DNA from: Escherichia coli | GTDB taxonomy: Bacteria > Pseudomonadota > Gammaproteobacteria > Enterobacterales > Enterobacteriaceae | Assembly (NCBI RefSeq): GCF_013122565.1 | Contig: NZ_CP053258.1 | Reading direction: 5' to 3' (one strand) | DNA length: 64,000 bases | Shown here: in pieces, positions 1 through 64,000 of the stretch | Position numbering within the stretch: position 1 is the stretch's first letter | Layout: each line of letters opens with the position of its first letter | The notes under the pieces: model-generated | Database searches by the model: none | Told to the model about the DNA's origin: nothing | The model's input: the letters and a program-made list of their open reading frames with translations, nothing else | Position numbers and translations under genes: made by a program

Positions 1-37188: not shown

Positions 37189-37593
37189 ATGGATCAGGTC
37201 GTTGTTTTTCAAAAGATGTTTGAGCAAGTGAGAAAAGACCAAAACTTTTCCTGGTTTTATTCAGAATTAAAACATCACCGTATTGCACATTACATTTATT
37301 ATCTGGCTACGGATAACATCAGAATTATTACTCACGATGACACGGTTTTGTTATTAAGAGGAACCAGGAACCTGTTAAAAGTTAGTACGACCAAGAATCC
37401 TGCCAAAATAAAAGAGGCCGCATTGCTTCATATTTGCGGAAAATCTACATTTCGGGAATACTGTTCAACACTGGCAGGCGCGGGCGTTTTCCGGTGGGTT
37501 ACTGATGTTAATCATAACAAACGCAGTTACTACGCCATTGATAATACGCTTTTATATATTGAAGATGTAGAAAATAATAAACCATTAATCTAG
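37189..37593 (+). CDS. ycgX: uncharacterized protein YcgX
   Basis: 134-aa ORF; synteny between bluR and iraM. Confidence 0.8.
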   Translation: MDQVVVFQKMFEQVRKDQNFSWFYSELKHHRIAHYIYYLATDNIRIITHDDTVLLLRGTRNLLKVSTTKNPAKIKEAALLHICGKSTFREYCSTLAGAGVFRWVTDVNHNKRSYYAIDNTLLYIEDVENNKPLI

Positions 37594-37796
37594 CTAAAGT
37601 TGGAAGCTTAAGAAATGCTTCATAATTCAGTAAGGCATTAGCATAATGGAACTAAAAGTGCAGAGACTATTCCTATAGATCTTATACTGCCTTTTTATTG
37701 CCATCCATAGATGTTCAGTAGACCAATACTATAAAATTGATATTGAAATGTGCTCCCTTGCTTATTGATACATTATTTTATACGGTTAGTTTTCCT

Positions 37797-37832
37797 CTAA
37801 AAACAACGGGCGTGCTATACGCCTGTTTCAAG
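37797..37832. repeat. terminator-like hairpin, imperfect copy of the icd terminator at 39091..39119
   Basis: AAAAACAACGGGCGTGCTATACGCCTGTTTCAA vs AAAAAAACGGGCGTGTTATACGCCCGTTTCAA ~1.3 kb away. Confidence 0.6.
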
Positions 37833-37969
37833 GCTTAACTCATATGAATTTTTCTTTATTTTTCATCACGTTATAATTTTTAACCAGCAACGAATTATCC
37901 TTCACTATAAAGTTCAATAGTTGAGACCTTATCCTCATGTCATGCGTATATTCATCATAATGATCCTTA

Positions 37970-37998
37970 GACAAAAAAAGCCAACCATGATGGTTGGC
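37970..37998 (-). terminator. orphan rho-independent terminator on minus strand
   Basis: GCCAACCA-TGA-TGGTTGGC hairpin, followed on the minus strand by TTTTTTT; no annotated minus-strand gene ends here. Confidence 0.5.
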
Positions 37999-38220
37999 AA
38001 AGTGGCACAAAGTAGCATAAAGGCTATGCTTTAATTACAGGAGGTTCAGACATTTGAATGTATATCGTTTTATCTAAACAGAACTAAAACGAAGTGAATG
38101 ATTTCATTTTTTCACTAAATCTCATTTTGTTTAATCTCTGTTGAGATTCCTTGTTTTAAATTTTGCTTTATATAAACAATAGCTTTATTTTTTAAATTGA
38201 TTTTTAGGTAATATAGAAAA

Positions 38221-38475
38221 ATGCAAAATCAAGGAATGAATATCCAAAGCAAACTATACGCATATTTAAATAAATATGACACTCGTCTTACAGAAGAAAA
38301 AATTGCGATTGAGAAAGCCATTAGAGAGTTACATTTTAGCAGCGAGCATGTTGATAACAAGAAAATAATACTGAAGTTACTATCATTTTTATCATATACA
38401 GATGATGTTGTCGAAAAAGACATTATCAGAAATGCATTGGAAGTGGTTCTTCTTTTTACTTCCGATGATATTTAA
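38221..38475 (+). CDS. AriR/YmgB-family small protein (paralogue of ariR)
   Basis: 84-aa ORF; C-terminal NKKIILKLLSFLSYTDDVVEKDIIRNALEVVLLFTSDD aligns with Ari[39 protein letters not shown]; weak RBS. Confidence 0.65.
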   Translation: MQNQGMNIQSKLYAYLNKYDTRLTEEKIAIEKAIRELHFSSEHVDNKKIILKLLSFLSYTDDVVEKDIIRNALEVVLLFTSDDI

Positions 38476-38717
38476 TTGAATTCATTAATTTTATTATCAT
38501 AATTATTTTCCGGACACTACATTTTTTACTTATGTTTAATAATAACCACTGCGAATGAGGGACGCACAGGTATATTTTTCTCACACCTGTGATGTAAAAA
38601 CACGATAAAATCCAAATAAAGAATAAAATTTGCGACCCCACCAGATGGATTGCATCACACATTATTATTCAAAATATTTATCAACATCATTAATAGCCGA
38701 AGGATAAGACATAACAA

Positions 38718-39041
38718 ATGAAGTGGATAGTAATTGACACGGTAATTCAACCTACATGCGGTATATCTTTTTCAGCCATATGGGGTGATATGAAAATGAT
38801 CGTCTGGTATCAATCTACTATATTTCTCCCTCCTGGCAGTATATTTAAACCGGTTAAATCTGGTATTATCTTTAAGGATAAAGAATACCCTATTACTATT
38901 TATAACATCGCACCATTCAACAAGGATTTATGGAGTTTACTCAAAAGCAGTCAAGAGTGTCCTCCAGGAGAAAGCAAAATAACAAATAAATGTTTTCATA
39001 ATAGTTGCATTATAAAAATATGCCCATATGGGCTCAAGTAA
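38718..39041 (+). CDS. iraM: anti-adaptor protein IraM (RpoS stabiliser)
   Basis: 107-aa [15 protein letters not shown]...ICPYGLK; matches my recollection of K-12 IraM; position adjacent to icd 3' end. Confidence 0.8.
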
Positions 39042-39090
39042 AGGGTTTCATATAAATATGCTCGATATGCTATTAATAATACCTACATAA

Positions 39091-39119
39091 ATAAAAAAAC
39101 GGGCGTGTTATACGCCCGT
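39091..39119 (-). terminator. rho-independent terminator of icd
   Basis: ACGGGCG-TGTTATA-CGCCCGT hairpin followed on minus strand by TTTTTTTAT, 25 bp downstream of icd stop. Confidence 0.8.
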
Positions 39120-39143
39120 TTCAATATTTAAAACATGGAGAGA

Positions 39144-40394
39144 TTACATGTTTTCGATGATCGCGTCACCAAACTCTGAACATTTGAGCAGCTTAGCGCC
39201 TTCCATCAGACGTTCGAAGTCATAAGTTACGGTCTTCGCGTTGATTGCGCCTTCCATACCTTTAACAATCAGGTCTGCGGCTTCAGTCCAGCCCATATGG
39301 CGTAACATCATCTCTGCGGAGAGAATAATAGAGCCTGGGTTAACTTTGTCCTGACCGGCATATTTCGGCGCAGTACCGTGGGTGGCTTCAAACAGGGCGC
39401 ATTCGTCACCGATGTTTGCGCCAGGGGCGATACCAATACCACCAACCTGCGCTGCCAGGGCGTCAGAAATGTAGTCACCGTTCAGGTTCATACAGGCGAT
39501 AACGTCGTATTCAGCCGGACGTAGCAGGATCTGTTGCAGGAACGCATCAGCGATCACGTCTTTAATGACGATCTCTTTGCCGGTGTTCGGGTTTTTAACT
39601 TTCAGCCACGGGCCGCCGTCGATCAGTTCACCGCCAAACTCTTCACGCGCCAGCTGGTAGCCCCAGTCTTTAAACGCGCCTTCGGTGAACTTCATGATGT
39701 TACCTTTGTGCACCAGGGTCACAGAGTCACGATCGTTAGCAATTGCGTATTCGATCGCTGCACGAACCAGACGTTTGGTGCCTTCTTCCGAACACGGCTT
39801 AATACCGATACCGCAATGTTCCGGGAAACGAATTTTCTTCACGCCCATCTCTTCACGCAGGAATTTAATCACTTTCTCGGCGTCGGCAGAGTCAGCTTTC
39901 CATTCGATACCCGCATAAATGTCTTCCGAGTTTTCACGGAAGATAACCATATCGGTCAGTTCAGGGTGTTTAACCGGGCTTGGAGTGCCCTGATAGTAAC
40001 GTACCGGACGCAGGCAGATGTAGAGATCCAGTTCCTGACGCAGGGCAACGTTCAGAGAGCGAATACCGCCACCTACTGGAGTGGTCAGCGGGCCTTTAAT
40101 GGCAACGCGATATTCACGAATCAGATCAAGGGTTTCAGCAGGCAGCCAGACATCCTGACCATAAACCTGTGTGGATTTTTCACCGGTGTAAATTTCCATC
40201 CAGGAGATTTTACGCTCGCCTTTATAGGCTTTCTCGACTGCAGCGTCGACCACTTTCAGCATGGCTGGGGTTACATCTACACCGATTCCATCACCTTCAA
40301 TGTAAGGGATAATCGGATTTTCAGGAACGTTGAGTTTGCCGTTTTGCAGGGTGATCTTCTTGCCTTGTGCCGGAACAACTACTTTACTTTCCAT
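39144..40394 (-). CDS. icd: NADP-dependent isocitrate dehydrogenase
   Basis: 416-aa ORF matching K-12 Icd; intact 3' end with no prophage junction. Confidence 0.97.
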
Positions 40395-40854
40395 TCACCT
40401 CTCCTTCGAGCGCTACTGGTTTGCTCGTCTGCCACCACGTTGCATATGCGTTTGCGTCCTGCGATACGGATGCTTTAGAGCAATTTTTTGTTAATGATTT
40501 GTAATTGGCTTGTCAATACTACCCTATTGTTTGCCGTCATGAAAGATGCGCGTTATTAGGCTATAATGCGGCAATTCATAATCTCTGAAAATACCATGCA
40601 AAAAACTTCTTTTAGACCAAAGACAGTATTTTCCCGACCTTCAAATAAAGTATTAAATATCAATTATTTACACCAGACTTTAAGCAATAAAAAAACCACC
40701 AGAGATAACTAACAGGGTGCTATTTGGTCAAAATTTGACATTACTCGATTCAGCGACTAACTCACTTTGAGCACTATTGGGAAAATTATCAAAAGTCATG
40801 GTTGAAGCGACAAGCAACGAGTAAATTATGGCATCCACCCTTTTTGAGGTTCAC

Positions 40855-40947
40855 ATGAAACGCTTTGCACTGATAGCTGTGACACTCATTGCCTTTACTG
40901 GTTCTAGTTCTGCATCTGCTGCAACCGAAGAAATCAACTTCAAGTAA
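40855..40947 (+). CDS. 30-aa mini-ORF with signal-peptide-like sequence
   Basis: ATG 40855 with GAGG SD at 5-nt spacing; MKRFALIAVTLIAFTGSSSASA-ATEEINFK; same frame as downstream 149-aa ORF, separated by two stops. Confidence 0.35.
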   Translation: MKRFALIAVTLIAFTGSSSASAATEEINFK

Positions 40948-40980
40948 CAGAAACACTATATAACAATGGAGTGTTGAAAA

Positions 40981-41430
40981 ATGGATACTACCGAAGAACG
41001 CAATGGAACATATTTCTACAGAGGACACCCGAACCTGTCCAAAATAGAACTACTCAACGTCATATTCCTTGAAGAATTCTGTAAGGAATTGGGGATTGAT
41101 TCGGTATCAGGTGCAGCAATCTTATCTGGTCAACCTTGGCTGGGTACAAGAGCGAAGCCGGAAGGGGCAACCCTGGGAACAAGTGTTGTCTCAAAGTATG
41201 CGCGTATACTGATGAGAGATGCACGCATGCCTTTTGGTATTTCTGTTCATACAACAGTGGGTGTAAGGATGCAGAAATCTAATAAGCTTGCTGCAATTAT
41301 CGCTCGTTGGGTCCCGTGGATTGGTTGGGCTTCACTGTCGATGAGTCTTTACAGGATTTCGACTCGTACCCAGGAAAAATACAATCTGATTGCCAAACCT
41401 CAAGACCGTATTAAGTGGACTTCCTTCTAA
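40981..41430 (+). CDS. hypothetical basic protein (149 aa), first gene of an islet gene pair
   Basis: ORF from track; net positive charge; AGA/AGG codons rare in backbone; stop overlaps start of next ORF (TAATG). Confidence 0.6.
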   Translation: MDTTEERNGTYFYRGHPNLSKIELLNVIFLEEFCKELGIDSVSGAAILSGQPWLGTRAKPEGATLGTSVVSKYARILMRDARMPFGISVHTTVGVRMQKSNKLAAIIARWVPWIGWASLSMSLYRISTRTQEKYNLIAKPQDRIKWTSF

Positions 41431-41765
41431 TGGCGACAACAATCACAGACGAAGTTTTAGCACTGTTCCGTGATGAGATTCCAGGTTATCAGGATGATCA
41501 CGGGAAGGAAATTCCGTTAGAACTGGACTCTGATTTGTTCGACTATCCACGAGATGATTTAGAGGACGCTATACGGAAATACAAAGAGAGGTTTGGGATT
41601 AACCTGGATAATCTGGAATGGTCTTTGTACCTTCCGTGGGAGTCTGCACCATTGCTTCAACGATGGTTCAAGCTCAAGCGGGAAGAGGTAGAAACAACAC
41701 GTTTACCGTTAACTGTACGGATGTTTGCAGAATCAGCAGAAGCGGGAAAATGGCTGTATCAGTAG
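41430..41765 (+). CDS. hypothetical acidic protein (111 aa), second gene of an islet gene pair
   Basis: ATG 41430 overlaps upstream stop (TAATG coupling); strongly acidic (MATTITDEVLALFRDEIPGYQDDHGKEIPLELDSDLFDYPRDDLEDA); track ORF begins at in-frame ATG 41415. Confidence 0.6.
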   Translation: MATTITDEVLALFRDEIPGYQDDHGKEIPLELDSDLFDYPRDDLEDAIRKYKERFGINLDNLEWSLYLPWESAPLLQRWFKLKREEVETTRLPLTVRMFAESAEAGKWLYQ

Positions 41766-41773
41766 AATAAAAA

Positions 41774-41800
41774 AGAAGGCTGCGATGCCCTTCTTATTAC
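41774..41800 (+). terminator. weak terminator-like hairpin after the islet gene pair
   Basis: AGAAGG-CTGCGATGC-CCTTCT hairpin 9 bp after stop, followed by TATTACT (poor T-run). Confidence 0.35.
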
Positions 41801-42096
41801 TGCTGATGATGGTAGTGGTAAAGCATCATCCTGAACTTAAACAGTGAAGTGCTGTCACCCATCAGTAATACAGAAACACTATTTTCATACCAGTATTTAT
41901 TCAATTCATCAATGTAAAATGTGTTCATTGGGCCATATTTATCACCATGCAGCCACACAACCGCTGCTCACTAACCCAGGTATTGATGAAACCGCGCTGA
42001 AGAGCCTGAACCCTGAACCTCTAACGAGTACCTTCAAAGTCCAATGCAATCCGACACTGTGCTAACCTCTGCGTATAGCTCTATTTGGAATTTACC

Positions 42097-42735
42097 ATGA
42101 AATACTTTAGCGATTCTAAATCTTCTTTTAGAAAAAAACAGGTTAGTCGACTAAACTCGCAACACACCACTAAGCGTAAACCTGAAAACCAGCCCACGCG
42201 TGTGATCCTGTTCAATAAACCCTACGATGTTCTTCCGCAGTTTACCGATGAAGCCGGGCGCAAAACATTAAAAGAATTCATCCCGGTTCAGGGCGTTTAT
42301 GCAGCAGGTCGTCTTGACCGCGATAGCGAAGGGTTACTGGTGCTGACCAATAACGGCGCGTTGCAGGCGCGTTTAACCCAGCCGGGCAAACGCACCGGAA
42401 AAATCTATTATGTGCAGGTGGAAGGTATTCCCACACAAGACGCACTTGAAGCCTTGCGCAATGGCGTAACCTTAAATGATGGCCCTACCCTGCCCGCAGG
42501 CGCGGAGCTGGTTGAAGAACCCGCGTGGTTATGGCCGCGGAATCCACCAATTCGTGAACGCAAAAGTATTCCCACCAGCTGGCTGAAGATCACCTTATAT
42601 GAAGGACGTAATCGCCAGGTGCGCCGCATGACCGCCCATGTTGGTTTCCCCACGCTGCGACTAATTCGCTATGCGATGGGTGATTACTCTTTGGATAATC
42701 TTGCCAATGGCGAATGGCGAGAAGTGACAGATTAA
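42097..42735 (+). CDS. rluE: 23S rRNA pseudouridine synthase RluE
   Basis: Body matches K-12 RluE ([22 protein letters not shown]...GEWREVTD); start uncertain (ATG 42097 or TTG 42085) and N-terminus may differ from K-12. Confidence 0.85.
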
Positions 42736-42744
42736 GGATACAAA

Positions 42745-44366
<1,622 letters not shown>

Positions 44367-44401
44367 TTATTATCTTTACTTAAAACAAGGAAGCAGTGAA
44401 C

Positions 44402-45043
44402 GTGGCAAAGAATTACTATGACATCACCCTCGCCCTGGCCGGTATTTGTCAGTCGGCACGCCTGGTGCAACAACTCGCTCACCAGGGGCATTGTGATGCC
44501 GATGCGCTACACGTCTCACTCAACAGTATTATTGATATGAACCCCAGCTCGACGCTGGCGGTTTTTGGCGGTAGCGAAGCCAACCTGCGCGTCGGGTTGG
44601 AAACCTTGCTCGGCGTGCTCAATGCCAGCAGTCGCCAGGGCTTAAACGCCGAATTTACCCGCTACACACTCAGCCTGATGGTGCTTGAGCGCAAACTCTC
44701 CTCAGCGAAAGGTGCGCTCGACACTCTGGGCAACCGGATCAACGGCCTGCAACGCCAGCTCGAACACTTCGATTTACAGTCCGAAACGCTGATGAGCGCG
44801 ATGGCTGCTATCTATGTTGATGTGATCAGCCCGCTTGGCCCGCGCATTCAGGTCACCGGTTCCCCTGCTGTACTGCAAAGCCCACAAGTGCAGGCGAAAG
44901 TTCGCGCAACCCTGCTGGCAGGCATTCGCGCCGCCGTGCTCTGGCACCAGGTCGGCGGCGGTCGTCTGCAACTGATGTTTTCTCGTAATCGCCTGACCAC
45001 TCAGGCAAAACAAATTCTTGCTCATTTAACCCCGGAGTTGTGA
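44402..45043 (+). CDS. hflD: lysogenization regulator HflD
   Basis: 213 codons from GTG at 44402 ([21 protein letters not shown]) with AAGGAAG RBS. Confidence 0.92.
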
Positions 45044-46417
<1,374 letters not shown>

Positions 46418-46508
46418 GCCTCGTATCAGTGCCGGATGGGGATGCTGTCCGGCCTGCTTATTAAGATTATCCGCTTTTTATTTTTTCACTTTACCTCCCC
46501 TTCCCGCT

Positions 46509-46525
46509 AGTTTATTTAATGTTTA
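46509..46525 (+). promoter_or_regulatory. PhoP box of the phoPQ autoregulated promoter
   Basis: AGTTTA-TTTAA-TGTTTA direct repeat ~60-75 bp upstream of phoP start. Confidence 0.8.
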
Positions 46526-46584
46526 CCCCATAACCACATAATCGCGTTACACTATTTTAATAATTAAGACATGGAGAAATAAAA

Positions 46585-47256
46585 ATGCGCGTACTGGTTG
46601 TTGAAGACAATGCGTTGTTACGTCACCATCTTAAAGTTCAGATTCAGGATGCTGGTCATCAGGTCGATGACGCAGAAGATGCCAAAGAAGCCGATTATTA
46701 TCTCAATGAACATTTACCGGATATTGCGATTGTCGATCTCGGATTGCCTGACGAAGACGGTCTGTCACTGATTCGCCGCTGGCGTAGCAATGATGTTTCA
46801 CTGCCGATTCTGGTATTAACCGCCCGTGAAAGCTGGCAGGACAAAGTCGAAGTATTAAGTGCCGGTGCTGATGATTACGTGACTAAACCGTTTCATATTG
46901 AAGAGGTGATGGCGCGAATGCAGGCATTAATGCGGCGTAATAGCGGTCTGGCTTCACAGGTCATTTCGCTACCCCCATTTCAGGTTGATCTCTCTCGCCG
47001 TGAATTATCTATTAATGACGAAGTGATCAAACTGACCGCGTTCGAATACACCATTATGGAAACGTTGATACGCAATAATGGCAAAGTGGTCAGCAAAGAT
47101 TCGTTAATGCTACAACTCTATCCGGATGCGGAGCTGCGGGAAAGCCATACCATTGATGTACTGATGGGACGTCTGCGCAAAAAAATTCAGGCACAATATC
47201 CGCAAGAAGTGATTACCACCGTTCGCGGCCAGGGCTACCTGTTCGAATTGCGCTGA
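46585..47256 (+). CDS. phoP: Mg2+-responsive response regulator PhoP
   Basis: 223-aa ORF matching K-12 PhoP; TGATG overlap with phoQ. Confidence 0.97.
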
Positions 47257-48716
47257 TGAAAAAATTACTGCGTCTTTTTTTCCCGCTCTCGCTGCGGGTA
47301 CGTTTTCTGTTGGCAACTGCAGCGGTAGTACTGGTGCTTTCGCTTGCCTACGGAATGGTCGCGCTGATCGGTTATAGCGTCAGTTTCGATAAAACTACGT
47401 TTCGGCTGTTACGTGGCGAGAGCAATCTGTTCTATACCCTTGCGAAGTGGGAAAACAATAAGTTGCATGTCGAGTTACCCGAAAATATCGACAAGCAAAG
47501 CCCCACCATGACGCTAATTTATGATGCGAACGGGCAGCTTTTATGGGCGCAACGTGACGTGCCCTGGCTGATGAAGATGATCCAGCCTGACTGGCTGAAA
47601 TCGAATGGTTTTCATGAAATTGAAGCGGATGTTAACGATACCAGCCTCTTGCTGAGTGGAGATCATTCGATACAGCAACAGTTGCAGGAGGTGCGGGAAG
47701 ATGATGACGACGCGGAGATGACCCACTCGGTGGCGGTAAACGTCTACCCGGCAACATCGCGGATGCCAAAGTTAACCATTGTGGTGGTGGATACCATTCC
47801 GGTGGAGCTAAAAAGTTCCTATATGGTCTGGAGCTGGTTTATCTACGTGCTCTCAGCCAATCTGCTGTTAGTGATCCCGCTGCTGTGGCTCGCCGCGTGG
47901 TGGAGTTTACGTCCCATCGAAGCCCTGGCAAAAGAAGTCCGCGAACTGGAAGAACATAACCGCGAATTGCTCAATCCAGCCACAACGCGAGAACTGACCA
48001 GTCTGGTACGAAACCTGAACCGATTGTTAAAAAGTGAACGCGAACGTTACGACAAATATCGTACGACGCTCACCGACCTGACCCATAGTCTGAAAACGCC
48101 ACTGGCGGTGCTGCAAAGTACGCTGCGTTCTCTGCGTAGTGAAAAGATGAGCGTCAGTGATGCTGAACCGGTAATGCTGGAGCAAATCAGCCGCATTTCA
48201 CAGCAAATTGGCTACTACCTGCATCGTGCCAGTATGCGCGGCGGGACATTGCTCAGCCGCGAGCTGCATCCGGTCGCCCCACTGCTGGACAATCTCACCT
48301 CGGCGCTGAACAAAGTGTATCAACGCAAAGGGGTCAATATCTCTCTCGATATTTCGCCAGAGATCAGCTTTGTCGGTGAGCAGAACGATTTTGTCGAGGT
48401 GATGGGCAACGTGCTGGATAATGCCTGTAAATATTGTCTCGAGTTTGTCGAAATTTCTGCAAGGCAAACCGACGAGCATCTCTATATTGTGGTCGAGGAT
48501 GATGGCCCCGGTATTCCATTAAGCAAGCGAGAGGTCATTTTCGACCGTGGTCAACGGATTGATACTTTACGCCCTGGGCAAGGTGTAGGGCTGGCGGTAG
48601 CCCGCGAAATCACCGAGCAATATGAGGGTAAAATCGTCGCCGGAGAGAGCATGCTGGGCGGTGCGCGGATGGAGGTGATTTTTGGTCGCCAGCATTCTGC
48701 GCCGAAAGATGAATAA
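47256..48716 (+). CDS. phoQ: sensor histidine kinase PhoQ
   Basis: 486-aa ORF matching K-12 PhoQ. Confidence 0.97.
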
Positions 48717-48791
48717 ATATGTCCATACTTCACGCATTACGTTACGCATCCGTTATAATCGGTTGCAGATACCAGCCTGTGGATGCTTAAC

Positions 48792-49913
48792 ATGGAATAC
48801 CAACTCACTCTTAACTGGCCCGATTTTCTTGAACGTCACTGGCAGAAACGCCCGGTGGTGTTAAAACGCGGCTTTAATAATTTTATTGACCCGATCTCTC
48901 CAGACGAGTTGGCGGGTCTGGCGATGGAAAGCGAAGTCGACAGTCGACTGGTCAGTCACCAGGATGGCAAATGGCAGGTCAGCCACGGCCCGTTCGAAAG
49001 CTACGATCATCTCGCTGAAACCAACTGGTCATTACTGGTACAGGCAGTGAACCACTGGCATGAGCCGACCGCCGCGCTGATGCGACCGTTCCGTGAACTA
49101 CCGGACTGGCGTATTGATGATCTGATGATCTCTTTTTCTGTACCGGGCGGCGGCGTCGGCCCGCATCTCGATCAGTACGACGTGTTTATCATTCAGGGTA
49201 CCGGTCGTCGTCGCTGGCGAGTGGGCGAAAAGCTGCAAATGAAACAGCACTGCCCACATCCGGATCTGTTACAGGTCGATCCGTTCGAAGCCATCATCGA
49301 TGAAGAGCTGGAGCCTGGCGATATTCTTTATATTCCGCCAGGATTCCCGCATGAAGGCTACGCGCTGGAAAATGCGATGAACTATTCCGTGGGTTTTCGC
49401 GCACCAAATACGCGGGAACTGATTAGTGGATTTGCCGATTATGTGCTGCAACGTGAACTGGGCGGCAACTACTACAGCGATCCTGATGTTCCACCTCGCG
49501 CTCATCCTGCGGATGTTCTGCCGCAAGAGATGGATAAACTGCGTGAGATGATGCTCGAATTGATCAACCAGCCGGAACACTTTAAGCAATGGTTTGGCGA
49601 GTTTATATCCCAGTCACGTCATGAACTGGATATCGCGCCGCCAGAGCCGCCTTATCAGCCGGATGAAATCTACGATGCGCTGAAACAAGGTGATGTGCTG
49701 GTGCGCCTGGGTGGTCTGCGCGTATTACGCATTGGCGACGAAGTGTATGCCAATGGTGAGAAGATCGATTCCCCGCACCGTCCGGCACTGGATGCACTCG
49801 CCAGCAACATTGCGCTGACCGCGGAGAATTTTGGCGATGCGCTGGAAGATCCGTCATTCCTCGCCATGCTCGCGGCGCTGGTCAATAGCGGATACTGGTT
49901 CTTCGAAGGGTAA
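48792..49913 (+). CDS. roxA: ribosomal protein uL16 arginine hydroxylase RoxA (YcfD), JmjC/cupin
   Basis: 373 codons from ATG at 48792 (MEYQLTLNWPDFLERHWQKRP); matches K-12 YcfD. Confidence 0.92.
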   Translation: MEYQLTLNWPDFLERHWQKRPVVLKRGFNNFIDPISPDELAGLAMESEVDSRLVSHQDGKWQVSHGPFESYDHLAETNWSLLVQAVNHWHEPTAALMRPFRELPDWRIDDLMISFSVPGGGVGPHLDQYDVFIIQGTGRRRWRVGEKLQMKQHCPHPDLLQVDPFEAIIDEELEPGDILYIPPGFPHEGYALENAMNYSVGFRAPNTRELISGFADYVLQRELGGNYYSDPDVPPRAHPADVLPQEMDKLREMMLELINQPEHFKQWFGEFISQSRHELDIAPPEPPYQPDEIYDALKQGDVLVRLGGLRVLRIGDEVYANGEKIDSPHRPALDALASNIALTAENFGDALEDPSFLAMLAALVNSGYWFFEG

Positions 49914-49923
49914 GTTTGGATTT

Positions 49924-49990
49924 AAGCCGGATGCGGCGCTGATTGCGCCTTATCGTGCCTACATGCACTGAACGCCTGTAGGCACGATAA
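49924..49990. repeat. REP (repetitive extragenic palindromic) element
   Basis: GCCGGATGCGGCG core plus inverted CTTATCGTGCCTAC / GTAGGCACGATAAG units between roxA and pepT. Confidence 0.75.
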
Positions 49991-50058
49991 GTATGTGGAG
50001 CAGTATCAATATAACGGTTTCATCCCGGTAATTGGCAGTCCACATACGCATCGGGCAA

Positions 50059-51288
50059 TCACGACTTCCGTTGCGCCGTTAACTCGGCAATACGGACAAT
50101 CACCTGCACCGCTTTTTCCATACCTTCCAGAGTCACAAACTCATGCTTACCATGATAGTTGTAACCGCCAGTGAACAGGTTCGGGCACGGTAATCCCATA
50201 AACGACAACTGCGCGCCGTCGGTACCGCCGCGGATCGGTTTCAGTTCCGGTTCAATATCGCAGTCACGCATCGCCTGCTGGGCGATATCGATAATATGCG
50301 GATGCTCAACCACTTTCTCGCGCATATTGTAGTAACTGTCTTCAATCACCAGTTCAATATAGCAATCAGGATGTAACCCTTTGCCCACTTTTTTGGCGAT
50401 CTCCATCATTTTACGTTTACGCGCTTCAAACTGTTTACGGTCGAAATCACGGATGATGTAGTGCATATCGGCCCGTTCAACGGTGCCTTTCATGCTCGCC
50501 AGGTGATAGAAACCTTCATAACCTTCTGTCATTTCCGGGCTTTCATCCGCCGGGACTTCCGCATGAATACGAGCAGCCAGCGAAAGCGCATTTACCAACA
50601 CACCTTTCGCTGTGCCCGGGTGAACATTATTACCGACAATTTTGATATTGACCGACGCGGCGTTGAAGTTTTCAAACTCCAGTTCACCTACGCCCCCCCC
50701 ATCAACGGTGTAAGCCCAGCGGGCATCGAAGGCGTCAACATCAAAATGTTTCGCCCCTTTGCCCACTTCTTCATCCGGGGTAAAGGCGACGCGAATATCA
50801 CCATGCGGAATGTTTTTCTGTTGCAATACCGCCAGCGCGGTCATGATTTCTGCAATACCTGCTTTGTCATCGGCACCTAACAAGGTTTTACCATCGGTGG
50901 TAATCAGCGTCTGACCCAGTAGCTGATGCAGCACCGGGAACATAACCGGTGATAAAACTTCATCGCCGATACCCAGCGCAATATCGCCACCGCGATAGTT
51001 TTCAACAATTTGCGGATTAACATTTTTGCCGCTGCAATCCGGTGAGGTATCCACATGAGAAATAAAGCCAATCGCCGGGATATCGCCAGGGACGTTAGCC
51101 GGTAACGTCGCCATCAAAGTGCCCTTCTCACTTAAGGTCACATTGATAAGCCCCATCTCTTCTAGCTGCTCTTTCAGCAGATGCAATAACTTCCATTGGC
51201 CTTCCGTGCTGGGAACTTGTCTCACCCCTGATTTTGATTGGGTATCCAGAGACACGTAGTTCAAAAATCGCTCAAGTAGTTTATCCAT
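50059..51288 (-). CDS. pepT: peptidase T (tripeptide aminopeptidase)
   Basis: ~409 codons from ATG at 51288 ([19 protein letters not shown]); matches K-12 PepT. Confidence 0.95.
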
Positions 51289-51537
51289 GTAGTCACCCTC
51301 ACTTTTTGTGACAACATTATTAAGAAGCAAGAAAAGACAAATATTGCGTCAGGTCACTTTTACCCCTGCAAGCGGGAATATTTATCTGCATTACCTTAAT
51401 GAATATAAAGCTAAGCCAGTAATTCACAACAAAGATTGGCGATTCAAGCGGTTTGCCGTAGAATTACCGCCCTCATTAAGAGTCACCAAGGTGGTTAACC
51501 ACAAACCCCGCATCGGTAAGCCATCCGTTGCGTTTAC

Positions 51538-52674
51538 ATGGGACAGAGTAAAAAATTGAATAAACAACCGAGTTCGCTTTCACCGCTGGTGCAATTGGCG
51601 GGAATTCGCAAATGCTTTGATGGTAAAGAGGTCATTCCCCAGCTGGATCTGACTATCAACAATGGCGAGTTCCTCACGCTGCTTGGCCCTTCTGGCTGCG
51701 GTAAAACAACCGTTCTTCGCCTGATTGCAGGTCTGGAAACTGTTGATTCCGGACGCATCATGCTGGATAACGAGGACATCACCCACGTTCCGGCGGAAAA
51801 CCGCTATGTGAACACTGTTTTCCAAAGCTACGCACTTTTCCCCCACATGACCGTGTTCGAAAATGTGGCCTTTGGGTTGCGCATGCAAAAAACCCCCGCT
51901 GCTGAAATTACGCCCCGCGTGATGGAAGCCCTGCGGATGGTGCAGCTGGAAACCTTCGCTCAACGCAAACCGCATCAGCTCTCTGGTGGTCAACAGCAAC
52001 GCGTCGCCATTGCCCGCGCGGTGGTTAACAAGCCTCGTCTGTTGTTGCTGGATGAGTCGCTCTCAGCGCTGGATTACAAACTGCGTAAGCAAATGCAGAA
52101 CGAGCTGAAAGCGTTACAGCGTAAGCTTGGCATTACATTCGTCTTCGTGACTCACGACCAGGAAGAAGCACTCACCATGTCGGACAGGATTGTGGTGATG
52201 CGCGATGGTCGCATTGAGCAAGACGGCACGCCGCGTGAAATCTATGAAGAGCCGAAAAACCTGTTTGTTGCTGGGTTTATTGGCGAAATCAATATGTTTA
52301 ACGCCACTGTCATCGAACGTCTCGACGAGCAGCGCGTACGCGCCAACGTTGAAGGCCGCGAATGTAATATCTACGTTAACTTCGCCGTTGAACCGGGGCA
52401 AAAACTGCATGTTCTGCTGCGCCCGGAAGACTTACGTGTTGAAGAGATTAACGACGACAACCACGCTGAAGGGCTGATTGGTTACGTTCGCGAGCGTAAC
52501 TACAAAGGCATGACGCTGGAGTCGGTTGTTGAACTGGAAAATGGCAAGATGGTGATGGTCAGCGAATTCTTCAATGAAGACGATCCTGACTTTGACCACT
52601 CTCTCGACCAAAAAATGGCCATTAATTGGGTAGAAAGCTGGGAGGTCGTACTGGCTGATGAAGAACACAAGTAA
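51538..52674 (+). CDS. potA: spermidine/putrescine ABC transporter ATPase PotA
   Basis: 378-aa ORF with Walker [10 protein letters not shown]; matches K-12 PotA. Confidence 0.97.
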
Positions 52675-52687
52675 GTTCCAGAATGTA

Positions 52688-53515
52688 GTGATTGTCACTA
52701 TTGTCGGTTGGCTTGTGTTGTTTGTCTTTCTGCCCAACCTGATGATCATTGGCACCAGCTTTTTGACCCGCGACGACGCCAGTTTCGTCAAAATGGTCTT
52801 TACGCTGGATAACTACACACGTCTGCTCGATCCGCTCTATTTTGAAGTGCTATTGCACTCGCTGAATATGGCGCTGATCGCCACCCTCGCCTGCCTGGTG
52901 CTGGGCTACCCGTTTGCCTGGTTTCTGGCGAAGCTGCCACATAAGGTGCGTCCGCTGCTGCTGTTTCTGCTGATTGTTCCCTTCTGGACCAACTCACTGA
53001 TTCGCATCTACGGGCTGAAAATTTTCCTCAGCACCAAAGGCTACCTCAACGAGTTTTTGCTCTGGCTGGGCGTTATCGACACACCAATTCGTATCATGTT
53101 CACGCCCAGTGCGGTGATTATCGGTCTGGTTTACATTCTGCTACCGTTTATGGTGATGCCGCTGTACTCCAGTATCGAAAAACTGGATAAGCCGTTGCTT
53201 GAGGCGGCGCGCGATCTCGGTGCCAGCAAGTTACAGACTTTTATCCGCATCATTATTCCACTGACGATGCCGGGGATTATTGCCGGATGTCTGCTGGTGA
53301 TGCTGCCAGCGATGGGCCTGTTCTATGTGTCCGACCTGATGGGCGGTGCGAAAAACCTGCTGATCGGTAACGTCATCAAGGTACAGTTCCTCAATATTCG
53401 TGACTGGCCGTTTGGTGCAGCCACCAGCATTACGCTGACTATCGTAATGGGCCTGATGTTGCTGGTTTACTGGCGCGCTTCTCGTCTGCTGAATAAGAAG
53501 GTGGAACTCGAATGA
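52688..53515 (+). CDS. potB: spermidine/putrescine ABC transporter permease PotB
   Basis: 275 codons from GTG at 52688 (MIVTIVGWLVLF), matching the published PotB length; alternative in-frame ATG at 52658 overlaps potA. Confidence 0.9.
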   Translation: MIVTIVGWLVLFVFLPNLMIIGTSFLTRDDASFVKMVFTLDNYTRLLDPLYFEVLLHSLNMALIATLACLVLGYPFAWFLAKLPHKVRPLLLFLLIVPFWTNSLIRIYGLKIFLSTKGYLNEFLLWLGVIDTPIRIMFTPSAVIIGLVYILLPFMVMPLYSSIEKLDKPLLEAARDLGASKLQTFIRIIIPLTMPGIIAGCLLVMLPAMGLFYVSDLMGGAKNLLIGNVIKVQFLNIRDWPFGAATSITLTIVMGLMLLVYWRASRLLNKKVELE

Positions 53516-54306
53516 TCGGTCGACTGCTTCGCGGCGGTTTTATGACCGCTATCTACGCGTACCTGTATATCCCAATCATTATTTTGATTGTGAACTCCTT
53601 TAACAGCTCGCGCTTTGGCATCAACTGGCAGGGTTTTACCACCAAATGGTATAGCCTGCTGATGAACAACGACAGCCTGTTACAGGCAGCGCAGCATTCA
53701 CTAACAATGGCGGTGTTTTCGGCGACGTTTGCTACGCTTATCGGTTCACTGACGGCAGTTGCACTGTACCGTTATCGCTTTCGTGGTAAGCCGTTCGTTA
53801 GCGGAATGCTGTTTGTGGTAATGATGTCACCAGATATCGTGATGGCAATTTCGCTGCTGGTGCTGTTTATGCTGCTGGGTATTCAGCTTGGCTTCTGGTC
53901 GCTGCTGTTCTCGCATATCACCTTCTGCCTGCCATTTGTTGTGGTGACGGTGTATTCGCGCCTGAAAGGTTTTGACGTGCGGATGCTGGAAGCGGCGAAA
54001 GATCTCGGTGCCAGCGAATTTACCATTCTGCGAAAAATCATTCTGCCACTGGCAATGCCAGCGGTGGCGGCGGGCTGGGTGTTAAGCTTTACCCTGTCGA
54101 TGGACGATGTGGTGGTTTCTTCGTTCGTCACCGGGCCGAGTTATGAAATTCTGCCGTTAAAAATTTACTCGATGGTCAAAGTCGGCGTATCGCCGGAAGT
54201 TAACGCGCTGGCAACCATATTACTGGTGCTGTCGCTGGTGATGGTTATTGCCAGCCAGCTTATTGCTCGAGATAAAACGAAAGGTAACACAGGGGACGTT
54301 AAATGA
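53512..54306 (+). CDS. potC: spermidine/putrescine ABC transporter permease PotC
   Basis: 264-aa ORF matching K-12 PotC; 4-nt overlap with potB. Confidence 0.96.
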   Translation: MIGRLLRGGFMTAIYAYLYIPIIILIVNSFNSSRFGINWQGFTTKWYSLLMNNDSLLQAAQHSLTMAVFSATFATLIGSLTAVALYRYRFRGKPFVSGMLFVVMMSPDIVMAISLLVLFMLLGIQLGFWSLLFSHITFCLPFVVVTVYSRLKGFDVRMLEAAKDLGASEFTILRKIILPLAMPAVAAGWVLSFTLSMDDVVVSSFVTGPSYEILPLKIYSMVKVGVSPEVNALATILLVLSLVMVIASQLIARDKTKGNTGDVK

Positions 54307-55349
54307 AAAAATGGTCACGCCACCTGCTCGCGGCGGGTGCTCTGGCACTGGGCATGAGCGCCGCTCACGCTGATGACAACAACACGCTGTATTTCTACAA
54401 CTGGACCGAGTACGTGCCGCCAGGACTGCTCGAGCAGTTCACCAAAGAAACTGGTATTAAGGTTATCTATTCGACTTACGAGTCGAACGAAACCATGTAT
54501 GCCAAGCTGAAAACGTACAAAGACGGTGCCTATGACCTGGTGGTTCCTTCAACCTATTACGTCGATAAAATGCGTAAAGAAGGGATGATCCAGAAGATCG
54601 ACAAGTCGAAGTTAACGAACTTCAGCAATCTCGATCCAGACATGCTCAATAAGCCGTTTGACCCGAATAACGATTACTCCATTCCGTATATCTGGGGTGC
54701 GACGGCGATTGGCGTTAACGGTGATGCGGTGGATCCGAAATCTGTCACCAGCTGGGCCGATTTGTGGAAGCCTGAGTACAAAGGCAGCCTGCTGCTGACC
54801 GACGATGCCCGTGAAGTGTTCCAGATGGCACTACGTAAGCTGGGCTACTCCGGTAACACCACCGATCCGAAAGAGATTGAAGCTGCATATAACGAGCTGA
54901 AAAAACTGATGCCAAACGTCGCAGCGTTTAACTCCGATAACCCGGCTAACCCGTACATGGAAGGTGAAGTTAACCTCGGCATGATCTGGAACGGTTCTGC
55001 TTTCGTTGCACGCCAGGCGGGTACGCCTATTGACGTGGTGTGGCCGAAAGAAGGCGGCATTTTCTGGATGGACAGCCTGGCGATCCCGGCAAATGCCAAA
55101 AACAAAGAAGGTGCACTGAAATTGATCAACTTCCTGCTGCGCCCGGATGTGGCAAAACAGGTTGCTGAAACTATCGGTTATCCAACGCCAAACCTTGCGG
55201 CGCGTAAGCTGTTAAGTCCGGAAGTGGCGAACGATAAAACGCTCTACCCGGATGCTGATACCATTAAAAATGGCGAATGGCAGAATGACGTTGGCGCAGC
55301 CAGCAGCATTTATGAAGAGTATTATCAGAAGCTGAAAGCAGGACGTTAA
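54303..55349 (+). CDS. potD: spermidine/putrescine periplasmic binding protein PotD
   Basis: 348-aa ORF with signal peptide; matches K-12 PotD. Confidence 0.97.
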   Translation: MKKWSRHLLAAGALALGMSAAHADDNNTLYFYNWTEYVPPGLLEQFTKETGIKVIYSTYESNETMYAKLKTYKDGAYDLVVPSTYYVDKMRKEGMIQKIDKSKLTNFSNLDPDMLNKPFDPNNDYSIPYIWGATAIGVNGDAVDPKSVTSWADLWKPEYKGSLLLTDDAREVFQMALRKLGYSGNTTDPKEIEAAYNELKKLMPNVAAFNSDNPANPYMEGEVNLGMIWNGSAFVARQAGTPIDVVWPKEGGIFWMDSLAIPANAKNKEGALKLINFLLRPDVAKQVAETIGYPTPNLAARKLLSPEVANDKTLYPDADTIKNGEWQNDVGAASSIYEEYYQKLKAGR

Positions 55350-55357
55350 TTCAGCAA

Positions 55358-55390
55358 GCGGGCGGTGGTATTACCGCCCGTTTTTTATTT
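55358..55390 (+). terminator. rho-independent terminator of potABCD
   Basis: GCGGGCGGT-GGTATT-ACCGCCCG hairpin followed by TTTTTTATTT. Confidence 0.8.
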
Positions 55391-55462
55391 AGCAAGAATG
55401 AGGCTAATGAGCCAGGACAGTAGAGTTTTATCCCGCTCTTTCGTCGTTATTGTGGTCCGCTC

Positions 55463-55491
55463 GTAGGCCTGATAAGCGTAGCGCATCAGGC
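55463..55491. repeat. REP element
   Basis: Reverse complement reads GCCTGATGCGCTACGCTTATCAGGCCTAC, the canonical E. coli REP unit. Confidence 0.85.
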
Positions 55492-55504
55492 AATGTTTCC
55501 CGCT

Positions 55505-56326
55505 TTATAAGCCCTTCAGCAACTTTTCAACAAATTCTGGCACCACCTGGCTTGCCGGGCCGTAATATTTCTCGGCAAATTCATTACCAACCTGACTCGG
55601 TTCAAGATTGAGTTCCACGGTGTGTGCGCCATGCAGTTTCGCTTCGTGAACAAACCCAGCCGCCGGATAAACATGCCCCGAAGTACCAATGGCAATAAAA
55701 ATATCGGCCATCGACAACGCCATATAAATTTCATCCATACCGAGTGGCATTTCGCCAAACCAGACTACGTGCGGGCGCAAGGGTGCCGGGAACTGGCAGC
55801 AATGGCATTTATCTTCTGGGGTAACGTCTCCGGTCCAGTCGAGAACCTGACCACTTTGTGAACAACGAACTTTCAGCAGTTCTCCATGCATATGAATCAC
55901 ATTGGTATTACCTGCGCGTTCATGCAGGTTGTCTATATTCTGCGTTACCAGCAAAAAGCGATCGCCGAGGGCGTCTTGCAGTTTAGCCAGCGCAAGATGC
56001 GCGGCGTTAGGCTGAATTTCTGGCTGCTGCAGCTGTCGGCGACGGGCGTTATAAAACGCTTGCACCAGTTCAGGATCGCGATCGAAACCTTCCGGCGTTG
56101 CCACATCTTCAACCCGATGTTCTTCCCACAGGCCATCTGCGGCGCGAAAGGTACGAATACCTGATTCCGCAGAAATACCTGCCCCTGTCAGTACGAGTAC
56201 TCTTGGTTTTTCCATTGCTTCCGGCACCACTTTATCTCTGAAAAAAATACGCTGACGCAAACGCTCGCGCAGGCGGCGTTTATTTTTACGAAAACGACTT
56301 AACCGATGACCCCGACGCGACAGCAT
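55505..56326 (-). CDS. cobB: NAD-dependent protein deacylase CobB (sirtuin), long isoform ORF
   Basis: 273-aa ORF with arginine-rich N-terminal extension and internal start [19 protein letters not shown] for the short isoform. Confidence 0.93.
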
Positions 56327-56341
56327 AGCAACCTCTGTTGT

Positions 56342-57253
56342 TTAATCGGTTAGATGTAGGAAGGCCGCACCACGCATTCCTCCCGCATCACCGTGGCGCG
56401 CGCGTTCAATGCGCGGAACACGAGCTACAGGTAAGAGATGACGAGGCAGCCTGTCCGCCAGTTGCGTTGTGATTGCCGGGAAATTCGATAAGCCACCACC
56501 AATGACGACCAGGTCAGGGTCAACAATGGTCAGGATATTTCCCAGACAAACCGCTAATAAATCCAGATAACGCTCAACGTGCGCCCTTGCCTGCTCATCG
56601 CCTTGATCATAAAGCGCAATAATTTCGGGAGCCTGCAACGGTTGATGATAATAGTGTTGATACAGCCACGCAAAACCGCGACCAGACAGATAATTTTCAA
56701 TGCAGCCATGCTGACCACAGCCGCAGCGGCGTAACGGGAAATCCAACCCCATCATGGTTAACGCATCAACCGGCAGACGCATATGGCCAAACTCGCCGGT
56801 AATGTAGCTTTTACCGGTAATCGGTTTGCCGTTGAAAATCAGCCCGCCGCCAACGCCGGTACCGAGAATCAACCCCATCACCAACGGATATTGAGTAAAT
56901 TCATCATCCCAGGCTTCTGAAAGGGCAAAACAGTTGGCATCGTTATCAAGACGAACATCGCGATCAAGACGTGCGCTCAGGTCGGCACGCAGCGGTTTGC
57001 CGCTGGCAGCGGGGACATTAGCGGCATACAGCGTGCCATCTTCTGTTTCCGGCATTCCAGGAATACCGATACCGACAGAACCTTTACAGCCAAAACGTTG
57101 GTCAGCTTCGGCTACCAGTTCACACACTGCATCTAAAAATGCGTCATAGCTGTCACGCGGTGTCGGCACCCGCTTTTCCCACTGCAACTGCCGACCGCTA
57201 TCAAACACGCCAAGCGCAATTTTTGTTCCACCAATATCAAACCCGTAATACAT
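56342..57253 (-). CDS. nagK: N-acetyl-D-glucosamine kinase
   Basis: 303 codons from ATG at 57253 ([20 protein letters not shown]-family motif); matches K-12 NagK. Confidence 0.95.
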
Positions 57254-57281
57254 TGCCGCTCCTTGTTTTAATGTACTGCCT

Positions 57282-60530
<3,249 letters not shown>

Positions 60531-60680
60531 TCAATCGGCTAAATTGCCATGGTTTATCATCAATCTTGCCGCCTGATCTTAATCTGAAAAATCATCCAAT
60601 ACAGACAGATACCCATTACACATAGGGTCATAACCAGCAGGATCAACCGCATGTAAATTAAAAAAGAGCGTGTTGTCCTG

Positions 60681-61754
60681 ATGAAACAAAAAGAGCTATG
60701 GATTAACCAGATCAAAGGGTTATGTATTTGTCTGGTGGTAATTTATCACTCGGTCATTACCTTTTATCCGCATATGACCACTTTTCAGCATCCGTTATCG
60801 GAAGTCCTGAGCAAATGCTGGATCTATTTCAATCTTTACCTTGCACCCTTTCGTATGCCGGTTTTTTTCTTTATATCCGGCTATTTGATTCGCCGCTATA
60901 TCGACAGCGTACCGTGGGGAAATTGTCTCGATAAACGGATCTGGAACATCTTCTGGGTGCTGGCGCTTTGGGGCGTGGTGCAGTGGCTGGCGTTAAGTGC
61001 GCTGAACCAGTGGCTGGCACCTGAGCGCGATTTAAGCAATGCCTCCAATGCCGCGTATGCCGATTCCACCGGTGAGTTCCTGCACGGGATGCTCACCGCC
61101 AGCACCAGCTTGTGGTATCTGTATGCTTTAATCGTTTATTTCGTGGTATGTAAAATTTTTAGCCATCTGGCGCTGCCACTATTCGCCTTGTTTGTACTGC
61201 TGAGTGTGGCGGTTAATTTCGTTCCCACGCCGTGGTGGGGAATGAACAGTGTGATCCGCAATTTGCCTTATTACAGCCTTGGCGCATGGTTTGGCGCAAC
61301 ATTAATGACCTGTGTTAAAGAGGTGCCGCTGCGCCGCCATCTGCTGATGGCTTTTTTGTTGGCTGTTCTGGCGGTCGGTGCCTGGTTGTTTACTATCTCG
61401 CTGCTGTTGTCGCTGGTATCGATTGTGGTGATCATGAAGCTGTTTTATCAGTACGAGCAACGTTTCGGTATGCACTCCACCAGCCTGCTGAATGTGATTG
61501 GCTCCAACACCATTGCTATCTACACCACCCATCGCATTCTGGTTGAAATATTCAGCTTAACTCTGCTTGCGCAAATGAACGCAGCACGCTGGTCGCCGCA
61601 AGTCGAACTGACACTCCTGCTGGTTTACCCCTTTGTCAGTTTGTTCATCTGTACTGTTGCGGGCTTGCTGGTAAGAAAACTTTCACAGCGCGCATTCAGC
61701 GATCTGTTGTTCTCCCCGCCTTCTCTGCCCGCGGCCGTCAGTTACTCCCGCTAA
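60681..61754 (+). CDS. ycfT: inner membrane acyltransferase-family protein YcfT
   Basis: 357-aa polytopic membrane ORF; synteny between lolC and mfd. Confidence 0.88.
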   Translation: MKQKELWINQIKGLCICLVVIYHSVITFYPHMTTFQHPLSEVLSKCWIYFNLYLAPFRMPVFFFISGYLIRRYIDSVPWGNCLDKRIWNIFWVLALWGVVQWLALSALNQWLAPERDLSNASNAAYADSTGEFLHGMLTASTSLWYLYALIVYFVVCKIFSHLALPLFALFVLLSVAVNFVPTPWWGMNSVIRNLPYYSLGAWFGATLMTCVKEVPLRRHLLMAFLLAVLAVGAWLFTISLLLSLVSIVVIMKLFYQYEQRFGMHSTSLLNVIGSNTIAIYTTHRILVEIFSLTLLAQMNAARWSPQVELTLLLVYPFVSLFICTVAGLLVRKLSQRAFSDLLFSPPSLPAAVSYSR

Positions 61755-61881
61755 GCCATCGCCCCAGCTGGGGCGAATCAATTTGCTAAACCATGTCGAT
61801 TACGGATAATGAACAGCATTGCTTATCAGAGATATGCCCCCATATGTTGAGGCATATCCTAACGAGAATCTGACAACCGTT

Positions 61882-64000: not shown

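Follow-up and report, generated by a model that had tools for sequence, protein, structure and literature searches.

The window analysed here, a 64-kb stretch of Escherichia coli DNA, carries icd facing iraM, with two copies of a hairpin module, one on each side of iraM and an AriR/YmgB-family gene. We named these copies T1, on the ycgX side, and T2, on the icd side, and refer to the DNA between them as the islet (Table 1). G+C content is 0.30 in the islet, compared with 0.505 in icd and 0.484 in the whole window. The predicted iraM product matched the NCBIfam model NF007393 over residues 1-107 (169.9 bits for a cutoff of 121), which places it among the IraM anti-adaptors; identity to E. coli IraM is 93-94%. 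RpoS is stabilised by IraM in response to low Mg2+ and acid, by way of PhoPQ, and the gene is present in some E. coli strains and absent from others (PMC4045071). The AriR-like protein is 38% identical to the AriR encoded elsewhere in the window, and no NCBIfam model matched it. Upstream of its gene lies the only match in the window to the pattern KGTTKA-N5-KGTTKA (0.09 expected), which, judged from sequence, would be a putative PhoP box. Two small ORFs correspond to proteins detected in K-12, the 36-aa YmgL and the small protein YmgK, MFSKLAQSSIKAMF.

Table 1. Features between ycgX and icd in the window
Feature	Position	Strand	Description
ycgX (DUF1398)	37189..37593	+	134-aa ORF; resident gene left of T1; matches annotated ycgX of E. 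coli
ymgL homolog	37646..37678	+	Stop after 10 codons in the window (MELKVQRLFL, then stop)
T1 left flank	37760..37799		Also present in the empty-site allele; similar to the TTTTGATAAC-repeat arm beside the e14-borne terminator
T1	37800..37843		Probable decayed icd terminator module: A-run, hairpin 37805-37827, TTTCAA, 3'UTR traces
Islet	37844..39092		1,249 nt between the repeats; 30% G+C
Orphan terminator-like hairpin	37980..37998	-	GCCAACCATCATGGTTGGC then TTTTTTT; no minus-strand gene upstream
ymgK homolog	37990..38034	+	14 codons, translating to MVGKVAQSSIKAML, then stop
PhoP-box-like direct repeat	38128..38144	+	TGTTTAATCTCTGTTGA; 77 nt upstream of the AriR-like ATG
AriR/YmgB-family gene	38221..38475	+	84 aa; Pfam PF10798, E=1.3e-15, model positions 2-59 of 59
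iraM unit	38614..39056	+	About 100 nt upstream plus iraM at 38718-39041
T2	39093..39136		Predicted working icd terminator, hairpin 39098-39120; common to convergent iraM and icd
icd	39144..40394	-	416 aa, intact, no prophage inside

A repeat search of the window returned one 44-nt family, consisting of T1 and T2 (82% identity, 1293-nt spacing). Both copies have the same order of units: an A-run, the 23-nt hairpin and TTTCAA. The initial annotation had described two near-identical terminator hairpins about 1.3 kb apart that flank iraM and the AriR-like gene. Both copies exist and both ORFs fall between them, with some adjustment of position: the first, placed at 37797-37832 with one extra A, is AAAACAACGGGCGTGCTATACGCCTGTTTCAA at 37800-37831, and the second, placed at 39091-39122, is AAAAAAACGGGCGTGTTATACGCCCGTTTCAA at 39093-39124. 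The 27-nt core AACGGGCGTGYTATACGCCYGTTTCAA differs by 2 mismatches between T1 and T2. Searched for on both strands of the 64-kb window with up to 3 mismatches, it matched these two sites only, and it matched in 0 of 100 shuffles. No third copy emerged from a Hamming scan of the window for the 45-nt unit, where the best remaining site agreed at 28/45 positions. Outside the hairpin, A-run and TTTCAA, the similarity of T1 and T2 in the window is marginal (z about 2), and Smith-Waterman comparison of their 400-nt flanks gave no score over shuffled controls in the window or in K-12. An Rfam search returned no family at the gathering score (tpke11, 25.7 vs 43). No earlier description of the repeat was found in the papers searched.

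T2 begins 20 nt past the icd stop codon and 51 nt past that of iraM. On the icd strand, its RNA folds into an 11-bp stem (-20.4 kcal/mol, z=-5.4) followed by UUUUUUU. It thus has the stem-loop, the U-tract and the position after a stop codon of an intrinsic (Rho-independent) terminator, and T2 is the predicted working terminator of icd. Left of T2 is a 7-nt direct repeat, ATATGCT twice, 9 nt from start to start. A scan of species representatives with the hairpin, whose recall is incomplete in that the E. coli representative was not returned, gave 7 loci, in each of which a single copy directly follows the icd stop codon. Since all seven adjoin icd in single copy, the hairpin does not belong to a dispersed terminator family. 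The hairpin was found 3' of icd in Escherichia albertii, Escherichia whittamii, Escherichia sp. E1V33 and Citrobacter, where homology to the window ends at 39090-39093; it halts at the A-run in every locus of the scan that aligns across the A-run.

The T1 module is less regular. Its RNA folds at -13.1 kcal/mol on the plus strand (z=-3.3) and at -11.3 kcal/mol on the minus strand, where the stem is broken and a clean stem of only 5 bp is followed by CGUUGUUUUU. The plus-strand U-tract is poor (UUUCAAGG) and the terminator scan called T1 on the minus strand only. By position, T1 has no minus-strand gene upstream and lies 207 nt 3' of ycgX on the plus strand, where a C-to-T change preserves a G-U pair. 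T1 has 2 changes in the window and 5 in K-12, and the K-12 fold is indistinguishable from shuffles (z=-2.1 and -0.4). K-12 T1 retains about 20 nt of the icd 3'UTR (z 4.4-6.8). A rare allele found in 17-19 genomes, hereafter L027-type, retains more: next to T1 come the 3'UTR, what is left of the stop codon and some 13 nt of icd coding sequence (TTAACATATTCTTGAT vs ATTACATATTCTTGAT; local score 19 vs a shuffle mean of 10.4, sd 1.4), with an anchored z of 4-7 (4.2-7.0) against the icd 3' end. In the K-12 and L027-type alleles, T1 can therefore be traced to the 3' end of icd, the target gene, as in an att-type duplication. In the initial annotation, a repeat confined to the hairpin was to speak against an integration footprint; this nearly describes the window, and it fails once the other alleles are compared. 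No icd coding remnant was detectable beside T1 in the window or in K-12, and an icdC-like pseudogene beside T1 in the window was rejected because the 400-nt flank comparison was no better than shuffles.

We examined the distribution of these alleles in 5,426 complete E. coli genomes. The iraM gene is present in 3,941 (73%), while 1,036 (19%) have an exact empty site, in which ycgX-ymgL and a single hairpin are followed by icd or icdC and the entire block between T1 and T2 is missing. The left flank of the empty site matches that of T1, with which it is continuous, and its right flank is icd. Direct repeats around the insert and a single copy in the insert-free allele are the arrangement of an att-type duplication. 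The empty allele of the APEC O1 type reads ...TTTCAATATTTAACACATGTAGAGATTACAT. K-12 T1 tracks it through ACATGTA and diverges after, so that the left junction lies 9-10 nt short of the old stop codon. A single 3'UTR position is diagnostic, and there this empty allele has the state of T1 (ACATGTA), T2 reading ACATGGA. An intact AriR-family gene in the islet is limited to 10 of the 5,426 genomes and the window is of that kind; K-12 lacks window positions 38246-38677 (432 nt). The islets of the window and of the L027-type allele are 75% identical, compared with 92-95% in the flanks. Clustering of the last 165 nt of icd, aimed at native versus incoming 3' ends, gave a 90-100% mosaic that did not tell the two apart. 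No genome with an intact prophage between T1 and T2 was found, and the 330 nt unique to the L027-type allele had no phage match.

Among other species, a Citrobacter genome has the order pdeG, a 90-aa gene, ycgX, an IS200-like transposase gene, the terminator, icd and rluE, with no iraM. Past the hairpin, E. albertii, E. whittamii and Escherichia sp. E1V33 have unrelated DNA (an integrase fragment, e14-type arms and a YebC/PmpR-family regulator gene), and these species are therefore uninformative on polarity.

The hairpin is also carried by phages that integrate at icd. In phages 21 and 4A7, int is followed by arm repeats, the identical hairpin and a 153-165-nt icd 3' fragment. The attP module of this type (AF017626; phages 4A7, ev207 and Perceval; prophage NC-SV) has the same 23-nt hairpin, AACGGGCGTGTTATACGCCCGTT, and the 3'UTR TTTCAATATTTAAC, with GTTTTGGGGAA arm repeats left of the hairpin, whereas T1 and T2 of the window have none. 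In an E. albertii prophage, 42 nt separate the hairpin from an int fragment, and a phage-borne icd 3' fragment is present as well; e14 bears a variant hairpin, AACGGGAGCGTTACGCTCCCGTT, beside its icd 3' end. Phages of this group thus provide a known way to duplicate the terminator, as they carry it between int and the icd 3' fragment. The core used by e14 and phage 21 lies 163-165 nt into icd. Given that no icd coding remnant is found at T1 in the window or in K-12, an event of the e14/21 type requires a later deletion ending beside the terminator. The left flank of T1 could be a further trace: its K-12 form agrees with the e14 flank at 32/45 positions (P 0.003 against shuffles, 0.02 against local background), and the window's own form gave P 0.000 and 0.027, respectively. 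This likeness to an e14 arm is suggestive only.

All of the more distant IraM relatives (61-68% identity) whose contexts were examined occupy an accessory-gene slot of lambdoid phages or prophages, located between Q/stx and nanS/holin, and are encoded on the opposite strand. At the DNA level, 38614..39056 is 68% identical to an iraM-like unit downstream of stx2B in phages 2851 and phi330. This unit is the only phage-related gene content of the islet; upstream of iraM, the sole phage match is the 44-nt hairpin, and no relatives of the AriR-like protein were found by tblastn in 50,697 phage records nor in the prophage loci fetched. The orientation of iraM relative to icd would agree with the Q-to-lysis slot of a phage 21-type prophage. 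The gene iraL (CFT073 potB island) and the iraM-like genes of Stx2 phages (PMC4045071) are of the same family (PF11183, 61-68% identity) and, as iraM, are single genes with their own upstream region and variable presence among strains. Recognisable prophages surround these copies, which occupy the Q-to-lysis slot, whereas iraM in the window is a stand-alone remnant abutting the icd terminator. Between T1 and T2 of the window, no integrase, att core or phage structural gene was found, although an att-flanked insert would be expected to hold phage genes of this kind.

Duplication of the 3' end of a target gene by phage integration is a textbook mechanism. We propose that T1 is an older icd terminator, now decayed and stranded, and that the AriR-like/iraM segment is a residual islet of DNA that came in at the icd 3' end, a reading to which we assign a probability of about 0.7. 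The ancestral order would have been ycgX-ymgL-terminator-icd. DNA with its own icd 3' end, 3'UTR and terminator would have recombined into the icd 3' end, in the way still seen with e14 and lambdoid phages of the phage 21 type, and the resident terminator, 3'UTR and icd tail would have been pushed away from the gene. The incoming element would then have decayed by deletion to about 1.25 kb, leaving the AriR-family gene and iraM and ending at T2. T1 would no longer terminate icd and would be eroding, while it may still weakly terminate ycgX transcripts. The islet is probably foreign, phage-delivered DNA; we infer that the carrier was a lambdoid phage, as well as the order of the deletions and the ancestral status of the empty allele. 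That iraM sits in a residual islet from an old integration at the icd 3' end had been suggested in the initial annotation, with an integration footprint or duplicated terminator as its trace. The empty site, the icd-only hairpin and its carriage by phages bear this out, together with the icd remnants at T1 in K-12 and L027-type alleles and the prophage slot of the IraM relatives. These are direct observations, as are the repeat itself and the divergence and low G+C of the islet.

The two states could also have arisen in the opposite order. The two-copy state would then be ancestral for E. coli, and the empty allele a later deletion between T1 and T2, which we consider possible but doubtful. 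Such a loss predicts that the empty junction falls within the repeat, as it does, and the hairpin of the empty allele is of the undecayed T2 type. The 73% of genomes with iraM also fit, and so does the age of the islet, which must be old because its two alleles are deeply diverged. However, in a Citrobacter genome whose gene order is conserved to the left and right, ycgX neighbours icd and iraM is missing, and the diagnostic 3'UTR position of the APEC O1-type empty allele weakly sides with T1. The homology available for recombination is only 23-34 nt and imperfect, and an earlier event would still be needed to create the duplication. Another variant keeps the insertion and makes T1 and T2 a true attL/attR pair. 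Here the crossover site would comprise the terminator, 3'UTR and last icd codons, in place of the e14/21 core some 165 nt upstream. The att core region would then correspond to the repeat of 45-70 nt, with no more than the last few codons of icd exchanged for those of the element. The longest remnant at T1 indeed ends some 13 nt beyond the stop codon, T1 has no icdC remnant of 165 nt next to it, and neither the K-12/window-type nor the L027-type allele has a longer icdC-like piece, while the ATATGCT repeat left of T2 provides candidate arm-type sites. We nevertheless find this unlikely: the searches turned up neither an integrase nor a phage with a core of this kind, the icd-linked phage modules recovered all rely on the longer fragment of 153-165 nt, the left junction differs among allele types, and later deletions explain the short remnants equally well.

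Explanations without mobile DNA fare worse. T1 might be a working ycgX-ymgL terminator, produced by local duplication or conversion of the icd terminator, with the genes in between added independently. Its distance from ycgX, its plus-strand fold and the preserved G-U pair are all compatible with that role. The poor plus-strand U-tract, the minus-strand call of the scan and the shuffle-like fold of K-12 T1 are not; this origin gives no role to the icd 3'UTR and stop-codon remnants, and the same flank abuts icd in the empty allele, making it very improbable. The resemblance could finally be due to chance or to a generic terminator or REP-like repeat family, as a hairpin with a T-run is common and the similarity within the window is mostly hairpin. 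This is refuted by the shuffles, none of which matched, by the loop and flanks common to both copies, by the presence of only 2 copies in 64 kb, by the location of 7/7 species-representative matches at icd and by the lack of an Rfam family.

A close parallel to the proposed integration is the icd/icdC duplication flanking prophage e14 in K-12, reportedly described by Brody and Hill in 1988 and by Hill, Gray and Brody in 1989. There too, integration occurs at the icd 3' end, the insert brings a replacement 3' end and terminator, and the resident ones are displaced, giving direct repeats around the insert. In contrast to icdC, the displaced copy at the islet has lost the icd coding part and keeps the terminator and 3'UTR traces, and the 1.25-kb insert, unlike e14, has no int, xis or phage structural genes. 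The DLP12 attR, a 47-bp duplicate of the argU 3' end, is likewise a short scar of a target 3' end at the far edge of a decayed prophage, although its target is a tRNA gene and that prophage is still largely present.

The gene order in K-12 is ycgX, T1, iraM, T2 and icdC (attR), followed by mcrA and the rest of e14. As the e14 attR/icdC adjoins T2 outside the islet, the iraM islet event predates e14. The K-12 iraM has been placed ‘on the e14 prophage’ (Hryckowian et al. 2014, PMC4045071). This statement can be corrected: iraM does not lie between the e14 attL and attR but outside attR, and the window has iraM and an intact icd without e14.

Our results account for the variable presence of iraM: the gene resides in a bounded islet of 0.8-1.25 kb, the site is a hotspot of phage integration, and 19% of genomes have the exact empty-site allele. 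If stranded as proposed, T1 would show how iraM reached the icd site, as a prophage scar of the ordinary kind. The window represents the rare islet form with an intact AriR-family gene, which makes it useful for studying the origin of PhoP control of iraM. This form is probably the islet without the K-12 432-nt deletion. The K-12 arrangement may be derived, a single deletion of 432 nt having removed the AriR-like gene and the phage-type upstream region of iraM. The deletion may thereby have joined iraM directly to the PhoP box and produced an upstream ORF of 22 codons, the stop of which overlaps the start of iraM (ATGA).

It is possible, though less likely than not, that the icd 3' end is a readable, layered record of serial lambdoid integrations, into which iraM may have entered as the second gene of an AriR-like/iraM pair behind a PhoP-box promoter. 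In K-12, T1 may be the first of these layers, T2 with icdC the second and the terminator borne by e14 the third, each integration leaving a terminator module. The e14-arm-like left flank of T1 suggests that ycgX-ymgL would be a still older layer. A lambdoid prophage of E. albertii has a 69% relative of ycgX between Rz and Nu1, encoded on the opposite strand, and a 70% homolog adjoins icd in a Citrobacter genome.

Within the islet, the ORF at 37840-38010 (minus strand, 56 aa) was considered as an icd remnant and rejected, as it has no family match and is unlike the Icd C-terminus. The orphan terminator-like hairpin is kept in the L027-type allele.

A repeat search returned a single 44-nt repeat family in the window, with one copy downstream of ycgX (T1) and the other at the icd 3' end (T2), at 82% identity and a spacing of 1293 nt. 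With up to 3 mismatches, its 27-nt core matched only these two sites in 64 kb (0 matches in 100 shuffles), and a Hamming scan found no third copy of the 45-nt unit in the window. The repeat reported in the initial annotation is thus real: its two copies were correctly recognized, but its coordinates were off by 2-3 nt and copy 1 was quoted with one surplus A. The 1,249 nt between T1 and T2, hereafter the islet, carry iraM and an AriR-like gene, whose product shares 38% identity with the window's own AriR. The ymgL homolog stops after 10 codons (MELKVQRLFL); K-12 YmgL is a detected 36-aa protein.

Features of the icd region in the window
Feature	Coordinates	Strand	Remarks
bluF	34743-36032	plus	
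bluR	36237-36968	plus	
ycgX	37189-37593	plus	
ymgL homolog	37646-37678		
T1	37800-37843		
Terminator-like hairpin	37980-37998	minus	GCCAACCATCATGGTTGGC then TTTTTTT
ymgK homolog	37990-38034		overlaps the preceding hairpin
PhoP-box-like repeat	38128-38144		TGTTTAATCTCTGTTGA
AriR-like gene	38221-38475	plus	84-aa ORF; YmgB/AriR family PF10798, E=1.3e-15
Segment absent from most iraM-bearing genomes	38246-38677		432 nt
Similarity to phage DNA	38614-39056		
iraM	38718-39041	plus	NCBIfam match, 169.9 bits vs cutoff 121
ATATGCT, two copies	39056-39062, 39065-39071		9 nt start to start
A-run, outer side of T2 hairpin	39090-39093		
T2	39093-39136		
icd	39144-40394	minus	
Insertion in rluE 5' end	40617-42117		1.5 kb; G+C 42%
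STM2901-family gene	40981-41430		NF045926, 156.8 bits vs cutoff 110
116-aa ORF	41415-41765		overlaps the preceding gene

A terminator scan called T2, whose hairpin on the icd strand has a folding energy of -20.4 kcal/mol (z=-5.4) and precedes a run of seven U. A one-genome-per-species scan with AACGGSCGTGYYAYACGYCYGTT matched seven loci (E. albertii, E. whittamii, Escherichia sp. E1V33, three Citrobacter genomes and one metagenome-assembled genome), in a single copy each, directly past the icd stop codon; its recall was incomplete, since the E. coli representative was not among the matches. Wherever one of these loci can be aligned across T2, homology to the window ends in the outer A-run, as it does on the e14 side of K-12. 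Given the single copies after icd and this shared end of homology, T2 is best read as an icd terminator that has been conserved, with a recurrent boundary of variable DNA at its outer edge. The ATATGCT pair just left of T2, also present in K-12 and partly in the L027-type allele (described below), could belong to the iraM 3'UTR or be relic recombinase-binding repeats.

Both e14 and phage 21 integrate in icd, the phage providing the 3' end of the gene. When a phage collection was searched for distant matches to the islet's left part, the 44-nt repeat was the sole matching stretch, found in phage 21 (AF017626, annotated as icd partial coding sequence plus int) and in ten records of other lambdoid phages. 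The order in phage 4A7 is xis, int, GTTTTGGGGAA repeats, an identical hairpin, a 153-nt icd 3' fragment and sitABCD cargo. The E. albertii type strain has an integrase fragment whose end lies 42 nt from the hairpin, and in K-12 e14 a variant hairpin, AACGGGAGCGTTACGCTCCCGTT, adjoins the icd 3' end and is preceded by TTTTGATAAC repeats. Since the phage supplies the icd 3' end and carries the hairpin, each integration brings in another terminator and leaves the resident one stranded.

Comparison of T1 across alleles is consistent with such stranding. The window's T1 hairpin carries 2 changes; its folding energy is -13.1 kcal/mol on the plus strand and -11.3 kcal/mol, with a broken stem, on the minus strand. 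The right flank of T1 is marginally similar to the icd 3'UTR (z about 2), and comparison of the flanks found no icd coding trace beside T1 in the window. K-12 T1 has 5 hairpin changes, yet keeps TTTCAATACTTAACGCACATGTA and resembles the T2/phage 21-type 3'UTR (z 4.4-6.8). It matches the APEC O1-type empty allele, TTTCAATATTTAACACATGTAGAGATTACAT, through ACATGTA and diverges thereafter; the left junction of the islet thus falls 9-10 nt ahead of the former stop codon. In the L027-type allele, T1 is followed by the 3'UTR and TTAACATATTCTTGAT, whose icd counterpart, ATTACATATTCTTGAT, comprises the icd stop codon and about 13 nt of coding sequence; this remnant aligns to icd with a local score of 19, where shuffles averaged 10.4 (sd 1.4), and an anchored z of 4.2-7.0. 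Judged from sequence, T1 appears to be a decayed icd 3' module. The T1 left flank matches the e14 arm region at 32/45 positions (p about 0.003-0.02), no more than a suggestive hint that ycgX-ymgL-T1 itself marks where an older e14-like element ended on its int side. The strong minus-strand hairpin overlapping the ymgK homolog is preserved in the L027 allele and has decayed in K-12. It is oriented like the icd terminator, has no minus-strand gene upstream and may once have terminated a gene now lost.

Among 5,426 complete E. coli genomes, 3,941 carry iraM, and 1,036 have an empty site. The window represents a rare allele keeping the AriR-family gene, which is intact in this form in 10 genomes; most iraM-bearing genomes lack the 432-nt segment, a deletion that takes out this gene and iraM's own upstream region. 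At empty sites, ycgX-ymgL is followed by one hairpin and icd or icdC, with the left flank of T1 and icd on the right, and DNA from between T1 and T2 is absent. APEC O1 is an example; it and CFT073 are B2 strains. CFT073 was reported without iraM (PMC4045071). Through a 75% relative of the AriR-like protein, we located the L027-type allele (17-19 genomes), in which ycgX, T1, the icd remnant, 275 nt, the AriR-like gene (75% identical) and iraM (about 73% identical) are followed by iraM's own terminator, a TrkH-family transporter gene, a 455-aa gene, an e14-type arm, the hairpin and icd; T2 is missing. Relative to the window type, its islet is 75% identical and its flanks 92-95%. The islet has a G+C content of 30%, versus 50.5% for icd. 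The ~4.8 kb separating iraM from icd in these genomes (L027 6870-11683; also loci L024 and L025) hold the transporter gene, the 455-aa gene, which belongs to no known family, and, next to the icd terminator, the e14-type TTTTGATAA arm; L025 has an IS21-type insertion in this stretch.

The empty site, the phage-borne module and the icd remnants at T1 support the earlier proposal of an att-type footprint or duplicated terminator, with iraM in a residual islet. Phage DNA similarity to the islet is limited to iraM and about 100 nt upstream. Each IraM relative examined (61-68% identity), whether from an Stx2 phage or from a prophage of E. coli or E. albertii, has Q or stx on one side and nanS or a holin gene on the other and is encoded opposite to the late genes; YcgX relatives (69%) occupy an analogous slot between Rz and Nu1. 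On the map of a phage 21-type prophage integrated at icd, the genes of the two slots would be oriented like ycgX and iraM here, which is weak support because chance alone gives this about one time in four. No phage relative of the AriR-like gene was found in the phage collection or in the prophage loci examined. In Escherichia sp. E10V10 and relatives (L030-L032, 7001-7405), a 76% YcgX homolog lies between TusA-family and acetyltransferase genes near fliC-fliDST, away from icd and outside any recognisable prophage. DUF1398 genes have therefore come to rest at several places in the chromosome.

Regarding the direction of change, gene order in a Citrobacter locus (L035) is conserved on both sides and iraM is absent: a pdeG-like gene, a 90-aa gene, a 70% YcgX homolog and an IS200-like transposase gene precede a terminator variant (AACGGGAACCTCTCGGCTCCCGTT), icd, rluE, nudJ and mnmA. 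This order, together with the icd remnants beside T1, favours an ancestral ycgX-terminator-icd arrangement into which the islet would have been inserted. Present-day empty alleles could also be secondary losses re-created by deletion between T1 and T2, which we consider rather unlikely. In L035 (Citrobacter sp. GCA_030332495.1; 6405-7206), the candidate IS200/IS605-type transposase gene, judged by eye, lies between the ycgX homolog and icd, and the icd terminator keeps the outer stem AACGGG...CCCGTT with a different interior. One E. coli genome (H21) also has IS200C copies in the ycgX-icd interval; this spot attracts several kinds of mobile DNA.

The closest precedent for T1/T2 is the icd/icdC duplication at e14. 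Here, in contrast, the stranded copy has lost its coding part, the recombinase is gone and the event predates e14. The e14 attR of K-12, with icdC, adjoins T2; iraM therefore lies outside e14, which contradicts the wording of PMC4045071. No description of the T1/T2 repeat was found in the literature searched, which did not cover key att papers. The scar offers a neat evolutionary explanation for the variable presence of the regulator iraM.

Because the window's sole PhoP-box-like repeat precedes the AriR-like start by 77 nt, the AriR-like gene and iraM may be under PhoP control as a single unit. The 432-nt deletion in K-12 puts iraM directly behind the PhoP-box-like region (box TGTTTAACATCCATTGA, L001 2531-2547) and yields a 22-codon ORF, MQNQEINILMNHIKYRGIRHNK (L001 2629-2697), which begins at the AriR-like start and whose TGA overlaps the iraM ATG as ATGA.

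On the other side of icd, the rluE 5' end carries an insertion relative to K-12, E. albertii, E. whittamii and Citrobacter. The flanking alignments overlap by 15 nt of K-12 sequence, with CTTCTTTTAGA at both junctions, and the insert, which encodes an STM2901-family protein, appears to provide rluE with a new start (ATGAAATACTTTAGCGATTCTAAATCTTCTTTTAGA...). The insertion looks like another small islet with the same strategy of supplying the gene end.

Follow-up and report, generated by a model that had tools for sequence, protein, structure and literature searches.

Which transcript is ended by an intrinsic terminator that reads on one strand when the genes on both sides of it lie on the other? 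This question is raised by a hairpin in the Escherichia coli locus bluR-ycgX-[AriR-like]-iraM-icd, which was analysed within a stretch of 64,000 nucleotides, termed the window; all positions refer to this stretch unless stated otherwise. An earlier note on this DNA had placed the hairpin between two plus-strand genes, and both ycgX and the AriR-like open reading frame indeed lie on the plus strand (Table 1).

Table 1. Positions of the genes, predicted RNA elements and candidate promoter motifs at the ycgX-iraM locus; A to D denote the alleles described in the text
Feature	Position	Strand	Remarks
bluR	36237-36968		Open reading frame and annotated relatives
ycgX	37189-37593	+	Open reading frame and annotated relatives
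U7 tract of the terminator (A7 on the plus strand)	37973-37979	-	U6 in alleles C and D; U5 in the K-12 type
Terminator hairpin GCCAACCA-UCA-UGGUUGGC	37980-37998	-	Predicted fold -11.4 kcal/mol; stem invariant in A, C and D
ymgK homologue, window product M(M)VGKVAQSSIKAML	37987-38034	+	ATG in the hairpin loop
Single-stranded linker ACUUUGUGCCACUUU	37999-38013	-	U-rich, just 5' of the terminator; 87% of columns invariant in A, C and D; predicted unpaired
Stem-loop 1, AGCAUA-GCCUU-UAUGCU	38014-38030	-	-4.3 kcal/mol, z = -3.0; conserved in A and C
Predicted 5' part of the RNA, GUCUGAACCUCCUGUAAUUAA	38031-38051	-	5' end inferred; 43-52% conserved, A versus C/D
Candidate -10 hexamer TACATT	38057-38062	-	TACATT in A, B and D; TATATT in C
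PhoP-box-like direct repeat (box 2), CGTTTT-AGTTC-TGTTTA	38075-38091	-	10/12 consensus positions
Divergent candidate PhoP-box promoter (box 1), TGTTTA-ATCTC-TGTTGA, 12 nt, TAAATT	38128-38162	+	11/12 consensus positions
YmgB/AriR-family gene, 84 aa	38221-38475	+	Pfam PF10798; present in A, C and D, deleted in B
iraM	38718-39041		Open reading frame and annotated relatives
icd	39144-40394	-	Open reading frame and annotated relatives

On the plus strand positions 37973-37998 read AAAAAAAGCCAACCATGATGGTTGGC; on the minus strand this is GCCAACCAUCAUGGUUGGC followed by UUUUUUU. In plus-strand letters the hairpin is GCCAACCA-TGA-TGGTTGGC, directly adjoined by the run of seven A. Its 8-bp stem is free of mismatches, contains five G-C pairs and closes a loop of 3 nt. 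The two marks of an intrinsic terminator, a stable GC-rich stem-loop and a U-tract immediately 3' of the stem, are both present. Folding of the isolated hairpin gave a z-score of -3.6. Both strands of the window were searched for uninterrupted stems of 8 bp or more that contain at least 4 GC pairs, close a loop of 3-8 nt and have at least 6 T in the following 8 nt. Four distinct sites were found, one of them being the icd terminator, whereas dinucleotide shuffles of the window contained on average 0.025 such sites. The earlier description, in which a perfect stem of 8 bp closes a 3-nt loop and is followed on the minus strand by a run of seven T, is thus confirmed by sequence, fold and shuffles. 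A second copy of the hairpin was not found in the 64-kb window even when up to three mismatches were allowed. On the plus strand no T-run follows the hairpin (the sequence there is AAAGTGGC), and therefore the terminator signal is unidirectional.

The sequence in which the hairpin is embedded is unusual for the species. While the sequences on either side share about 98.5% identity with ordinary E. coli, the intergenic stretch 37600-38260 has only about 81% identity to the allele of nearly all strains. At least four deeply diverged alleles coexist between ycgX and iraM, and this sequence divergence suggests an ancient polymorphism or import from a relative. The arrangement of the window (allele A) is present in 10 of 5426 complete E. 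coli genomes. Allele C, found in 19 of these 5426, encodes an AriR-like protein of 86 aa that is 75% identical to that of the window. Next to it lies the gene for an IraM-family protein (loci L005 and L009, about 3510-3833) with 70% identity to the IraM of the window; for the IraM of K-12 the value is 94%. Allele D (loci L020 and L022) was not found among the complete E. coli genomes. Alleles C and D came to light through searches at the protein level and look-ups of contigs. Allele B, the common K-12 type, has lost the AriR-like gene by deletion. The gene is retained in the three deeply diverged alleles A, C and D, with coding DNA about 80% identical, and together with an intact hairpin it occurs in only about 0.5% of the complete E. 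coli genomes. Strains with an intact allele include LHM10-1 (NZ_CP037903.1), PT62 (NZ_CP090448.1) and, for allele C, EC42405 (NZ_CP043414.1).

The phage search gave no matches, the plasmid matches were chromosomal fragments carrying the K-12-type allele, and a metagenome scan returned one matching contig, which carries allele A. When a conserved 20-mer was compared with species-representative genomes, the single match was a 558-bp low-coverage contig of an Oceanospirillum linum assembly, which we take to be a contamination; no further species representative matched.

Several further observations concern the neighbourhood of the element. The deletion in allele B corresponds approximately to window positions 38255-38670 and has left an open reading frame of 22 codons, MQNQEINILMNHIKYRGIRHNK (L002, 2429-2497), whose TGA overlaps the ATG of iraM (ATGA). 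One possibility is a translationally coupled leader open reading frame in the 5' UTR of iraM. In allele C (L005, L009) the iraM-like gene is followed by a TrkH-family gene in place of icd, and the published transcription-start sequence of iraL was not found in these two loci. Downstream of ycgX, the homologue of the small K-12 open reading frame ymgL (37646-37756, plus strand) is interrupted in the window, where codon 11 is an in-frame TAG (MELKVQRLFL*). Another conserved hairpin, GGCGTGCTATACGCC, is located at 37809-37823, with an A-rich stretch on one side and a T-rich stretch on the other, and may terminate transcription in both directions after ycgX. Variants of this hairpin lead to G.U pairs on the plus strand, and the stretch is absent from the L005/L006 allele.

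The divergent alleles allowed us to compare the conservation of the element with that of its surroundings. Between A and C the coding DNA of the AriR-like gene and iraM differs by about 20%, and the noncoding DNA flanking the element is 34-61% identical. By comparison, identity is 88-92% in the U-run and hairpin, 87% in the 15-nt linker and 94% in stem-loop 1. Among A, C and D not a single stem position of the hairpin is changed, whereas the loop occurs as UCA, as CCA or in a form shortened by one base. In allele B, on the other hand, the hairpin has decayed, with two to three mismatches and a folding energy of 0 to -2.7 kcal/mol. Since the hairpin is intact where the AriR-like gene is present (A, C and D) and decayed where it is lacking (B), the intact terminator travels with the AriR-like gene. 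Stem-loop 1 shows A.C mismatches on the minus strand in allele B. In allele D one change gives a U.G pair on the minus strand and a mismatch on the plus strand, so that five of the six minus-strand pairs are kept. Counting pairs across the alleles, we found no compensatory covariation in either helix; support for the element therefore rests on conservation and not on covariation. The A-run of the plus strand is kept in all alleles and no T-run follows the hairpin on the plus strand, which together point to the minus strand. Judged from these sequence comparisons, the hairpin is probably a selected minus-strand terminator.

The earlier note had also offered the hairpin as a relic of a lost gene. 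A neutral relic, be it the terminator of a vanished minus-strand gene or a chance palindrome, would agree with the absence of a minus-strand gene today, with the mosaic nature of the locus, its deletions and very divergent alleles, and with the decay of the hairpin in the commonest allele. Such a relic would not, however, remain free of mismatches in three alleles whose coding DNA differs by about 20% and whose adjacent noncoding DNA differs by 40-65%, and chance supplies only the 0.025 sites per window mentioned above. The minus-strand open reading frames spanning the hairpin are, moreover, unconserved. As the hairpin block surpasses the neighbouring genes in conservation and decays only in the allele without the AriR-like gene, we disfavour the relic and regard it as very unlikely.

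The palindrome could also be read as DNA. A perfect dyad of 19 bp, located in a conserved block about 130 bp upstream of box 1, could be the operator of a dimeric regulator upstream of PhoP promoters. The 1-nt deletion in the centre of the palindrome that is found in most C alleles argues against this proposal: it alters the spacing of the half-sites, which a palindrome bound by a dimer would probably not tolerate, but leaves a good hairpin of -10.4 kcal/mol, and an RNA structure is therefore favoured over a protein operator. The conserved A/T-run next to the dyad is in keeping with a terminator, and no candidate regulator is known. We consider an operator most unlikely.

A different function for the same block is suggested by an annotated small open reading frame that the earlier note had overlooked. 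At the orthologous position of K-12 the plus strand carries ymgK (b4738), an open reading frame that lies antisense to the 3' arm of the hairpin, the linker and stem-loop 1. Its product, MFSKLAQSSIKAMF (14 aa), has been detected in K-12 by SPA tagging (PMC6001520). The conserved block could thus act on the plus strand by encoding YmgK, with the hairpin sequestering the ymgK start codon in the mRNA and the A-run being incidental. Alleles A, B and D have an open reading frame of 14-15 codons with a common stop. In the B alleles, two changes within stem-loop 1 produce G.U pairs on the plus strand (probability by chance one in four), which favours plus-strand pairing and is a point against a minus-strand RNA. 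In most C alleles, however, the frame is broken (MGLAKWHKPA), and in C1 it is extended to 29 codons, although the nucleotides are conserved. The one variable codon encodes S, T or R; all changes observed were non-synonymous and none synonymous. The constraint on the block thus seems to act on the nucleotides and not on a protein. In the window allele the open reading frame is not preceded by a Shine-Dalgarno sequence, and its ATG falls within the -11.4 kcal/mol hairpin; a Shine-Dalgarno-like AAGG occurs only in the decayed allele B. The proposal also gives no role to the conserved A-run, and we judge it unlikely. Since YmgK is antisense to a decayed element and most C alleles have a disrupted frame, the protein may be a recent by-product of the decay. 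The possibility that ymgK is the stump of the AriR-like gene was rejected: ymgK overlaps the hairpin, and the stump is the separate open reading frame of 22 codons described above.

Just past the stop codon of the ymgK-like open reading frame we noticed a perfect AGGAGG (38040-38045, plus strand), which is not conserved in C and D. It is followed only by tiny open reading frames starting with TTG at 38053 (7 codons) and ATG at 38057 (9 codons). In a minus-strand RNA the same positions would read CCUCCU, resembling an anti-Shine-Dalgarno sequence.

If the hairpin ends a minus-strand transcript, a promoter has to be expected at higher coordinates. The minus-strand promoter prediction proposed in the earlier note yielded a candidate PhoP-box promoter at 38091-38057, in which box 2 is separated by 12 nt from the hexamer TACATT. 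In relation to the consensus (T/G)GTTTA-N5-(T/G)GTTTA the second half-site of box 2 is perfect and the first matches at four of six positions. Box 2 is present in all four alleles; it is 94-100% identical between A and C, and 88% of its columns are invariant in A, C and D. The distance to the hexamer is 12 nt in A, B and C and 10 nt in D, and in the former three alleles the spacer sequence varies while both motifs stay. This arrangement resembles the architecture I of PhoP promoters, in which a direct-repeat box in direct orientation lies 12 nt (11 nt in yrbL) upstream of the -10 element (Zwir et al. 2012, PMC3335776).

Box 2 is not the only such motif at the locus. Both strands of the window, that is 128 kb of sequence, were scanned with a custom program for a PhoP box combined with a -10 hexamer. 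Only five matches were obtained, including box 2, box 1 and, as positive control, the known autoregulated phoP promoter at 46509-46542 (plus strand; box AGTTTATTTAATGTTTA, 11 nt, CATAAT), downstream of which phoPQ is located (phoP, 46585-47256). Shuffles of the 627-nt intergenic spacer contained two or more such sites in just 0.25% of cases. As expression of iraM depends on PhoP (PMC10948607), the box 1 promoter is the obvious candidate for the source of this control; the AriR-like gene would be the first to be transcribed from it in the window. Together with iraM this gene probably forms one unit driven from box 1. From its motifs we infer that box 2 with TACATT is a putative PhoP promoter on the minus strand; box 2 could instead be an auxiliary upstream PhoP site of the plus-strand promoter ("architecture II").

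Two other minus-strand promoter candidates were dropped. The sigma-70 type sequence TTAAAC-17-AAAAAT (around 38134-38106) is unconserved in allele C, and in a sigma-54-like TGGCAC...GCA in the linker the GG-to-GC spacing is, as inspected by eye, short by one base.

Transcription from box 2 would give rise to an RNA of about 78 nt extending from about 38051 to 37973 on the minus strand. Its 5' end was placed 6-7 nt past the -10 hexamer after the example of mgrR and is an inferred position. The predicted fold consists of an open 5' part, stem-loop 1, the U-rich linker and the terminator. Small RNAs that bind Hfq are usually built from just such an open 5' part, a stem-loop, a U-rich linker and a terminator, and their 3' module comprises the terminator hairpin, a U-rich stretch before it and a poly(U) tail of about seven or more after it. 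In sequence and predicted fold the 3' end ...CACUUU-[hairpin]-UUUUUUU agrees with this module, and the RNA may bind Hfq. In the 5' part a UGUAA..AAAG motif is conserved and the remainder is poorly conserved; A and C are 48% identical there, so that a conserved seed was not recognized. Pairing of the RNA with the leaders of the AriR-like gene and iraM was not above shuffled controls in matched and swapped allele pairs (z = -0.5 to +1.1). A minus-strand open reading frame of 9 codons (ATG at 38053) was dropped; it lacks a Shine-Dalgarno sequence and is absent in allele C.

No Rfam match with an E-value up to 10 in the scanned region 36000-40000 overlapped positions 37900-38100, the annotation of MG1655 lists no ncRNA at the locus, and in the literature we found no paper describing a small RNA between ycgX and iraM. 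The unannotated minus-strand small RNA suggested in the earlier note is nevertheless the best-supported explanation of the terminator, with the modification that the RNA would start at about 38051 and not, as had been assumed, within 38100-38220. We assign a rough probability of 0.45, that is somewhat below even odds, to the reading that the terminator ends a discrete, PhoP-driven small RNA on the minus strand. The 48% identity of the 5' part, which is unusual for a seed, the 10-nt spacing in allele D and the match of box 2 at only 10 of 12 positions speak against it.

In the main rival to this reading, the hairpin would be a backstop without a functional RNA, which stops divergent, antisense or pervasive minus-strand transcription before it reaches ycgX and bluR, with box 2 serving as a second PhoP site of the plus-strand promoter. 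Such transcription could originate from the AT-rich, H-NS-bound promoter region or from the interior of the AriR-like gene. The spacer between iraM and ycgX is a SELEX site of the RpoD holoenzyme marked for H-NS (PMC3946193), and several minus-strand pairs of sigma-70-like hexamers lie within the AriR-like open reading frame, for example at 38282-38253. Second upstream PhoP boxes, also in reverse orientation, have been documented and can counter H-NS (PMC3335776). In addition, the hairpin at 37823-37809, next in the direction of minus-strand transcription, is likewise terminator-like on this strand. The poor conservation of the 5' part would be expected if the RNA had no function, and decay of the terminator after deletion of the AriR-like gene would follow if antisense transcripts had started in that gene. 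Two features are left unexplained by a backstop: the 32 nt upstream of the hairpin, comprising linker and stem-loop 1, are equally well conserved (87-94% between A and C), and in three alleles a -10 hexamer is found at the canonical distance of 12 nt to box 2. We regard a backstop as less likely than the small RNA.

Published transcription data of K-12 bear on the direction of transcription. K-12 coordinates are obtained by subtracting the window coordinate from 1250294, and the minus strand of the window corresponds to the plus strand of K-12 (the mapping was checked). On this strand a region of Rho-dependent termination with a peak at 1212310 has been reported, with 45 upstream and 42 downstream reads without bicyclomycin and 122 and 293 reads with the inhibitor (Adams et al. 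2021, PMC7815308). The peak lies inside the decayed K-12 hairpin (1212296-1212314). Because the Rho region is on the same strand, transcription in the minus direction of the window crosses the site in K-12, at a low level in LB, where the coverage at the site is low. As the resolution of the score is coarse, we count this as weak support for a minus-strand transcript. The K-12 Term-seq table of the same study lists no 3' end at 12123xx, the SMRT-Cappable-seq tables of K-12 contain no entry for the locus, and the main text of a paper on small proteins at low Mg makes no mention of iraM or ymgK.

We propose the following model for the small RNA. The hairpin and U-tract would work as a Rho-independent terminator on the minus strand and end a noncoding RNA of about 78 nt running from about 38051 to 37973-37979. 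Its likeliest promoter would consist of the PhoP box at 38091-38075 and, 12 nt further on, TACATT at 38062-38057, placed back to back with the plus-strand PhoP-box promoter of the AriR-like gene and iraM. With two PhoP-box promoters in this arrangement low Mg2+ would induce both directions, and the RNA, having the layout of an Hfq-binding small RNA, would presumably be regulatory. An extended version of the model, in which a PhoP-activated, Hfq-type small RNA persists in the rare alleles, became a pseudogene in K-12 and most strains upon deletion of the AriR-like gene and left a remnant whose opposite strand was then translatable as YmgK, is a tentative proposal and, taken as a whole, rather unlikely.

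If the model applies, E. coli would have a second PhoP-controlled small RNA, encoded beside iraM, which links Mg2+ starvation to the stability of RpoS, and laboratory K-12 would hold just the wreck of this module. YmgK would then lie on the decayed antisense strand of a small RNA gene, a case of a small RNA gene giving way to a de novo small-protein gene, which bears on the origin of very small open reading frames and on the weight that should be given to a single tagging result. If only the terminator is real, it would be an ordinary insulator in an H-NS-bound intergenic region.

The hairpin, its K-12 counterpart and the predicted RNA can each be compared with a known system. Like the hairpin, the icd terminator of the window (39122-39096) combines a GC-rich perfect stem and a short loop with a T-run directly after it, and both are detected by the same scans. 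The icd terminator follows a gene, whereas the minus-strand hairpin follows no annotated gene and is located upstream of a plus-strand promoter region. At ymgK of K-12 the DNA is orthologous, but it has a destroyed hairpin and a Shine-Dalgarno-like AAGG; in the window the hairpin encloses the ATG, and in allele C the open reading frame is not maintained. The closest comparison for the predicted RNA is MgrR, a PhoP-activated, Hfq-binding small RNA of E. coli with a length of 98 nt as against about 78 nt. There is no sequence similarity between the two; in contrast to MgrR, the candidate has PhoP and Hfq traits that are predicted, and only about 0.5% of complete E. coli genomes have it in intact form. 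Both are short and end with a GC hairpin and a long U-tail. In the mgrR promoter (CGTTTA-ACATT-CATTGA, 12 nt, TACTGT) the PhoP box is placed 12 nt from a weak -10 hexamer, as proposed for the candidate, and the box 1 promoter shares this layout and is almost identical in sequence. While mgrR overlaps the 3' end of mgtT convergently, the candidate is divergent from the promoter of the AriR-like gene and iraM. Each of the two adjoins another PhoP-controlled gene, which in the case of mgrR is the small-protein gene mgtS.

Follow-up and report, generated by a model that had tools for sequence, protein, structure and literature searches.

A YmgB/AriR-family gene between ycgX and iraM

The window that we analysed, a stretch of 64,000 nucleotides of Escherichia coli DNA, carries an additional gene of the YmgB/AriR family between ycgX and iraM. 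The features of this interval, together with the paralogue used for comparison, are as follows.

33661..33927, minus strand: ariR (ymgB), the comparison paralogue, in the ycgZ-ymgA-ariR-ymgC operon (ORF list; Pfam YmgB, 90.3 bits)
37189..37593: ycgX, the upstream neighbour of the ORF (DUF1398 match)
37990..38034, plus strand: homologue of ymgK, a 14-codon small ORF of K-12, upstream of the PhoP-box-like repeat (annotation of the K-12-like locus; alignment)
38128..38144, plus strand: PhoP-box-like direct repeat TGTTTA-atctc-TGTTGA (TGTTTAATCTCTGTTGA), 77 bp upstream of the ATG of the ORF
38157..38162, plus strand: putative -10 hexamer TAAATT, 12 nt downstream of the repeat, with a predicted start near 38169
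38221..38475, plus strand: YmgB/AriR-family paralogue (ORF list, Pfam, BLASTP, AlphaFold/Foldseek, dN/dS, exact-sequence look-up)
38273..38696: segment of about 424 bp absent from K-12-type E. coli (three-way alignment with pairwise gap placement)
38476..38717, plus strand: spacer of 242 bp between the ORF and iraM, with no plus-strand terminator
38718..39041, plus strand: iraM, encoding anti-adaptor IraM (NCBIfam NF007393, 169.9 bits; 94% identical to the K-12-like IraM)

The ORF opens with ATG and encodes a protein of 84 amino acids, MQNQGMNIQSKLYAYLNKYDTRLTEEKIAIEKAIRELHFSSEHVDNKKIILKLLSFLSYTDDVVEKDIIRNALEVVLLFTSDDI, whose translation contains the string quoted in the preliminary description of this locus. 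That description had read from the sequence an additional AriR/YmgB paralogue adjoining iraM and about 4.3 kb from ariR itself. The coordinates agree, and the likeness to AriR proved significant in a profile search: Pfam PF10798 (YmgB) matches the ORF over profile positions 2-59 of 59 (57.8 bits, with the gathering score at 22.3; E=9.9e-16). BLASTP aligns the protein with the AriR of the window at 38% identity over 73 amino acids (E=5e-17), and phmmer aligns it with the sequence of the YmgB crystal structure, 2OXL (E=8.8e-11). The window ariR occupies the same position as the annotated ariR in the loci of LHM10-1 (L001) and the K-12-like JCL301 (L002).

The exact protein is already deposited as WP_171459484.1 (QJU24514.1), which RefSeq names "biofilm development regulator YmgB/AriR family protein", and homologues in complete genomes are named alike. 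This is the name of the family and not "AriR". NCBIfam holds no model for the protein. The papers that our searches found on ymgK, ymgL, iraM and the YmgB family deal with the K-12 genes only, with no mention of the paralogue. The databases thus already assign the gene to its family, of which it is a so far uncharacterised member; it does not represent a new kind of system. A weak Shine-Dalgarno sequence, TAGGT, precedes the ATG at a distance of 12 nt. The DNA of the ORF is only 27% G+C, in a region of 27-33%, and an 84-codon frame is unlikely to remain open by chance in DNA of this composition.

An AlphaFold2 model, computed from a 27-sequence family alignment, has a mean pLDDT of 86 and four helices (residues 3-17, 20-39, 46-59 and 63-83). 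Foldseek matched this model best, and among PDB entries alone significantly (the next has E>1), to 2OXL_A, with an rmsd of 0.5 A over 59 columns, a target-normalised TM score of 0.93 and 41% identity. The comparison is between a crystal structure and a prediction, and the predictor had probably seen 2OXL in training. Nine residues (K47, I50, L53, L57, R70, L73, T80, D82 and D83) are invariant in the family alignment, and the C-terminal T-x-D-D motif of the family is present in the ORF protein. R70 aligns with R74 of AriR, a surface residue on the last helix that is needed for SpoT binding; the R74G variant still activates Rcs (PMC10704370). AriR/YmgB itself is a small dimeric helical protein and an activator of the Rcs phosphorelay (PMC3509220), for which homodimer formation, Rcs activation (mucoidy, curli repression) and SpoT-dependent ppGpp accumulation have been established experimentally (PMC3509220, PMC10704370).

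The protein resembles AriR of K-12 (2OXL, PF10798) in Pfam family, in length (84 against 88 amino acids), in predicted helical fold, and in a last helix that is nearly conserved, IIL.L....L....D......D.IR..LE.VL..T.DD. The two proteins differ in other respects. They are only 36-38% identical; the ORF lies at ycgX-iraM, whereas ariR belongs to the BluR-controlled ycgZ-ymgA-ariR-ymgC operon; a predicted PhoP box precedes the ORF, and a BluR or MarA site ariR; and the gene occurs in about 0.5% of E. coli genomes, while most carry ariR. Lying outside the ycgZ-ymgA-ariR-ymgC/bluF/bluR setting, with 38% identity and with the true ariR separately present in the window, the ORF is not the orthologue of ariR. 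YcgZ and YmgA are small helical proteins of the same chromosomal neighbourhood and figure in the same Rcs-connector literature as AriR (PMC3509220), but they are only 14-17% identical to the ORF in alignment, and the ORF clearly belongs with YmgB rather than with either of them; YcgZ matches the Pfam YmgB model weakly, with 25.8 bits.

The nearest relatives beyond the protein's own cluster are AriR-family proteins of Enterobacter, Klebsiella, Salmonella, Cedecea, Erwinia/Pantoea and Winslowiella, at 35-45% identity. They share its length class and C-terminal motif, but none is more than 45% identical. Because the ORF is as far from E. coli AriR (36-38%) as from these proteins of other genera, it represents an old separate lineage and not a recent duplicate of ariR. 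Of the suggestion that the locus holds a second copy of AriR, the family paralogy stands and the recent copy does not. From these comparisons the ORF appears to be a distinct YmgB/AriR lineage restricted to E. coli.

Selection, two old haplotypes and a deletion

The reading frame is kept in related genomes (dN/dS 0.06-0.15), and the gene is under purifying selection. Neither of the two outcomes that the preliminary description named as refuting, an unconserved frame or a non-significant profile alignment, was observed. A longer allele of 86 amino acids occupies the same locus in other E. coli with 73-75% nucleotide identity to the ORF, and between the two dS is 0.80, dN 0.12 and dN/dS 0.15; over the C-terminal half alone, which forms the core of the YmgB domain, dN/dS falls to 0.07. 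The closer allele of LHM10-1 gives a dN/dS of 0.055, and the range across the ORF comparisons is 0.055-0.16. With dN/dS at 0.15 and dS at 0.80, an unselected frame would not have stayed open and conserved. The ORF is a real, selectively maintained E. coli gene.

It is also a rare gene, present in 29 of 5,426 complete E. coli genomes. The 84-amino-acid type accounts for 10 of the 29 carriers, with 93-94% nucleotide identity to the window, and the 86-amino-acid type for the other 19. Full-length annotation is found in 28 of the 29, and one of the ten of the 84-amino-acid type, in wlxctx60, is frameshifted. Truncated forms also exist in databases. In word-index and exhaustive HMMER searches all database members of the ORF's cluster were labelled E. 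coli. The exhaustive search, over 1.84 billion cluster representatives, recovered the protein's own cluster at E=4e-43, then only fragments, and after a gap matches from E=6e-8 with at most 45% identity. Paralogue-specific peptide patterns, applied to one genome per species across about 100,000 species, found no relative.

The 86-amino-acid haplotype, as seen in MFDS1022581 (L003) and Z0117EC0005 (L004), carries an IraM variant that is 70-71% identical. Downstream of iraM these two loci have trkG and a transposase fragment in place of icd. A dS of about 0.7-0.8 between the window and this haplotype is far above normal levels for E. coli core genes and suggests that the polymorphism is very old or that introgression has occurred. 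In E. coli the gene pair persists as two haplotypes of ancient divergence.

Whether K-12 has an annotated gene at this place had been left in doubt. It does not: the K-12-like locus of JCL301 has only ymgL (36 amino acids), ymgK (14 amino acids) and a deletion scar, and its ycgX-iraM interval, 699 bp long, is shorter than that of the window (1,124 bp). K-12 retains the region upstream of the paralogue, its ATG and about the first ten codons, and the alignment resumes about 25 bp before the ATG of iraM; the codons from about 10-18 onward have been lost, along with most of the spacer. The end points of the deletion are ambiguous (left, 38246-38273; right, 38688-38696), and a short, imperfect repeat, ATATTTAAATA / ATCATTAATA, flanks it. 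K-12 keeps the start of the gene, and the intact haplotypes separated long ago; the K-12 state therefore arose by deletion, and the window state not by insertion.

The deletion junction is found in 3,868 of 5,426 genomes. It is identical in all seven deletion alleles sampled, which are otherwise up to about 10% diverged, as expected of one old event, and our comparison points to a single old deletion as the cause of gene loss in K-12-type E. coli. About 99% of iraM-carrying E. coli are without the gene, so any function that it has is dispensable.

The deletion leaves behind an unannotated ORF of 22 codons, MQNQEINILMNHIKYRGIRHNK (L002 6629..6697), whose TGA overlaps the ATG of iraM as ATGA; its counterpart in the window is 38221-~38272 joined to ~38697-38720. 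This relic frame is open and of constant length in seven of seven diverse deletion alleles. In these alleles no selection on the 22-codon peptide is evident, most substitutions being nonsynonymous; if the relic ORF matters, it would be the act of translation that counts and not the peptide. A variable G-run (G8, G11, GAAGGGG, GGGGAG) precedes the relic ATG at the Shine-Dalgarno position. It is possible that the relic serves as a translationally coupled leader for iraM in K-12.

We also considered ymgK (MFSKLAQSSIKAMF) as the N-terminal remnant and rejected it, because it lies about 190 bp upstream and the true remnant abuts iraM. Haplotype C has a 1-nt difference that destroys the reading frame of ymgK. 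The homologue of ymgL (window 37646-37678) meets an in-frame TAG after 10 codons and is not conserved as a protein.

Several further features surround the locus. On the minus strand, an intrinsic-terminator-like hairpin, GCCAACCATCATGGTTGGC followed by TTTTTTT, lies at 37980-37998. It is kept in both intact haplotypes, apart from the ymgK-disrupting 1-nt change of haplotype C, which falls in its loop, and it has decayed in the K-12 type. The minus-strand RNA 38120..37970 folds with z=-2.9, and region 37970-38120 on this strand may be an unannotated small RNA. An Rfam search of 37400-39200 returned only sub-threshold chance matches near the icd terminator. A second terminator-like hairpin of the minus strand, GGCGTATAGCACGCC followed by CGTTGTTTTT, lies at 37809-37823 in the interval between ycgX and the ORF, with no obvious gene to terminate. 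Farther downstream, between icd and rluE, is a plus-strand gene pair that encodes an STM2901-family protein (40981-41430; 149 amino acids, NCBIfam 156.8 bits) and an overlapping ORF of 116 amino acids (41415-41765), annotated as DUF1493 in LHM10-1. The K-12-like locus, in which about 170 bp separate icd from rluE, lacks this accessory insertion.

A candidate PhoP-box promoter and the linkage with iraM

A search of the 64 kb window with the pattern KGTTKA-N5-KGTTKA gave a sole zero-mismatch match, at 38128-38144, where 0.09 were expected. Nine of 100 shuffles contained at least one match to the pattern, and one match is not strong statistics by itself. The reference layout of a PhoP box is (T/G)GTTTA-N5-(T/G)GTTTA at the -35 position, upstream of a -10 hexamer. 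By this measure the putative box has a perfect first half-site, and its second half-site departs from the strict GTTTA consensus once, with G instead of T at hexamer position 5. A positive control in the K-12-like locus, the known box of the autoregulated phoP promoter, was found with the search pattern as well. That box reads GGTTTATTTAATGTTTA in the K-12-like locus (L002 12969-12985) and AGTTTATTTAATGTTTA in the window (46509-46525), where one position of the first half-site departs from consensus.

In PhoP-activated promoters the box takes the -35 position and the -10 hexamer stands where TAAATT stands here. A generic sigma-70 scan did not call this hexamer (38157-38162). Conservation across alleles provides a further view of the site. 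The block GAT(T/C)CCTTG(T/C)TTTAAATT is invariant or nearly so in seven aligned alleles from three haplotypes, and the block that spans box and hexamer, ACTAAAT.TCATTTTGTTTA..CTCTGTTGAGAT.CCTTG.TTTAAATT, is nearly invariant in the three. The box is kept in haplotypes B and C, while the flanking intergenic DNA of the 86-amino-acid haplotype is only 66-71% identical. In deletion alleles the second half-site reads (C/T)ATTGA. In K-12-type alleles the homologous box lies 163 bp upstream of the iraM ATG and is the sole plus-strand PhoP-box-like site in the ycgX-iraM interval at two mismatches or fewer. Expression of iraM is PhoP-dependent in K-12 and in Shigella (PMC5740661; PMC10948607; PMC5775216). 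Transcription of the ORF would most likely start at a predicted PhoP-activated promoter with the box at 38128-38144 and the -10 hexamer at 38157-38162.

The responses of this neighbourhood may be wider than PhoP. In K-12, AZT induces ymgK 96-fold, iraM 39-fold and ycgZ-ymgA-ariR-ymgC 32-57-fold (PMC11228462). As ymgK lies upstream of the box and is induced together with iraM, another promoter or a region-wide H-NS derepression is suggested.

Downstream of the ORF, a terminator scan of the spacer (38476-38717) found no plus-strand site. A promoter-like match at 38476-38503 in the spacer is not conserved in haplotype C. An inverted repeat at 38566-38592 was considered as a conserved spacer hairpin and rejected, as it is not conserved in L001 or L003. 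In the carriers that we inspected, of both intact haplotypes, the gene is always directly upstream of iraM. The two genes have also diverged in step: between haplotypes dS is 0.67-0.75 for iraM and 0.80 for the paralogue, whereas bluR, 2 kb away, is 97.8% identical, which shows that the pair has long moved as one. With the same strand, no intervening terminator and kept adjacency, the ORF and iraM look like members of one operon and are probably co-transcribed. The arrangement is most simply read as follows: what is called the iraM promoter was ancestrally that of the AriR-like gene, with iraM as the second cistron.

IraM is a PmrD-like connector that sequesters RssB (bioRxiv 10.1101/2023.01.07.523045). 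The ORF product is like connectors of the IraM/PmrD type in being a small protein, in its predicted PhoP-box promoter and in its proposed role of linking PhoQ/PhoP to other signalling. It differs in fold, all-helical YmgB against PmrD-like, and the families are unrelated.

The pair does not behave as a general mobile cassette, an idea that we rejected because prophage iraM-like genes lack a YmgB-family ORF upstream. In three E. coli loci (L006-L008; L006 is O157:H7 SS17) and in E. albertii NBRC 107761 (L009), homology begins only about 3 bp before the ATG of iraM. These iraM-like genes, of about 60-72% identity, are lambdoid prophage cargo (L006 3501-3824, L007, L008, L009) and have the Q/tRNA/stx2c region on one side and the SASA esterase and lysis genes on the other; in SS17 the iraM-like gene directly adjoins the Shiga toxin 2c genes. 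As neither K-12 iraM nor the prophage genes have an AriR-like partner, IraM does not need one. A 558-bp contig labelled Oceanospirillum linum (NZ_MTSD02000045.1, coverage ~1) encodes 47 residues 94% identical to E. coli IraM and is almost certainly E. coli contamination of that assembly.

A possible second connector, and what its loss would mean

We regard it as fairly probable that the ORF is a functional four-helix YmgB/AriR-family gene and the first of a PhoP-driven two-gene unit with iraM. The analysis establishes that the gene is real, its family and fold, purifying selection, its rarity, the deletion and the conservation of the PhoP box; control by PhoP, a transcript shared with iraM and the molecular target are what we infer from these. 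By analogy with AriR, from family membership and position, the protein may take part in Rcs or RpoS signalling. PhoQ/PhoP, on sensing low Mg2+, acid or an osmotic signal, would then activate the promoter upstream of the ORF. Transcription would proceed through the ORF and across the terminator-free 242-bp spacer into iraM, and two small connector proteins, the AriR-like protein and IraM, would be made together. IraM, which blocks RssB, stabilises RpoS, and the AriR-like protein, if it acts as AriR does, would bind the Rcs phosphorelay and/or SpoT through Arg70, the counterpart of AriR Arg74. In K-12 and most E. coli, the gene went with the deletion of about 424 bp, while iraM would have stayed under the control of the same promoter.

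It is tempting to go further and speculate that the iraM promoter ancestrally served a bicistronic connector operon, that the deletion uncoupled RpoS from the Rcs and SpoT-ppGpp outputs, and that translation of iraM in K-12 is now coupled to the 22-codon relic. Taken as a whole, we consider this extension rather unlikely.

The gene may instead be a functional regulator in its own right, residing in an H-NS-silenced island, under its own control and acting on a target unrelated to PhoP, IraM, Rcs or SpoT, so that its adjacency to iraM would reflect no more than a common history in an AT-rich patch acquired horizontally. The AT-rich region (27-33% G+C) and its setting among phage-related genes, with homologues of ycgX in prophages (PMC3509220), would suit such an island, as would the induction of the whole neighbourhood by AZT in K-12; the identity to AriR of only 36-38% and the movement of iraM-like genes without an AriR-like gene also fit an independent role. 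The footprint of PhoP box and -10 hexamer is nevertheless kept upstream of the ORF in haplotypes otherwise 66-71% identical, no terminator precedes iraM, the dS values of the two genes match, and the arginine that contacts SpoT in AriR is conserved along with the whole last helix. We therefore see an independent regulator as a minority possibility.

Strict adjacency and co-divergence with iraM in both intact haplotypes could also mean that the AriR-like protein has IraM or RssB as its physical partner, for example to modulate anti-adaptor activity or solubility, and does not act on Rcs or SpoT. The AriR-like protein and IraM are both small proteins of the connector type, IraM being PmrD-like (bioRxiv 10.1101/2023.01.07.523045). 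Such a partnership seems improbable, since IraM of K-12 stabilises RpoS without an AriR-like protein (PMC5740661; PMC10948607) and the IraM-like genes of prophages and E. albertii have no partner.

That the gene is a dispensable relic nearing loss, with no present function in carrier strains, strikes us as similarly improbable. It has indeed been lost by deletion in 3,868 genomes, is frameshifted in wlxctx60 and truncated in some database entries, and has a weak Shine-Dalgarno sequence. A decaying gene would hardly show a dN/dS of 0.15 at a dS of 0.8, of 0.055 between close alleles and of 0.07 in the C-terminal half, or intact annotation in 28 of the 29 carriers. That the frame is open by chance and its likeness to AriR spurious, a reading for which nothing but the small size of the ORF speaks, is already refuted by the Pfam (E=1e-15), BLASTP (E=5e-17) and 2OXL matches and by purifying selection.

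Our analysis adds to an existing family assignment a single old deletion, a scar in the iraM leader with its relic ORF, a conserved PhoP-box-like promoter and two old haplotypes. Should the protein have no effect on Rcs, SpoT or RpoS, it would be one more uncharacterised paralogue, already correctly named by annotation pipelines. AriR/YmgB and IraM are connectors that feed stress signals into RcsB, SpoT/ppGpp and RpoS. If the AriR-like protein is made from a PhoP promoter together with IraM, carrier strains would have an extra output of PhoQ/PhoP that is absent in K-12, and its loss would be a natural rewiring of a regulatory network by a single deletion of 424 bp. The same history would explain the structure of the K-12 iraM leader, a deletion scar with a relic start codon and a stop codon overlapping the iraM ATG, which is relevant to the design of iraM reporter fusions.

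Follow-up and report, generated by a model that had tools for sequence, protein, structure and literature searches.

Organization of the icd–iraM region

The window (the whole stretch of DNA analyzed, 64 kb) consists of core genes in a collinear order, namely dhaM, treA, umuDC, minCDE, bluFR, ycgX, iraM and icd, which continues with rluE, phoPQ, potABCD, lolCDE and mfd. The icd and iraM genes are convergent and the gap between them corresponds to the span originally reported; the features of the region are collected in Table 1. The Icd ORF matched the NCBIfam Icd equivalog with an E-value of 5e-259 and its product is 99.8% identical in amino acid sequence to Icd of K-12, the sole difference being E398 in place of D398 in K-12. 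The IraM protein displays 94.4% amino acid identity to its K-12 counterpart and the gene is named iraM in the annotation of the matching genomes.

Table 1. Features identified in the icd–iraM region and the neighboring rluE gene (positions in the window).
Feature	Position	Strand	Basis
Left 44-nt direct repeat; orphan hairpin resembling a terminator, located between ycgX and the iraM islet	37800..37843	.	repeat search
iraM islet between the repeats, 1.25 kb	37844..39092	.	30% G+C vs 48% in the window
YmgB/AriR-family ORF, 84 aa, intact, between ycgX and iraM	38221..38475	+	Pfam YmgB, E 1e-15
iraM, RssB anti-adaptor, 107 aa	38718..39041	+	NCBIfam IraM, E 2e-50
Intergenic gap between convergent iraM and icd (originally reported span)	39042..39143	.	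ORF coordinates
attB identity block, very probably unoccupied, 218 nt: last 165 nt of icd, 3' UTR and terminator	39091..39308	-	phage and e14 matches
Right copy of the 44-nt direct repeat; icd terminator region	39093..39136	.	repeat search
Predicted icd intrinsic terminator: hairpin, then T-run	39096..39122	-	terminator scan and folding
icd, NADP-isocitrate dehydrogenase	39144..40394	-	416-aa ORF, full length, single copy
Inferred crossover core ATGTTACGCCA	39298..39308	-	left edge of phage/host identity
STM2901-family ORF in the rluE islet	40981..41430		
DUF1493 ORF in the rluE islet	41415..41765		

The terminator scan detected a hairpin of 11 stem pairs followed by T7, starting 21 nt past the icd stop codon. 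The predicted fold of the minus strand had an energy of -21 kcal/mol (z -4.5) and the same hairpin, read on the plus strand behind iraM, reached -24.2 kcal/mol (z -4.8). With its G+C-rich hairpin, its T-run and its position just past the stop codon, the 39096-39122 sequence has the properties of a putative intrinsic (Rho-independent) terminator of icd, which would also close the convergent iraM gene. An Rfam search of the 36500-42500 region returned only sub-threshold hairpin matches, among them tpke11 (25.7 bits, with the gathering score at 43), and these were dismissed as terminator look-alikes. The preliminary description had placed the end of icd at 39144, a terminator within 25 bp of it and iraM next, and these coordinates proved right.

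The 3' end of icd as a phage attachment site

The attB used by e14 and phage 21 in E. coli is located in icd (Hill et al. 1989 and Wang et al. 1997, both cited in PMC10111431 and PMC11148124). In the window, 28 Escherichia phage records (phage 21 and 27 others) matched the sequence from position 39091 to 39302/39307, i.e., over 212-217 nt, with 89-94% identity. Phage 21, ev017, 4A7 and the Lambda_2E9 group are among them. The 218-nt block at the end of icd is homologous to the icd' and terminator segment located at the attP of these free lambdoid phages.

The crossover core was deduced from the sequences themselves. In an alignment of the attP regions of phage 21 and Lambda_2E9, attL/attR of K-12 and attL of O157, the identity between phage and host begins at the ATG of the 11-mer occupying positions 39308-39298, and in K-12 the first e14-specific base directly follows this 11-mer. 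Strand exchange would accordingly fall within positions 39298-39308 or so, which are 155-165 nt inside icd as counted from its stop codon. Of the 218-nt block, the reported span (39042-39143) includes no more than the distal end, and the core is located outside this span, inside icd.

The 11-mer reads ATGTTACGCCA in the window and ATGCTGCGCCA in K-12, e14 and phage 21, the difference being a TTA instead of a CTG Leu codon, that is, two synonymous positions. The TTA variant was also considered as a block to integration, and this was rejected since the same variant occurs in the attP of Lambda_2E9-type phages and in attL of O157. Over the first 63 nt of the block, the Lambda_2E9 attP region and the window have the same sequence, and judging from the sequences the site would probably be fully competent for the Lambda_2E9-type phage group. 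Its competence for e14 itself is uncertain because the core differs from that of K-12 at the two synonymous positions.

Tyrosine integrases of the phage 21/e14 family would use the 39091-39308 block, empty here, as attB. These phages carry the final 165 nt of icd and the terminator as a copy of their own, and owing to this copy an exchange at the 5' edge of the block (about 39298-39308) would permit insertion with icd kept intact. An occupied site would then show an integrase gene about 110 bp past the icd stop codon and, on the opposite side of the prophage, an orphan piece of icd (icd'). In the window, one full-length icd passes straight into its own terminator, with no orphan icd' and no adjoining integrase.

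Search for prophage sequences beside icd

As a reference, e14 was taken from K-12 (positions 1196209-1211412, 15.2 kb), where it has the 165-nt icdC pseudogene next to it and iraM beyond. A blastn comparison of the whole 15.2-kb element with the window gave a single match, between e14 positions 1-216 and window positions 39308-39093 (84.7% identity), which corresponds to the icd 3' end and terminator copied by e14 itself. A sensitive self-search with the 39042-39400 sequence revealed no second coding copy of icd in the 64 kb, as the preliminary description had claimed.

In tblastn searches of the window, IntE and XisE gave no match below E 0.4, and the same was true for Int21 and Xis21 of phage 21 and for the int/xis probes from the O157:H7 prophage. 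An int fragment from a Nissle derivative, used as a tblastn probe, was likewise negative. Seven to ten further e14 proteins had no tblastn match in the window below E 0.26, with the exception of YmfK, whose match to umuD was attributed to a shared LexA-type peptidase fold and not to an e14 remnant. The annotated arm-site consensus of phage 21, YYTTCCCCAAAA, was absent from the window. The e14-occupied arrangement, comprising e14 DNA, intE/xisE and icdC between icd and iraM, was not found in the window.

Genomes with an occupied site provided positive controls. In O157:H7, genes for an excisionase and an integrase were located 113 bp from the icd stop codon, and in the Nissle derivative an integrase remnant was detected beside icd. 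Scanning contigs for the terminator hairpin yielded seven loci, which were used as outgroups and further controls. Here the same integrase probes detected integrases in E. albertii and in three Citrobacter-like contigs, adjoining icd or within about 6 kb of it. The earlier claim that no integrase or phage gene lies at icd, for which a search of the window for int/xis homologues had been proposed as a check, was borne out by negative searches, the integrase probes having performed well in the controls.

The site is, with a probability of roughly 93%, an ordinary unoccupied attB of the phage 21/e14 integrase family, and no observation spoke against this reading. A site never occupied and a site cured of its prophage would look alike here because precise excision is scarless.

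State of the icd junction in other E. coli genomes

Junction probes were compared with 5426 complete E. coli genomes, with at least 80% coverage of the probe taken as a match, so that the counts are approximate. The empty site, with iraM and icd contiguous, was detected in 3013 of the 5426 genomes (55.5%). A phage-21-type integrase was found beside icd in 1686 genomes (31%); the O157 integrase, which is of this type, is 98.4% identical to Int21. An e14-type attL junction was present in 385 genomes (7%). Among the matches to the e14 probe, 278 records had a best match of at least 99% identity, and the top matches listed were K-12 laboratory strains. In some strains of the remaining roughly 6%, icd directly adjoins ycgX. 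The ycgX–icd probe matched 1133 genomes, but this number was not accepted as an estimate of empty sites lacking iraM, since the probe holds only 205 nt of icd and the required 80% coverage is also reached by an attR with icdC. A published survey detected e14 in 19% of 638 genomes (PMC6379469). The empty icd attachment site is the majority state in E. coli; it is already known and ordinary.

The census also bears on the location of iraM, which has been stated to be 'on the e14 prophage' (PMC4045071). This statement needs correcting since iraM is located beside a prophage-free icd both here and in the 3013 genomes with the empty junction. The iraM gene is chromosomal and not part of e14.

The iraM islet and the 44-nt repeat

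The repeat search revealed two copies of a 44-nt sequence in direct orientation, 1.29 kb apart and 82% identical, with an E-value of 8e-7 against the whole window. The right copy coincides with the icd terminator region; within the left copy a weak minus-strand terminator call was obtained at 37823..37809. A duplicated att core adjacent to icd was among the findings that the preliminary description had named as speaking against a prophage-free site. The 44-nt terminator repeat is a duplication near icd, but it is not the e14/phage 21 core, it flanks iraM and K-12 shares it, so the claim of a prophage-free site stands.

Both copies of the repeat are present in K-12 and in ET201 as well. In K-12, the ymgB-family ORF between ycgX and iraM was removed by a deletion of about 430 bp and only its first 25 nt or so remain. 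Strain A25 has a single copy of the repeat and no iraM, with icd joined to ycgX, and the E2348/69 and ST131 strains, which also lack iraM, matched the ycgX–icd junction probe over its full length. At the icd 3' end of A25 (positions 3872-4157 of locus L003), the last codons ATCAAGAATATG and the terminator variant TAACGGGCG are common to the phage-supplied ends of O157 and Nissle.

Full-length homologues of IraM with 64.5% amino acid identity were found in 46 phage records, mostly of Stx2 (Stx2a, Stx2c) phages. In Stx2_EH2201, the one phage locus examined (L017, 5001-5324), the iraM homologue is located between stx2B and a gene annotated as yjhS, encoding 9-O-acetyl-N-acetylneuraminic acid deacetylase.

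It is conceivable, but doubtful, that an older integrative element once inserted at the icd terminator and then decayed, leaving the iraM islet as its relic and the 44-nt repeats as what remains of its attL and attR. The direct repeat at both borders of the islet would agree with such an origin, as would its match to the distal end of the segment that phages integrating in icd bring with them, the low G+C content of the islet, the existence of alleles resembling an empty site, with one repeat copy and no iraM (A25, E2348/69 and ST131), and the cargo with homologues in phages. However, the islet contains the YmgB-family ORF and iraM only, with no integrase or other mobility remnant detected in it, and no icd' fragment was found near the left repeat by blastn with a word size of 7 or by tblastn with the Icd C-terminus in the 37594-38717 region. 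The 44-nt repeat could have other origins, and the iraM-less state could be the product of a later deletion between the repeats; the A25 sequence hints that the endpoints of such a deletion may have been the left repeat and a terminator brought in by a phage. Since K-12 shares the repeat, the repeat tells nothing particular about the strain studied here.

If the islet were such a relic, the RpoS anti-adaptor IraM would be domesticated phage cargo older than e14, and iraM-less lineages such as ST131 and E2348/69 would either have the site empty or have lost the islet through a deletion mediated by the repeats. As to how a regulator of the stress response came to this hot spot, the repeat flanking iraM offers a modest clue. 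A literature search on iraM and icd combined with horizontal transfer yielded nothing relevant.

Another terminator-like hairpin, GCCAACCATCATGGTTGGC followed by T7, was identified inside the iraM islet at positions 37980-37998 on the minus strand. It is a strong one and no minus-strand gene is annotated there. The hairpin may mark an unannotated transcript; an Rfam search at this position found nothing.

Native or phage-supplied end of icd

In K-12, which is occupied by e14, the expressed end of icd is supplied by e14 and the original end is icdC. Alignment with these two K-12 junctions, a check proposed in the preliminary description, showed that the 60 nt past the icd stop codon of the window differ at 3 positions from the icdC side and at 24 positions from the e14 side, and the downstream flank is therefore of the native type.

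The coding part of the block is less uniform. Its first 63 nt, which are shared with the Lambda_2E9 attP, TTA codon included, differ from K-12 icdC at 5 sites, whereas in the distal 100 nt there are 4 differences from native icdC and about 12 from the phage. The last 165 nt of icd also diverge more from K-12 (9 differences from icdC and 15 from e14) than the upstream 1086 nt (27 differences, 2.5%). Wang, Whittam and Selander are said to have reported in 1997 a phage-driven replacement of the icd 3' end. Such a pattern might be expected if the site had once held a prophage that left not by clean excision but through homologous recombination in the duplicated 165-nt block, with a mosaic 3' end of icd as the result. 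This history is unlikely: the mosaic signal comes from only about six polymorphic sites, the variants at them are all synonymous and occur in other unoccupied strains, e.g., ET201, and ordinary recombination among E. coli lineages would yield the same pattern.

That a prophage is present in the real genome and was lost from the window by an assembly artefact is highly improbable, as no point in support of it was found, the junction reads through without a break and is matched along its full length by 3013 independent complete genomes, and the flank past the icd stop codon is of the native type.

The reading of the locus as an ordinary unoccupied attB has modest consequences. The empty icd site is of little import in itself; it can be used to mark strains and offers a clean reference for attB. 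It predicts that the strain could be lysogenized by phage-21-like viruses.

Relation to K-12 and to the nearest genomes

A second islet of roughly 1.5 kb is located within the 5' end of rluE (40596-42130) and contains the STM2901-family and DUF1493 ORFs. The ancestral start of rluE, ATGCAAAAAACTTCTTTTAGA (40596-40616), is orphaned and a replacement start is found at 42097. An 11-13-nt repeat, CTTCTTTTAGA, occurs at both borders of this islet. ET201 also carries the rluE islet, and no such islet occurs in K-12, A25, O157, Nissle, E. albertii, E. whittamii and Citrobacter.

The best identity of the window to any of the 5426 complete E. coli genomes was 97-98.5%, reaching at most about 98.5% over large parts. 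The nearest ones were ET201 (from a frog), PT62 (pigeon), MB53 (poultry) and LHM10-1. The gene order bluR-ycgX-ymgB-like-iraM-icd-STM2901 family-DUF1493-rluE in ET201 is identical to that of the window, and so is the icd 3' allele; PT62, MB53 and LHM10-1 matched the window in the junction and flank searches. The source of the DNA appears to be a sparsely sampled lineage.

The preliminary description had concluded from the e14-free icd and the two islets that the strain is not K-12-like at these sites. The part of this argument drawn from the islets holds, but the e14-free state alone is no marker of a non-K-12 strain, since most E. coli genomes show it, as do derivatives of K-12 that lack e14. 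In NEB10-beta/DH10B, an e14-free K-12, the junction is empty in the same way, with icd passing directly into iraM, and the K-12 derivatives JM83 and JM109, which lack e14, share this state (PMC11148124). The case for a non-K-12 strain is built on other differences. Over the 36900-40500 region, the window and NEB10-beta are about 94% identical, in a match that covers only 86% of the region. The e14-cured K-12 strains have no ymgB-like gene between ycgX and iraM and K-12 has no islet in rluE, whereas the window has both. The two islets, together with the approximately 94% identity to the K-12 derivative NEB10-beta, set the strain apart from K-12, with which it shares the e14-free junction only in the cured derivatives of the latter.

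Follow-up and report, generated by a model that had tools for sequence, protein, structure and literature searches.

Several described systems resemble the gene pair reported here. In the Tse2–Tsi2 system of Pseudomonas aeruginosa, a small single-domain toxin is paired with a small, acidic, helical immunity protein that is cytoplasmic and carries no signal peptide. PMC8262886 cites Tse2 as loaded in the lumen of Hcp1, and gives 10–30 kDa as the size range suited to the Hcp lumen. The Tlde1/Tae5–Tldi1 and Tae4–Tai4 systems of Salmonella and Enterobacter are compact mobile modules, often orphan, that combine hcp with a small effector gene and its immunity gene. Their effectors are peptidoglycan enzymes that act in the periplasm, where their immunity proteins are also located. 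Between 43% and 77% of Tae5–7 effectors (the Tlde1 family) are found near T6SS structural genes, and their linkage to orphan hcp genes was interpreted as indicating Hcp cargo (bioRxiv 10.1101/2020.02.18.954545). Two further points of comparison are the Rhs/YD polymorphic toxins and the STM2901–STM2902 pair, which lies beside SPI-1 in Salmonella enterica. In the literature that we searched, STM2901–STM2902 receives passing mentions only and has no assigned function.

A gene pair of the same two families as STM2901–STM2902 is present in an Escherichia coli sequence of 64 kb, and this whole stretch of DNA is referred to below as the window. The two genes are as follows.

40981..41430, + strand: putative toxin (effector) gene ORF149, 149 aa, 16.8 kDa, identified by a match to the STM2901 family
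41430..41765, + strand: putative immunity gene ORF111, 111 aa, identified by a Pfam match to DUF1493 (PF07377)

Both open reading frames lie where an earlier note on this DNA had placed them, and its description of a basic protein followed by a strongly acidic one holds. ORF149 has a pI of 9.88 (20 K+R, 12 D+E), and ORF111 has a pI of 4.51 (14 K+R, 24 D+E). The TAATG overlap is also as that note described it, with the stop codon at 41428–41430, the start codon at 41430–41432 and one base shared. The same note considered neither protein assignable to a family, which proved incorrect. ORF149 scores 156.8 bits against the STM2901 family profile (NCBIfam NF045926; cutoff 110), with residues 8–142 aligned to profile positions 1–140 of 140. 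ORF111 matches DUF1493 with an E-value of 1.8e-29, its residues 4–110 falling on model positions 3–107 of 108. The STM2901 family corresponds to Pfam DUF8209 (PF26636), and PF26636 is precomputed for all homologues. These are not well-characterised housekeeping families: they are named yet uncharacterised, and our literature search found no functional treatment of either one. Given the strong family matches, and dN/dS values of 0.03–0.13 against other genera for both genes wherever dS could be estimated, a sign of purifying selection, the two large open reading frames are real genes.

The best explanation for these genes is that they form an orphan polymorphic toxin–immunity module, most likely Hcp-carried T6SS cargo with a cytoplasmic immunity protein. 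We consider this reading quite probable on the basis of sequence and gene context. ORF149 would be a small, basic, exported antibacterial toxin and, as a stand-alone protein, would most likely be carried inside the T6SS Hcp tube and fired into neighbouring bacteria. ORF111 would bind and neutralise the toxin, both in the producing cell and in its immune sisters, and the one-base overlap would couple its translation to that of ORF149. Because the immunity protein is predicted to reside in the cytoplasm, that compartment or the inner face of the membrane is the probable site of toxin action. If this reading is true, then STM2901/DUF8209 and DUF1493 constitute an uncharacterised antibacterial effector–immunity family spread across Enterobacterales, major pathogens included. 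A conserved pair of "hypothetical" genes would thereby be explained as a toxin of no recognisable fold partnered by an immunity protein of carrier-protein fold.

Gene order provides one line of evidence. In 74 of 80 loci sampled, each from a different Enterobacterales contig, the STM2901-family gene meets or overlaps a DUF1493 open reading frame at its 3′ end, and the arrangement for translational coupling is kept across the family. Charge complementarity is kept as well: all 45 toxins considered have pI values of 9.1–10.5, and the immunity proteins have a median pI of 4.5–4.65. At 51 of the 80 loci the pair is in direct contact with a full-length hcp gene (PF05638), which lies either upstream on the same strand (27 loci), downstream on the same strand (20) or in convergent orientation (4). 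The remaining 29 loci carry no adjacent hcp, and the other neighbours of the pair are unrelated housekeeping genes. Pairs are found in E. coli, Salmonella, Klebsiella, Enterobacter, Citrobacter, Cronobacter, Yersinia, Pantoea and Erwinia.

Immunity genes also occur apart from the toxin gene. One island shared by Klebsiella and Yersinia has the order Tlde1–hcp–DUF1493, in which hcp is followed directly by DUF1493 with no STM2901-family gene, so that one hcp island holds DUF1493 together with a Tlde1-domain gene. In E. coli E14 there is a fused hcp′–′DUF1493 remnant, and additional DUF1493 copies are present in four of the related loci (L023, L043, L084 and L090).

Domain fusions provide a second line of evidence. 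A profile search with the STM2901 domain against 1.84 billion representatives returned 646 matches, and many of the matches listed are proteins of 200–612 aa that carry the domain at their extreme C-terminus. The RHS repeat-associated core (TIGR03696, NCBIfam) scores above cutoff N-terminal to the toxin domain in 5 of the 10 proteins scanned, one of which (P0286) additionally has YD repeats, and Pfam detects RHS_repeat or YD-shell in some fused proteins. Matches in AFDB include a 1128-aa Rhs protein from Flavobacterium. DUF1493 lies directly 3′ of Rhs-type or extended forms in Bacteroidota-like contigs (L095–L098); of three contexts examined, two have it downstream of the fused form. No DUF1493 is recognisable downstream of the toxin domain in a Myxococcota-like locus (L094). 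These fusions suggest that Rhs/YD-repeat proteins of other phyla deliver the STM2901 domain as their C-terminal tip; if so, the same toxin domain has been reused as an Rhs tip outside its stand-alone setting.

The E. coli pair shares features with each of the systems introduced above. Like Tse2–Tsi2, it consists of a small toxin and a small acidic cytoplasmic immunity protein; ORF149 is single-domain and, at 16.8 kDa, falls inside the 10–30 kDa range for the Hcp lumen, which is consistent with delivery inside the Hcp ring. Unlike Tse2–Tsi2, the pair has no sequence or fold match to PDB entries, and its immunity protein is predicted to have an acyl-carrier-protein (ACP)-like fold. The combination of hcp, a small effector gene and an immunity gene seen at related loci recalls Tlde1/Tae5–Tldi1 and Tae4–Tai4. 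In contrast to those periplasm-acting systems, the immunity protein here appears to be cytoplasmic, and ORF149 has no recognisable enzyme fold. The pair shares the STM2901/DUF8209 domain and its DUF1493 neighbour with certain Rhs/YD toxins, but E. coli ORF149 stands alone, without an Rhs shell, PAAR or VgrG part. STM2901–STM2902 has the same families, order and overlap, and its STM2901-family protein is ∼65% identical to ORF149. The Salmonella order is invH, the STM2901-family gene and then DUF1493. This pair occupies a different chromosomal site and, as in the E. coli copy, has no adjacent hcp.

Searches with ORF149 did not connect it to a protein of known function. A Pfam profile search, using a set without DUF8209, gave only a weak KELAA match, and PDB sequence searches with ORF149 and ORF111 returned nothing under an E-value of 0.1. 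Comparison with the PDB matched ORF149 to no known fold, and the AFDB50 search returned family members and Rhs proteins only, none of known function. The N-terminal segment MDTxEELNGTYFY is highly conserved in the stand-alone E. coli-type protein and lies mostly outside the region matched in Rhs-fused forms. Residues T67, S68, S71, R75, R109, P112 and G115 of the toxin are invariant. An aspartate at the column of D122 is found in 43 of 46 family sequences and is missing from a subfamily that includes the E. coli protein, a point against the toxin–immunity reading.

Two specific activities were considered for ORF149. An ADP-ribosyltransferase, which was brought to mind by YFYRG and GTS motifs, was rejected because the arginine is not conserved (many members have A, H or N). 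The C-terminal helix is moderately hydrophobic, with a maximum Kyte–Doolittle value of 1.24 over 19 residues, which raised the prospect of a pore-former. The usual transmembrane threshold on this scale is ∼1.6. We rank a pore-former low because the hydrophobicity is below this threshold and because the immunity protein is predicted to be soluble and cytoplasmic.

Neither a signal peptide nor a hydrophobic segment is present in ORF111 (GRAVY −0.60). Its predicted fold is ACP-like, of the four-helix carrier type, with ∼30 residues more than acyl carrier proteins have. In the structure model, helix II begins at residue 41. D42, D43 and L44 at its start vary hardly at all among close relatives, and in distant ones the corresponding DUF1493 column holds E or D. 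The conserved serine of the DSL motif is absent from the start of helix II in DUF1493, with equivalence judged from secondary structure and not from superposition. The nearest Ser/Thr of ORF111 is at position 34, a column occupied by W in 11 of 63 sequences, and an hhalign comparison of DUF1493 with E. coli AcpP revealed no profile similarity.

Substrate mimicry is known for some nuclease immunity proteins. By analogy, ORF111 could be a decoy ACP, with an ACP fold and an acidic recognition helix in which Asp replaces the phosphopantetheinyl-serine, although we regard this idea as doubtful. If it were true, then STM2901-family proteins would represent a novel type of interbacterial toxin, one that hits ACP or docks in the manner of an ACP-dependent enzyme and thereby stops the victim from making fatty acids, phospholipids and lipid A.

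A different fate for the pair in E. coli must also be weighed. The islet that carries the genes contains neither hcp nor a remnant of it, and no T6SS genes are found within the window, whose 64 kb were searched. With no hcp on the block itself, the toxin would need an Hcp encoded elsewhere. Absent such an Hcp, the pair might be retained chiefly for the protection it gives against related attackers, or through addiction. It is therefore possible, if unlikely, that the module is a disarmed relic, a T6SS descendant that is no longer delivered in the E. coli lineage because it lacks an hcp partner. Such a relic would be kept for the immunity that it confers, or by addiction, since losing the immunity gene would be lethal while the toxin is intact. 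The orphan immunity genes found without a toxin elsewhere are consistent with this explanation. So are the dN/dS values within Escherichia, which are ∼0.8 for the toxin gene (about the neutral level, from just 11 changes) and ∼0.4 for the immunity gene (from very few changes), as well as the residue T92 in the allele of the window, where P is found in the other copies from Escherichia and in most close relatives. These data leave room for partial decay of the E. coli orphan copy. However, relaxed selection cannot be demonstrated from so few substitutions, the toxin open reading frame is intact in 371 of the ∼374 genomes that carry it, with ∼99% identity, and cargo effector genes need not adjoin their hcp.

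The earlier note had offered toxin–immunity, toxin–antitoxin and phage-defence modules as readings of this layout. The first is favoured by the hcp linkage, the Rhs fusions, the downstream DUF1493 genes and the orphan immunity genes, whereas family searches lend the other two no support. An intracellular toxin–antitoxin or abortive-infection module, whose basic toxin would be freed upon phage infection or stress, would suit the layout of small, coupled basic and acidic proteins. Both proteins belong to PHROG families, and the P2-like Erwinia phage EtG carries a homologous pair as a moron, with the tail sheath gene on one side and the tail-fibre assembly genes on the other. In P2-like phages, this position often holds anti-phage defence cargo. 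Nevertheless, PADLOC-DB 2.0.0 contains no family that matches either protein at E ≤ 1, and neither protein matches a toxin–antitoxin family in Pfam or NCBIfam. The predicted fold of the partner is that of a carrier protein and not that of a DNA-binding antitoxin, and the neighbouring genes are housekeeping genes rather than defence islands. The sole "phage" match in E. coli comes from a predicted prophage whose record overruns into host DNA, and we therefore discounted it as a sign of phage origin. Finally, the strong hcp linkage and the C-terminal Rhs fusions indicate an exported toxin, and we consider an intracellular module very unlikely.

It is extremely improbable that the pair is no toxin at all but a small membrane-associated protein with an acyl-carrier-like partner in a metabolic or structural role, as the "membrane protein" or "phage membrane protein" labels of homologues in some databases, the moderately hydrophobic helix of ORF149 and the predicted fold of ORF111 might suggest, since that helix is below the transmembrane threshold, ORF111 has neither a serine at the phosphopantetheine position nor profile similarity to AcpP, the pair shows no linkage to biosynthetic genes, and the reading would leave the associations with hcp and Rhs unexplained.

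The DNA that carries the putative toxin–immunity module has a composite structure, the parts of which are listed below.

40395..40565, + strand: native icd–rluE intergenic region, 100% identical to the K-12-type locus (L002)
40566..40712, + strand: original rluE 5′ remnant, a 48-aa open reading frame (ORF list) that runs on into islet DNA
40602..40621, + strand: left copy of an imperfect direct repeat, at the end of the old rluE fragment
40617..42117, + strand: imported AT-rich block of ∼1.5 kb, defined by comparison with islet-free genomes
40855–40947, + strand: mini-ORF of 30 aa, signal-peptide-like (ORF list; MKRFALIAVTLIAFTGSSSASA/ATEEINFK)
40947..40959, + strand: left copy of the exact 13-nt repeat ACAGAAACACTAT, which brackets the gene pair
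41760..41805, + strand: stable, terminator-like hairpin directly 3′ of the immunity gene
41870..41882, + strand: right copy of the 13-nt repeat ACAGAAACACTAT, which brackets the gene pair
42097..42735, + strand: rluE with its replacement 5′ end (PGAP annotation in PT62; alignment)
42118–42137, + strand: right copy of the imperfect direct repeat, within the rluE replacement 5′ region

As the earlier note had stated, icd and rluE are adjacent in K-12: the gap is 171 bp in K-12-type genomes (L002) and ∼1.7 kb here. The K-12-type locus has no block, and thus the pair is not kept at this site in such genomes. The region is AT-rich, as that note had also stated, with a GC content of 0.34–0.47 versus 0.49–0.56 in the flanks, and GC3 is 0.41–0.44 in the islet open reading frames versus 0.53 in icd. 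To call this an islet between the two genes, at an integration hotspot, is not accurate: the block breaks into rluE within its 5′ coding sequence and provides a new version of that end.

Identity to K-12-type genomes stops at 40616, 17 codons into the K-12 rluE frame. These first 17 codons (MRQFIISENTMQKTSFR) remain in the rluE remnant and are followed by islet DNA; in islet-free genomes, rluE is annotated beneath the stretch that they match. Homology restarts at 42118, although the next ∼60 bases are only ∼70% identical. Therefore, rluE in this genome has a replacement start codon (ATG at 42097) and a replacement N-terminus. Bases 42097–42175 have diverged from K-12-type rluE, and such an allele is seen only together with the islet. 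In an allele survey, 376 genomes gave a full-length match at 95% identity or more, and 5051 matched only from 42118 onward, at 90%–95%. A protein search for the donor of the diverged 5′ end returned fragments only.

The pair would thus have reached the E. coli lineage on a 1.5-kb block that interrupted rluE and brought along a substitute 5′ end, which is how cargo of this size could be tolerated inside a housekeeping gene. The block is carried by ∼374 of 5426 complete E. coli genomes (∼7%) and by Escherichia sp. E1V33, and the islet is a clean lineage marker for E. coli. Its DNA similarity to other genera is confined to 40981–41759. A promoter-like site, ATGAAA-17-TATAAT at 40539–40567, precedes rluE in K-12-type genomes, and we infer that the islet genes are now transcribed from this old site.

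The islet contains no integrase and no other gene for mobility, an Rfam search of the islet gave no match, and tblastn with all open reading frames of 83 related loci detected no hcp remnant or other gene remnant in its flanks. The known integration site here, which we take to be the e14 site, is at the opposite (3′) end of icd, and one GenBank record has an e14-like prophage with integrase and excisionase genes on that side. The two copies of the imperfect direct repeat (D2) are 85% identical over 20 nt at a spacing of 1516, and they share an identical core, CTTCTTTTAGA, located at 40606–40616 in the left copy. We judged a site-specific att core to be an unproven reading of this repeat. A simple attL/attR model does not fit, because the bases beyond the right copy are not of recipient type.

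The mini-ORF does precede the pair, as the earlier note had reported, but it does not belong to the module, since it is not conserved: one related locus (L093) has an indel, another (L011) has a frameshift, and 8 of 93 positions are variable. Searches of NCBIfam, PADLOC and PHROG found no family match, and it is probably a decaying remnant or a chance open reading frame. The exact 13-nt repeat has just two copies in the 64 kb, where none is expected by chance. The hairpin that follows the immunity gene has a predicted stability of −15.3 kcal/mol (z −3.0). Its T-run is better on the minus strand, where a terminator-like site spans 41791–41776.

The two reading frames described in an earlier note were found at the positions that it assigned to them:

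40981-41430, ORF149, the candidate toxin (149 aa, pI 9.88)
41430-41765, ORF111, the candidate immunity protein (111 aa, pI 4.51)

The isoelectric points and a common TAATG, where the start codon of the immunity gene shares one base with the stop codon of the toxin gene, bear out its description of a coupled basic/acidic pair. ORF149 belongs to the NCBIfam STM2901 family (156.8 bits, cutoff 110), equivalent to Pfam DUF8209/PF26636, and ORF111 is a DUF1493 protein (E 1.8e-29). These families are already named but uncharacterised. Each protein also falls in a PHROG family of no assigned function, and neither gave a match in PADLOC or in a PDB sequence search. In the searchable literature, STM2901/STM2902 are named only as genes flanking SPI-1, DUF1493 appears only in lists, and no paper was found that gives either family a toxin-immunity role.

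The neighbourhoods of the pair were surveyed by scanning one genome per species, which yielded 80 loci, Enterobacterales in every case. In 74 of them, the STM2901-family gene is followed by a DUF1493 ORF that adjoins or overlaps its 3' end. When neighbouring ORFs were clustered, only one partner recurred, namely the T6SS tube protein Hcp (160 aa, PF05638), whose gene touches the pair in 51/80 loci (same-strand upstream in 27, same-strand downstream in 20, convergent in 4). The other neighbours are unrelated housekeeping DNA. Linkage to hcp has been taken as a sign of Hcp cargo for the Tlde1/Tae5 effectors (bioRxiv 10.1101/2020.02.18.954545), and the degree of linkage reported there matches that of the STM2901/DUF1493 pair. 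Reciprocal look-ups starting from DUF1493 proteins located orphan DUF1493 genes directly after hcp. Integrase-bounded islands in Klebsiella and Yersinia (L101-L103) carry a Tlde1-domain effector, hcp, an orphan DUF1493 gene and a Prok-E2_B/ThiF gene, and E. coli E14 (L092, locus 11789-12111) has a fused hcp'-'DUF1493 deletion remnant. A Rahnella locus has the order toxin, DUF1493, convergent hcp. Together, hcp, toxin and immunity gene form small mobile modules. The E14 remnant adjoins hxsABCD in a mobile element. Separately, a 727,905-bp Salmonella Senftenberg NCTC10384 record labelled plasmid 2 (L100) holds the SPI-1 genes from invA to invH together with the pair; here the plasmid database has probably mislabelled a piece of chromosome.

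A profile built from 45 diverse STM2901-family members produced 646 hits among 1.84 billion representative proteins. Many of the matches listed are proteins of 200-612 aa with the domain at the extreme C-terminus. An RHS repeat-associated core domain lies above the NCBIfam cutoff, upstream of the toxin domain, in 5/10 such proteins, one of which additionally has YD repeats; Pfam and AFDB are consistent with this fusion. On Bacteroidota-like contigs, DUF1493 is again found downstream of the fused toxins. Two Rhs-type proteins (P0198 and P0246) contain long hydrophobic segments, rich in glycine and with GxxxG-like repeats, between the Rhs core and the C-terminal toxin domain, which might serve membrane translocation.

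Polymorphic toxin-immunity systems are defined by the traits seen here: a toxin domain that occurs both stand-alone and as an Rhs tip, an unchanging partner downstream of it, and orphan copies of that partner. The find is real and biologically meaningful, and the function proposed for the pair is plausible. T6SS/Rhs polymorphic toxins with immunity proteins are a well-known kind of system; no new class is involved.

We propose that ORF149 is an exported antibacterial toxin, and that, in stand-alone form, it probably travels within the lumen of a T6SS Hcp tube; its 16.8 kDa falls among the cargo sizes cited for Hcp (PMC8262886). No signal peptide or hydrophobic segment was found in ORF111, which points to a cytoplasmic antidote, and the toxin would therefore probably act in the cytoplasm of the recipient. 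ORF111 would neutralise it by direct binding. The stop/start overlap is conserved across the family and would ensure that the antidote is produced whenever the toxin is. A stable hairpin lies 3' of the immunity gene, and transcription of the pair in this islet probably starts from the old rluE promoter. Because the islet carries no hcp, this copy would either rely on an Hcp from another locus or be a relic retained for immunity or by addiction.

The charge split extends across the whole family: toxins have pI values of 9.1-10.5 and immunity proteins a median near 4.5. Stand-alone and fused toxins both conserve a GTSxxS(K) loop (T67, S68, S71) and GRxxPxxG (R109, P112, G115); an Asp kept in most STM2901 members is missing from the subfamily of the E. 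coli protein. The N-terminus of stand-alone toxins, MDTxEELNGTYFY, is strikingly conserved, and its first ~8 residues fall outside the region matched in fused forms; it may have a role in Hcp loading. The ORF149 structure model is the weaker of the two (pLDDT 67) and has no significant structural match in the PDB. Between genera, both genes are under purifying selection (dN/dS 0.03-0.13), and within Escherichia the changes in the toxin gene are few and near-neutral. The carrier-protein-like fold predicted for the immunity protein is unusual. ORF111 has no profile similarity to AcpP, and the start of its helix II has a nearly invariant D42-D43-L44 and no conserved serine. That it is an ACP decoy opposing a toxin that targets the ACP system is a reading that we consider unlikely.

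A homologous pair occurs in Erwinia phage EtG (L099, NC_047833.1, locus 4001-4761), a P2-like temperate phage. There it is a moron in opposite orientation, flanked by the tail sheath gene and the tail-fibre assembly gene. This occurrence is the one hint of a toxin-antitoxin or anti-phage role, which is nevertheless very improbable, as PADLOC and the family searches lend it no support and it would not account for the hcp and Rhs associations. A membrane or carrier-protein role without toxicity is scarcely credible, fitting nothing beyond loose database labels. The only E. coli 'phage' with the pair (L091, GenBank ON470584.1, Escherichia phage vB_EcoM-689R6, partial) includes host icd, the islet, rluE, nudJ, mnmA and hflD beyond an e14-like integrase and excisionase. 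The record is a prophage prediction that extends past its boundary into host DNA; such records can seed phage protein families with host genes.

The window represents a normal stretch of E. coli chromosome, with these features around the pair:

38221-38475, YmgB/AriR-family gene
38718-39041, iraM
39144-40394, minus strand, icd
40566-40712, 48-aa remnant ORF: the first 17 codons of K-12-type rluE (MRQFIISENTMQKTSFR) plus islet DNA
40602-40616 and 42118-42132, imperfect direct repeat AAA(A/T)CTTCTTTTAGA
40947-40959 and 41870-41882, exact 13-nt repeat ACAGAAACACTAT, two copies bracketing the pair
from ~42.1 kb, plus strand, rluE, nudJ, mnmA, hflD and purB in that order

As the earlier note had stated, icd and rluE are close neighbours in K-12-type genomes (171 bp apart in L002, an islet-free locus) and ~1.7 kb apart here; the AT richness that it reported is also evident (GC 0.34-0.47 versus ~0.5 in the flanks). 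Its placement of the islet between the two genes does not hold, since the last position identical to islet-free E. coli, 40616, is 17 codons into the K-12-type rluE frame. The old start codon and a native promoter-like site are both kept in the remnant, which may thus be a translated by-product. Homology to rluE restarts at 42118, with ~60 bases at only ~70% identity followed by near-identity, and PGAP annotates the rluE of carriers from ATG 42097, giving a new N-terminus.

The islet is present in ~374/5426 complete E. coli genomes at ~98-100% identity, 371 of which have the entire pair, and at the same site in Escherichia sp. E1V33 (97%). The diverged rluE 5' allele is strictly tied to it: 376 genomes match full-length at at least 95%, and the remaining 5051 only from 42118 onward, at 90-95%. 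Given this linkage and the break inside rluE, the direct repeat is best read as the overlap of the truncated old rluE 5' end with an imported homologous one; an att core or target duplication is unproven. No mobility gene was found in the block, which could have arrived by homology-facilitated illegitimate recombination or as a decayed integrative element. The 13-nt repeat has just two copies in the 64-kb window, where chance predicts none. Other E. coli islets retain it, the surroundings of the pair in other genera lack it, and it may be a cassette boundary. On the other side of icd (38000-39143), the e14 prophage is absent and iraM follows directly; the iraM and YmgB/AriR stretch is very AT-rich (GC 0.26-0.33).

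Follow-up and report, generated by a model that had tools for sequence, protein, structure and literature searches.

Orphan hcp islands of type VI secretion systems (T6SSs) bring together small effectors that are carried in the Hcp tube and immunity genes that lie adjacent to them. Another class of accessory DNA consists of integrating elements which, like e14 in icd, replace one end of the host gene into which they insert. The locus described here can be set beside both. It lies in an Escherichia coli chromosome, within a 64-kb stretch that was analysed as a whole and is called the window below, and it contains a gene for a 149-aa protein preceded by a 30-codon open reading frame (the mini-ORF) whose predicted product looks like a signal peptide. 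An earlier note on this DNA had offered two accounts of the pair: either both are the remains of a single secreted precursor that nonsense mutations split, or the mini-ORF is an independent small secreted peptide or leader. The coordinates of the features concerned, together with their variability, are given in Table 1.

Table 1. Features of the rluE islet in the window and the proportion of variable alignment columns across ten haplotypes.
Feature	Position	Strand	Variable columns	Remarks
Left direct repeat	40602..40616	+		AAAACTTCTTTTAGA; end of the orphaned rluE 5' stub that starts at 40566
Accessory islet, ~1.5 kb	40617..42117	+		Inside the rluE 5' end; from alignment with an islet-free strain
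Islet segment	40617..40760		15.8%	
Best-conserved islet stretch	40761..40854	+	2.1% (2 of 94)	94 bp upstream of the mini-ORF
Shine-Dalgarno-like GAGG	40846..40849	+		5 nt 5' of the mini-ORF ATG
Mini-ORF, 30 codons + TAA	40855..40947	+	20.4%	ATG 40855, stop TAA 40945-40947; signal-peptide-like; only in Escherichia
Spacer	40948..40980	+	9.1%	In-frame TGA 40975-40977; GGAG 40968-40971 is the RBS of the 149-aa gene
Complete STM2901-family gene, 149 aa	40981..41430	+	3.1%	NF045926; candidate Hcp-linked toxin/effector
DUF1493 gene, 111 aa	41430..41765	+	4.2%	PF07377; candidate immunity or partner protein
Right direct repeat	42118..42132	+		AAATCTTCTTTTAGA; within rluE as now annotated

The islet lies between icd (39144-40394, minus strand) and the plus-strand series rluE-nudJ-mnmA-hflD, and was inserted after codon 17 of the annotated rluE. 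The direct repeats at its ends are imperfect over 15 bp and share an exact core of 11 bp, CTTCTTTTAGA; between the two copies of the rluE 5' end no homology longer than this 11-15 bp repeat was found. In strains with the islet rluE is re-annotated from an ATG at 42097 and its N-terminus is changed. The old start at 40566 remains as a stub ORF of 48 aa, and the 50 bp past the right repeat diverge from K-12-type rluE. Most E. coli genomes match just the first 222 bases after icd, while 374 of 5426 complete genomes (~7%) carry the whole 1.7 kb, as does one other Escherichia species. The 1.5-kb islet contains two annotated genes, of the STM2901 and DUF1493 families, and no integrase, transposase or other mobility gene was found within it. 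The rluE islet is similar to e14 in that it sits in a host gene, is bounded by a short direct repeat and provides a substitute gene end, which keeps rluE intact; however, e14-type elements replace the 3' end of their target, whereas the rluE islet replaces the 5' end and does so without an integrase. The window has no e14 prophage downstream of icd; iraM (38718-39041) follows icd directly, a YmgB/AriR-family gene lies beyond iraM at 38221-38475, and in the K-12-like strain DL21 the corresponding place is taken by two small genes, ymgL and ymgK.

The 149-aa ORF makes up a complete gene of the STM2901 family (NCBIfam NF045926; precomputed Pfam PF26636), which has a ribosome-binding site to itself and is initiated independently. 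Its residues 8-142 cover positions 1-140 of the 140 positions of NF045926 (156.8 bits against a cut-off of 110; 3.3e-46), it is an ordinary member that shows no difference from the family, and PGAP labels it an STM2901 family protein in identical loci. The GGAGTG / GGGGTGAG motif of the spacer in front of it is also present in other genera. The 111-aa ORF that follows matches PF07377 over positions 3-107 of 108 (103.2 bits, gathering threshold 21; 1.6e-29), and its start overlaps the stop of the STM2901 gene in the sequence TAATG, through which the two genes are translationally coupled.

The positional facts behind the idea of a split precursor were confirmed: the ribosome-binding site, the start and the length of the mini-ORF are as described, the starts of the two ORFs are 126 nt (42 codons) apart in the identical frame, and TAA 40945 and TGA 40975 are the two stops in between. 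The idea itself was rejected. The 149-aa ORF by itself fills the whole STM2901 model, and MDTTEE is the start of every homologue inspected, in 61 database homologues (most of them 149 aa long) as well as in 48 genomic loci down to 38% identity. Longer gene calls of 160-171 aa reflect upstream alternative starts, such as MEISFSLMHGMSGRQRNWGIG-MDTTEE, and the residues that they add are not signal-like. Neither a signal peptide on a family member nor an uninterrupted homologue spanning both ORFs was found among the 61 proteins and 48 loci, and no fused signal-MDTTEE form was present in 5.8 billion proteins or in 1.84 billion representatives. Searched with tblastn and blastn, none of the 47 non-Escherichia loci has the mini-ORF, and in many of them hcp takes its place, in all three relative frames; the mini-ORF matched only E. 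coli and Escherichia sp. E1V33, and in the latter a 1-bp deletion breaks the shared frame. Absence from related loci and a different frame are the very observations that the earlier note had itself set against a common origin, and both were made. That note had also called the shared frame weak evidence, with good reason, since at p = 1/3 it carries no information; that the two ORFs have a frame in common is a coincidence. A single secreted precursor broken by two nonsense mutations, which the frame in common and the mere two stops between the ORFs might have recommended, is therefore next to impossible in our estimation, and the 149-aa protein does not include the mini-ORF.

What precedes the STM2901 gene in other bacteria is, in most loci, a gene for Hcp, the tube protein of type VI secretion, which is 160 aa long and ends 8-13 bp before MDTTEE. 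An Hcp gene (PF05638, 1e-30 to 6e-33) was found within 3 kb of the STM2901 gene in 36 of the 47 non-Escherichia loci; it is directly upstream and full-length in 26, directly upstream and 5'-truncated in two, and elsewhere within the 3 kb in eight more. In 38 of the 47 the STM2901 gene has a DUF1493 match as its neighbour, and these include every one of the 25 loci whose identity is 63% or more. The hcp-STM2901-DUF1493 trio is flanked by unrelated housekeeping genes that differ between genera; bearers of the hcp-linked form include Enterobacter, Citrobacter and Klebsiella michiganensis. STM2901 and DUF1493 form a mobile cassette, and the Escherichia copy of this cassette is one that lacks hcp and sits in the 1.5-kb islet. 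The E. coli locus of the window has neither hcp nor a detectable relic of it.

The three-gene unit with an orphan hcp is seen in most of the Enterobacterales loci (L005-L049; for example L006:2506-3782 and L020:2507-3782). Several diverged STM2901/DUF1493 copies occur per genome in Erwinia typographi (L017, L035, L037) and in Raoultella terrigena (L027, L036). Tandem or inverted pairs are also found, with multi-copy loci such as L034:3001-6042 and L016:1793-3776, and truncated copies are present at L037, L043, L044, L046 and L050. The multi-copy pairs resemble arrays of polymorphic toxin/immunity genes.

The relatives of the cassette share with orphan hcp-effector-immunity islands the order of hcp, a small polymorphic protein and a small coupled partner, and like those islands they are multi-copy, include truncated copies and lie between housekeeping genes; the window copy differs in having no hcp and no known toxin fold. 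Because the gene layout is that of an orphan Hcp-effector-immunity island, we infer that the 149-aa protein is a candidate Hcp-linked toxin and that the DUF1493 protein is its putative partner, and the arrangement suggests that the two may be a type VI effector/immunity pair. The N-terminal motif MDTTEE-x-NGTYFY-x-G (window 40981-41020) is nearly invariant down to 38% identity, while the remainder of the protein diverges; this motif could be a delivery or Hcp-binding tag. For the 149-aa protein no known fold was found, and neither structure nor sequence tied it to a known toxin. The model of the DUF1493 protein (pLDDT 81) is in Foldseek weakly similar to acyl carrier proteins (E = 0.34, probabilities of at most 0.90) and has L-D-S-D-L at residues 32-36, where acyl carrier proteins have their D-S-L phosphopantetheine site, but unlike in those proteins the serine of the DSL motif is not conserved, being variable in distant DUF1493 homologues. 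In the literature searched there was nothing on the function of STM2901 or DUF1493, STM2901 being merely listed as a gene next to SPI-1, and no paper linking either to a T6SS.

The product of the mini-ORF in the window, whose full translation is MKRFALIAVTLIAFTGSSSASAATEEINFK, can be written MKRFALIAVTLIAFTGSSSASA-ATEEINFK with the hyphen at the predicted cleavage point. The earlier note's description of a Sec-like signal with an ASA-A site holds for this allele: all three regions of a Sec-type (signal peptidase I) signal peptide are present, with K2 and R3 as a positive n-region, an 11-residue hydrophobic core (F4-F14) and A20-S21-A22 followed by alanine, for a signal-like part of 22 residues. 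It differs from such signal peptides in having 8 codons after the site, so that a mature exported domain is absent, and in the lysine that stands in the core in 343 of 374 genomes. PGAP annotates no gene at the mini-ORF in the eight islet-bearing RefSeq records inspected, and a search of the literature for its peptide strings returned no paper.

In order to judge the pattern against chance we used a home-made rule, not SignalP, which asked for K or R and no D or E before a core of at least nine uncharged residues averaging 2 or more on the Kyte-Doolittle hydropathy scale, and for A-x-A 3-8 residues later. Of 958 ATG-initiated ORFs of at least 25 aa in the 64-kb window three passed: potD, which encodes a genuine periplasmic protein; dadA, a false positive by way of its FAD-binding N-terminus; and the mini-ORF. 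First-order Markov shuffles of the window yielded 0.07 strict matches per 64 kb, or 0.01 when a Shine-Dalgarno sequence was also required, and random DNA of the composition of the islet (39% G+C) yielded 0.06 per 64 kb, or about 1e-4 per ORF. For the 364-bp region upstream of the 149-aa gene about 3e-4 strict matches are expected. The signal-like shape of the mini-ORF is beyond chance, and it follows that the mini-ORF descends from, or is, a real export signal.

Within Escherichia the peptide varies a great deal. The window and PT62 have ...TLIAFTGSSSASA... and 6EVA has ...TLVAFTGSSSASA...; the database cluster P0063 (...TLVAFTGSGSA...) has a 6-bp deletion, E400634 (...TLVAFTGSA...) a 12-bp deletion, and the majority allele (...KLVAFTGSASA...) a 6-bp deletion combined with T10K. 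In Escherichia sp. E1V33 the 1-bp deletion gives MKRFALIAVTLVALLVQVLHLLQPKESTSSTRNTI, the original stop has become TAC, and this frameshifted form still has a hydrophobic N-terminal helix. A 96-nt probe of the majority allele matched at 99% or better in 92% of the islet-bearing genomes, that is, in the 343 which carry the T10K allele and in which the peptide fails the signal rule; T10K is a single event whose frequency is inflated by clonal sampling. The signal feature is not conserved among orthologues, given T10K, the deletions in the c-region (three in-frame, of 6, 6 and 12 bp) and the frameshift. Every E. coli haplotype nonetheless retains the mini-ORF's ribosome-binding site and start as well as its ATEEINFK-stop end, and the GAGG is unchanged in 10 of 10 aligned haplotypes. 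The deletions fall in an imperfect repeat of hexanucleotides (GTTCTA GTTCTG CATCTG), and since each E. coli deletion removes a multiple of six their in-frame character needs no selection; they could equally fit selection for an open frame.

The contrast in variable columns (Table 1) indicates that constraint within the islet is weakest on the body of the peptide and strongest on the sequence upstream of it, which includes the ribosome-binding site and the start. Between the window and the majority type the mini-ORF differs by 2.3% and an indel while the two genes differ by 0.9%; between the window and E1V33 the figures are 5.4% and a frameshift against 2.4-3.0%. The ratio of nonsynonymous to synonymous variable codons in Escherichia is 4:1 for the mini-ORF, which proves little because the two annotated genes, at 9:5 and 8:5, are also mostly nonsynonymous. 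An argument in the style of dN/dS was dropped, as substitution ratios do not separate the mini-ORF from real genes.

We searched for a longer gene from which the mini-ORF might have come. A 49-aa query made up of an upstream extension, the mini-ORF and its read-through was run in a word-indexed search against the 5.8 billion proteins and matched five clusters only, of 35-44 aa, all of them alleles of the mini-ORF. An exhaustive phmmer search with the 30-aa peptide over the 1.84 billion representatives found no longer relative, the mini-ORF itself being the only match, and a tblastn search for a parent gene on plasmids gave a single match, to an E. coli record. The 364 bp upstream were also searched for a degraded hcp, and no signal was obtained by tblastn and blastn with eight Hcp genes or by an nhmmer profile of hcp and its intergenic region; a likeness of ...AAACACTATATAA to the 3' end of hcp that was read by eye was indistinguishable from chance. 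The upstream region showed no similarity to the non-Escherichia cassette loci.

The well-conserved 94 bp in front of the mini-ORF are probably the expression region of the cassette, comprising promoter and 5' UTR. A promoter scan found no consensus promoter in 40761-40854, a stretch that showed no RNA family or stable structure either, and the sole promoter-like site on the plus strand precedes the old rluE start, at 40539-40567. Inspection by eye of a perfect TTGACA at 40735-40740 showed no usable -10. Since no plus-strand terminator was found up to 42200, it is plausible that transcripts from the rluE promoter run on through the cassette and into rluE.

Of the accounts considered, the one to which we give an even chance is that the mini-ORF is the fossil 5' end of a gene for an exported protein, joined to the front of an hcp-less copy of the cassette and kept for its expression signals. 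The fossil would comprise the ribosome-binding site, the start codon, a Sec-type signal peptide and about eight mature codons, the body of the gene having presumably been deleted as the hcp-less cassette arose. Selection would since have retained the upstream expression region while the peptide drifted. The stub may still be translated, and its product, an 8-residue mature peptide if cleavage takes place, would have no function of its own; transcription would probably come from the rluE promoter, the conserved 94 bp or both, and pass through the cassette into the re-started rluE. Against a fossil stand the failure to find a parent gene, which leaves the improbability of the pattern as the argument in its favour, the conserved 94 bp without a consensus promoter, and the in-frame deletions with the retained start, ribosome-binding site and end, which could mean selection for translation. 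Of the two alternatives in the earlier note, the split precursor has fallen and the independent peptide or leader survives as a less likely one; because the body of the peptide is poorly conserved, however, the evidence leans to a decaying stub over either form of the latter.

A functional small protein, be it a membrane peptide of one helix or a signal whose cleavage sets a short peptide free, would explain the good ribosome-binding site and ATG, the hydrophobic N-terminus beyond chance that survives as a helix even in E1V33, and a frame that is open in every sampled E. coli haplotype with all E. coli indels in frame; small single-helix membrane proteins are, moreover, common in E. coli. Such a protein would however be confined to one genus and missing from the 47 other cassette loci, its body would be the most variable segment of the islet, a lysine would interrupt its hydrophobic core in most genomes, E1V33 would have lost its frame, a cleaved product would have just 8 residues, and it would be without relatives among the representative proteins. 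We regard it as rather unlikely, including the proposal that such a peptide would work together with the cassette and, for instance, modulate the STM2901 protein where the linked hcp is missing. The fuller version, in which a living Escherichia-specific exported or membrane peptide was recruited to the hcp-less STM2901-DUF1493 cassette and controls or accompanies the 149-aa protein, seems to us quite doubtful. If instead the mini-ORF were a translated leader (uORF), the act of translation tuning STM2901-DUF1493 expression or mRNA stability, then a conserved upstream sequence, ribosome-binding site and start, a body free to vary, frame-preserving indels and a stop just 33 nt ahead of the next start would all be expected. 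Yet the region has no Rfam match and no stable or alternative RNA structure or excess folding energy (z = 0.10 and -0.20), the downstream gene is served by a separate ribosome-binding site, the other genera have no leader, the gene there simply coming after hcp, and a canonical A-x-A signal is not expected of one; a leader is unlikely. That the mini-ORF arose by chance in non-coding, AT-rich DNA and is signal-like by accident is very unlikely: T-rich codons do favour hydrophobic runs, the ORF was picked after a scan of 64 kb and PGAP makes no call, but the frequencies of strict matches in shuffled and random DNA given above speak against such an accident.

The 149-aa gene is an already annotated family member, and its in-frame arrangement with the mini-ORF means very little in itself; annotators should neither merge the two ORFs nor call the 149-aa gene a pseudogene. 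The Hcp linkage and the insertion in rluE are more useful by-products of this work than the question of the mini-ORF. As the cassette lies within the rluE coding region, about 7% of complete E. coli genomes have a different RluE N-terminus. The tight linkage of STM2901 and DUF1493 to an orphan hcp across the Enterobacterales leads to a testable hypothesis, that the two families may be a type VI effector and its immunity protein.

Follow-up and report, generated by a model that had tools for sequence, protein, structure and literature searches.

An islet inside the 5' end of rluE

The window, by which we mean the whole 64-kb stretch of Escherichia coli DNA analysed here, carries an islet of 1.5 kb inside the 5' end of rluE (Table 1). 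The GC content of the islet is 0.37-0.45, compared with about 0.50 in its flanks. It holds a pair of small genes, the stop codon of the first and the start codon of the second sharing the motif TAATG, and the span that a preliminary description of this DNA had singled out, 40981-41765, is exactly these two open reading frames (ORFs).

Table 1. Features of the islet, its surroundings and the leucine-rich-repeat (LRR) gene, in positions of the window
Feature	Position	Strand	Remarks
LRR gene	9268-10704	+	478-aa YopM/IpaH/SspH-type leucine-rich-repeat protein; in a ~2-kb insert between cvrA and dadX
icd	39144-40394	-	left backbone gene, composition reference
Remnant of ancestral rluE 5' end	40566-40616	+	100% identity to the ETEC H10407 empty site up to 40616
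11-bp direct repeat CTTCTTTTAGA, left copy	40606-40616		left islet junction
Inserted islet	40617-42174		left non-coding part, gene pair, right non-coding part, surrogate rluE 5' end
Doubtful 33-aa ORF, signal-peptide-like start MKRFALIAVTLIAFTGSSSASA	40846-40947	+	no RefSeq annotation
Exact 13-bp direct repeat ACAGAAACACTAT, left copy	40947-40959		brackets the gene pair with the right copy
Putative toxin gene, STM2901 family (Pfam DUF8209)	40981-41430	+	149 aa, 16.8 kDa, pI 9.9
Putative immunity gene, DUF1493	41430-41765	+	111 aa, 13.2 kDa, pI 4.5, acyl carrier protein (ACP)-like fold
G+C-rich terminator-like hairpin	41776-41791		just 3' of the DUF1493 stop
Exact 13-bp direct repeat ACAGAAACACTAT, right copy	41870-41882		
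rluE with replaced N-terminus	42097-42735	+	remainder is ordinary core sequence
11-bp direct repeat CTTCTTTTAGA, right copy	42122-42132		inside the surrogate rluE 5' end

NCBIfam NF045926 is matched by the first product along its full length, with a score of 156.8 bits where 110 is the cut-off (E=3.3e-46), and PF26636 is recorded on all of its homologues. It is a free-standing protein with its own conserved N-terminus, MDTTEE.NGTYFY, and no carrier fusion. For the second product, the match to PF07377 spans positions 3-107 of the 108 in the profile and scores 103.1 bits where the gathering cut-off is 21 (E=1.7e-29); its family is defined by the C-terminal motif PLTVxMFxESAKAGKWLYD. Both ORFs are full length in the window and keep every family-invariant residue; the combination of a basic first product with an acidic partner is seen here and in four homologue pairs.

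Immediately to the left of the islet, the remnant of the ancestral rluE codes for an N-terminus common to the RluE proteins of Salmonella and Kluyvera, and a promoter-like TATAAT lies just 5' of it, at 40562-40567. Its frame continues into islet DNA as a 48-aa ORF that ends at 40712. The 11-bp repeat at the left junction has just two copies in the 64 kb, where 0.02 would be expected, and belongs to repeat family D2 (20 nt, 85% identity). We claim homology of the surrogate rluE 5' end to native rluE solely from this repeat rightwards; a homology of its start region to the native promoter and start was rejected, the alignment left of the repeat being at chance level. The same 212-aa RluE is annotated by RefSeq in carriers of the islet, and the replaced N-terminus was retrieved, among database matches, from one E. 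coli partial sequence only.

Prophage e14 integrates at the 3' end of icd and replaces the displaced end of the host gene. The islet resembles it in bringing a substitute for the displaced gene part, which leaves the gene intact and a remnant of the original end behind; it thus appears to have rebuilt the start of a housekeeping gene upon insertion. It is unlike e14 in that the 5' end of rluE is replaced and that no integrase or other mobility gene accompanies it: no integrase or transposase ORF was found within 40617-42174, and an e14-like integrase stands beside icd in another strain only. Nor does it look like the outcome of a simple site-specific crossover within that 11-bp repeat: the 42 nt to the right of the repeat, the last of the islet (42133-42174), are homologous to native rluE but depart from the empty-site allele at 14 positions.

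The 33-aa ORF has no family match and was rejected as a third gene, being frameshifted in Escherichia sp. E1V33 and altered by a 6-bp deletion in FDAARGOS_1281. The two 13-bp repeats form family D3 with a spacing of 923 nt, and joining the sequence across them creates no longer ORF by hand translation. The hairpin behind the DUF1493 gene received its score on the minus strand in the scan, and its plus-strand T-tail is weak.

Relatives of the pair behind hcp and in Rhs proteins

Relatives of the pair turn up patchily across many Enterobacterales, where they occupy other sites or lie on plasmids. Across 49 related loci from many genera, the DUF1493 gene lies directly 3' of the putative toxin gene in 42, with overlapping stop and start codons. 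A full-length hcp, checked by Pfam, ends 40 nt or less upstream of the toxin gene in 26 loci; in six further loci hcp lies within 2 kb but is arranged differently, remnants of it persist in five (among them an hcp with an internal deletion in Raoultella), and 12 have no hcp nearby. Cargo of the Hcp lumen is about 20 kDa or less, and the putative toxin is small enough to fit. Loci of Mangrovibacter and Raoultella hold additional DUF1493 copies unaccompanied by a toxin gene.

No hcp, vgrG, PAAR or other gene of a type VI secretion system (T6SS) was found in the 64-kb window. A tblastn search with Citrobacter Hcp (E<=10) returned only chance matches elsewhere in the window, and an nhmmer profile built from 20 hcp genes had no match either in the islet or in the other upstream regions without hcp to which it was applied. 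By eye, the ribosome-binding stretch GGAGTG ahead of the toxin start is the one part that recalls the hcp-linked loci; it is not counted as evidence.

A DUF8209 profile search gave 406 matches, and the domain is also found as the very C-terminal end of larger proteins, 240-790 aa long. Pfam recognises RHS repeats in one of these DUF8209-tipped proteins, and the YD-repeat cores of the sequences inspected end in DPxG motifs. DUF1493 is next downstream for two of the three such proteins checked (P0165 and P0153), on contigs with Por_Secre_tail and DUF6443 neighbours; for the genes 3' of the Rhs protein P0229, no DUF1493 match is recorded. Identities of the putative toxins and immunity proteins co-vary closely (Mantel r=0.90, reached in 0 of 2,000 permutations), a co-variation that could reflect linkage alone.

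The arrangement recalls several known systems. Rhs/YD-repeat polymorphic toxins, reportedly described by Zhang, Aravind and colleagues in 2012, are said to carry C-terminal toxin domains and to be followed by immunity genes. The Rhs relatives share this order, with DUF8209 after the YD core and DPxG motif and then the DUF1493 gene; the window protein, by contrast, has no carrier. Tse2-Tsi2 of Pseudomonas aeruginosa is an Hcp-dependent T6SS cargo effector-immunity pair, and DUF1493 resembles Tsi2 in being acidic and cytoplasmic. Another such pair is Ssp6-Sip6 of Serratia marcescens, in which Sip6 is localised to the outer membrane and Ssp6 is toxic from the periplasm (PMC6889166). In gene layout, the relatives resemble pairs of the Ssp6-Sip6 type: a small effector gene directly behind hcp and then a small immunity gene. 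Like those families, they are largely confined to Enterobacterales, with several copies per genome at variable sites and 'silent' or orphan copies away from T6SS genes. DUF1493, for its part, lacks a signal sequence, and the window copy lacks hcp. Hcp-ET1 to Hcp-ET5, the evolved Hcp toxins, carry the toxin as a covalent fusion with Hcp, and Eh1 and Ehi1 measure 366 and 84 aa (bioRxiv 10.1101/2021.10.07.463556). These share with our loci the orphan hcp setting in Enterobacteriaceae and a toxin with a small overlapping downstream immunity gene; they differ in protein sizes and in their fusion, for in the relatives of the pair a gap of about 12 nt separates the hcp gene from that of the toxin.

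Searches for earlier descriptions gave little. PADLOC returned no match and PHROGs matched only families of unknown function. Literature searches on DUF1493, STM2901, DUF8209, PF26636, PF07377, orphan hcp effectors and ACP-like immunity yielded no functional description, and no paper linking the STM2901/DUF8209 or DUF1493 families to T6SS; the supplements of a 2026 survey of Salmonella T6SS effectors hold nothing on these families. STM2901 and STM2902 have so far been described merely as hypothetical genes that adjoin Salmonella SPI-1.

Codon usage and composition

The preliminary description took the codon usage of both genes as a mark of recent acquisition, citing agagga, agagcg and aggatg, which are all in-frame codons and all within the first ORF. 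In the STM2901 gene, 5 of 11 arginine codons are AGA/AGG and 3 of 12 isoleucine codons are ATA (GC3 0.412, CAI 0.237). The DUF1493 gene has AGG for one arginine of eight, CGA/CGG for five of the eight, and ATA for one isoleucine of five (GC3 0.427, CAI 0.232). Avoidance of these codons in the neighbouring backbone genes was borne out, with 0/17 and 0/37 in icd (GC3 0.535, CAI 0.565) and 1/20 and 0/8 in rluE (GC3 0.493, CAI 0.280). CAI weights are those of the Sharp and Li E. coli table.

When the two genes are pooled, AGA/AGG make up 6 of 19 arginine codons, compared with 1/99 in six flanking core genes (Fisher p=5e-5) and 18/664 in a set of 38 core genes from the window (p=2e-5), and ATA makes up 4/17, compared with 2/120 in the six flanking genes (p=0.002). 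The enrichment claimed for both genes stands for the pair as a whole, and not for the DUF1493 gene alone, where neither AGA/AGG (p=0.14) nor ATA (p=0.12) is significant; eight rare codons pooled are significant there (p=7e-4). GC3 separates the pair from the core, whose mean is 0.56, with z-scores of -2.5 and -2.2, the two lowest among 39 genes. CAI does so far less, with z-scores of only -1.4, values as low being found among weakly expressed core genes, umuC (0.229) and phoQ (0.250) for instance.

The same composition accompanies the module elsewhere. In 34 of 35 other hosts it is AT-rich (mean -9.9 GC points), with AGA/AGG providing 40% of arginine and ATA 27% of isoleucine codons. Within the window, the AT-rich ycg/ymg cluster has a GC3 of 0.39 and AGA/AGG for 32 of 111 arginines, and the stretch that holds it (19000-40400) is covered to at least 80% in 3,824 of 5,426 genomes. 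AT-rich, rare-codon usage is thus a lasting trait of the family and not a mark of recent arrival, and because it recurs in those hosts and in the ycg/ymg cluster, composition cannot date the acquisition. The pair offers a clean case in which AT-richness and rare codons are unusable as an acquisition clock.

The LRR gene, to which the same composition had been ascribed, agrees with the pair in part. AGA/AGG (5/21, p=4e-4) and ATA (4/27, p=0.03) are both enriched; its synonymous sites are not AT-rich, GC3 being 0.587, slightly above the core mean (z=+0.48), and its low total GC of 0.479 is owed to a GC2 of 0.30, i.e. to amino-acid composition; by the GC3 yardstick that the preliminary description had itself put forward, the claim fails for this gene. 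It is present in 834 of 5,426 complete E. coli genomes, a patchy distribution that fits an accessory gene. Pfam gives only LRR_4 and LRR_8 in the protein, no NEL ligase domain was detected, and structures of SspH, SlrP and IpaH are matched over their LRR parts only.

A proposed toxin-immunity role and its alternatives

The islet is present in 374 of 5,426 complete E. coli genomes and absent from about 93%. Together with the interruption of the ancestral rluE 5' end and the scattered relatives, this supports the proposal that the gene pair was acquired horizontally, on evidence stronger than composition. Among 12 Escherichia sequences, the putative toxin gene shows 12 non-synonymous and 5 synonymous substitutions (pN/pS 0.74, neutrality not rejected, p=0.37) and the putative immunity gene 8 and 7 (pN/pS 0.32, p=0.03), a contrast that rests on just 17 and 15 substitutions. 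Flanking genes have pN/pS values of 0.01-0.09, and between genera the pair has dN/dS of 0.05-0.18 wherever synonymous sites are unsaturated. Within Escherichia the toxin gene is near-neutral, and the immunity gene is constrained.

On balance, we think the pair is probably a horizontally acquired polymorphic toxin, in all likelihood an Hcp cargo, with its immunity protein. The STM2901-family gene would encode a small basic toxin, which most likely travels as cargo within the lumen of a T6SS Hcp tube, since in most Enterobacterales the gene stands directly behind an orphan hcp. The translationally coupled DUF1493 gene would supply an acidic, cytoplasmic ACP-like protein to bind the toxin and neutralise it. 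Within Escherichia, an hcp-less copy may have landed in the 5' end of rluE in a single event, the inserted DNA providing the replacement start; since then, a minority of lineages would have kept the islet by inheritance or exchanged it by homologous recombination. Given a near-neutral toxin gene beside a constrained immunity gene, its likely present value is protection, not attack: carriers would be shielded from neighbours that fire the same toxin. A widespread family pair of 'unknown function' would thereby become readable as a toxin-immunity module, attached to T6SS hcp in enterobacteria and to Rhs proteins elsewhere, with an ACP-like fold that is unusual for an immunity protein.

A more specific and rather improbable version makes the immunity protein a structural mimic of ACP. 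The DUF8209 toxin would then attack AcpP or an ACP-dependent step of lipid synthesis, and hcp-less copies would persist as a purely defensive decoy against Citrobacter, Enterobacter or Klebsiella firing the toxin. The fold, the non-conserved serine (see below) and the selection contrast allow this version; none of them demonstrates it.

Alternatively, both genes might be the functionless remains of an hcp-toxin-immunity islet heading for loss, which we hold to be unlikely. The missing hcp, the neutral-like pN/pS of the toxin gene and the many genomes without the islet fit such decay, as does damage in other strains: one E. coli record has its toxin gene split by an IS3 element next to an intact DUF1493, some toxin alleles are frameshifted or truncated, and IAI39 matches just half of the islet query, in two places. 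What argues against it is that both ORFs are full length with all invariant residues kept, that DUF1493 is under purifying selection, and that, of eight E. coli carriers inspected in RefSeq, seven are annotated with one and the same DUF1493 protein, WP_000246191.1.

Two further explanations appear slightly less plausible still. A classical type II toxin-antitoxin module, serving addiction or stress and acting only inside its producer without secretion, would also consist of two small overlapping genes with a basic and an acidic product; the lack of a secretion gene in the window and of hcp near 12 of the related loci, and the many plasmid-borne copies, are in its favour. The association with hcp, directly upstream in 26 of the 49 loci and nearby or as a remnant in 11 more, speaks against it, as does the fusion of the toxin domain to Rhs/YD-repeat carriers, which are delivery scaffolds; moreover, DUF1493 has an ACP-like fold, not that of a DNA-binding antitoxin.

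The other is that these are simply two recently acquired genes whose role is unknown and whose codon usage marks their recency. Atypical GC3, rare codons and patchy distribution are what this would lead one to expect, and the synonymous diversity of the pair is several-fold lower than that of flanking core genes; the pair is therefore either younger than the core diversity or was spread across it by recombination. At the level of strains, the word 'recent' found no support. An alignment of three carriers, namely the window, FDAARGOS_1281 (E. coli) and Escherichia sp. E1V33, shows the same islet junction in each, and the last of them represents another Escherichia species-level lineage. Divergence between carriers amounts to 0.7-1.3% within the two genes and to about 6-7% (up to 6.9%) in the left non-coding part, and the 12 Escherichia sequences contain seven DNA alleles of the pair. 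The composition shared with other hosts and with the ycg/ymg cluster also counts against this explanation.

Finally, it is very improbable that the two small genes serve metabolism, DUF1493 acting as a true acyl or peptidyl carrier and the STM2901-family protein as the enzyme that works with it: the column of the serine that accepts 4'-phosphopantetheine at the start of helix II in acyl carrier proteins holds S, Y, T, F, D or W across the family, and no synthase, transferase or ligase genes stand alongside the pair, which lies behind hcp or Rhs proteins instead. DUF1493 further departs from acyl carrier proteins in its N-terminal extension with two short strands and in its C-terminal family motif.

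Two database matches that might have indicated mobile carriage in E. coli were set aside. The single 'phage' match is a partial record made up of an e14-like integrase end and host flank from icd to hflD, and the 'plasmid' match bears the chromosomal genes bluF to purB.

Composition of the gene pair and the LRR gene

The window is Escherichia coli-like chromosomal DNA with 97.6-99.6% identity to RefSeq E. coli, and its closest strains, PT62 and LP5-1, are both pigeon isolates. Its annotation was transferred from the RefSeq annotation of three matching records and gives the gene order iraM, icd, STM2901-family gene (Pfam DUF8209), DUF1493 gene, rluE, nudJ, mnmA, hflD and purB. The pair named in the preliminary description (40981-41765) coincides exactly with the STM2901-family and DUF1493 genes, whose stop and start overlap as TAATG. 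Neither e14 nor another prophage lies at icd in the window, since iraM directly adjoins icd. GenBank ON470584.1, another carrier of the islet that is filed as a phage, has an e14-like integrase and excisionase beside icd and continues through the islet as far as hflD.

Codons were counted in 60 intact genes of the window, and the weights of the codon adaptation index (CAI) are those tabulated by Sharp and Li. The pair is indeed AT-rich and rich in rare codons compared with the flanking core genes. Its GC3 values are the lowest two among 39 genes (z = -2.5 and -2.2; core mean 0.559, sd 0.059), and AGA/AGG makes up 6 of its 19 Arg codons versus 1/99 in icd, rluE, nudJ, mnmA, hflD and purB (p=5e-5). 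ATA makes up 4/17 Ile codons versus 2/120 in the same six genes (p=0.002). The rare-codon signal comes mainly from the STM2901-family gene; in the DUF1493 gene AGG and ATA occur once each, though CGA or CGG accounts for five of its eight Arg codons. The CAI of the pair, about 0.23, is low, yet core genes with weak expression reach similar values.

The same composition had been ascribed to the LRR gene, for which only the rare codons are borne out (AGA/AGG p=4e-4; ATA p=0.03). Its GC3 is ordinary and its low total GC is due to second codon positions (GC2 0.30), so by the test proposed in the preliminary description itself it does not count as AT-rich. The repeats of its protein are of the YopM/IpaH/SspH type (E=2.6e-28 to YopM), and an NEL ligase domain was not found. 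Together with a 53-aa hypothetical gene, the LRR gene lies in an insert of about 2 kb between cvrA and dadX; this insert is present in 834/5,426 E. coli genomes and missing from K-12-like strains.

Composition does not serve as a clock for acquisition, and the recency read from it falls away, the same AT-rich bias being found both elsewhere and within the window. At 34 of 35 related loci of other genera the pair is AT-richer than its surroundings (mean -9.9 GC points), with AGA/AGG at 236/587 Arg codons and ATA at 161/586 Ile codons. The ycg/ymg regulatory cluster of the window has GC3 0.39 and AGA/AGG at 32/111; the 21-kb stretch holding it is covered at >=80% in 3,824/5,426 genomes, and this coverage in most E. 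coli makes the cluster a useful internal control. This cluster, from ymgJ to iraM and including ariR, ymgA, ycgZ, bluF and bluR, exceeds the islet in AT-richness, its local GC falling to 0.27.

Features of the window, with codon usage for five genes
Feature	Position	Strand	GC3	CAI	AGA/AGG of Arg	ATA of Ile	Remark
ycgY	3335-3775						premature stop at codon 104; looks like a pseudogene
53-aa hypothetical gene	8720-8881						
LRR gene	9268-10704		0.587	0.268	5/21	4/27	
ycg/ymg cluster	27000-39100						
Autotransporter gene	28312-30629						frameshifted, 4 nt shorter than intact relative; looks like a pseudogene
Additional YmgB/AriR-family gene	38221-38475						
iraM-icd junction	39042-39143						
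icd	39144-40394	minus	0.535	0.565	0/17	0/37	transferred RefSeq annotation
Retained rluE promoter-like site and codons	40539-40616						TATAAT, 40562-40567; 17 codons, 40566-40616
11-bp exact direct repeat CTTCTTTTAGA	40606-40616 and 42122-42132						marks both islet ends
Small ORF	40846-40947 (or from 40828)						
13-bp exact direct repeat ACAGAAACACTAT	40947-40959 and 41870-41882						923 nt apart
STM2901-family gene	40981-41430		0.412	0.237	5/11	3/12	transferred RefSeq annotation
DUF1493 gene	41430-41765		0.427	0.232	1/8	1/5	transferred RefSeq annotation
Hairpin	41776-41791						
Interval before rluE	41883-42096						
rluE	42097-42735		0.493	0.280	1/20	0/8	transferred RefSeq annotation

Insertion into rluE and age of the islet

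The foreign origin proposed for the pair is upheld by its site: the islet occurs in 374/5,426 complete E. coli genomes, interrupts the ancestral 5' end of rluE and has the 11-bp repeat at both junctions (2 copies in 64 kb versus 0.02 expected). In islet-free genomes such as ETEC H10407, rluE starts straight after the icd-rluE spacer, and this form is ancestral because Salmonella and Kluyvera have the same N-terminus. The window keeps the first 17 ancestral codons, followed by about 1.5 kb of new DNA, and its rluE restarts with a different N-terminus; among database matches, the replaced N-terminus was retrieved from one E. coli partial sequence only.

Immediately right of the right copy of the 11-bp repeat, 42 nt have 14 differences from the empty site, with identity thereafter; neither plain target duplication nor site-specific crossing-over within the repeat would have altered them. 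We therefore infer that the incoming DNA brought its own diverged piece of the rluE 5' end. The right join would have formed by homologous recombination, and the left join by illegitimate or microhomology joining. No integrase or transposase is present within the islet.

The retained promoter-like site and codons of rluE now face the islet. As the site points into it, the former rluE promoter may drive transcription of the pair; if so, rluE would need read-through past a hairpin, or an unrecognised promoter in the interval before it. Inside the islet, the 13-bp repeat brackets the pair and may be the trace of a distinct insertion or exchange at cassette level. Divergence between carriers is ~1% in the genes versus 6-7% in the outer non-coding part on the left. 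Upstream of the putative toxin gene lies a small ORF whose start resembles a signal peptide (MKRFALIAVTLIAFTGSSSASA...); with a frameshift in Escherichia sp. E1V33 and a loss of 6 bp in FDAARGOS_1281, it is probably no gene.

The junction is identical base for base in the window, a distant E. coli carrier and E1V33, and therefore arose once. Relative to the window, the two genes of other carriers diverge by 0.7-1.3%, their left non-coding part by up to 6.9% and their flanking core genes by 0.8-2.8%. Each gene of the pair is represented by seven DNA alleles in a set of 12 Escherichia sequences, and the synonymous diversity of the pair is several-fold below that of the flanks. The islet is therefore younger than core diversity, and the shared junction, the number of alleles and the divergence speak against a 'recent acquisition' at strain level. 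E1V33 differs from the window by 2.4-3.0% in the islet, 9.3% in rluE and 6.3% in nudJ; this low islet divergence and an invariant left flank of 222 bp point to spread between lineages by recombination.

A putative toxin and immunity module

A pattern scan with a single genome for each species found 49 loci in Enterobacter, Citrobacter, Klebsiella, Raoultella, Erwinia, Pantoea, Rouxiella, Hafnia, Mangrovibacter, Buttiauxella and others, frequently several per genome. In 42/49 the STM2901-family gene is succeeded by a DUF1493 gene in the same orientation, nearly always with a stop/start overlap. A full-length hcp lies directly upstream of the pair at 26 loci, within 2 kb in another arrangement at six more, and as a remnant only at five, one of them a Raoultella hcp with an internal deletion. 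In the Citrobacter context, the gene for a T6SS Hcp (160 aa) ends 12 nt upstream of the pair, and the islet sits between housekeeping genes.

A profile of the domain, run against 1.84 billion representative proteins, produced 406 hits, many of them longer proteins with the domain at their very C-terminal end. Among these, RHS repeats were recognised by Pfam in one (P0229), and the sequences inspected have YD-repeat cores ending in the usual DPxG motif. DUF1493 is the next gene for two of three long proteins with contigs examined; Por_Secre_tail or DUF6443 domains, both features of Bacteroidota type, are found in the neighbouring genes. A domain that swaps delivery scaffolds and keeps the same small downstream partner bears the signature of a polymorphic toxin with its immunity protein, both putative here.

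The putative toxin is basic (16.8 kDa, pI 9.9), its residues 103-121 being hydrophobic, though less so than a transmembrane helix would require; a structure model of poor quality gave no matches. Its partner is acidic (13.2 kDa, pI 4.5). The DUF1493 family does not conserve the phosphopantetheine-carrying serine and has an invariant C-terminal motif, PLTVxMFxESAKAGKWLYD.

The arrangement matches that of Hcp-cargo effector-immunity pairs of the Ssp6-Sip6 kind, which in Enterobacteriaceae are likewise found next to orphan hcp genes (PMC6889166). The DUF8209 domain with DUF1493 is also arranged as in Rhs C-terminal toxins. Unlike Hcp-ET and Eh1, which are Hcp fusions (10.1101/2021.10.07.463556), the STM2901-family system is not fused to Hcp. 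In the literature searched, no paper was found on a function for DUF1493, STM2901 or DUF8209, and STM2901 and STM2902 appear solely as hypothetical genes adjoining Salmonella SPI-1.

State of the Escherichia copy

The icd-rluE location is confined to Escherichia, and at this site hcp is absent, with no remnant detected. Both ORFs are full length in the window. Among Escherichia sequences, 12 non-synonymous and 5 synonymous changes were counted in the toxin gene; its pN/pS of 0.74 cannot be told apart from neutrality (p=0.37), and the ratio is far from that in flanking genes (26 to 143; p=3e-6). DUF1493 has 8 and 7 (pN/pS 0.32; p=0.03), and an identical DUF1493 protein is annotated in 7/8 RefSeq E. 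coli carriers inspected. Between genera, dN/dS is 0.05-0.18 where synonymous sites are unsaturated. Truncated and frameshifted toxin variants are present in the protein database, and in one record (L064, CP088590.1) an IS3 element interrupts the toxin gene at its 3' end and leaves DUF1493 intact. The least secure step, given small substitution counts, is that the Escherichia copy would be an orphan pair in which selection still keeps the immunity half.

L064 is a 175-kb record filed as an E. coli plasmid; it has the chromosomal genes bluF to purB and looks like chromosomal DNA or a misassembly. Loss of hcp recurs beyond Escherichia. In Citrobacter amalonaticus (L015) the pair occupies the same yajR-cyoE site as in hcp-bearing Citrobacter, without hcp; in Raoultella terrigena (L024) only the two ends of hcp remain; and the Erwinia typographi locus (L040), also without hcp, is followed at a distance of about 2 kb by what reads by eye as a PAAR-like gene on the opposite strand.

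Follow-up and report, generated by a model that had tools for sequence, protein, structure and literature searches.

A genomic islet within the 5' end of rluE in Escherichia coli carries a substitute start for the gene it interrupts

The DNA analysed here is a 64,000-nucleotide stretch of Escherichia coli (NCBI RefSeq assembly GCF_013122565.1, contig NZ_CP053258.1), hereafter the window. Within it, rluE is interrupted by a foreign segment of 1,559 bp (40617–42175) that begins seven codons past the true start of the gene and has a GC content of 0.42, against 0.50–0.52 in the flanks. Base-level alignment with K-12 MG1655 places the junctions at 40616/40617 and 42175/42176, with an overlap of 15 bp: positions 40318–40616 are 100% identical to K-12, homology picks up again at 42118, a patch of altered bases follows, and identity is at least 96% from 42176 on. 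A 20-bp imperfect direct repeat, with 11 nt exact, is found at both insert junctions (Table 1). From left to right, the islet consists of a left arm, a short ORF, a pair of genes of the STM2901 and DUF1493 families, a 320-bp spacer, and a diverged copy of the rluE 5' region, with all islet genes on the + strand. The distance between rluE and the divergent icd is 1.7 kb in place of the usual 200–330 bp, and the downstream nudJ–mnmA context is kept.

Table 1. Features of the rluE locus (window coordinates)
Feature	Position	Strand	Details
Native rluE promoter (-35 ATGAAA, 17-nt spacer, -10 TATAAT)	40539–40567	+	100% identical to K-12
Chimeric by-product ORF, native rluE 5' fragment plus islet sequence	40566–40712	+	48 aa (from Met1), 38 aa (from Met11)
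Displaced native rluE start and first 7 codons (MQKTSFR)	40596–40616	+	100% identical to K-12
Left direct-repeat copy AAAACTTCTTTTAGACCAAA	40602–40621	+	Repeat search: 17/20 positions equal to right copy, spacing 1516 bp
Conserved left arm, non-coding	40617–40860	.	73% over ~250 bp to Enterobacter cloacae M-7 island
Unannotated 39-aa ORF	40828–40947	+	Inner ATG 40855, signal-peptide-like
Cargo gene 1, STM2901-family protein, 149 aa	40981–41430	+	NCBIfam NF045926, 156.8 bits (cut-off 110)
Cargo gene 2, DUF1493-family protein	41430–41765	+	Pfam PF07377, E = 1.8e-29
Non-coding spacer, DUF1493 to new rluE start	41766–42084	.	No convincing promoter
Hairpin, intrinsic terminator on - strand only	41776–41791	-	Terminator scan; + strand without U-tract
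Surrogate rluE 5' end from islet	42085–42135	+	Initiation region GGAATTTACCATG, ATG 42097, includes right repeat 42118–42137
rluE coding sequence as it now stands, 212 aa	42097–42735	+	PGAP start in PT62, AREA_499
40-bp variant patch, in place of native NHQVKRFSSQRSTR	42136–42175	+	~13/40 bases differ from K-12
nudJ	42745–43206	+	9 nt downstream of rluE

On the far side of the islet, 1.5 kb upstream of the new start, rluE still has its native promoter and start codon, which are on the same strand and face the islet genes. The promoter agrees with the consensus at 10 of 12 positions and has the highest PWM score of the region (12.2 bits); its TATAAT, 30 nt upstream of the rluE start, is conserved in 77 of 78 species. 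The Met1 annotated in K-12 is located at 40566 and overlaps the -10 box of this promoter, in-frame stops upstream of Met11 occur in 11 of the 78 species, and the NCBIfam RluE model, 206 aa in length, aligns from residue 8 of the protein encoded by genomes that carry the islet (carriers). The comparison points to K-12 Met11 as the conserved true start, and the K-12-style start at Met1 is almost certainly ten codons too long. The chimeric ORF that runs from the native 5' fragment into the islet is not conserved: its C-terminus differs in the carrier AREA_499, and its Enterobacter counterpart is 20 aa long by manual translation of the M-7 left-junction sequence.

A preliminary description of this DNA had placed the islet boundary inside rluE, noted an N-terminus unlike that of K-12 ahead of a matching remainder, and suggested that the insertion replaced the native 5' end and promoter. 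Base-level and protein alignments bear out the first two points: the boundary falls within the gene, the N-terminus is islet-derived, about 27 of the first residues differ and only one residue thereafter, rluE is physically apart from its native promoter, and the ORF (42085–42735, + strand) opens TTG-EFT-ATG (42097) as described. As to replacement, the islet substituted no more than 42 bp of the native coding sequence, the codons for K-12 residues 18–31; the promoter and start survive upstream. The native 5' end is thus displaced by foreign DNA, not deleted, and the pairwise comparison with K-12 that had been proposed as a check gave a mixed answer, with a different N-terminus and a native upstream region that is 100% identical but 1.5 kb away. 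The departure from K-12 is neither chance nor ordinary allelic drift, because this N-terminus was found without an insertion in none of the ~78 enterobacterial species examined. Since the islet carries its own start codon and N-terminal tail, rluE is intact yet cut off from its original promoter.

The left arm of the islet matches the left end of a 13.5-kb island in Enterobacter cloacae M-7 (z = 22.8 versus shuffles) and contains the palindrome GGTCAAAATTTGAC at 40726–40740; neither the arm nor the rest of the islet matched a known RNA family in Rfam at E<=1. The 39-aa ORF has a strong Shine-Dalgarno sequence at its inner ATG (-6.8 kcal/mol), stays open in the carriers PT62 and AREA_499 with a 2-codon indel, and gave no family match in Pfam and NCBIfam profile searches. 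It may be the truncated remnant of a first cargo gene. BLASTP did not align it with the first cargo protein of the Enterobacter island, and its being a shortened homolog of that protein is not supported. Both cargo genes are annotated by PGAP in carrier genomes, the second with its start at 41430 inside an ORF that opens at GTG 41415. PADLOC returned no match that would mark the cargo as a defence system, and nothing was found in the literature on the function of DUF1493. The hairpin behind the second gene could attenuate + strand read-through. Within the spacer, ORFs at 41797–41958 (-) and 41844–42065 (+) were rejected as genes, both being broken by a T4/T5 indel in other carriers.

At its right end the islet sequence is not arbitrary but a diverged, rluE-like copy. 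This copy has an initiation region that matches the family-conserved CTGAAAATACCATG, followed by ATG 42097, five additional codons, those for SFR, and a variant tail of 14 codons. The new 5' end shares with native rluE the motif GAAxxTACCATG, the SFR codons, and a basic tail of equal net charge (+7 in both). This surrogate 5' end is 100% conserved in the aligned E. coli carriers PT62 and AREA_499, and Escherichia sp. E1V33 has the same sequence. The 40-bp patch to its right is absent in all islet-free species among the ~78 enterobacterial species examined; it came with the islet and stays as a scar once the islet is lost. The earlier remark that ATG 42097 has no convincing Shine-Dalgarno sequence is fair as to its strength, pairing being weak there (GGA, -3.3 kcal/mol) and absent at TTG 42085 (+0.5), but the islet did not make this anomaly: the native conserved start has no pairing either (+0.4), and a weak Shine-Dalgarno sequence is therefore normal for rluE.

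In carriers, rluE is restored in frame as a protein of 212 residues with an unchanged catalytic core and a disordered basic N-tail that is different in sequence but the same in charge. The protein scores 467.3 bits against the NCBIfam equivalog for RluE, the 23S rRNA pseudouridine(2457) synthase (NF008487; cut-off 284), with residues 8–212 covering model positions 2–206. It contains the RsuA-type catalytic domain (PF00849, E = 6.3e-18) and matches PDB 2OLW with E = 1.8e-132, the catalytic Asp motif being present in that alignment. Because the crystallised core in 2OML corresponds to residues 25–212 of carrier RluE, the replaced part is the tail only. Compared with K-12 RluE, carrier residues 1–27 stand where K-12 has Met11–Arg32, with five extra residues (KYFSD) and 14 substituted; from RKPENQ on, the two proteins differ by D145E alone (K-12 numbering), which leaves the cores otherwise identical. 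The native tail MQKTSFRNH... is not found at the carrier N-terminus, a difference that concerns the allele and not membership of the RluE family. Between E. coli and Escherichia sp. E1V33, rluE has a dN/dS of 0.048 over a dS of 0.39, and the gene is under strong purifying selection in carriers. From charge and selection we infer that the new tail is probably functionally equivalent to the native one. A review passage citing Tillault et al. 2018 states that the RluE N-terminus contributes to substrate specificity. The naturally swapped tail is a ready-made variant for structure-function work.

The islet is carried by ~374 of 5,426 complete E. coli genomes, and lineages such as ST648 are among the carrier matches. 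In all of the matches listed from these ~374 genomes, rluE is annotated beneath the match. The rluE N-terminus is islet-derived in ~7% of E. coli genomes, where annotators may take it for a mis-call. A protein database search with the surrogate N-terminus returned short fragments only and no new variant types. Scar alleles that contain the 40-bp patch occur in TR01 and HS-02, two genomes that lack the islet and are unrelated to each other. The scar reads ...TTTTAGA-CC-AAAACAGG in TR01 and ...TTTTAGA-AA-AAAACAGG in HS-02; both crossovers lie inside the repeat but at different points, which indicates independent deletions. Recombination between the two imperfect 20-bp repeats could remove the islet, an event that would re-join the native promoter and start to rluE and leave the 40-bp patch behind. 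Deletion between short direct repeats, whether slipped-strand or short-homology, likewise gives islet-free junctions at varied points within such a repeat; recombinase-mediated excision would yield similar products, and the mechanism proposed here is read from the alleles. As natural revertants, the scars show that the process is reversible and its footprint detectable.

Vertical inheritance of the islet within Escherichia, suggested by a uniform identity of 95.7%, is contradicted by the dS between E. coli and Escherichia sp. E1V33, which is 0.03–0.06 for the islet against 0.39 for rluE. A divergence step against E1V33 falls at 42176, and the right boundary of the foreign DNA is the same to the nucleotide (42175/6) in the two. 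This shared boundary is not taken as proof of site-specific insertion: it could mark a fixed element end, but recombination tracts that come from donors lacking the islet would halt there too, at the limit of homology.

How rluE is expressed depends on which promoter serves the new start, and nudJ, which is likely co-transcribed with rluE, would therefore share whichever promoter that is. Transcription most likely proceeds by read-through from the retained native promoter. Initiated at 40539–40567, it would cross the same-strand islet genes into rluE, and translation would begin at ATG 42097 without reliance on a Shine-Dalgarno sequence, as in the native gene. The islet would in effect be spliced into the leader of the rluE–nudJ operon, where the host promoter would drive its cargo, two genes without assigned function now under housekeeping control. 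Carrier rluE, and probably nudJ as well, has either lost its link to the native promoter or lies 1.5 kb from it. The preliminary description had instead proposed that rluE expression could depend on islet sequence. In this form, rluE would be transcribed from an islet-borne promoter within 41766–42096, native-promoter transcripts would end at or before the hairpin at 41776–41791, and rluE–nudJ expression would depend wholly on the islet. We consider this somewhat improbable. With the sigma-70 PWM the native promoter scores 12.2 bits, whereas the 330-bp spacer ahead of the new start reaches 5.3 bits at most, and a scan of 40380–42250 found no other consensus promoter on the + strand, although such scans overlook weak or non-sigma-70 promoters; AT-rich stretches with weak -10-like hexamers do occur at ~41880–41940. 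The hairpin after DUF1493 is stable and could favour an islet promoter, but its T-tract lies on the - strand only. The spacer and surrogate region are 98.4–100% conserved among E. coli carriers, which speaks for this reading. A further argument comes from the M-7 island, where genes in both orientations are spread over 13.5 kb; read-through cannot serve rluE across it, and a promoter must therefore lie near its surrogate rluE start. The E. coli islet might by analogy have a local promoter of the same kind, but ahead of the start the right arms of the two show no significant similarity (z = 1.6), and for that reason a shared promoter module is not evident. A further possibility is that the altered N-terminus marks decay and that carrier rluE is dispensable and poorly expressed or non-functional. 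The gene is parted from its promoter, its Shine-Dalgarno sequence is weak, and knock-outs of single rRNA pseudouridine synthases have mild phenotypes. Against this stand the low dN/dS between two carrier lineages, the intact frame and annotation of rluE in all matches listed, the lack of a Shine-Dalgarno sequence in native rluE as well, and the complete conservation of the surrogate 5' end in the aligned carriers, and we regard decay as very improbable.

The islet may have come by homologous recombination from a different enterobacterium in which the arrangement was already present, or it may have been inserted by a trans-acting site-specific system. Together with the structure, read-through expression and repeat-mediated loss set out above, this forms an explanation that we hold, as a whole, to be likely. 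Pfam and NCBIfam profile searches of the islet found no domain typical of an integrase, recombinase or transposase, and a repeat search found no terminal inverted repeats pairing its ends; it does not have the make-up of an insertion sequence or transposon. The islet could alternatively be the decayed remnant, minus its integrase, of a site-specific integrative element that used the rluE 5' end as attachment site and carried a surrogate gene end, with TR01 and HS-02 as empty or excised att sites. Much of the architecture fits: direct repeats that agree at 17/20 positions lie exactly at both junctions, the ORF is made whole by a gene end that the element brings with it (42085–42175), precise islet-free alleles exist, and the foreign DNA has its common right end in E. 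coli and E1V33. In E. cloacae M-7, moreover, a second island lies at the identical rluE codon in another genus, with the homologous 250-bp left arm, unrelated cargo, and the surrogate N-terminus MSNTRKYHNNSKTSFRK. This reading is nonetheless unlikely. A simple crossover within the repeat cannot make the structure, because the sequence just outside the core, 40 bp on the right-hand side of the repeat, is foreign and not native. The different crossover points of the scars fit short-homology deletion better than a fixed-core recombinase. In the 13.5-kb Enterobacter island, likewise, neither an integrase, recombinase or transposase domain nor terminal inverted repeats were found; a 54-aa ORF beside Enterobacter rluE, with an ...ESIDRMSRQ... 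motif that we took to be resolvase-like, was rejected as a recombinase remnant since it had no Resolvase match even at E<=10. Nor was an attP-like copy found in viral contigs or plasmids by exact pattern or BLAST. When viral contigs were scanned for exact copies of the element-side motif TCTAAANCTTCTTTTAGAAAA, eight matches appeared, all in unrelated AT-rich sequence without flank similarity; they look like chance and lend no support to a phage-borne attP. The left-arm motif had zero matches in metagenome contigs, and the one plasmid match to the left arm, a 175-kb 'non-mobilizable plasmid', looks like a chromosomal fragment and is probably mis-binned.

The rluE junction is of an ordinary kind for genomic islands, seen here in unusual detail, and does not overturn existing concepts. 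It appears to be a clean case, resolved to the base, in which an island interrupts the 5' end of a gene and a replacement start keeps that gene functional. The closest established parallel is next door: e14 and phage 21 attach in the 3' end of icd, the gene adjacent to rluE. There too, a housekeeping gene is interrupted near one end, a diverged duplicate end restores the frame, the native end is moved to the far side of the insert, and allelic 'patches' mark past occupancy. In rluE, however, it is the 5' end that is replaced, which affects the start codon, initiation region and promoter linkage; the islet lacks an integrase, its foreign patch reaches beyond the repeat, and its cargo is two small genes without assigned function. 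Islands at the 3' ends of tRNA and tmRNA genes resemble it in that short target-derived direct repeats flank variable cargo and the site is reused in different genera with unrelated cargo. They differ in that the rluE target is a protein-coding 5' end with no adjacent tyrosine integrase, and what is conserved is a non-coding left arm of 250 bp in place of an int-att module.

Put together, the two islands raise a broader proposal, to which we give only a small probability as a joint claim: that in Enterobacteriaceae a family of integrase-less islands repeatedly uses the first codons of rluE as an insertion site, one not recognised before. Members of the family would share a palindrome-bearing left arm of ~250 bp, differ in their cargo, and bring along a surrogate rluE 5' end of their own. 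They would enter downstream of the rluE promoter, capture it for their cargo, and mend the target with their own start; they could exit via the 20-bp repeats, leaving the 40-bp scar, and would be mobilised by a putative trans-acting recombinase. At the neighbouring gene, e14 is annotated at icd in K-12.

Base-level comparison with K-12 MG1655, where icd and rluE are divergent and lie 171 bp apart, places a block of foreign DNA (the islet) inside rluE. The window is 100% identical to K-12 at 40318-40616, a stretch that spans all of the intergenic region plus 51 nt at the start of annotated rluE; K-12 homology restarts at 42118, ~13 of 40 positions differ in a variant patch at 42136-42175, and identity is at least 96% from 42176 on. 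The foreign DNA (40617-42175) amounts to 1,559 bp, replaces 42 bp of native sequence, and has a GC content of 0.42 versus 0.50-0.52 for icd, the rluE body, and nudJ. The preliminary description correctly read the opening of the rluE frame, with an ATG at 42097, and alignment bears out its impression of an N-terminus unlike that of K-12 on an otherwise matching protein: the first ~27 residues differ, and the other 185 differ at one position. It also suggested that the islet may have replaced the native 5' end and promoter, so that rluE expression could depend on islet sequence, a reading that is supported in part. The N-terminal end is indeed islet-derived; the native promoter and start were displaced, not deleted. 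The icd control region is unaltered: no difference from K-12 occurs within 222 bp upstream of the icd ATG. On the other side of icd, iraM (38718-39041) follows directly, so no e14-type prophage occupies the 3' attachment site of icd in this strain.

Features of the icd-rluE region in the window
Feature	Coordinates	Strand	Remarks
icd	39144-40394	-	
Gap between icd and rluE			1.7 kb
Left arm	40617-40860		non-coding, ~250 bp
39-aa ORF	40828-40947		unannotated; inner ATG 40855; signal-peptide-like (MKRFALIAVTLIAFTGSSSASA...); good to strong Shine-Dalgarno
STM2901-family gene	40981-41430		NCBIfam, 157 bits
DUF1493 gene	41430-41765		Pfam, E = 2e-29
Hairpin after DUF1493	41776-41791		T-tract on - strand; no U-tract on + strand
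Spacer			320 bp (about 330 bp), between hairpin/DUF1493 and surrogate rluE 5' region
Diverged copy of rluE 5' region	42085-42175		
rluE	42085-42735	+	ORF from TTG 42085; ATG 42097; stop 42735
nudJ, mnmA, hflD			after rluE, in that order

The annotated K-12 start, Met1 (window 40566; b1135, 217 aa; also the PGAP start), overlaps a perfect TATAAT. In 77 of 78 enterobacterial species this hexamer lies exactly 30 nt upstream of a second ATG (K-12 Met11, window 40596), 11 of the 78 have an in-frame stop between the two ATGs, and the curated NCBIfam RluE model comprises 206 residues, aligning from residue 8 of the window protein. For these three reasons, Met11 (207 aa) is the most likely true start, with MQKTSFR as the conserved beginning. 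The hexamer is the rluE promoter's -10 box (-35 ATGAAA, 17-nt spacer, -10 TATAAT; 10/12 consensus matches, 12.2 bits). The K-12 identity break at 40616/40617 falls after codon 7 of this coding sequence. The native promoter and start now open a chimeric ORF of 48 aa (38 aa from Met11; 40566-40712), which displays no conservation in the comparison of carriers (genomes having the islet).

At its right end, the islet supplies a substitute for what it displaced. An rluE-like initiation region, GGAATTTACCATG, matches the family-conserved CTGAAAATACCATG and is followed by five extra codons (KYFSD), the conserved SK(T/S)SFR codons, and a 14-codon variant tail. In the E. coli carriers PT62 and AREA_499, PGAP starts rluE at the codon corresponding to ATG 42097, giving 212 aa. 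An imperfect 20-nt direct repeat marks both junctions (AAAACTTCTTTTAGACCAAA, 40602-40621; AAATCTTCTTTTAGAAAAAA, 42118-42137; 17/20 positions matching, 1516 bp spacing). Each copy consists of rluE codons 2-9, which explains the repeat. The left arm has no Rfam match; it contains a palindrome, GGTCAAAATTTGAC (40726-40740), and a promoter-like - strand site, TTGTCG-17-GATAAT (40785-40813), directed at the icd control region. The 39-aa ORF is open in other carriers too, with a two-codon indel, and could encode a small secreted peptide or be a truncated gene. Two long spacer ORFs were rejected as spurious because the single-base indel that creates them (a T4 run near 41882, T5 in PT62 and AREA_499) destroys both in other carriers.

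The same architecture recurs in a second genus. Enterobacter cloacae M-7 (JAALCJ010000004.1) has a 13.5-kb insertion between icd and rluE (locus L095, 3904-17432), whose left junction lies at the same rluE codon: the native promoter is followed by ATGACGAAAATTGCTTTTAGA, after which the island begins. Over its initial ~250 bp the island shares 73% identity with the window left arm (z = 22.8); the palindrome GGTCAAA(A/T)TTTGAC lies within this stretch and is kept in both islands. The cargo (Bor lipoprotein, YadA-anchor adhesin, Aca2/YdiL-like, and RHH proteins) is unrelated to that of the islet, and no integrase was found in the island. M-7 rluE begins with its own surrogate N-terminus, MSNTRKYHNNSKTSFRK, resembling the islet-derived one; upstream of the start, the two right arms have no significant similarity (z = 1.6). 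A displaced native 5' end, a conserved left arm, variable cargo, and a surrogate 5' end are therefore common to both islands.

The preliminary description saw no convincing Shine-Dalgarno sequence; pairing is weak at ATG 42097 (-3.3 kcal/mol), compared with -5.9 for nudJ and -6.7 kcal/mol for the STM2901 gene. Weak or absent pairing is the normal condition of rluE, native Met11 scoring +0.4 kcal/mol. With TTG 42085 at +0.5 kcal/mol, ATG 42097 appears the better start candidate. The only consensus-grade + strand promoter in 40380-42250 is the native one; a + strand scan of the spacer gave none of that grade, the best site reaching 5.3 bits. Since the native promoter is the only one of this grade, all islet genes share the orientation of rluE, and the hairpin lacks a + strand U-tract, we favour read-through from the retained promoter, which would make the islet part of the rluE-nudJ leader. 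Transcription from an islet-borne promoter is somewhat doubtful, yet it gains from the M-7 island, which cannot work by read-through.

With the RluE equivalog model, window RluE reaches 467 bits (cut-off 284), and it is essentially identical to PDB 2OLW from residue 7 on; 2OML, the truncated core that was crystallised, spans the equivalent of residues 25-212, which limits the replacement to the N-terminal tail. Tail net charge is +7 in the native and new forms. A dN/dS of 0.048 between two carrier lineages indicates that rluE is maintained by selection. A 2025 review, in a passage citing Tillault et al. 2018, states that the RluE N-terminus contributes to substrate specificity. We infer that the new tail is probably functionally equivalent to the native one.

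The islet occupies the rluE locus in about 373-374 of 5,426 complete E. coli genomes. In a few carriers it matched in two separate places or partly (86%, 55% coverage), which suggests secondary IS insertions or deletions inside it. Across ~78 enterobacterial species representatives, rluE lies 200-330 bp from icd with a K-12-type tail, and none has the patch without an insertion, which makes the K-12 arrangement the ancestral one and the patch an arrival with the islet. One non-coli representative, Escherichia sp. E1V33, carries the same islet with identical junctions. Its dS from the window is 0.03-0.06 in islet genes versus 0.39 in rluE, so the islet is far younger than the host split and moved horizontally. 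Divergence steps up at 42176, the E1V33 bases to the right being those of its own clade. Its rluE-nudJ segment (window 42176-43100) is ~9% divergent from E. coli, against ~1-4% for icd, the islet, and mnmA onward, and is a mosaic recombination tract ending exactly at the patch. The common right boundary (42175/42176) is not decisive evidence for a fixed element end, since recombination tracts running out at the limit of homology would produce it equally well.

Two unrelated islet-free genomes, O157:H7 TR01 and HS-02, have hybrid alleles that join the native promoter and start to the foreign patch. The junction reads ...CTTCTTTTAGA-CC-AAAACAGGTTAGTCGAC... in TR01 and ...CTTCTTTTAGA-AA-AAAACAGGTTAGTCGAC... 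in HS-02; of the two repeat copies, only the left has CC and only the right has AA, so the crossovers occurred at different points inside the repeat. Both share the T variant seen in the common (AREA_499-type) islet allele, and their tails carry net charges of +6 (TR01) and +7 (HS-02). The simplest reading is two independent deletions between short direct repeats, which would reconnect a full-length rluE to its promoter, with the 40-bp patch remaining as a scar.

The islet's origin is constrained by the same patch: lying right of the repeat and being foreign, it means that a single crossover within the repeat cannot have made the structure. Two routes remain. Homologous recombination from an enterobacterium already having the architecture would have its endpoints forced to heterology edges; alternatively, a site-specific system may have acted in trans. 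Neither the islet nor the M-7 island yielded a recombinase, a transposase, or terminal inverted repeats, and exact-pattern and BLAST searches gave no attP-like copies in viral contigs, plasmids, or metagenomes.

The closest analogue is at neighbouring icd: integration of e14 or phage 21 interrupts the gene's 3' end, for which each element brings a replacement, and the K-12 annotation shows e14 there. The rluE islet likewise supplies a substitute gene end. It differs in replacing the 5' end, which involves start codon and promoter linkage, in lacking an integrase, and in that the conserved module of the rluE islands is a non-coding arm. A literature search found no account of this arrangement at the rluE locus.

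The literature search likewise found no account of DUF1493 function. A fragment of a distant DUF1493 paralog lies directly beside a fragment of Hcp, the type VI secretion tube protein, in E. coli E14 (locus L097, 3789-4111) and 41 further genomes, and both are pseudogenes; this adjacency is a hint that T6SS effector/immunity neighbourhoods may be where DUF1493 genes belong.

Follow-up and report, generated by a model that had tools for sequence, protein, structure and literature searches.

The reference arrangement of the chromosomal interval considered here is that of Escherichia coli K-12, in which two genes lie between potD, the last gene of the potABCD spermidine/putrescine transporter operon, and cobB, which encodes a Sir2-family NAD+-dependent deacetylase. 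The annotation of the K-12 derivative NCM3722 gives the order potD, ymfA (a DUF3592 protein of 153 aa), ycfZ (a TPM-domain protein of 262 aa), cobB, and bears out the order that a preliminary description of the DNA analyzed below had given. When K-12 is compared with O157, the ymfA-ycfZ segment corresponds to a K-12-specific one, a 'K-island' as Perna et al. 2001 use the term. Its deletion is visible in every comparison of K-12 with O157:H7, whose arrangement all public O157 genomes have, and is implicit in the status of b1121/ycfZ as a variable marker: on microarrays for E. coli virulence genes, b1121 (ycfZ) is a 'putative virulence' probe whose target is present in some strains and not in others (PMC2749873; it is listed in PMC3091784 and PMC6057003 as well). 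Mentions of ycfZ in scattered screens come without a mechanism (PMC12057083, PMC12940985, PMC10304320). The short form of the potD-cobB interval is an ordinary gene-content polymorphism, and effectively one that is already known.

What analysis of a 64-kb stretch of E. coli DNA (the window) adds is the polarity of the change (a loss), the class of the parental allele, the existence of a single junction, and the standing of the REP at that junction as a bystander. The explanation that we regard as very probably correct is that one old deletion of 1,288 bp arose on a parent with a type-2 ymfA allele (one of two classes, defined below), was joined at microhomology, and subsequently spread by descent and recombination.

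Anatomy of the potD-cobB spacer

In the window, potD (54303-55349, + strand; its product 99-100% identical in amino acid sequence to E. coli PotD) closes an intact potABCD operon, and cobB (55505-56326, - strand; 273 aa) has nagK and then lolE/D/C downstream of it; both genes are placed by the list of open reading frames and by annotation of matching regions (that of RefSeq in the case of potD). The gap between them is 155 bp exactly (55350-55504), confirming the direct adjacency at about that distance that had been described from the sequence alone. With the K-12 YmfA and YcfZ proteins as tblastn queries, no match is found across the whole 64-kb window. The absence of ycfZ and ymfA from this locus, as originally claimed, stands to that extent, and requires the qualification that the first 44 nt of ymfA are retained. 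Likewise, the statement that the spacer consists of the pot operon terminator and a REP is right about both elements and leaves the ~73 nt between them (55390-55462) unaccounted for. Alignment to the long forms of the locus resolves these ~73 nt into the ymfA translation-initiation region, the first 44 nt of ymfA and a 12-nt linker.

The predicted intrinsic terminator of the pot operon (55356-55389, + strand) has a 12-bp G+C-rich stem, a 4-nt loop and a T-run 3' of the operon's last gene, which is the make-up of a Rho-independent terminator. A terminator scan places the stem at 55356-55383, with 12 pairs, 7 of them G-C, followed by TTTTTTATTT; the RNA fold has a calculated energy of -20.3 kcal/mol (z = -3.98), and the element is conserved in long and short forms of Escherichia alike. 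A hidden RNA in the spacer was considered and rejected: the only entry returned by an Rfam scan of 54000-57000 at E<=1 is STnc500, lying inside cobB/nagK and sub-threshold at 13.9 bits against a gathering score of 44.

The former ymfA leader and ribosome-binding region (55390-55406, + strand), delimited by alignments with long and short forms, reads AAGAATGAGGCTA in the window and AAGGATGTGGCTA in K-12, O157 and RM9975, the window having two private substitutions. The private leader change AAGGATGTGG>AAGAATGAGG weakens the ribosome-binding site and creates an upstream in-frame ATG at 55398; a further private change, GGT>GTT, distinguishes the window's ymfA remnant from those of other short forms. 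Judged from the sequence, these changes in the initiation region are consistent with neutral decay.

The remnant itself, which is the ATG and first 44 nt of ymfA (55407-55450, + strand), was identified by comparison with the ymfA genes of E. albertii, RM9975, K-12 and Phytobacter, and runs on as a dead-end open reading frame of 19 codons to a TAG stop at 55464-55466. With only 44 nt of the gene and a stop after 19 codons it falls far short of an intact ymfA (DUF3592, ~153 aa): the PF12158 match of K-12 YmfA covers residues 40-112, and the window encodes none of these. The encoded peptide is MSQDSRVLSRSFVV in the window and MSQDSKVLSRSFVG in O157; across the short forms it is MSQDS(R/K)VLSRSFV, with MSQDSRVLSRAFL in E. 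albertii and MSQDSKVLSRAFL in RM9975. YmfA starts as MSQDSKVFFRIFLGIG in K-12, MSQDSRVLSRAFLGIG in E. albertii, MSQDSKVLSRVFLGIG in Escherichia sp. MOD1-EC7003, and MSQDSKVLSRAFLGIG in E. coli RM9975 and 1EC213. Every short form examined has an ATG and 44 nt that match type-2 ymfA, the class of E. albertii, MOD1-EC7003, RM9975 and 1EC213. From that class the remnant differs at 3-4 of 44 nt, as compared with ~10 of 44 from K-12-type ymfA (both counts made directly on the sequences). No sampled ymfA allele is the exact parental allele, the closest being the type-2 alleles at just those 3-4 differences. YmfA homologues at the same chromosomal site in Phytobacter start MQQDAKVFRRIF. The homology of this N-terminus to the remnant establishes that the first codons are integral to the ymfA family and are not captured recipient DNA; since the remnant thus belongs to ymfA, the short form is a deletion rather than a site that was never occupied.

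Breakpoint mapping on RM9975, K-12 and 1EC213 places the deletion junction at 55450/55451. Compared with these three long forms the window lacks 1,288 bp, beginning at ymfA nt 45 and stopping 12 nt short of the cobB-proximal REP; the deleted segment holds ymfA from nt 45 to its end, all of ycfZ, a Y-type REP and part of the inter-REP linker. The rest of that linker (55451-55462, + strand, from alignment with long forms) reads TGTGGTCCGCTC in the window and TGCGTCCCCTT in K-12/RM9975; this stretch on the right side of the junction departs from each of the sampled long forms by one substitution and a 1-nt insertion. Moving the breakpoint 6 nt further right (GGTC|CCCTTG, with 3-nt microhomology) calls for one substitution and a 2-nt insertion; this alternative being only slightly less parsimonious, the junction is given with ~6 nt uncertainty.

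In-register identity at the breakpoints is confined to 'AT', the longest word common to the 80-mers is 5-6 nt and out of register, and breakpoint microhomology amounts to only ~2-3 bp. Direct repeats of at least ~8 nt at both ends with one copy kept, the signature of a repeat-mediated deletion, are lacking, and this anatomy rules out REP-REP, repeat-mediated or homologous deletion. There is an imperfect similarity (10/14 nt) between ymfA nt 42-55 and the foot of the REP; the junction is elsewhere, and a crossover at this 14-nt similarity would have removed the 12-nt linker, which is retained. Excision or insertion by a mobile element or integrase, which would call for an integrase or transposase gene, attachment sites, terminal inverted repeats or a target-site duplication at the boundaries, is not indicated: apart from ymfA, ycfZ and REPs the long form carries nothing in the potD-cobB interval, and no flanking duplication was found.

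Immediately downstream of cobB lies a single unit (55463-55491, - strand), found in the same place in the long forms of K-12, RM9975 and E. whittamii, that we take to be a REP on account of its 29/29 identity to a REP sequence. The preliminary description's canonical REP unit is, on that match, correctly called. That 29-nt sequence has no match in 100 shuffles (none expected by chance); on the + strand the unit begins GTAGGCC. The unit matches the consensus with its GTAG foot, is dispersed and multicopy, and forms an imperfect palindrome outside coding sequence, between the cobB stop codon and the ymfA remnant. A 401-bp query containing it has a median of 11 and a maximum of 30 matches per E. 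coli genome, and the isolated matches (e.g., hit H90) are confined to query positions 213-245, which are the REP; within the 64-kb window the exact REP subtype is single-copy. Its hairpin (8+2 bp, -13.2 kcal/mol) is not better than those of shuffles (z = -0.8), and the fold by itself is no evidence. The unit stands alone in the window and does not form a BIME, the Y-type partner (CCGGATGGGGCGCGAACGCCTTATCCGG in K-12/RM9975) being inside the deleted segment.

The suggestion that this REP is a recombination scar does not hold up. The same REP abuts cobB in long forms, and therefore pre-dates the deletion and is a bystander to it; the right breakpoint is 12 nt outside the REP, the left breakpoint is inside ymfA, where there is no REP, and the two ends share only the 'AT'. 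As this example shows, a REP at a junction should not be taken too readily for the scar of a recombination.

Roughly 13 nt separate the cobB stop codon (55505-55507; the protein ends ...LLKGL*) from the matched REP's 3' end. A 1-bp indel (window 55500-55510; 2774-2800 of the K-12 locus L001) alters the C-terminus of CobB: the window, O157, RM9975 and E1V33 have the 273-aa protein (...LLKGL*), with its stop just outside the REP, and K-12, N9, H5 and BS-01 have a 279-aa protein (...LKGLKAGSIA*), with its stop inside the REP. Liang, Rudd and Deutscher in 2015 reportedly found that a REP lying no more than ~15 nt from a stop codon can reduce translation of the gene upstream; to judge by its position, the cobB indel might affect CobB expression through the REP-stop distance.

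Origin and distribution of the short form

The history that these facts about the spacer very probably record is as follows. A single old deletion of ~1,288 bp took place on a parental chromosome carrying a type-2 ymfA allele, of the class that E. albertii and E. coli strains such as RM9975 carry today, and the 155-bp potD-cobB spacer is its scar. Because the ends share only 2-3 bp, illegitimate (microhomology) joining is the most likely mechanism, presumably by end-joining or by replication slippage. The survivors are the pot terminator, the ymfA ribosome-binding region with 44 coding nt, 12 nt of linker and the cobB-abutting REP; the convergent units are now parted by just the pot terminator and the cobB-proximal REP. 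Two inner-membrane proteins (DUF3592 and TPM domain) have been lost, with potD and cobB left intact. Since then the null allele has been inherited vertically and, as the haplotypes suggest, has also reached other backgrounds when the conserved flanks recombined homologously.

The distribution of the short form was surveyed in 5,426 complete (closed) RefSeq E. coli genomes. The 401-bp cross-junction query finds a contiguous match in 574 (~10.6%), and the K-12 ymfA-ycfZ pair is found in 4,850 (89%); together these make up 5,424 of the 5,426. A 76-nt junction-only probe has exactly one match per genome, at >=95% identity, in 559 genomes, which include O157:H7 (EDL933 and 86-24 among them), O55:H7, O145:H28 and many unrelated human, pig, chicken and environmental isolates; in the O157:H7/O55:H7/O145:H28 lineage the short form looks fixed. 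All ten short forms inspected at base level agree at the junction, apart from a secondary loss of 3 bp in BS-01, and the junction of Escherichia sp. E1V33, a separate species-level representative, is identical. The window is 95% identical to E1V33 and at most ~98.1% identical to any of the 5,426 complete E. coli genomes over 24 kb (region 30000-56400); its Escherichia lineage is, therefore, not closely represented among them.

Short forms do not all sit on one flanking haplotype. STW0522 (short) and 1EC213 (long) have 0 differences in 1000 positions of potD, and N9, H5 and BS-01 (short) differ from K-12 (long) at 4 of 800 positions in cobB. The presence of one junction on many flanking haplotypes points most readily to a single event, with descent and homologous recombination thereafter; this recombination history is inferred from 17 loci. 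Other lesions of the pair also exist: JSMCR1 (L094, 2234-2669) has a different deletion, in which a truncated potD is fused to the last 168 nt of ycfZ, and strain 2017.02.04CC has IS1 copies in the ymfA-ycfZ pair. Given these independent lesions, ymfA-ycfZ is evidently dispensable.

Allele classes and deeper history of the site

A PotD scan with one genome per species returned 80 loci, among which E. fergusonii, E. marmotae and E. ruysiae are absent; both potD and cobB were found in 65 (61 of them non-Escherichia). In 39 of these 65 the two genes are <=200 bp apart, namely in 38 non-Escherichia species, including Salmonella arizonae, many Citrobacter, Enterobacter, Trabulsiella and Buttiauxella, and in E1V33. 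The spacers of the adjacent non-Escherichia representatives (Salmonella, Citrobacter, Enterobacter) are mutually unrelated and contain no trace of ymfA. The gap exceeds 600 bp in 21 of the 65, and the potD-cobB spacer is a hot spot for cargo in the Enterobacteriaceae, these 21 carrying 0.7-4.7 kb of unrelated genes: an AMP-binding enzyme; a PTS EIIC with a LacI regulator; EAL/HDOD with an MCP; a two-component system; a GH3 glucosidase with a GntR regulator (cargo downstream of potD in loci L011, L014, L018, L041, L052, L054, L056, L057, L065 and L075).

Homologues of ymfA occur at this site only in Escherichia (E. coli, E. albertii, E. whittamii and sp. MOD1-EC7003) and in two of three Phytobacter species, and ycfZ is present in all of these carriers but MOD1-EC7003, where the contig stops ~240 bp beyond potD. 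In Phytobacter the homologues have 58% (YmfA) and 50% (YcfZ) amino acid identity; the pair is found in P. massiliensis and P. diazotrophicus (L013, 4901-6132; L073, 5543-6774) and not in P. ursingii (L072). The pair may have been inserted once, long ago, in a common ancestor and lost many times since, or it may have been acquired independently at the hot spot. Adjacency of potD and cobB, as the commonest state across the family, is probably ancestral at that level, which makes the window's adjacency secondary: the ymfA-ycfZ pair probably arrived no later than the base of Escherichia and was subsequently lost in the window's lineage. The genus-level reconstruction draws on four Escherichia species-level lineages with ymfA (ycfZ in three) and one with the short form. 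Gain and loss are both true, at different depths, and the difference between K-12 and the window is a loss. The preliminary description had left the choice open. That this lineage lost the genes is what the evidence upholds: a genuine ymfA allele is still represented in the short form by its start codon and 44 nt, the ymfA-ycfZ pair occupies this position in 89% of E. coli as well as in E. albertii and E. whittamii, and MOD1-EC7003 has ymfA there. On the timescale of E. coli the alternative, a gain by K-12, is wrong, in view of the remnant and of the pair's presence in E. albertii and E. whittamii.

Within E. coli, ymfA is dimorphic, its two allele classes having 78% nucleotide and 74% amino acid identity. 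The divergence block (L001 1425-2000, from nt ~20 of K-12 ymfA to nt ~140 of ycfZ, compared with L084, the RM9975 locus; absent from the window) spans ~580 bp, is sharply bounded and is ~20-22% divergent, with flanks that differ by 1-2% between K-12 and RM9975. Type-2 ymfA is 90% identical to ymfA of E. albertii and is estimated, from the identity bands of the ymfA-ycfZ survey, to occur in roughly 30% of long-form genomes. Type-1 ymfA is 97-99% identical among E. coli, the divergent 'E. coli' SCPM-O-B-8794 and E. whittamii, where flanks differ by ~5-6%, a pattern which suggests that this allele has moved between species. At least three allele classes of ycfZ, 88-91% identical in nucleotide sequence, are mosaic with the ymfA types (L001, L004, L007, L084, L091-L093). 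Most E. coli are only 90-95% identical to K-12 across ymfA-ycfZ, far more divergent than in potD and cobB. RM9975 has a phage integrase gene directly upstream of potC (L084, 1-596), where potA/potB are expected, which indicates a prophage integrated in its pot operon.

This allelic diversity lends itself to a broader reading of the site, as a long-lived, cross-lineage, multi-allelic polymorphism (two ymfA classes, at least three ycfZ classes and a null allele at ~10%), rather than as a case of simple neutral loss. We consider that reading rather unlikely. Were it true, balancing or diversifying selection would be acting on YmfA/YcfZ, for example as the target or entry factor of a phage, colicin or contact-dependent toxin, and the deletion would be an escape allele. 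A role of YmfA/YcfZ in a defense system was considered and set aside: PADLOC has no matches to the two proteins, Pfam has only DUF3592 and the TPM domain for them, and the literature offers no mechanism. The occurrence of short forms on several flanking haplotypes and in two species-level lineages might also be taken to mean that the site has been deleted repeatedly and independently, REP/BIME elements promoting the event, for example through cleavage by a REP-associated transposase or through REP-templated slippage. The right end does lie in the BIME linker, 12 nt from a REP, the imperfect 14-nt similarity of ymfA nt 42-55 to the REP foot is nearby, and independent disruptions do occur (the JSMCR1 deletion and the IS1 insertion in another strain). 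Against this, all 559-574 short forms possess one and the same junction. That junction is not at the 14-nt similarity, where it would correspond to a 1,301-bp deletion without the 12-nt linker, its left end is within coding sequence that has no REP, its in-register homology is 2 nt, and the one independent deletion, that of JSMCR1, has quite different ends, as recurrence in practice produces. Recurrent deletion is accordingly judged very improbable.

Even less credence attaches to the short form as the ancestral state of Escherichia, with K-12-like genomes gaining ymfA-ycfZ by insertion next to the REP. It is true that adjacency is the commonest arrangement in the family (38 of the 61 non-Escherichia representatives at <=200 bp), that the spacer is a cargo hot spot in other genera, and that a gain must have happened at some time. 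But the spacer of the short form holds the ymfA ribosome-binding site, its ATG and 44 coding nt homologous to ymfA of E. albertii and Phytobacter, so the insertion would have had to bring in a ymfA lacking its first 15 codons, and to place it in frame at a site already encoding them; the spacers of Salmonella, Citrobacter and Enterobacter have no such sequence, and E. albertii and E. whittamii carry the pair. The variant in which an inserted gene captured a native start codon is rejected on the same grounds, the N-termini of Phytobacter and E. albertii YmfA being homologous to the remnant and outgroup spacers lacking it. Finally, that the adjacency of potD and cobB is an artefact of assembly or sampling of the window is a notion with virtually nothing to commend it: no support for it was found, and 574 closed RefSeq chromosomes of E. 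coli share the arrangement, as does an independent assembly of an Escherichia sp. One old deletion from a type-2 parent, joined at microhomology, is the reading that we retain.

Comparison with described loci and elements

A small accessory-gene deletion matters little by itself. It nevertheless provides a clean indel marker of single origin for tracing recombination in the potD-cobB region, and a natural ymfA-ycfZ knockout, in ~10% of E. coli, for the study of these uncharacterized proteins.

Among the known arrangements closest to the window locus are the short forms of O157:H7/O55:H7/O145:H28 and of ~170 other complete E. coli, which have the identical deletion junction and the same spacer parts. 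They differ from it in the length of the spacer (162-164 nt in O157-type short forms vs 155 bp in the window) and at ~6% of its positions; AAGGA>AAGAA in the ribosome-binding site, GTGG>GAGG and GGT>GTT are private to the window. Three spacer variants (AGC, AGA and CTCG) are common to the window and Escherichia sp. E1V33 and are not found in O157. The virulence-array marker describes the same variability, ycfZ being present in some E. coli and absent in others, as at the window locus, but hybridization records presence or absence only, and the array papers have no junction, polarity or remnant. Some of the 'absences' scored on arrays may, moreover, be due to divergence rather than deletion, because ycfZ alleles are only 88-91% identical.

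The REP of the window is, like other E. coli REP/BIME elements, an exact copy of a common REP, extragenic, 3' of a gene and multicopy; it differs in being alone, whereas the long forms pair it with an inverted Y-type REP in a BIME-like arrangement. The K-12 ymfA-ycfZ locus (b1122-b1121) shares with the window its flanking genes, which are 97-98% identical, the pot terminator, the ymfA ribosome-binding region and start codon, and the cobB-proximal REP. The window, in contrast, is without 1,288 bp of that locus (ymfA past nt 44, ycfZ and the Y-type REP), has a remnant that comes from the other ymfA allele class than K-12's, and has a cobB of 273 codons' worth of protein (273 aa) where that of K-12 specifies 279 aa.

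Follow-up and report, generated by a model that had tools for sequence, protein, structure and literature searches.

Several bacterial genes contain two in-frame starts, among them infB (the IF2 forms), clpB and cheA. In such genes one ORF yields a full-length and an N-terminally shortened protein, with the catalytic part common to both. The sirtuin gene cobB has the same layout, although the proteins are unrelated and cobB also has reported separate promoters besides its second start. In Salmonella, isoforms of 273 and 236 aa and two transcription starts were described in 2010 (Tucker & Escalante-Semerena, as reported in PMC8603916). In E. coli, Umehara et al. (2018) expressed C-terminally His-tagged cobB with varied upstream lengths and observed two bands (PMC6209979). 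With 30 nt upstream, or with the ORF alone, only CobB-S was made, and an ORF trimmed to Met38 gave no protein (PMC6209979). The same paper placed a K-12 CobB-L promoter within nagK (-417..-30, with predicted hexamers at -347..-319) and a CobB-S promoter within +1..+111 of cobB, that is, within codons 1-37. Both isoforms, of 31.5 and 26.7 kDa, were subsequently seen in MG1655 with an anti-CobB antibody in a 2026 NAR paper (PMC12926920).

NAD+-dependent deacylase activity has been demonstrated for K-12 CobB (PMC6209979, PMC12926920), and the N-terminal extension that distinguishes the long isoform already has assigned functions. Only CobB-L binds polyphosphate (KD 48.8 nM) and DNA (PMC12926920), the 37-residue domain of Salmonella CobB drives oligomerisation and Zn2+ binding (PMC10965786), and control by N-terminal acetylation, which lowers the activity of the long isoform, has been described (Parks & Escalante-Semerena 2020, as summarised in PMC8603916). 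The K-12 MG1655 RefSeq annotation of b1120 contains both products, NP_415638.3 (1179520-1180359) and the CobB-S entry YP_010051180.1 (1179631-1180359), with starts 111 nt apart. Publications and annotation already cover the two-isoform arrangement, which shows essentially no variation among E. coli. Since the isoforms were described in 2010 and 2018 and both stand in the reference annotation, the locus presented below has little weight as a discovery. Its use lies in annotation: cobB is correctly annotated from the long start, with a second product from Met38.

Organisation of the cobB locus

We analysed a 64,000-nt stretch of E. coli DNA (the window), in which cobB and nagK have the following features:

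55505..56326, minus strand: cobB long-isoform CDS (CobB-L, 273 aa plus TAA stop), from the ORF list and NF001755
56326-56324, minus strand: long ATG, from the minus-strand reading
56216..56326, minus strand: codons 1-37, the Arg/Lys-rich N-terminal extension, from identity to K-12 and dN/dS
56213..56215, minus strand: internal ATG (Met38, codon 38), start of CobB-S (236 aa here), matching the K-12 YP_010051180.1 position
55505..56215, minus strand: CobB-S CDS, the catalytic Sir2 core, from Pfam SIR2 (residues 48-221) and structures
56332..56335, minus strand: GAGG Shine-Dalgarno of the long start, inside the nagK-cobB spacer, from sequence, conservation and duplex energy
56342..57253, minus strand: nagK (N-acetylglucosamine kinase), from NF009835 (590.7 bits) and the K-12 alignment
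55466..55492, no strand assigned: REP-type palindrome just 3' of the cobB stop, GCCTGATGCGCTACGCTTATCAGGC, from sequence

The ORF list and translation give a 273-aa protein from 55505..56326, stop included, and cobB is annotated at 822 nt in the nearest E. coli genome. The protein begins MLSRRGH…PEA, and Met38 (MEKPRV…) opens the Sir2 core. Curated profiles place it in the Sir2/CobB deacylase family with scores above their cut-offs: Pfam SIR2 (PF02146) covers residues 48-221 (183.6 bits, cut-off 24), and the NCBIfam equivalog NF001755 aligns residues 1-272 (597.9 bits, cut-off 318). Since the latter alignment starts at residue 1, the curated model itself takes in the extension. Across 64 homologues there is no variation in the NAD-binding motif GAGISAESG (G48-G56), the HG catalytic histidine (H147-G148) or the Cys cluster of the Zn module (C155, C174, C176 and C177). 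Residues 39-273 match PDB entries 6RXJ and 1S5P (E about 1e-161), the printed 6RXJ alignment being identical from residue 40. Judged from its sequence, the window's cobB is almost certainly an ordinary E. coli gene for an NAD+-dependent protein-lysine deacylase with two in-frame starts. Plus-strand ORFs that overlap it (e.g. 55622-55861 and 55886-56164) are mechanical only, with no supporting evidence, and were set aside.

In such a gene, initiation at the first start (ATG 56326), after the GAGG Shine-Dalgarno sequence and 15 nt past the nagK stop, would give CobB-L of 273 aa, in which the first 37 residues are a highly basic segment joined to the Sir2 core. Initiation at the second (ATG 56215, Met38) would give CobB-S of 236 aa, the catalytic core alone. 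The first-pass annotation had likewise read the gene as a long/short dual-isoform arrangement and had proposed a comparison with the published start sites. In that comparison the internal ATG fell at the K-12 CobB-S position, 111 nt downstream of the long ATG, and the arrangement is borne out by the K-12 RefSeq products, by the protein studies in E. coli (PMC6209979, PMC12926920) and by purifying selection on the extension.

The comparison with K-12 CobB (b1120) was close. From the nagK stop through the 15-nt spacer and the extension to the internal start, the nucleotide sequences do not differ (100% identity for the extension), and the gene order lolE-nagK-cobB is common to both. Indeed, over the interval -417..+111 that was dissected in K-12, the window has a single mismatch, at -199, and because of this it would be expected to behave identically, making both isoforms. 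Synonymous changes are scattered in the cobB core, and K-12 CobB has 279 aa and ends …KGLKAGSIA, whereas the window's protein has 273 aa and ends …KGL, as in Salmonella. When the stop region (55505-55510 in the window) was compared, K-12 was found to have a 1-nt deletion in the TAA stop (TTATAAAGCG to TTA-AAAGCG), with the frame running 6 codons into the downstream REP. Both lengths are common in E. coli (a cluster of 3707 members at 273 aa, one of 904 at 279 aa). We rejected the idea of a recoded or synthetic genome, raised by a best whole-region identity to E. coli of only 98.1%, the K-12 differences being ordinary third-position changes with no systematic codon replacement.

Within the species, a 155-nt segment comprising the nagK stop, spacer, extension and internal start was missing from just one of 5426 complete E. 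coli genomes; of the 5425 that have it, 5130 do so at an identity of at least 99%. For the 1151-nt cobB region (55350-56500), the best match among the 5426 was only 98.1%, in a genome with annotated nagK and cobB, yet many of the same genomes match the 155-nt junction at 100%. The window therefore carries an uncommon allele of the cobB core. At the protein level, its CobB matches a common E. coli CobB cluster (P0001) at 100% over the aligned part. The window may stem from a lineage, or from Shigella, that the 5426 genomes do not cover.

On the other side of cobB, the window has a convergent potD directly downstream (55350-55505), where K-12 has ycfZ-ymfA. Strain Z1322HEC0005 has the same cobB-potD arrangement as the window, which points to a presence/absence polymorphism with its edge at the REP beside the cobB stop. 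This palindrome resembles the RNA family naRNA4 only weakly, scoring 21 bits where the gathering score is 59.5.

Selection on the extension and on both starts

The open frame upstream of Met38 is in itself poor evidence of translation. The chance that 37 codons ahead of a true start stay open is (61/64)^37, or about 0.17; such a frame is not rare by chance, and so the raw ORF observation alone proves little. It is comparative and published evidence, not the open frame itself, that makes the reading of the extension solid.

For the comparative part, a scan of one genome per species gave 80 loci that, with the window, make 81 nagK-cobB loci, mostly from different Enterobacteriaceae species (Escherichia, Citrobacter, Salmonella, Enterobacter, Klebsiella, Kosakonia, Cronobacter relatives, Cedecea, Buttiauxella and others). 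The upstream ATG was invariant (81/81) and sat in frame, 44-46 codons before an 11-residue motif. In all 81 the extension was recognisably homologous, with 36-38 residues, and every indel comprised whole codons. Pooled Nei-Gojobori estimates for extension codons 2-37 gave a pN/pS of 0.25 and a dN/dS of 0.15, against a dN/dS of 0.04 for the core. These values indicate that the extension codes for protein and is held by purifying selection, though less tightly than the catalytic domain.

The second start was also conserved. Codon 38 was ATG in 76/81 loci and GTG in 3/81; the remaining 2/81 (Yokenella and a Klebsiella MAG) had no start codon there, so the short isoform is not universal. Among 12-codon windows of the 81 sequences, synonymous diversity was lowest in codons 31-42 and 1-12, the two initiation regions. 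Rare AGA codons were fixed at R30 (69/81) and R42 (73/81). Over the extension as a whole, pS was 0.554 (about 0.55) family-wide, compared with at least 0.608 in all 200 possible 36-codon core windows, and 0.063 (about 0.06) within Escherichia, compared with at least 0.174 in any 36-codon core window. A nucleotide sliding window placed the most conserved nagK-cobB stretch in Escherichia at -21..+130. The comparison, based on sequence only, is independent support for the two starts and spans about 80 species.

Two of the loci were anomalous in other respects. In Escherichia sp. MOD1-EC7003 (L007), the nagK frame stops 123 nt before cobB and nagK-like sequence continues downstream, a frameshift that marks either a pseudogene or an assembly error. 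Contig CACSKA010000011.1 (L047), titled 'Chryseobacterium sp. 18061', bears an Enterobacteriaceae-type nagK-cobB locus, and over the stretch compared its CobB N-terminus matches that of 'Citrobacter sp. 18056' (L043), a record of the same study, residue for residue; mislabelling or contamination of the assembly is probable.

Promoters, initiation and the junction with nagK

The published K-12 promoter elements map to the window as follows:

56356..56743, minus strand: K-12 CobB-L promoter interval (-417..-30), in the 3' part of nagK (PMC6209979)
56645..56673, minus strand: predicted CobB-L promoter hexamers (PMC6209979)
56244..56276, minus strand: BPROM-predicted -35/-10 of the K-12 CobB-S promoter (+51..+83), sequence identical here (PMC6209979, K-12 identity)

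Published work is not unanimous on whether the two internal E. coli promoters exist and how strong they are: in an earlier reporter study, as cited in PMC6209979, the only promoter activity lay upstream of nagK, and the interval -400..+151 of cobB had none. This account would fit CobB-S being made chiefly by internal initiation on a long nagK-cobB mRNA and not from a separate cobB promoter, a question of mechanism only. Our simple sigma-70 consensus scan of 55300-57500, which returned no site in the published promoter intervals, goes in the same direction, although such a result neither supports nor refutes those promoters. Against it stand the promoterless-vector experiments, in which CobB-S was expressed from +1..+111 alone (PMC6209979), and the synonymous diversity of the extension DNA, which lies below that of every 36-codon core window and fits an embedded DNA or RNA signal. 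On balance we consider initiation on the long mRNA unlikely to be the chief source of CobB-S, while granting it more weight than any of the alternatives taken up below.

If the separate promoter is accepted, the 111 nt of the extension would have a dual role, encoding the basic segment and also carrying the promoter and initiation region of the short isoform. This would explain the low synonymous diversity, and we give it about an even chance of being correct; the Arg-rich codon composition may also account for part of the low pS. A dual role would mean that the comparative figures confirm a published idea quantitatively, with no new mechanism involved.

At the other end of nagK, codons 8-13 (57215-57231, minus strand) contain an exact match to an intragenic sigma-54 binding site, GTGGAACAAAAATTGCG. 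In K-12, this site was found by ChIP-seq as IS12 (PMC4591121), and a sigma-54 (RpoN) promoter site for nagK-cobB has been listed at about the same K-12 coordinate, 1,177,842 (PMC8743547). The start of nagK itself needed correction. The mechanical ORF, with TTG 57313 as its first codon, overlaps the end of lolE; NF009835 aligns from residue 21 of that ORF, and profile and K-12 together place the real start at ATG 57253, giving 303 aa.

The junction between the two genes does not have the form proposed in the first-pass annotation, in which the long start overlapped the region of the nagK stop. After this stop (TAA, 56344-56342) come a 15-nt spacer, ACAACAGAGGTTGCT (56327-56341), and only then the cobB ATG. 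Within the spacer, GAGG lies 5 nt before the long ATG and forms a duplex of -6.5 kcal/mol with the 16S rRNA 3' end; only 3% of background in-frame positions in cobB have a Shine-Dalgarno sequence as strong. Spacers in the other loci examined ranged from 2 to 19 nt, with overlap in none, and in loci with spacers of 12-19 nt a GAGG, GGGG or GGAG was conserved at the same distance.

The overlap had been taken to imply transcriptional or translational coupling with nagK, and the two parts of this claim fared differently. Transcriptional coupling stands, since a nagK-cobB transcription unit has been listed (PMC8743547) and the CobB-L promoter has been placed inside nagK (PMC6209979). Translational coupling is possible but not needed, because the long start has a strong Shine-Dalgarno sequence of its own. 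A stronger form of the idea is that CobB-L synthesis depends mainly on such coupling, either by termination-reinitiation or by ribosomes opening the start region. In its favour, every one of the 81 nagK-cobB loci has nagK directly upstream (the single exception having a disrupted nagK frame), and in nine species the spacer is just 2-3 nt (TAAnnATG), a typical coupling geometry. The window itself, with a 15-nt spacer and an independent strong Shine-Dalgarno sequence, argues the other way, as does the distant relative L083 described below, which keeps the extension without nagK upstream. Moreover, when 110 nt around each start were folded, the RNA was no different from shuffles (z = 0.05 at the long start and 0.52 at the internal one), so the long start gives no sign of structure, or of a hairpin sequestering the Shine-Dalgarno sequence, that ribosomes would have to open. 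An Rfam scan of 55200-57500 returned only two sub-threshold matches, due to chance or REP-derived, and no known RNA element at the junction. Main dependence of CobB-L on translational coupling therefore seems improbable in the window. From the spacer lengths, coupling looks a likelier possibility in the nine species with 2-3-nt spacers.

A further alternative concerns the origin of the short form: only CobB-L would be synthesised, and the smaller protein would be its proteolytic product, with no second start. The internal start does have a weak Shine-Dalgarno sequence (-3.6 kcal/mol, with 26% of background positions as strong), and the linker (residues 29-42) is predicted to be disordered and so could be accessible to proteases. 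Yet constructs lacking the CobB-L promoter give CobB-S and no CobB-L, and the Met38-trimmed ORF gives nothing (PMC6209979). The start codons at codon 38, ATG in 76 loci and GTG in three, also count against proteolysis, as do the minimum of synonymous diversity around this codon and the conserved A-rich codons, with the rare AGA, just downstream. We regard proteolysis as very unlikely to be the source of CobB-S, and retain initiation at Met38. A literature search for ribosome profiling (retapamulin) mentioning cobB found nothing relevant.

Finally, the extension might be an untranslated in-frame 5' leader favoured by longest-ORF gene callers, with only Met38 used; the roughly 17% chance of such an open frame, the crystal structures that all begin at residue 39 or 40, and the gene distances in PMC4591121, which by our arithmetic from its table fit a cobB start 111 nt past the long ATG (the short start being, it seems, the one used in an older K-12 annotation), would all suit this, but the invariant ATG and conserved Shine-Dalgarno sequence in 81/81, the exclusively in-frame indels, the dN/dS of 0.15 and the detection of CobB-L by anti-CobB in MG1655 (PMC12926920) and from plasmid constructs (PMC6209979) leave it next to no probability, and for K-12 it is already refuted by the westerns.

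The basic extension in Salmonella and more distant proteins

Of the 37 residues of the extension, 12 are Arg and 3 are Lys. In the homologue alignment M1, R4, R8, L9, F12, K16, R17, R22-R26, F28 and F29 are invariant. AlphaFold2, run with 64 homologues, modelled one long helix over residues 2-28 at low confidence (pLDDT about 50-59), followed by a disordered linker (residues 29-42) ahead of a confident core; all solved E. coli CobB structures begin after the extension, at residue 39 or 40. The model is compatible with a flexible, polyanion-binding basic arm that is probably helical.

The closest counterpart outside E. coli is that of Salmonella enterica, whose CobB_L (273 aa) and CobB_S (236 aa) have the same lengths as the window's isoforms (PMC8603916, PMC10965786). 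The Salmonella loci in our set (L028, L031) share the 37-residue basic and hydrophobic extension, the upstream nagK and about 90% protein identity. They differ in having two adjacent Met codons at the internal start (…PEMMENPRV) and a spacer of 16-17 nt.

To place the extension more widely, an exhaustive search of 1.84 billion cluster representatives was made and its best 150 hits were examined. Alignments from query residues 1-4 were confined, among these 150, to fragments of the Enterobacteriaceae cluster and two further proteins; all the remaining sirtuins began at about query residue 38-44. On the evidence of these best 150 clusters, the extension appears to be confined to close relatives of the Enterobacteriaceae protein. 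One of the two others, P0121, is 60% identical to the query and is encoded in a Logan contig of ERR5321934 (L083). Like the window's CobB, it joins a Sir2 core to an Arg-rich segment at the N-terminus (MRSCHRHRTRINRYRKNKRKMRQRF…), homologous to the extension, but it lacks a Met at the position of Met38. This more distant Enterobacterales CobB is of the 'long only' type, with the extension and without the internal Met, as reported for Erwinia amylovora. Its gene follows directly after lolE, without nagK, in the order lolCDE-cobB-roxA-like-phoQ. Since P0121 keeps the extension without nagK, the extension does not depend on nagK adjacency.
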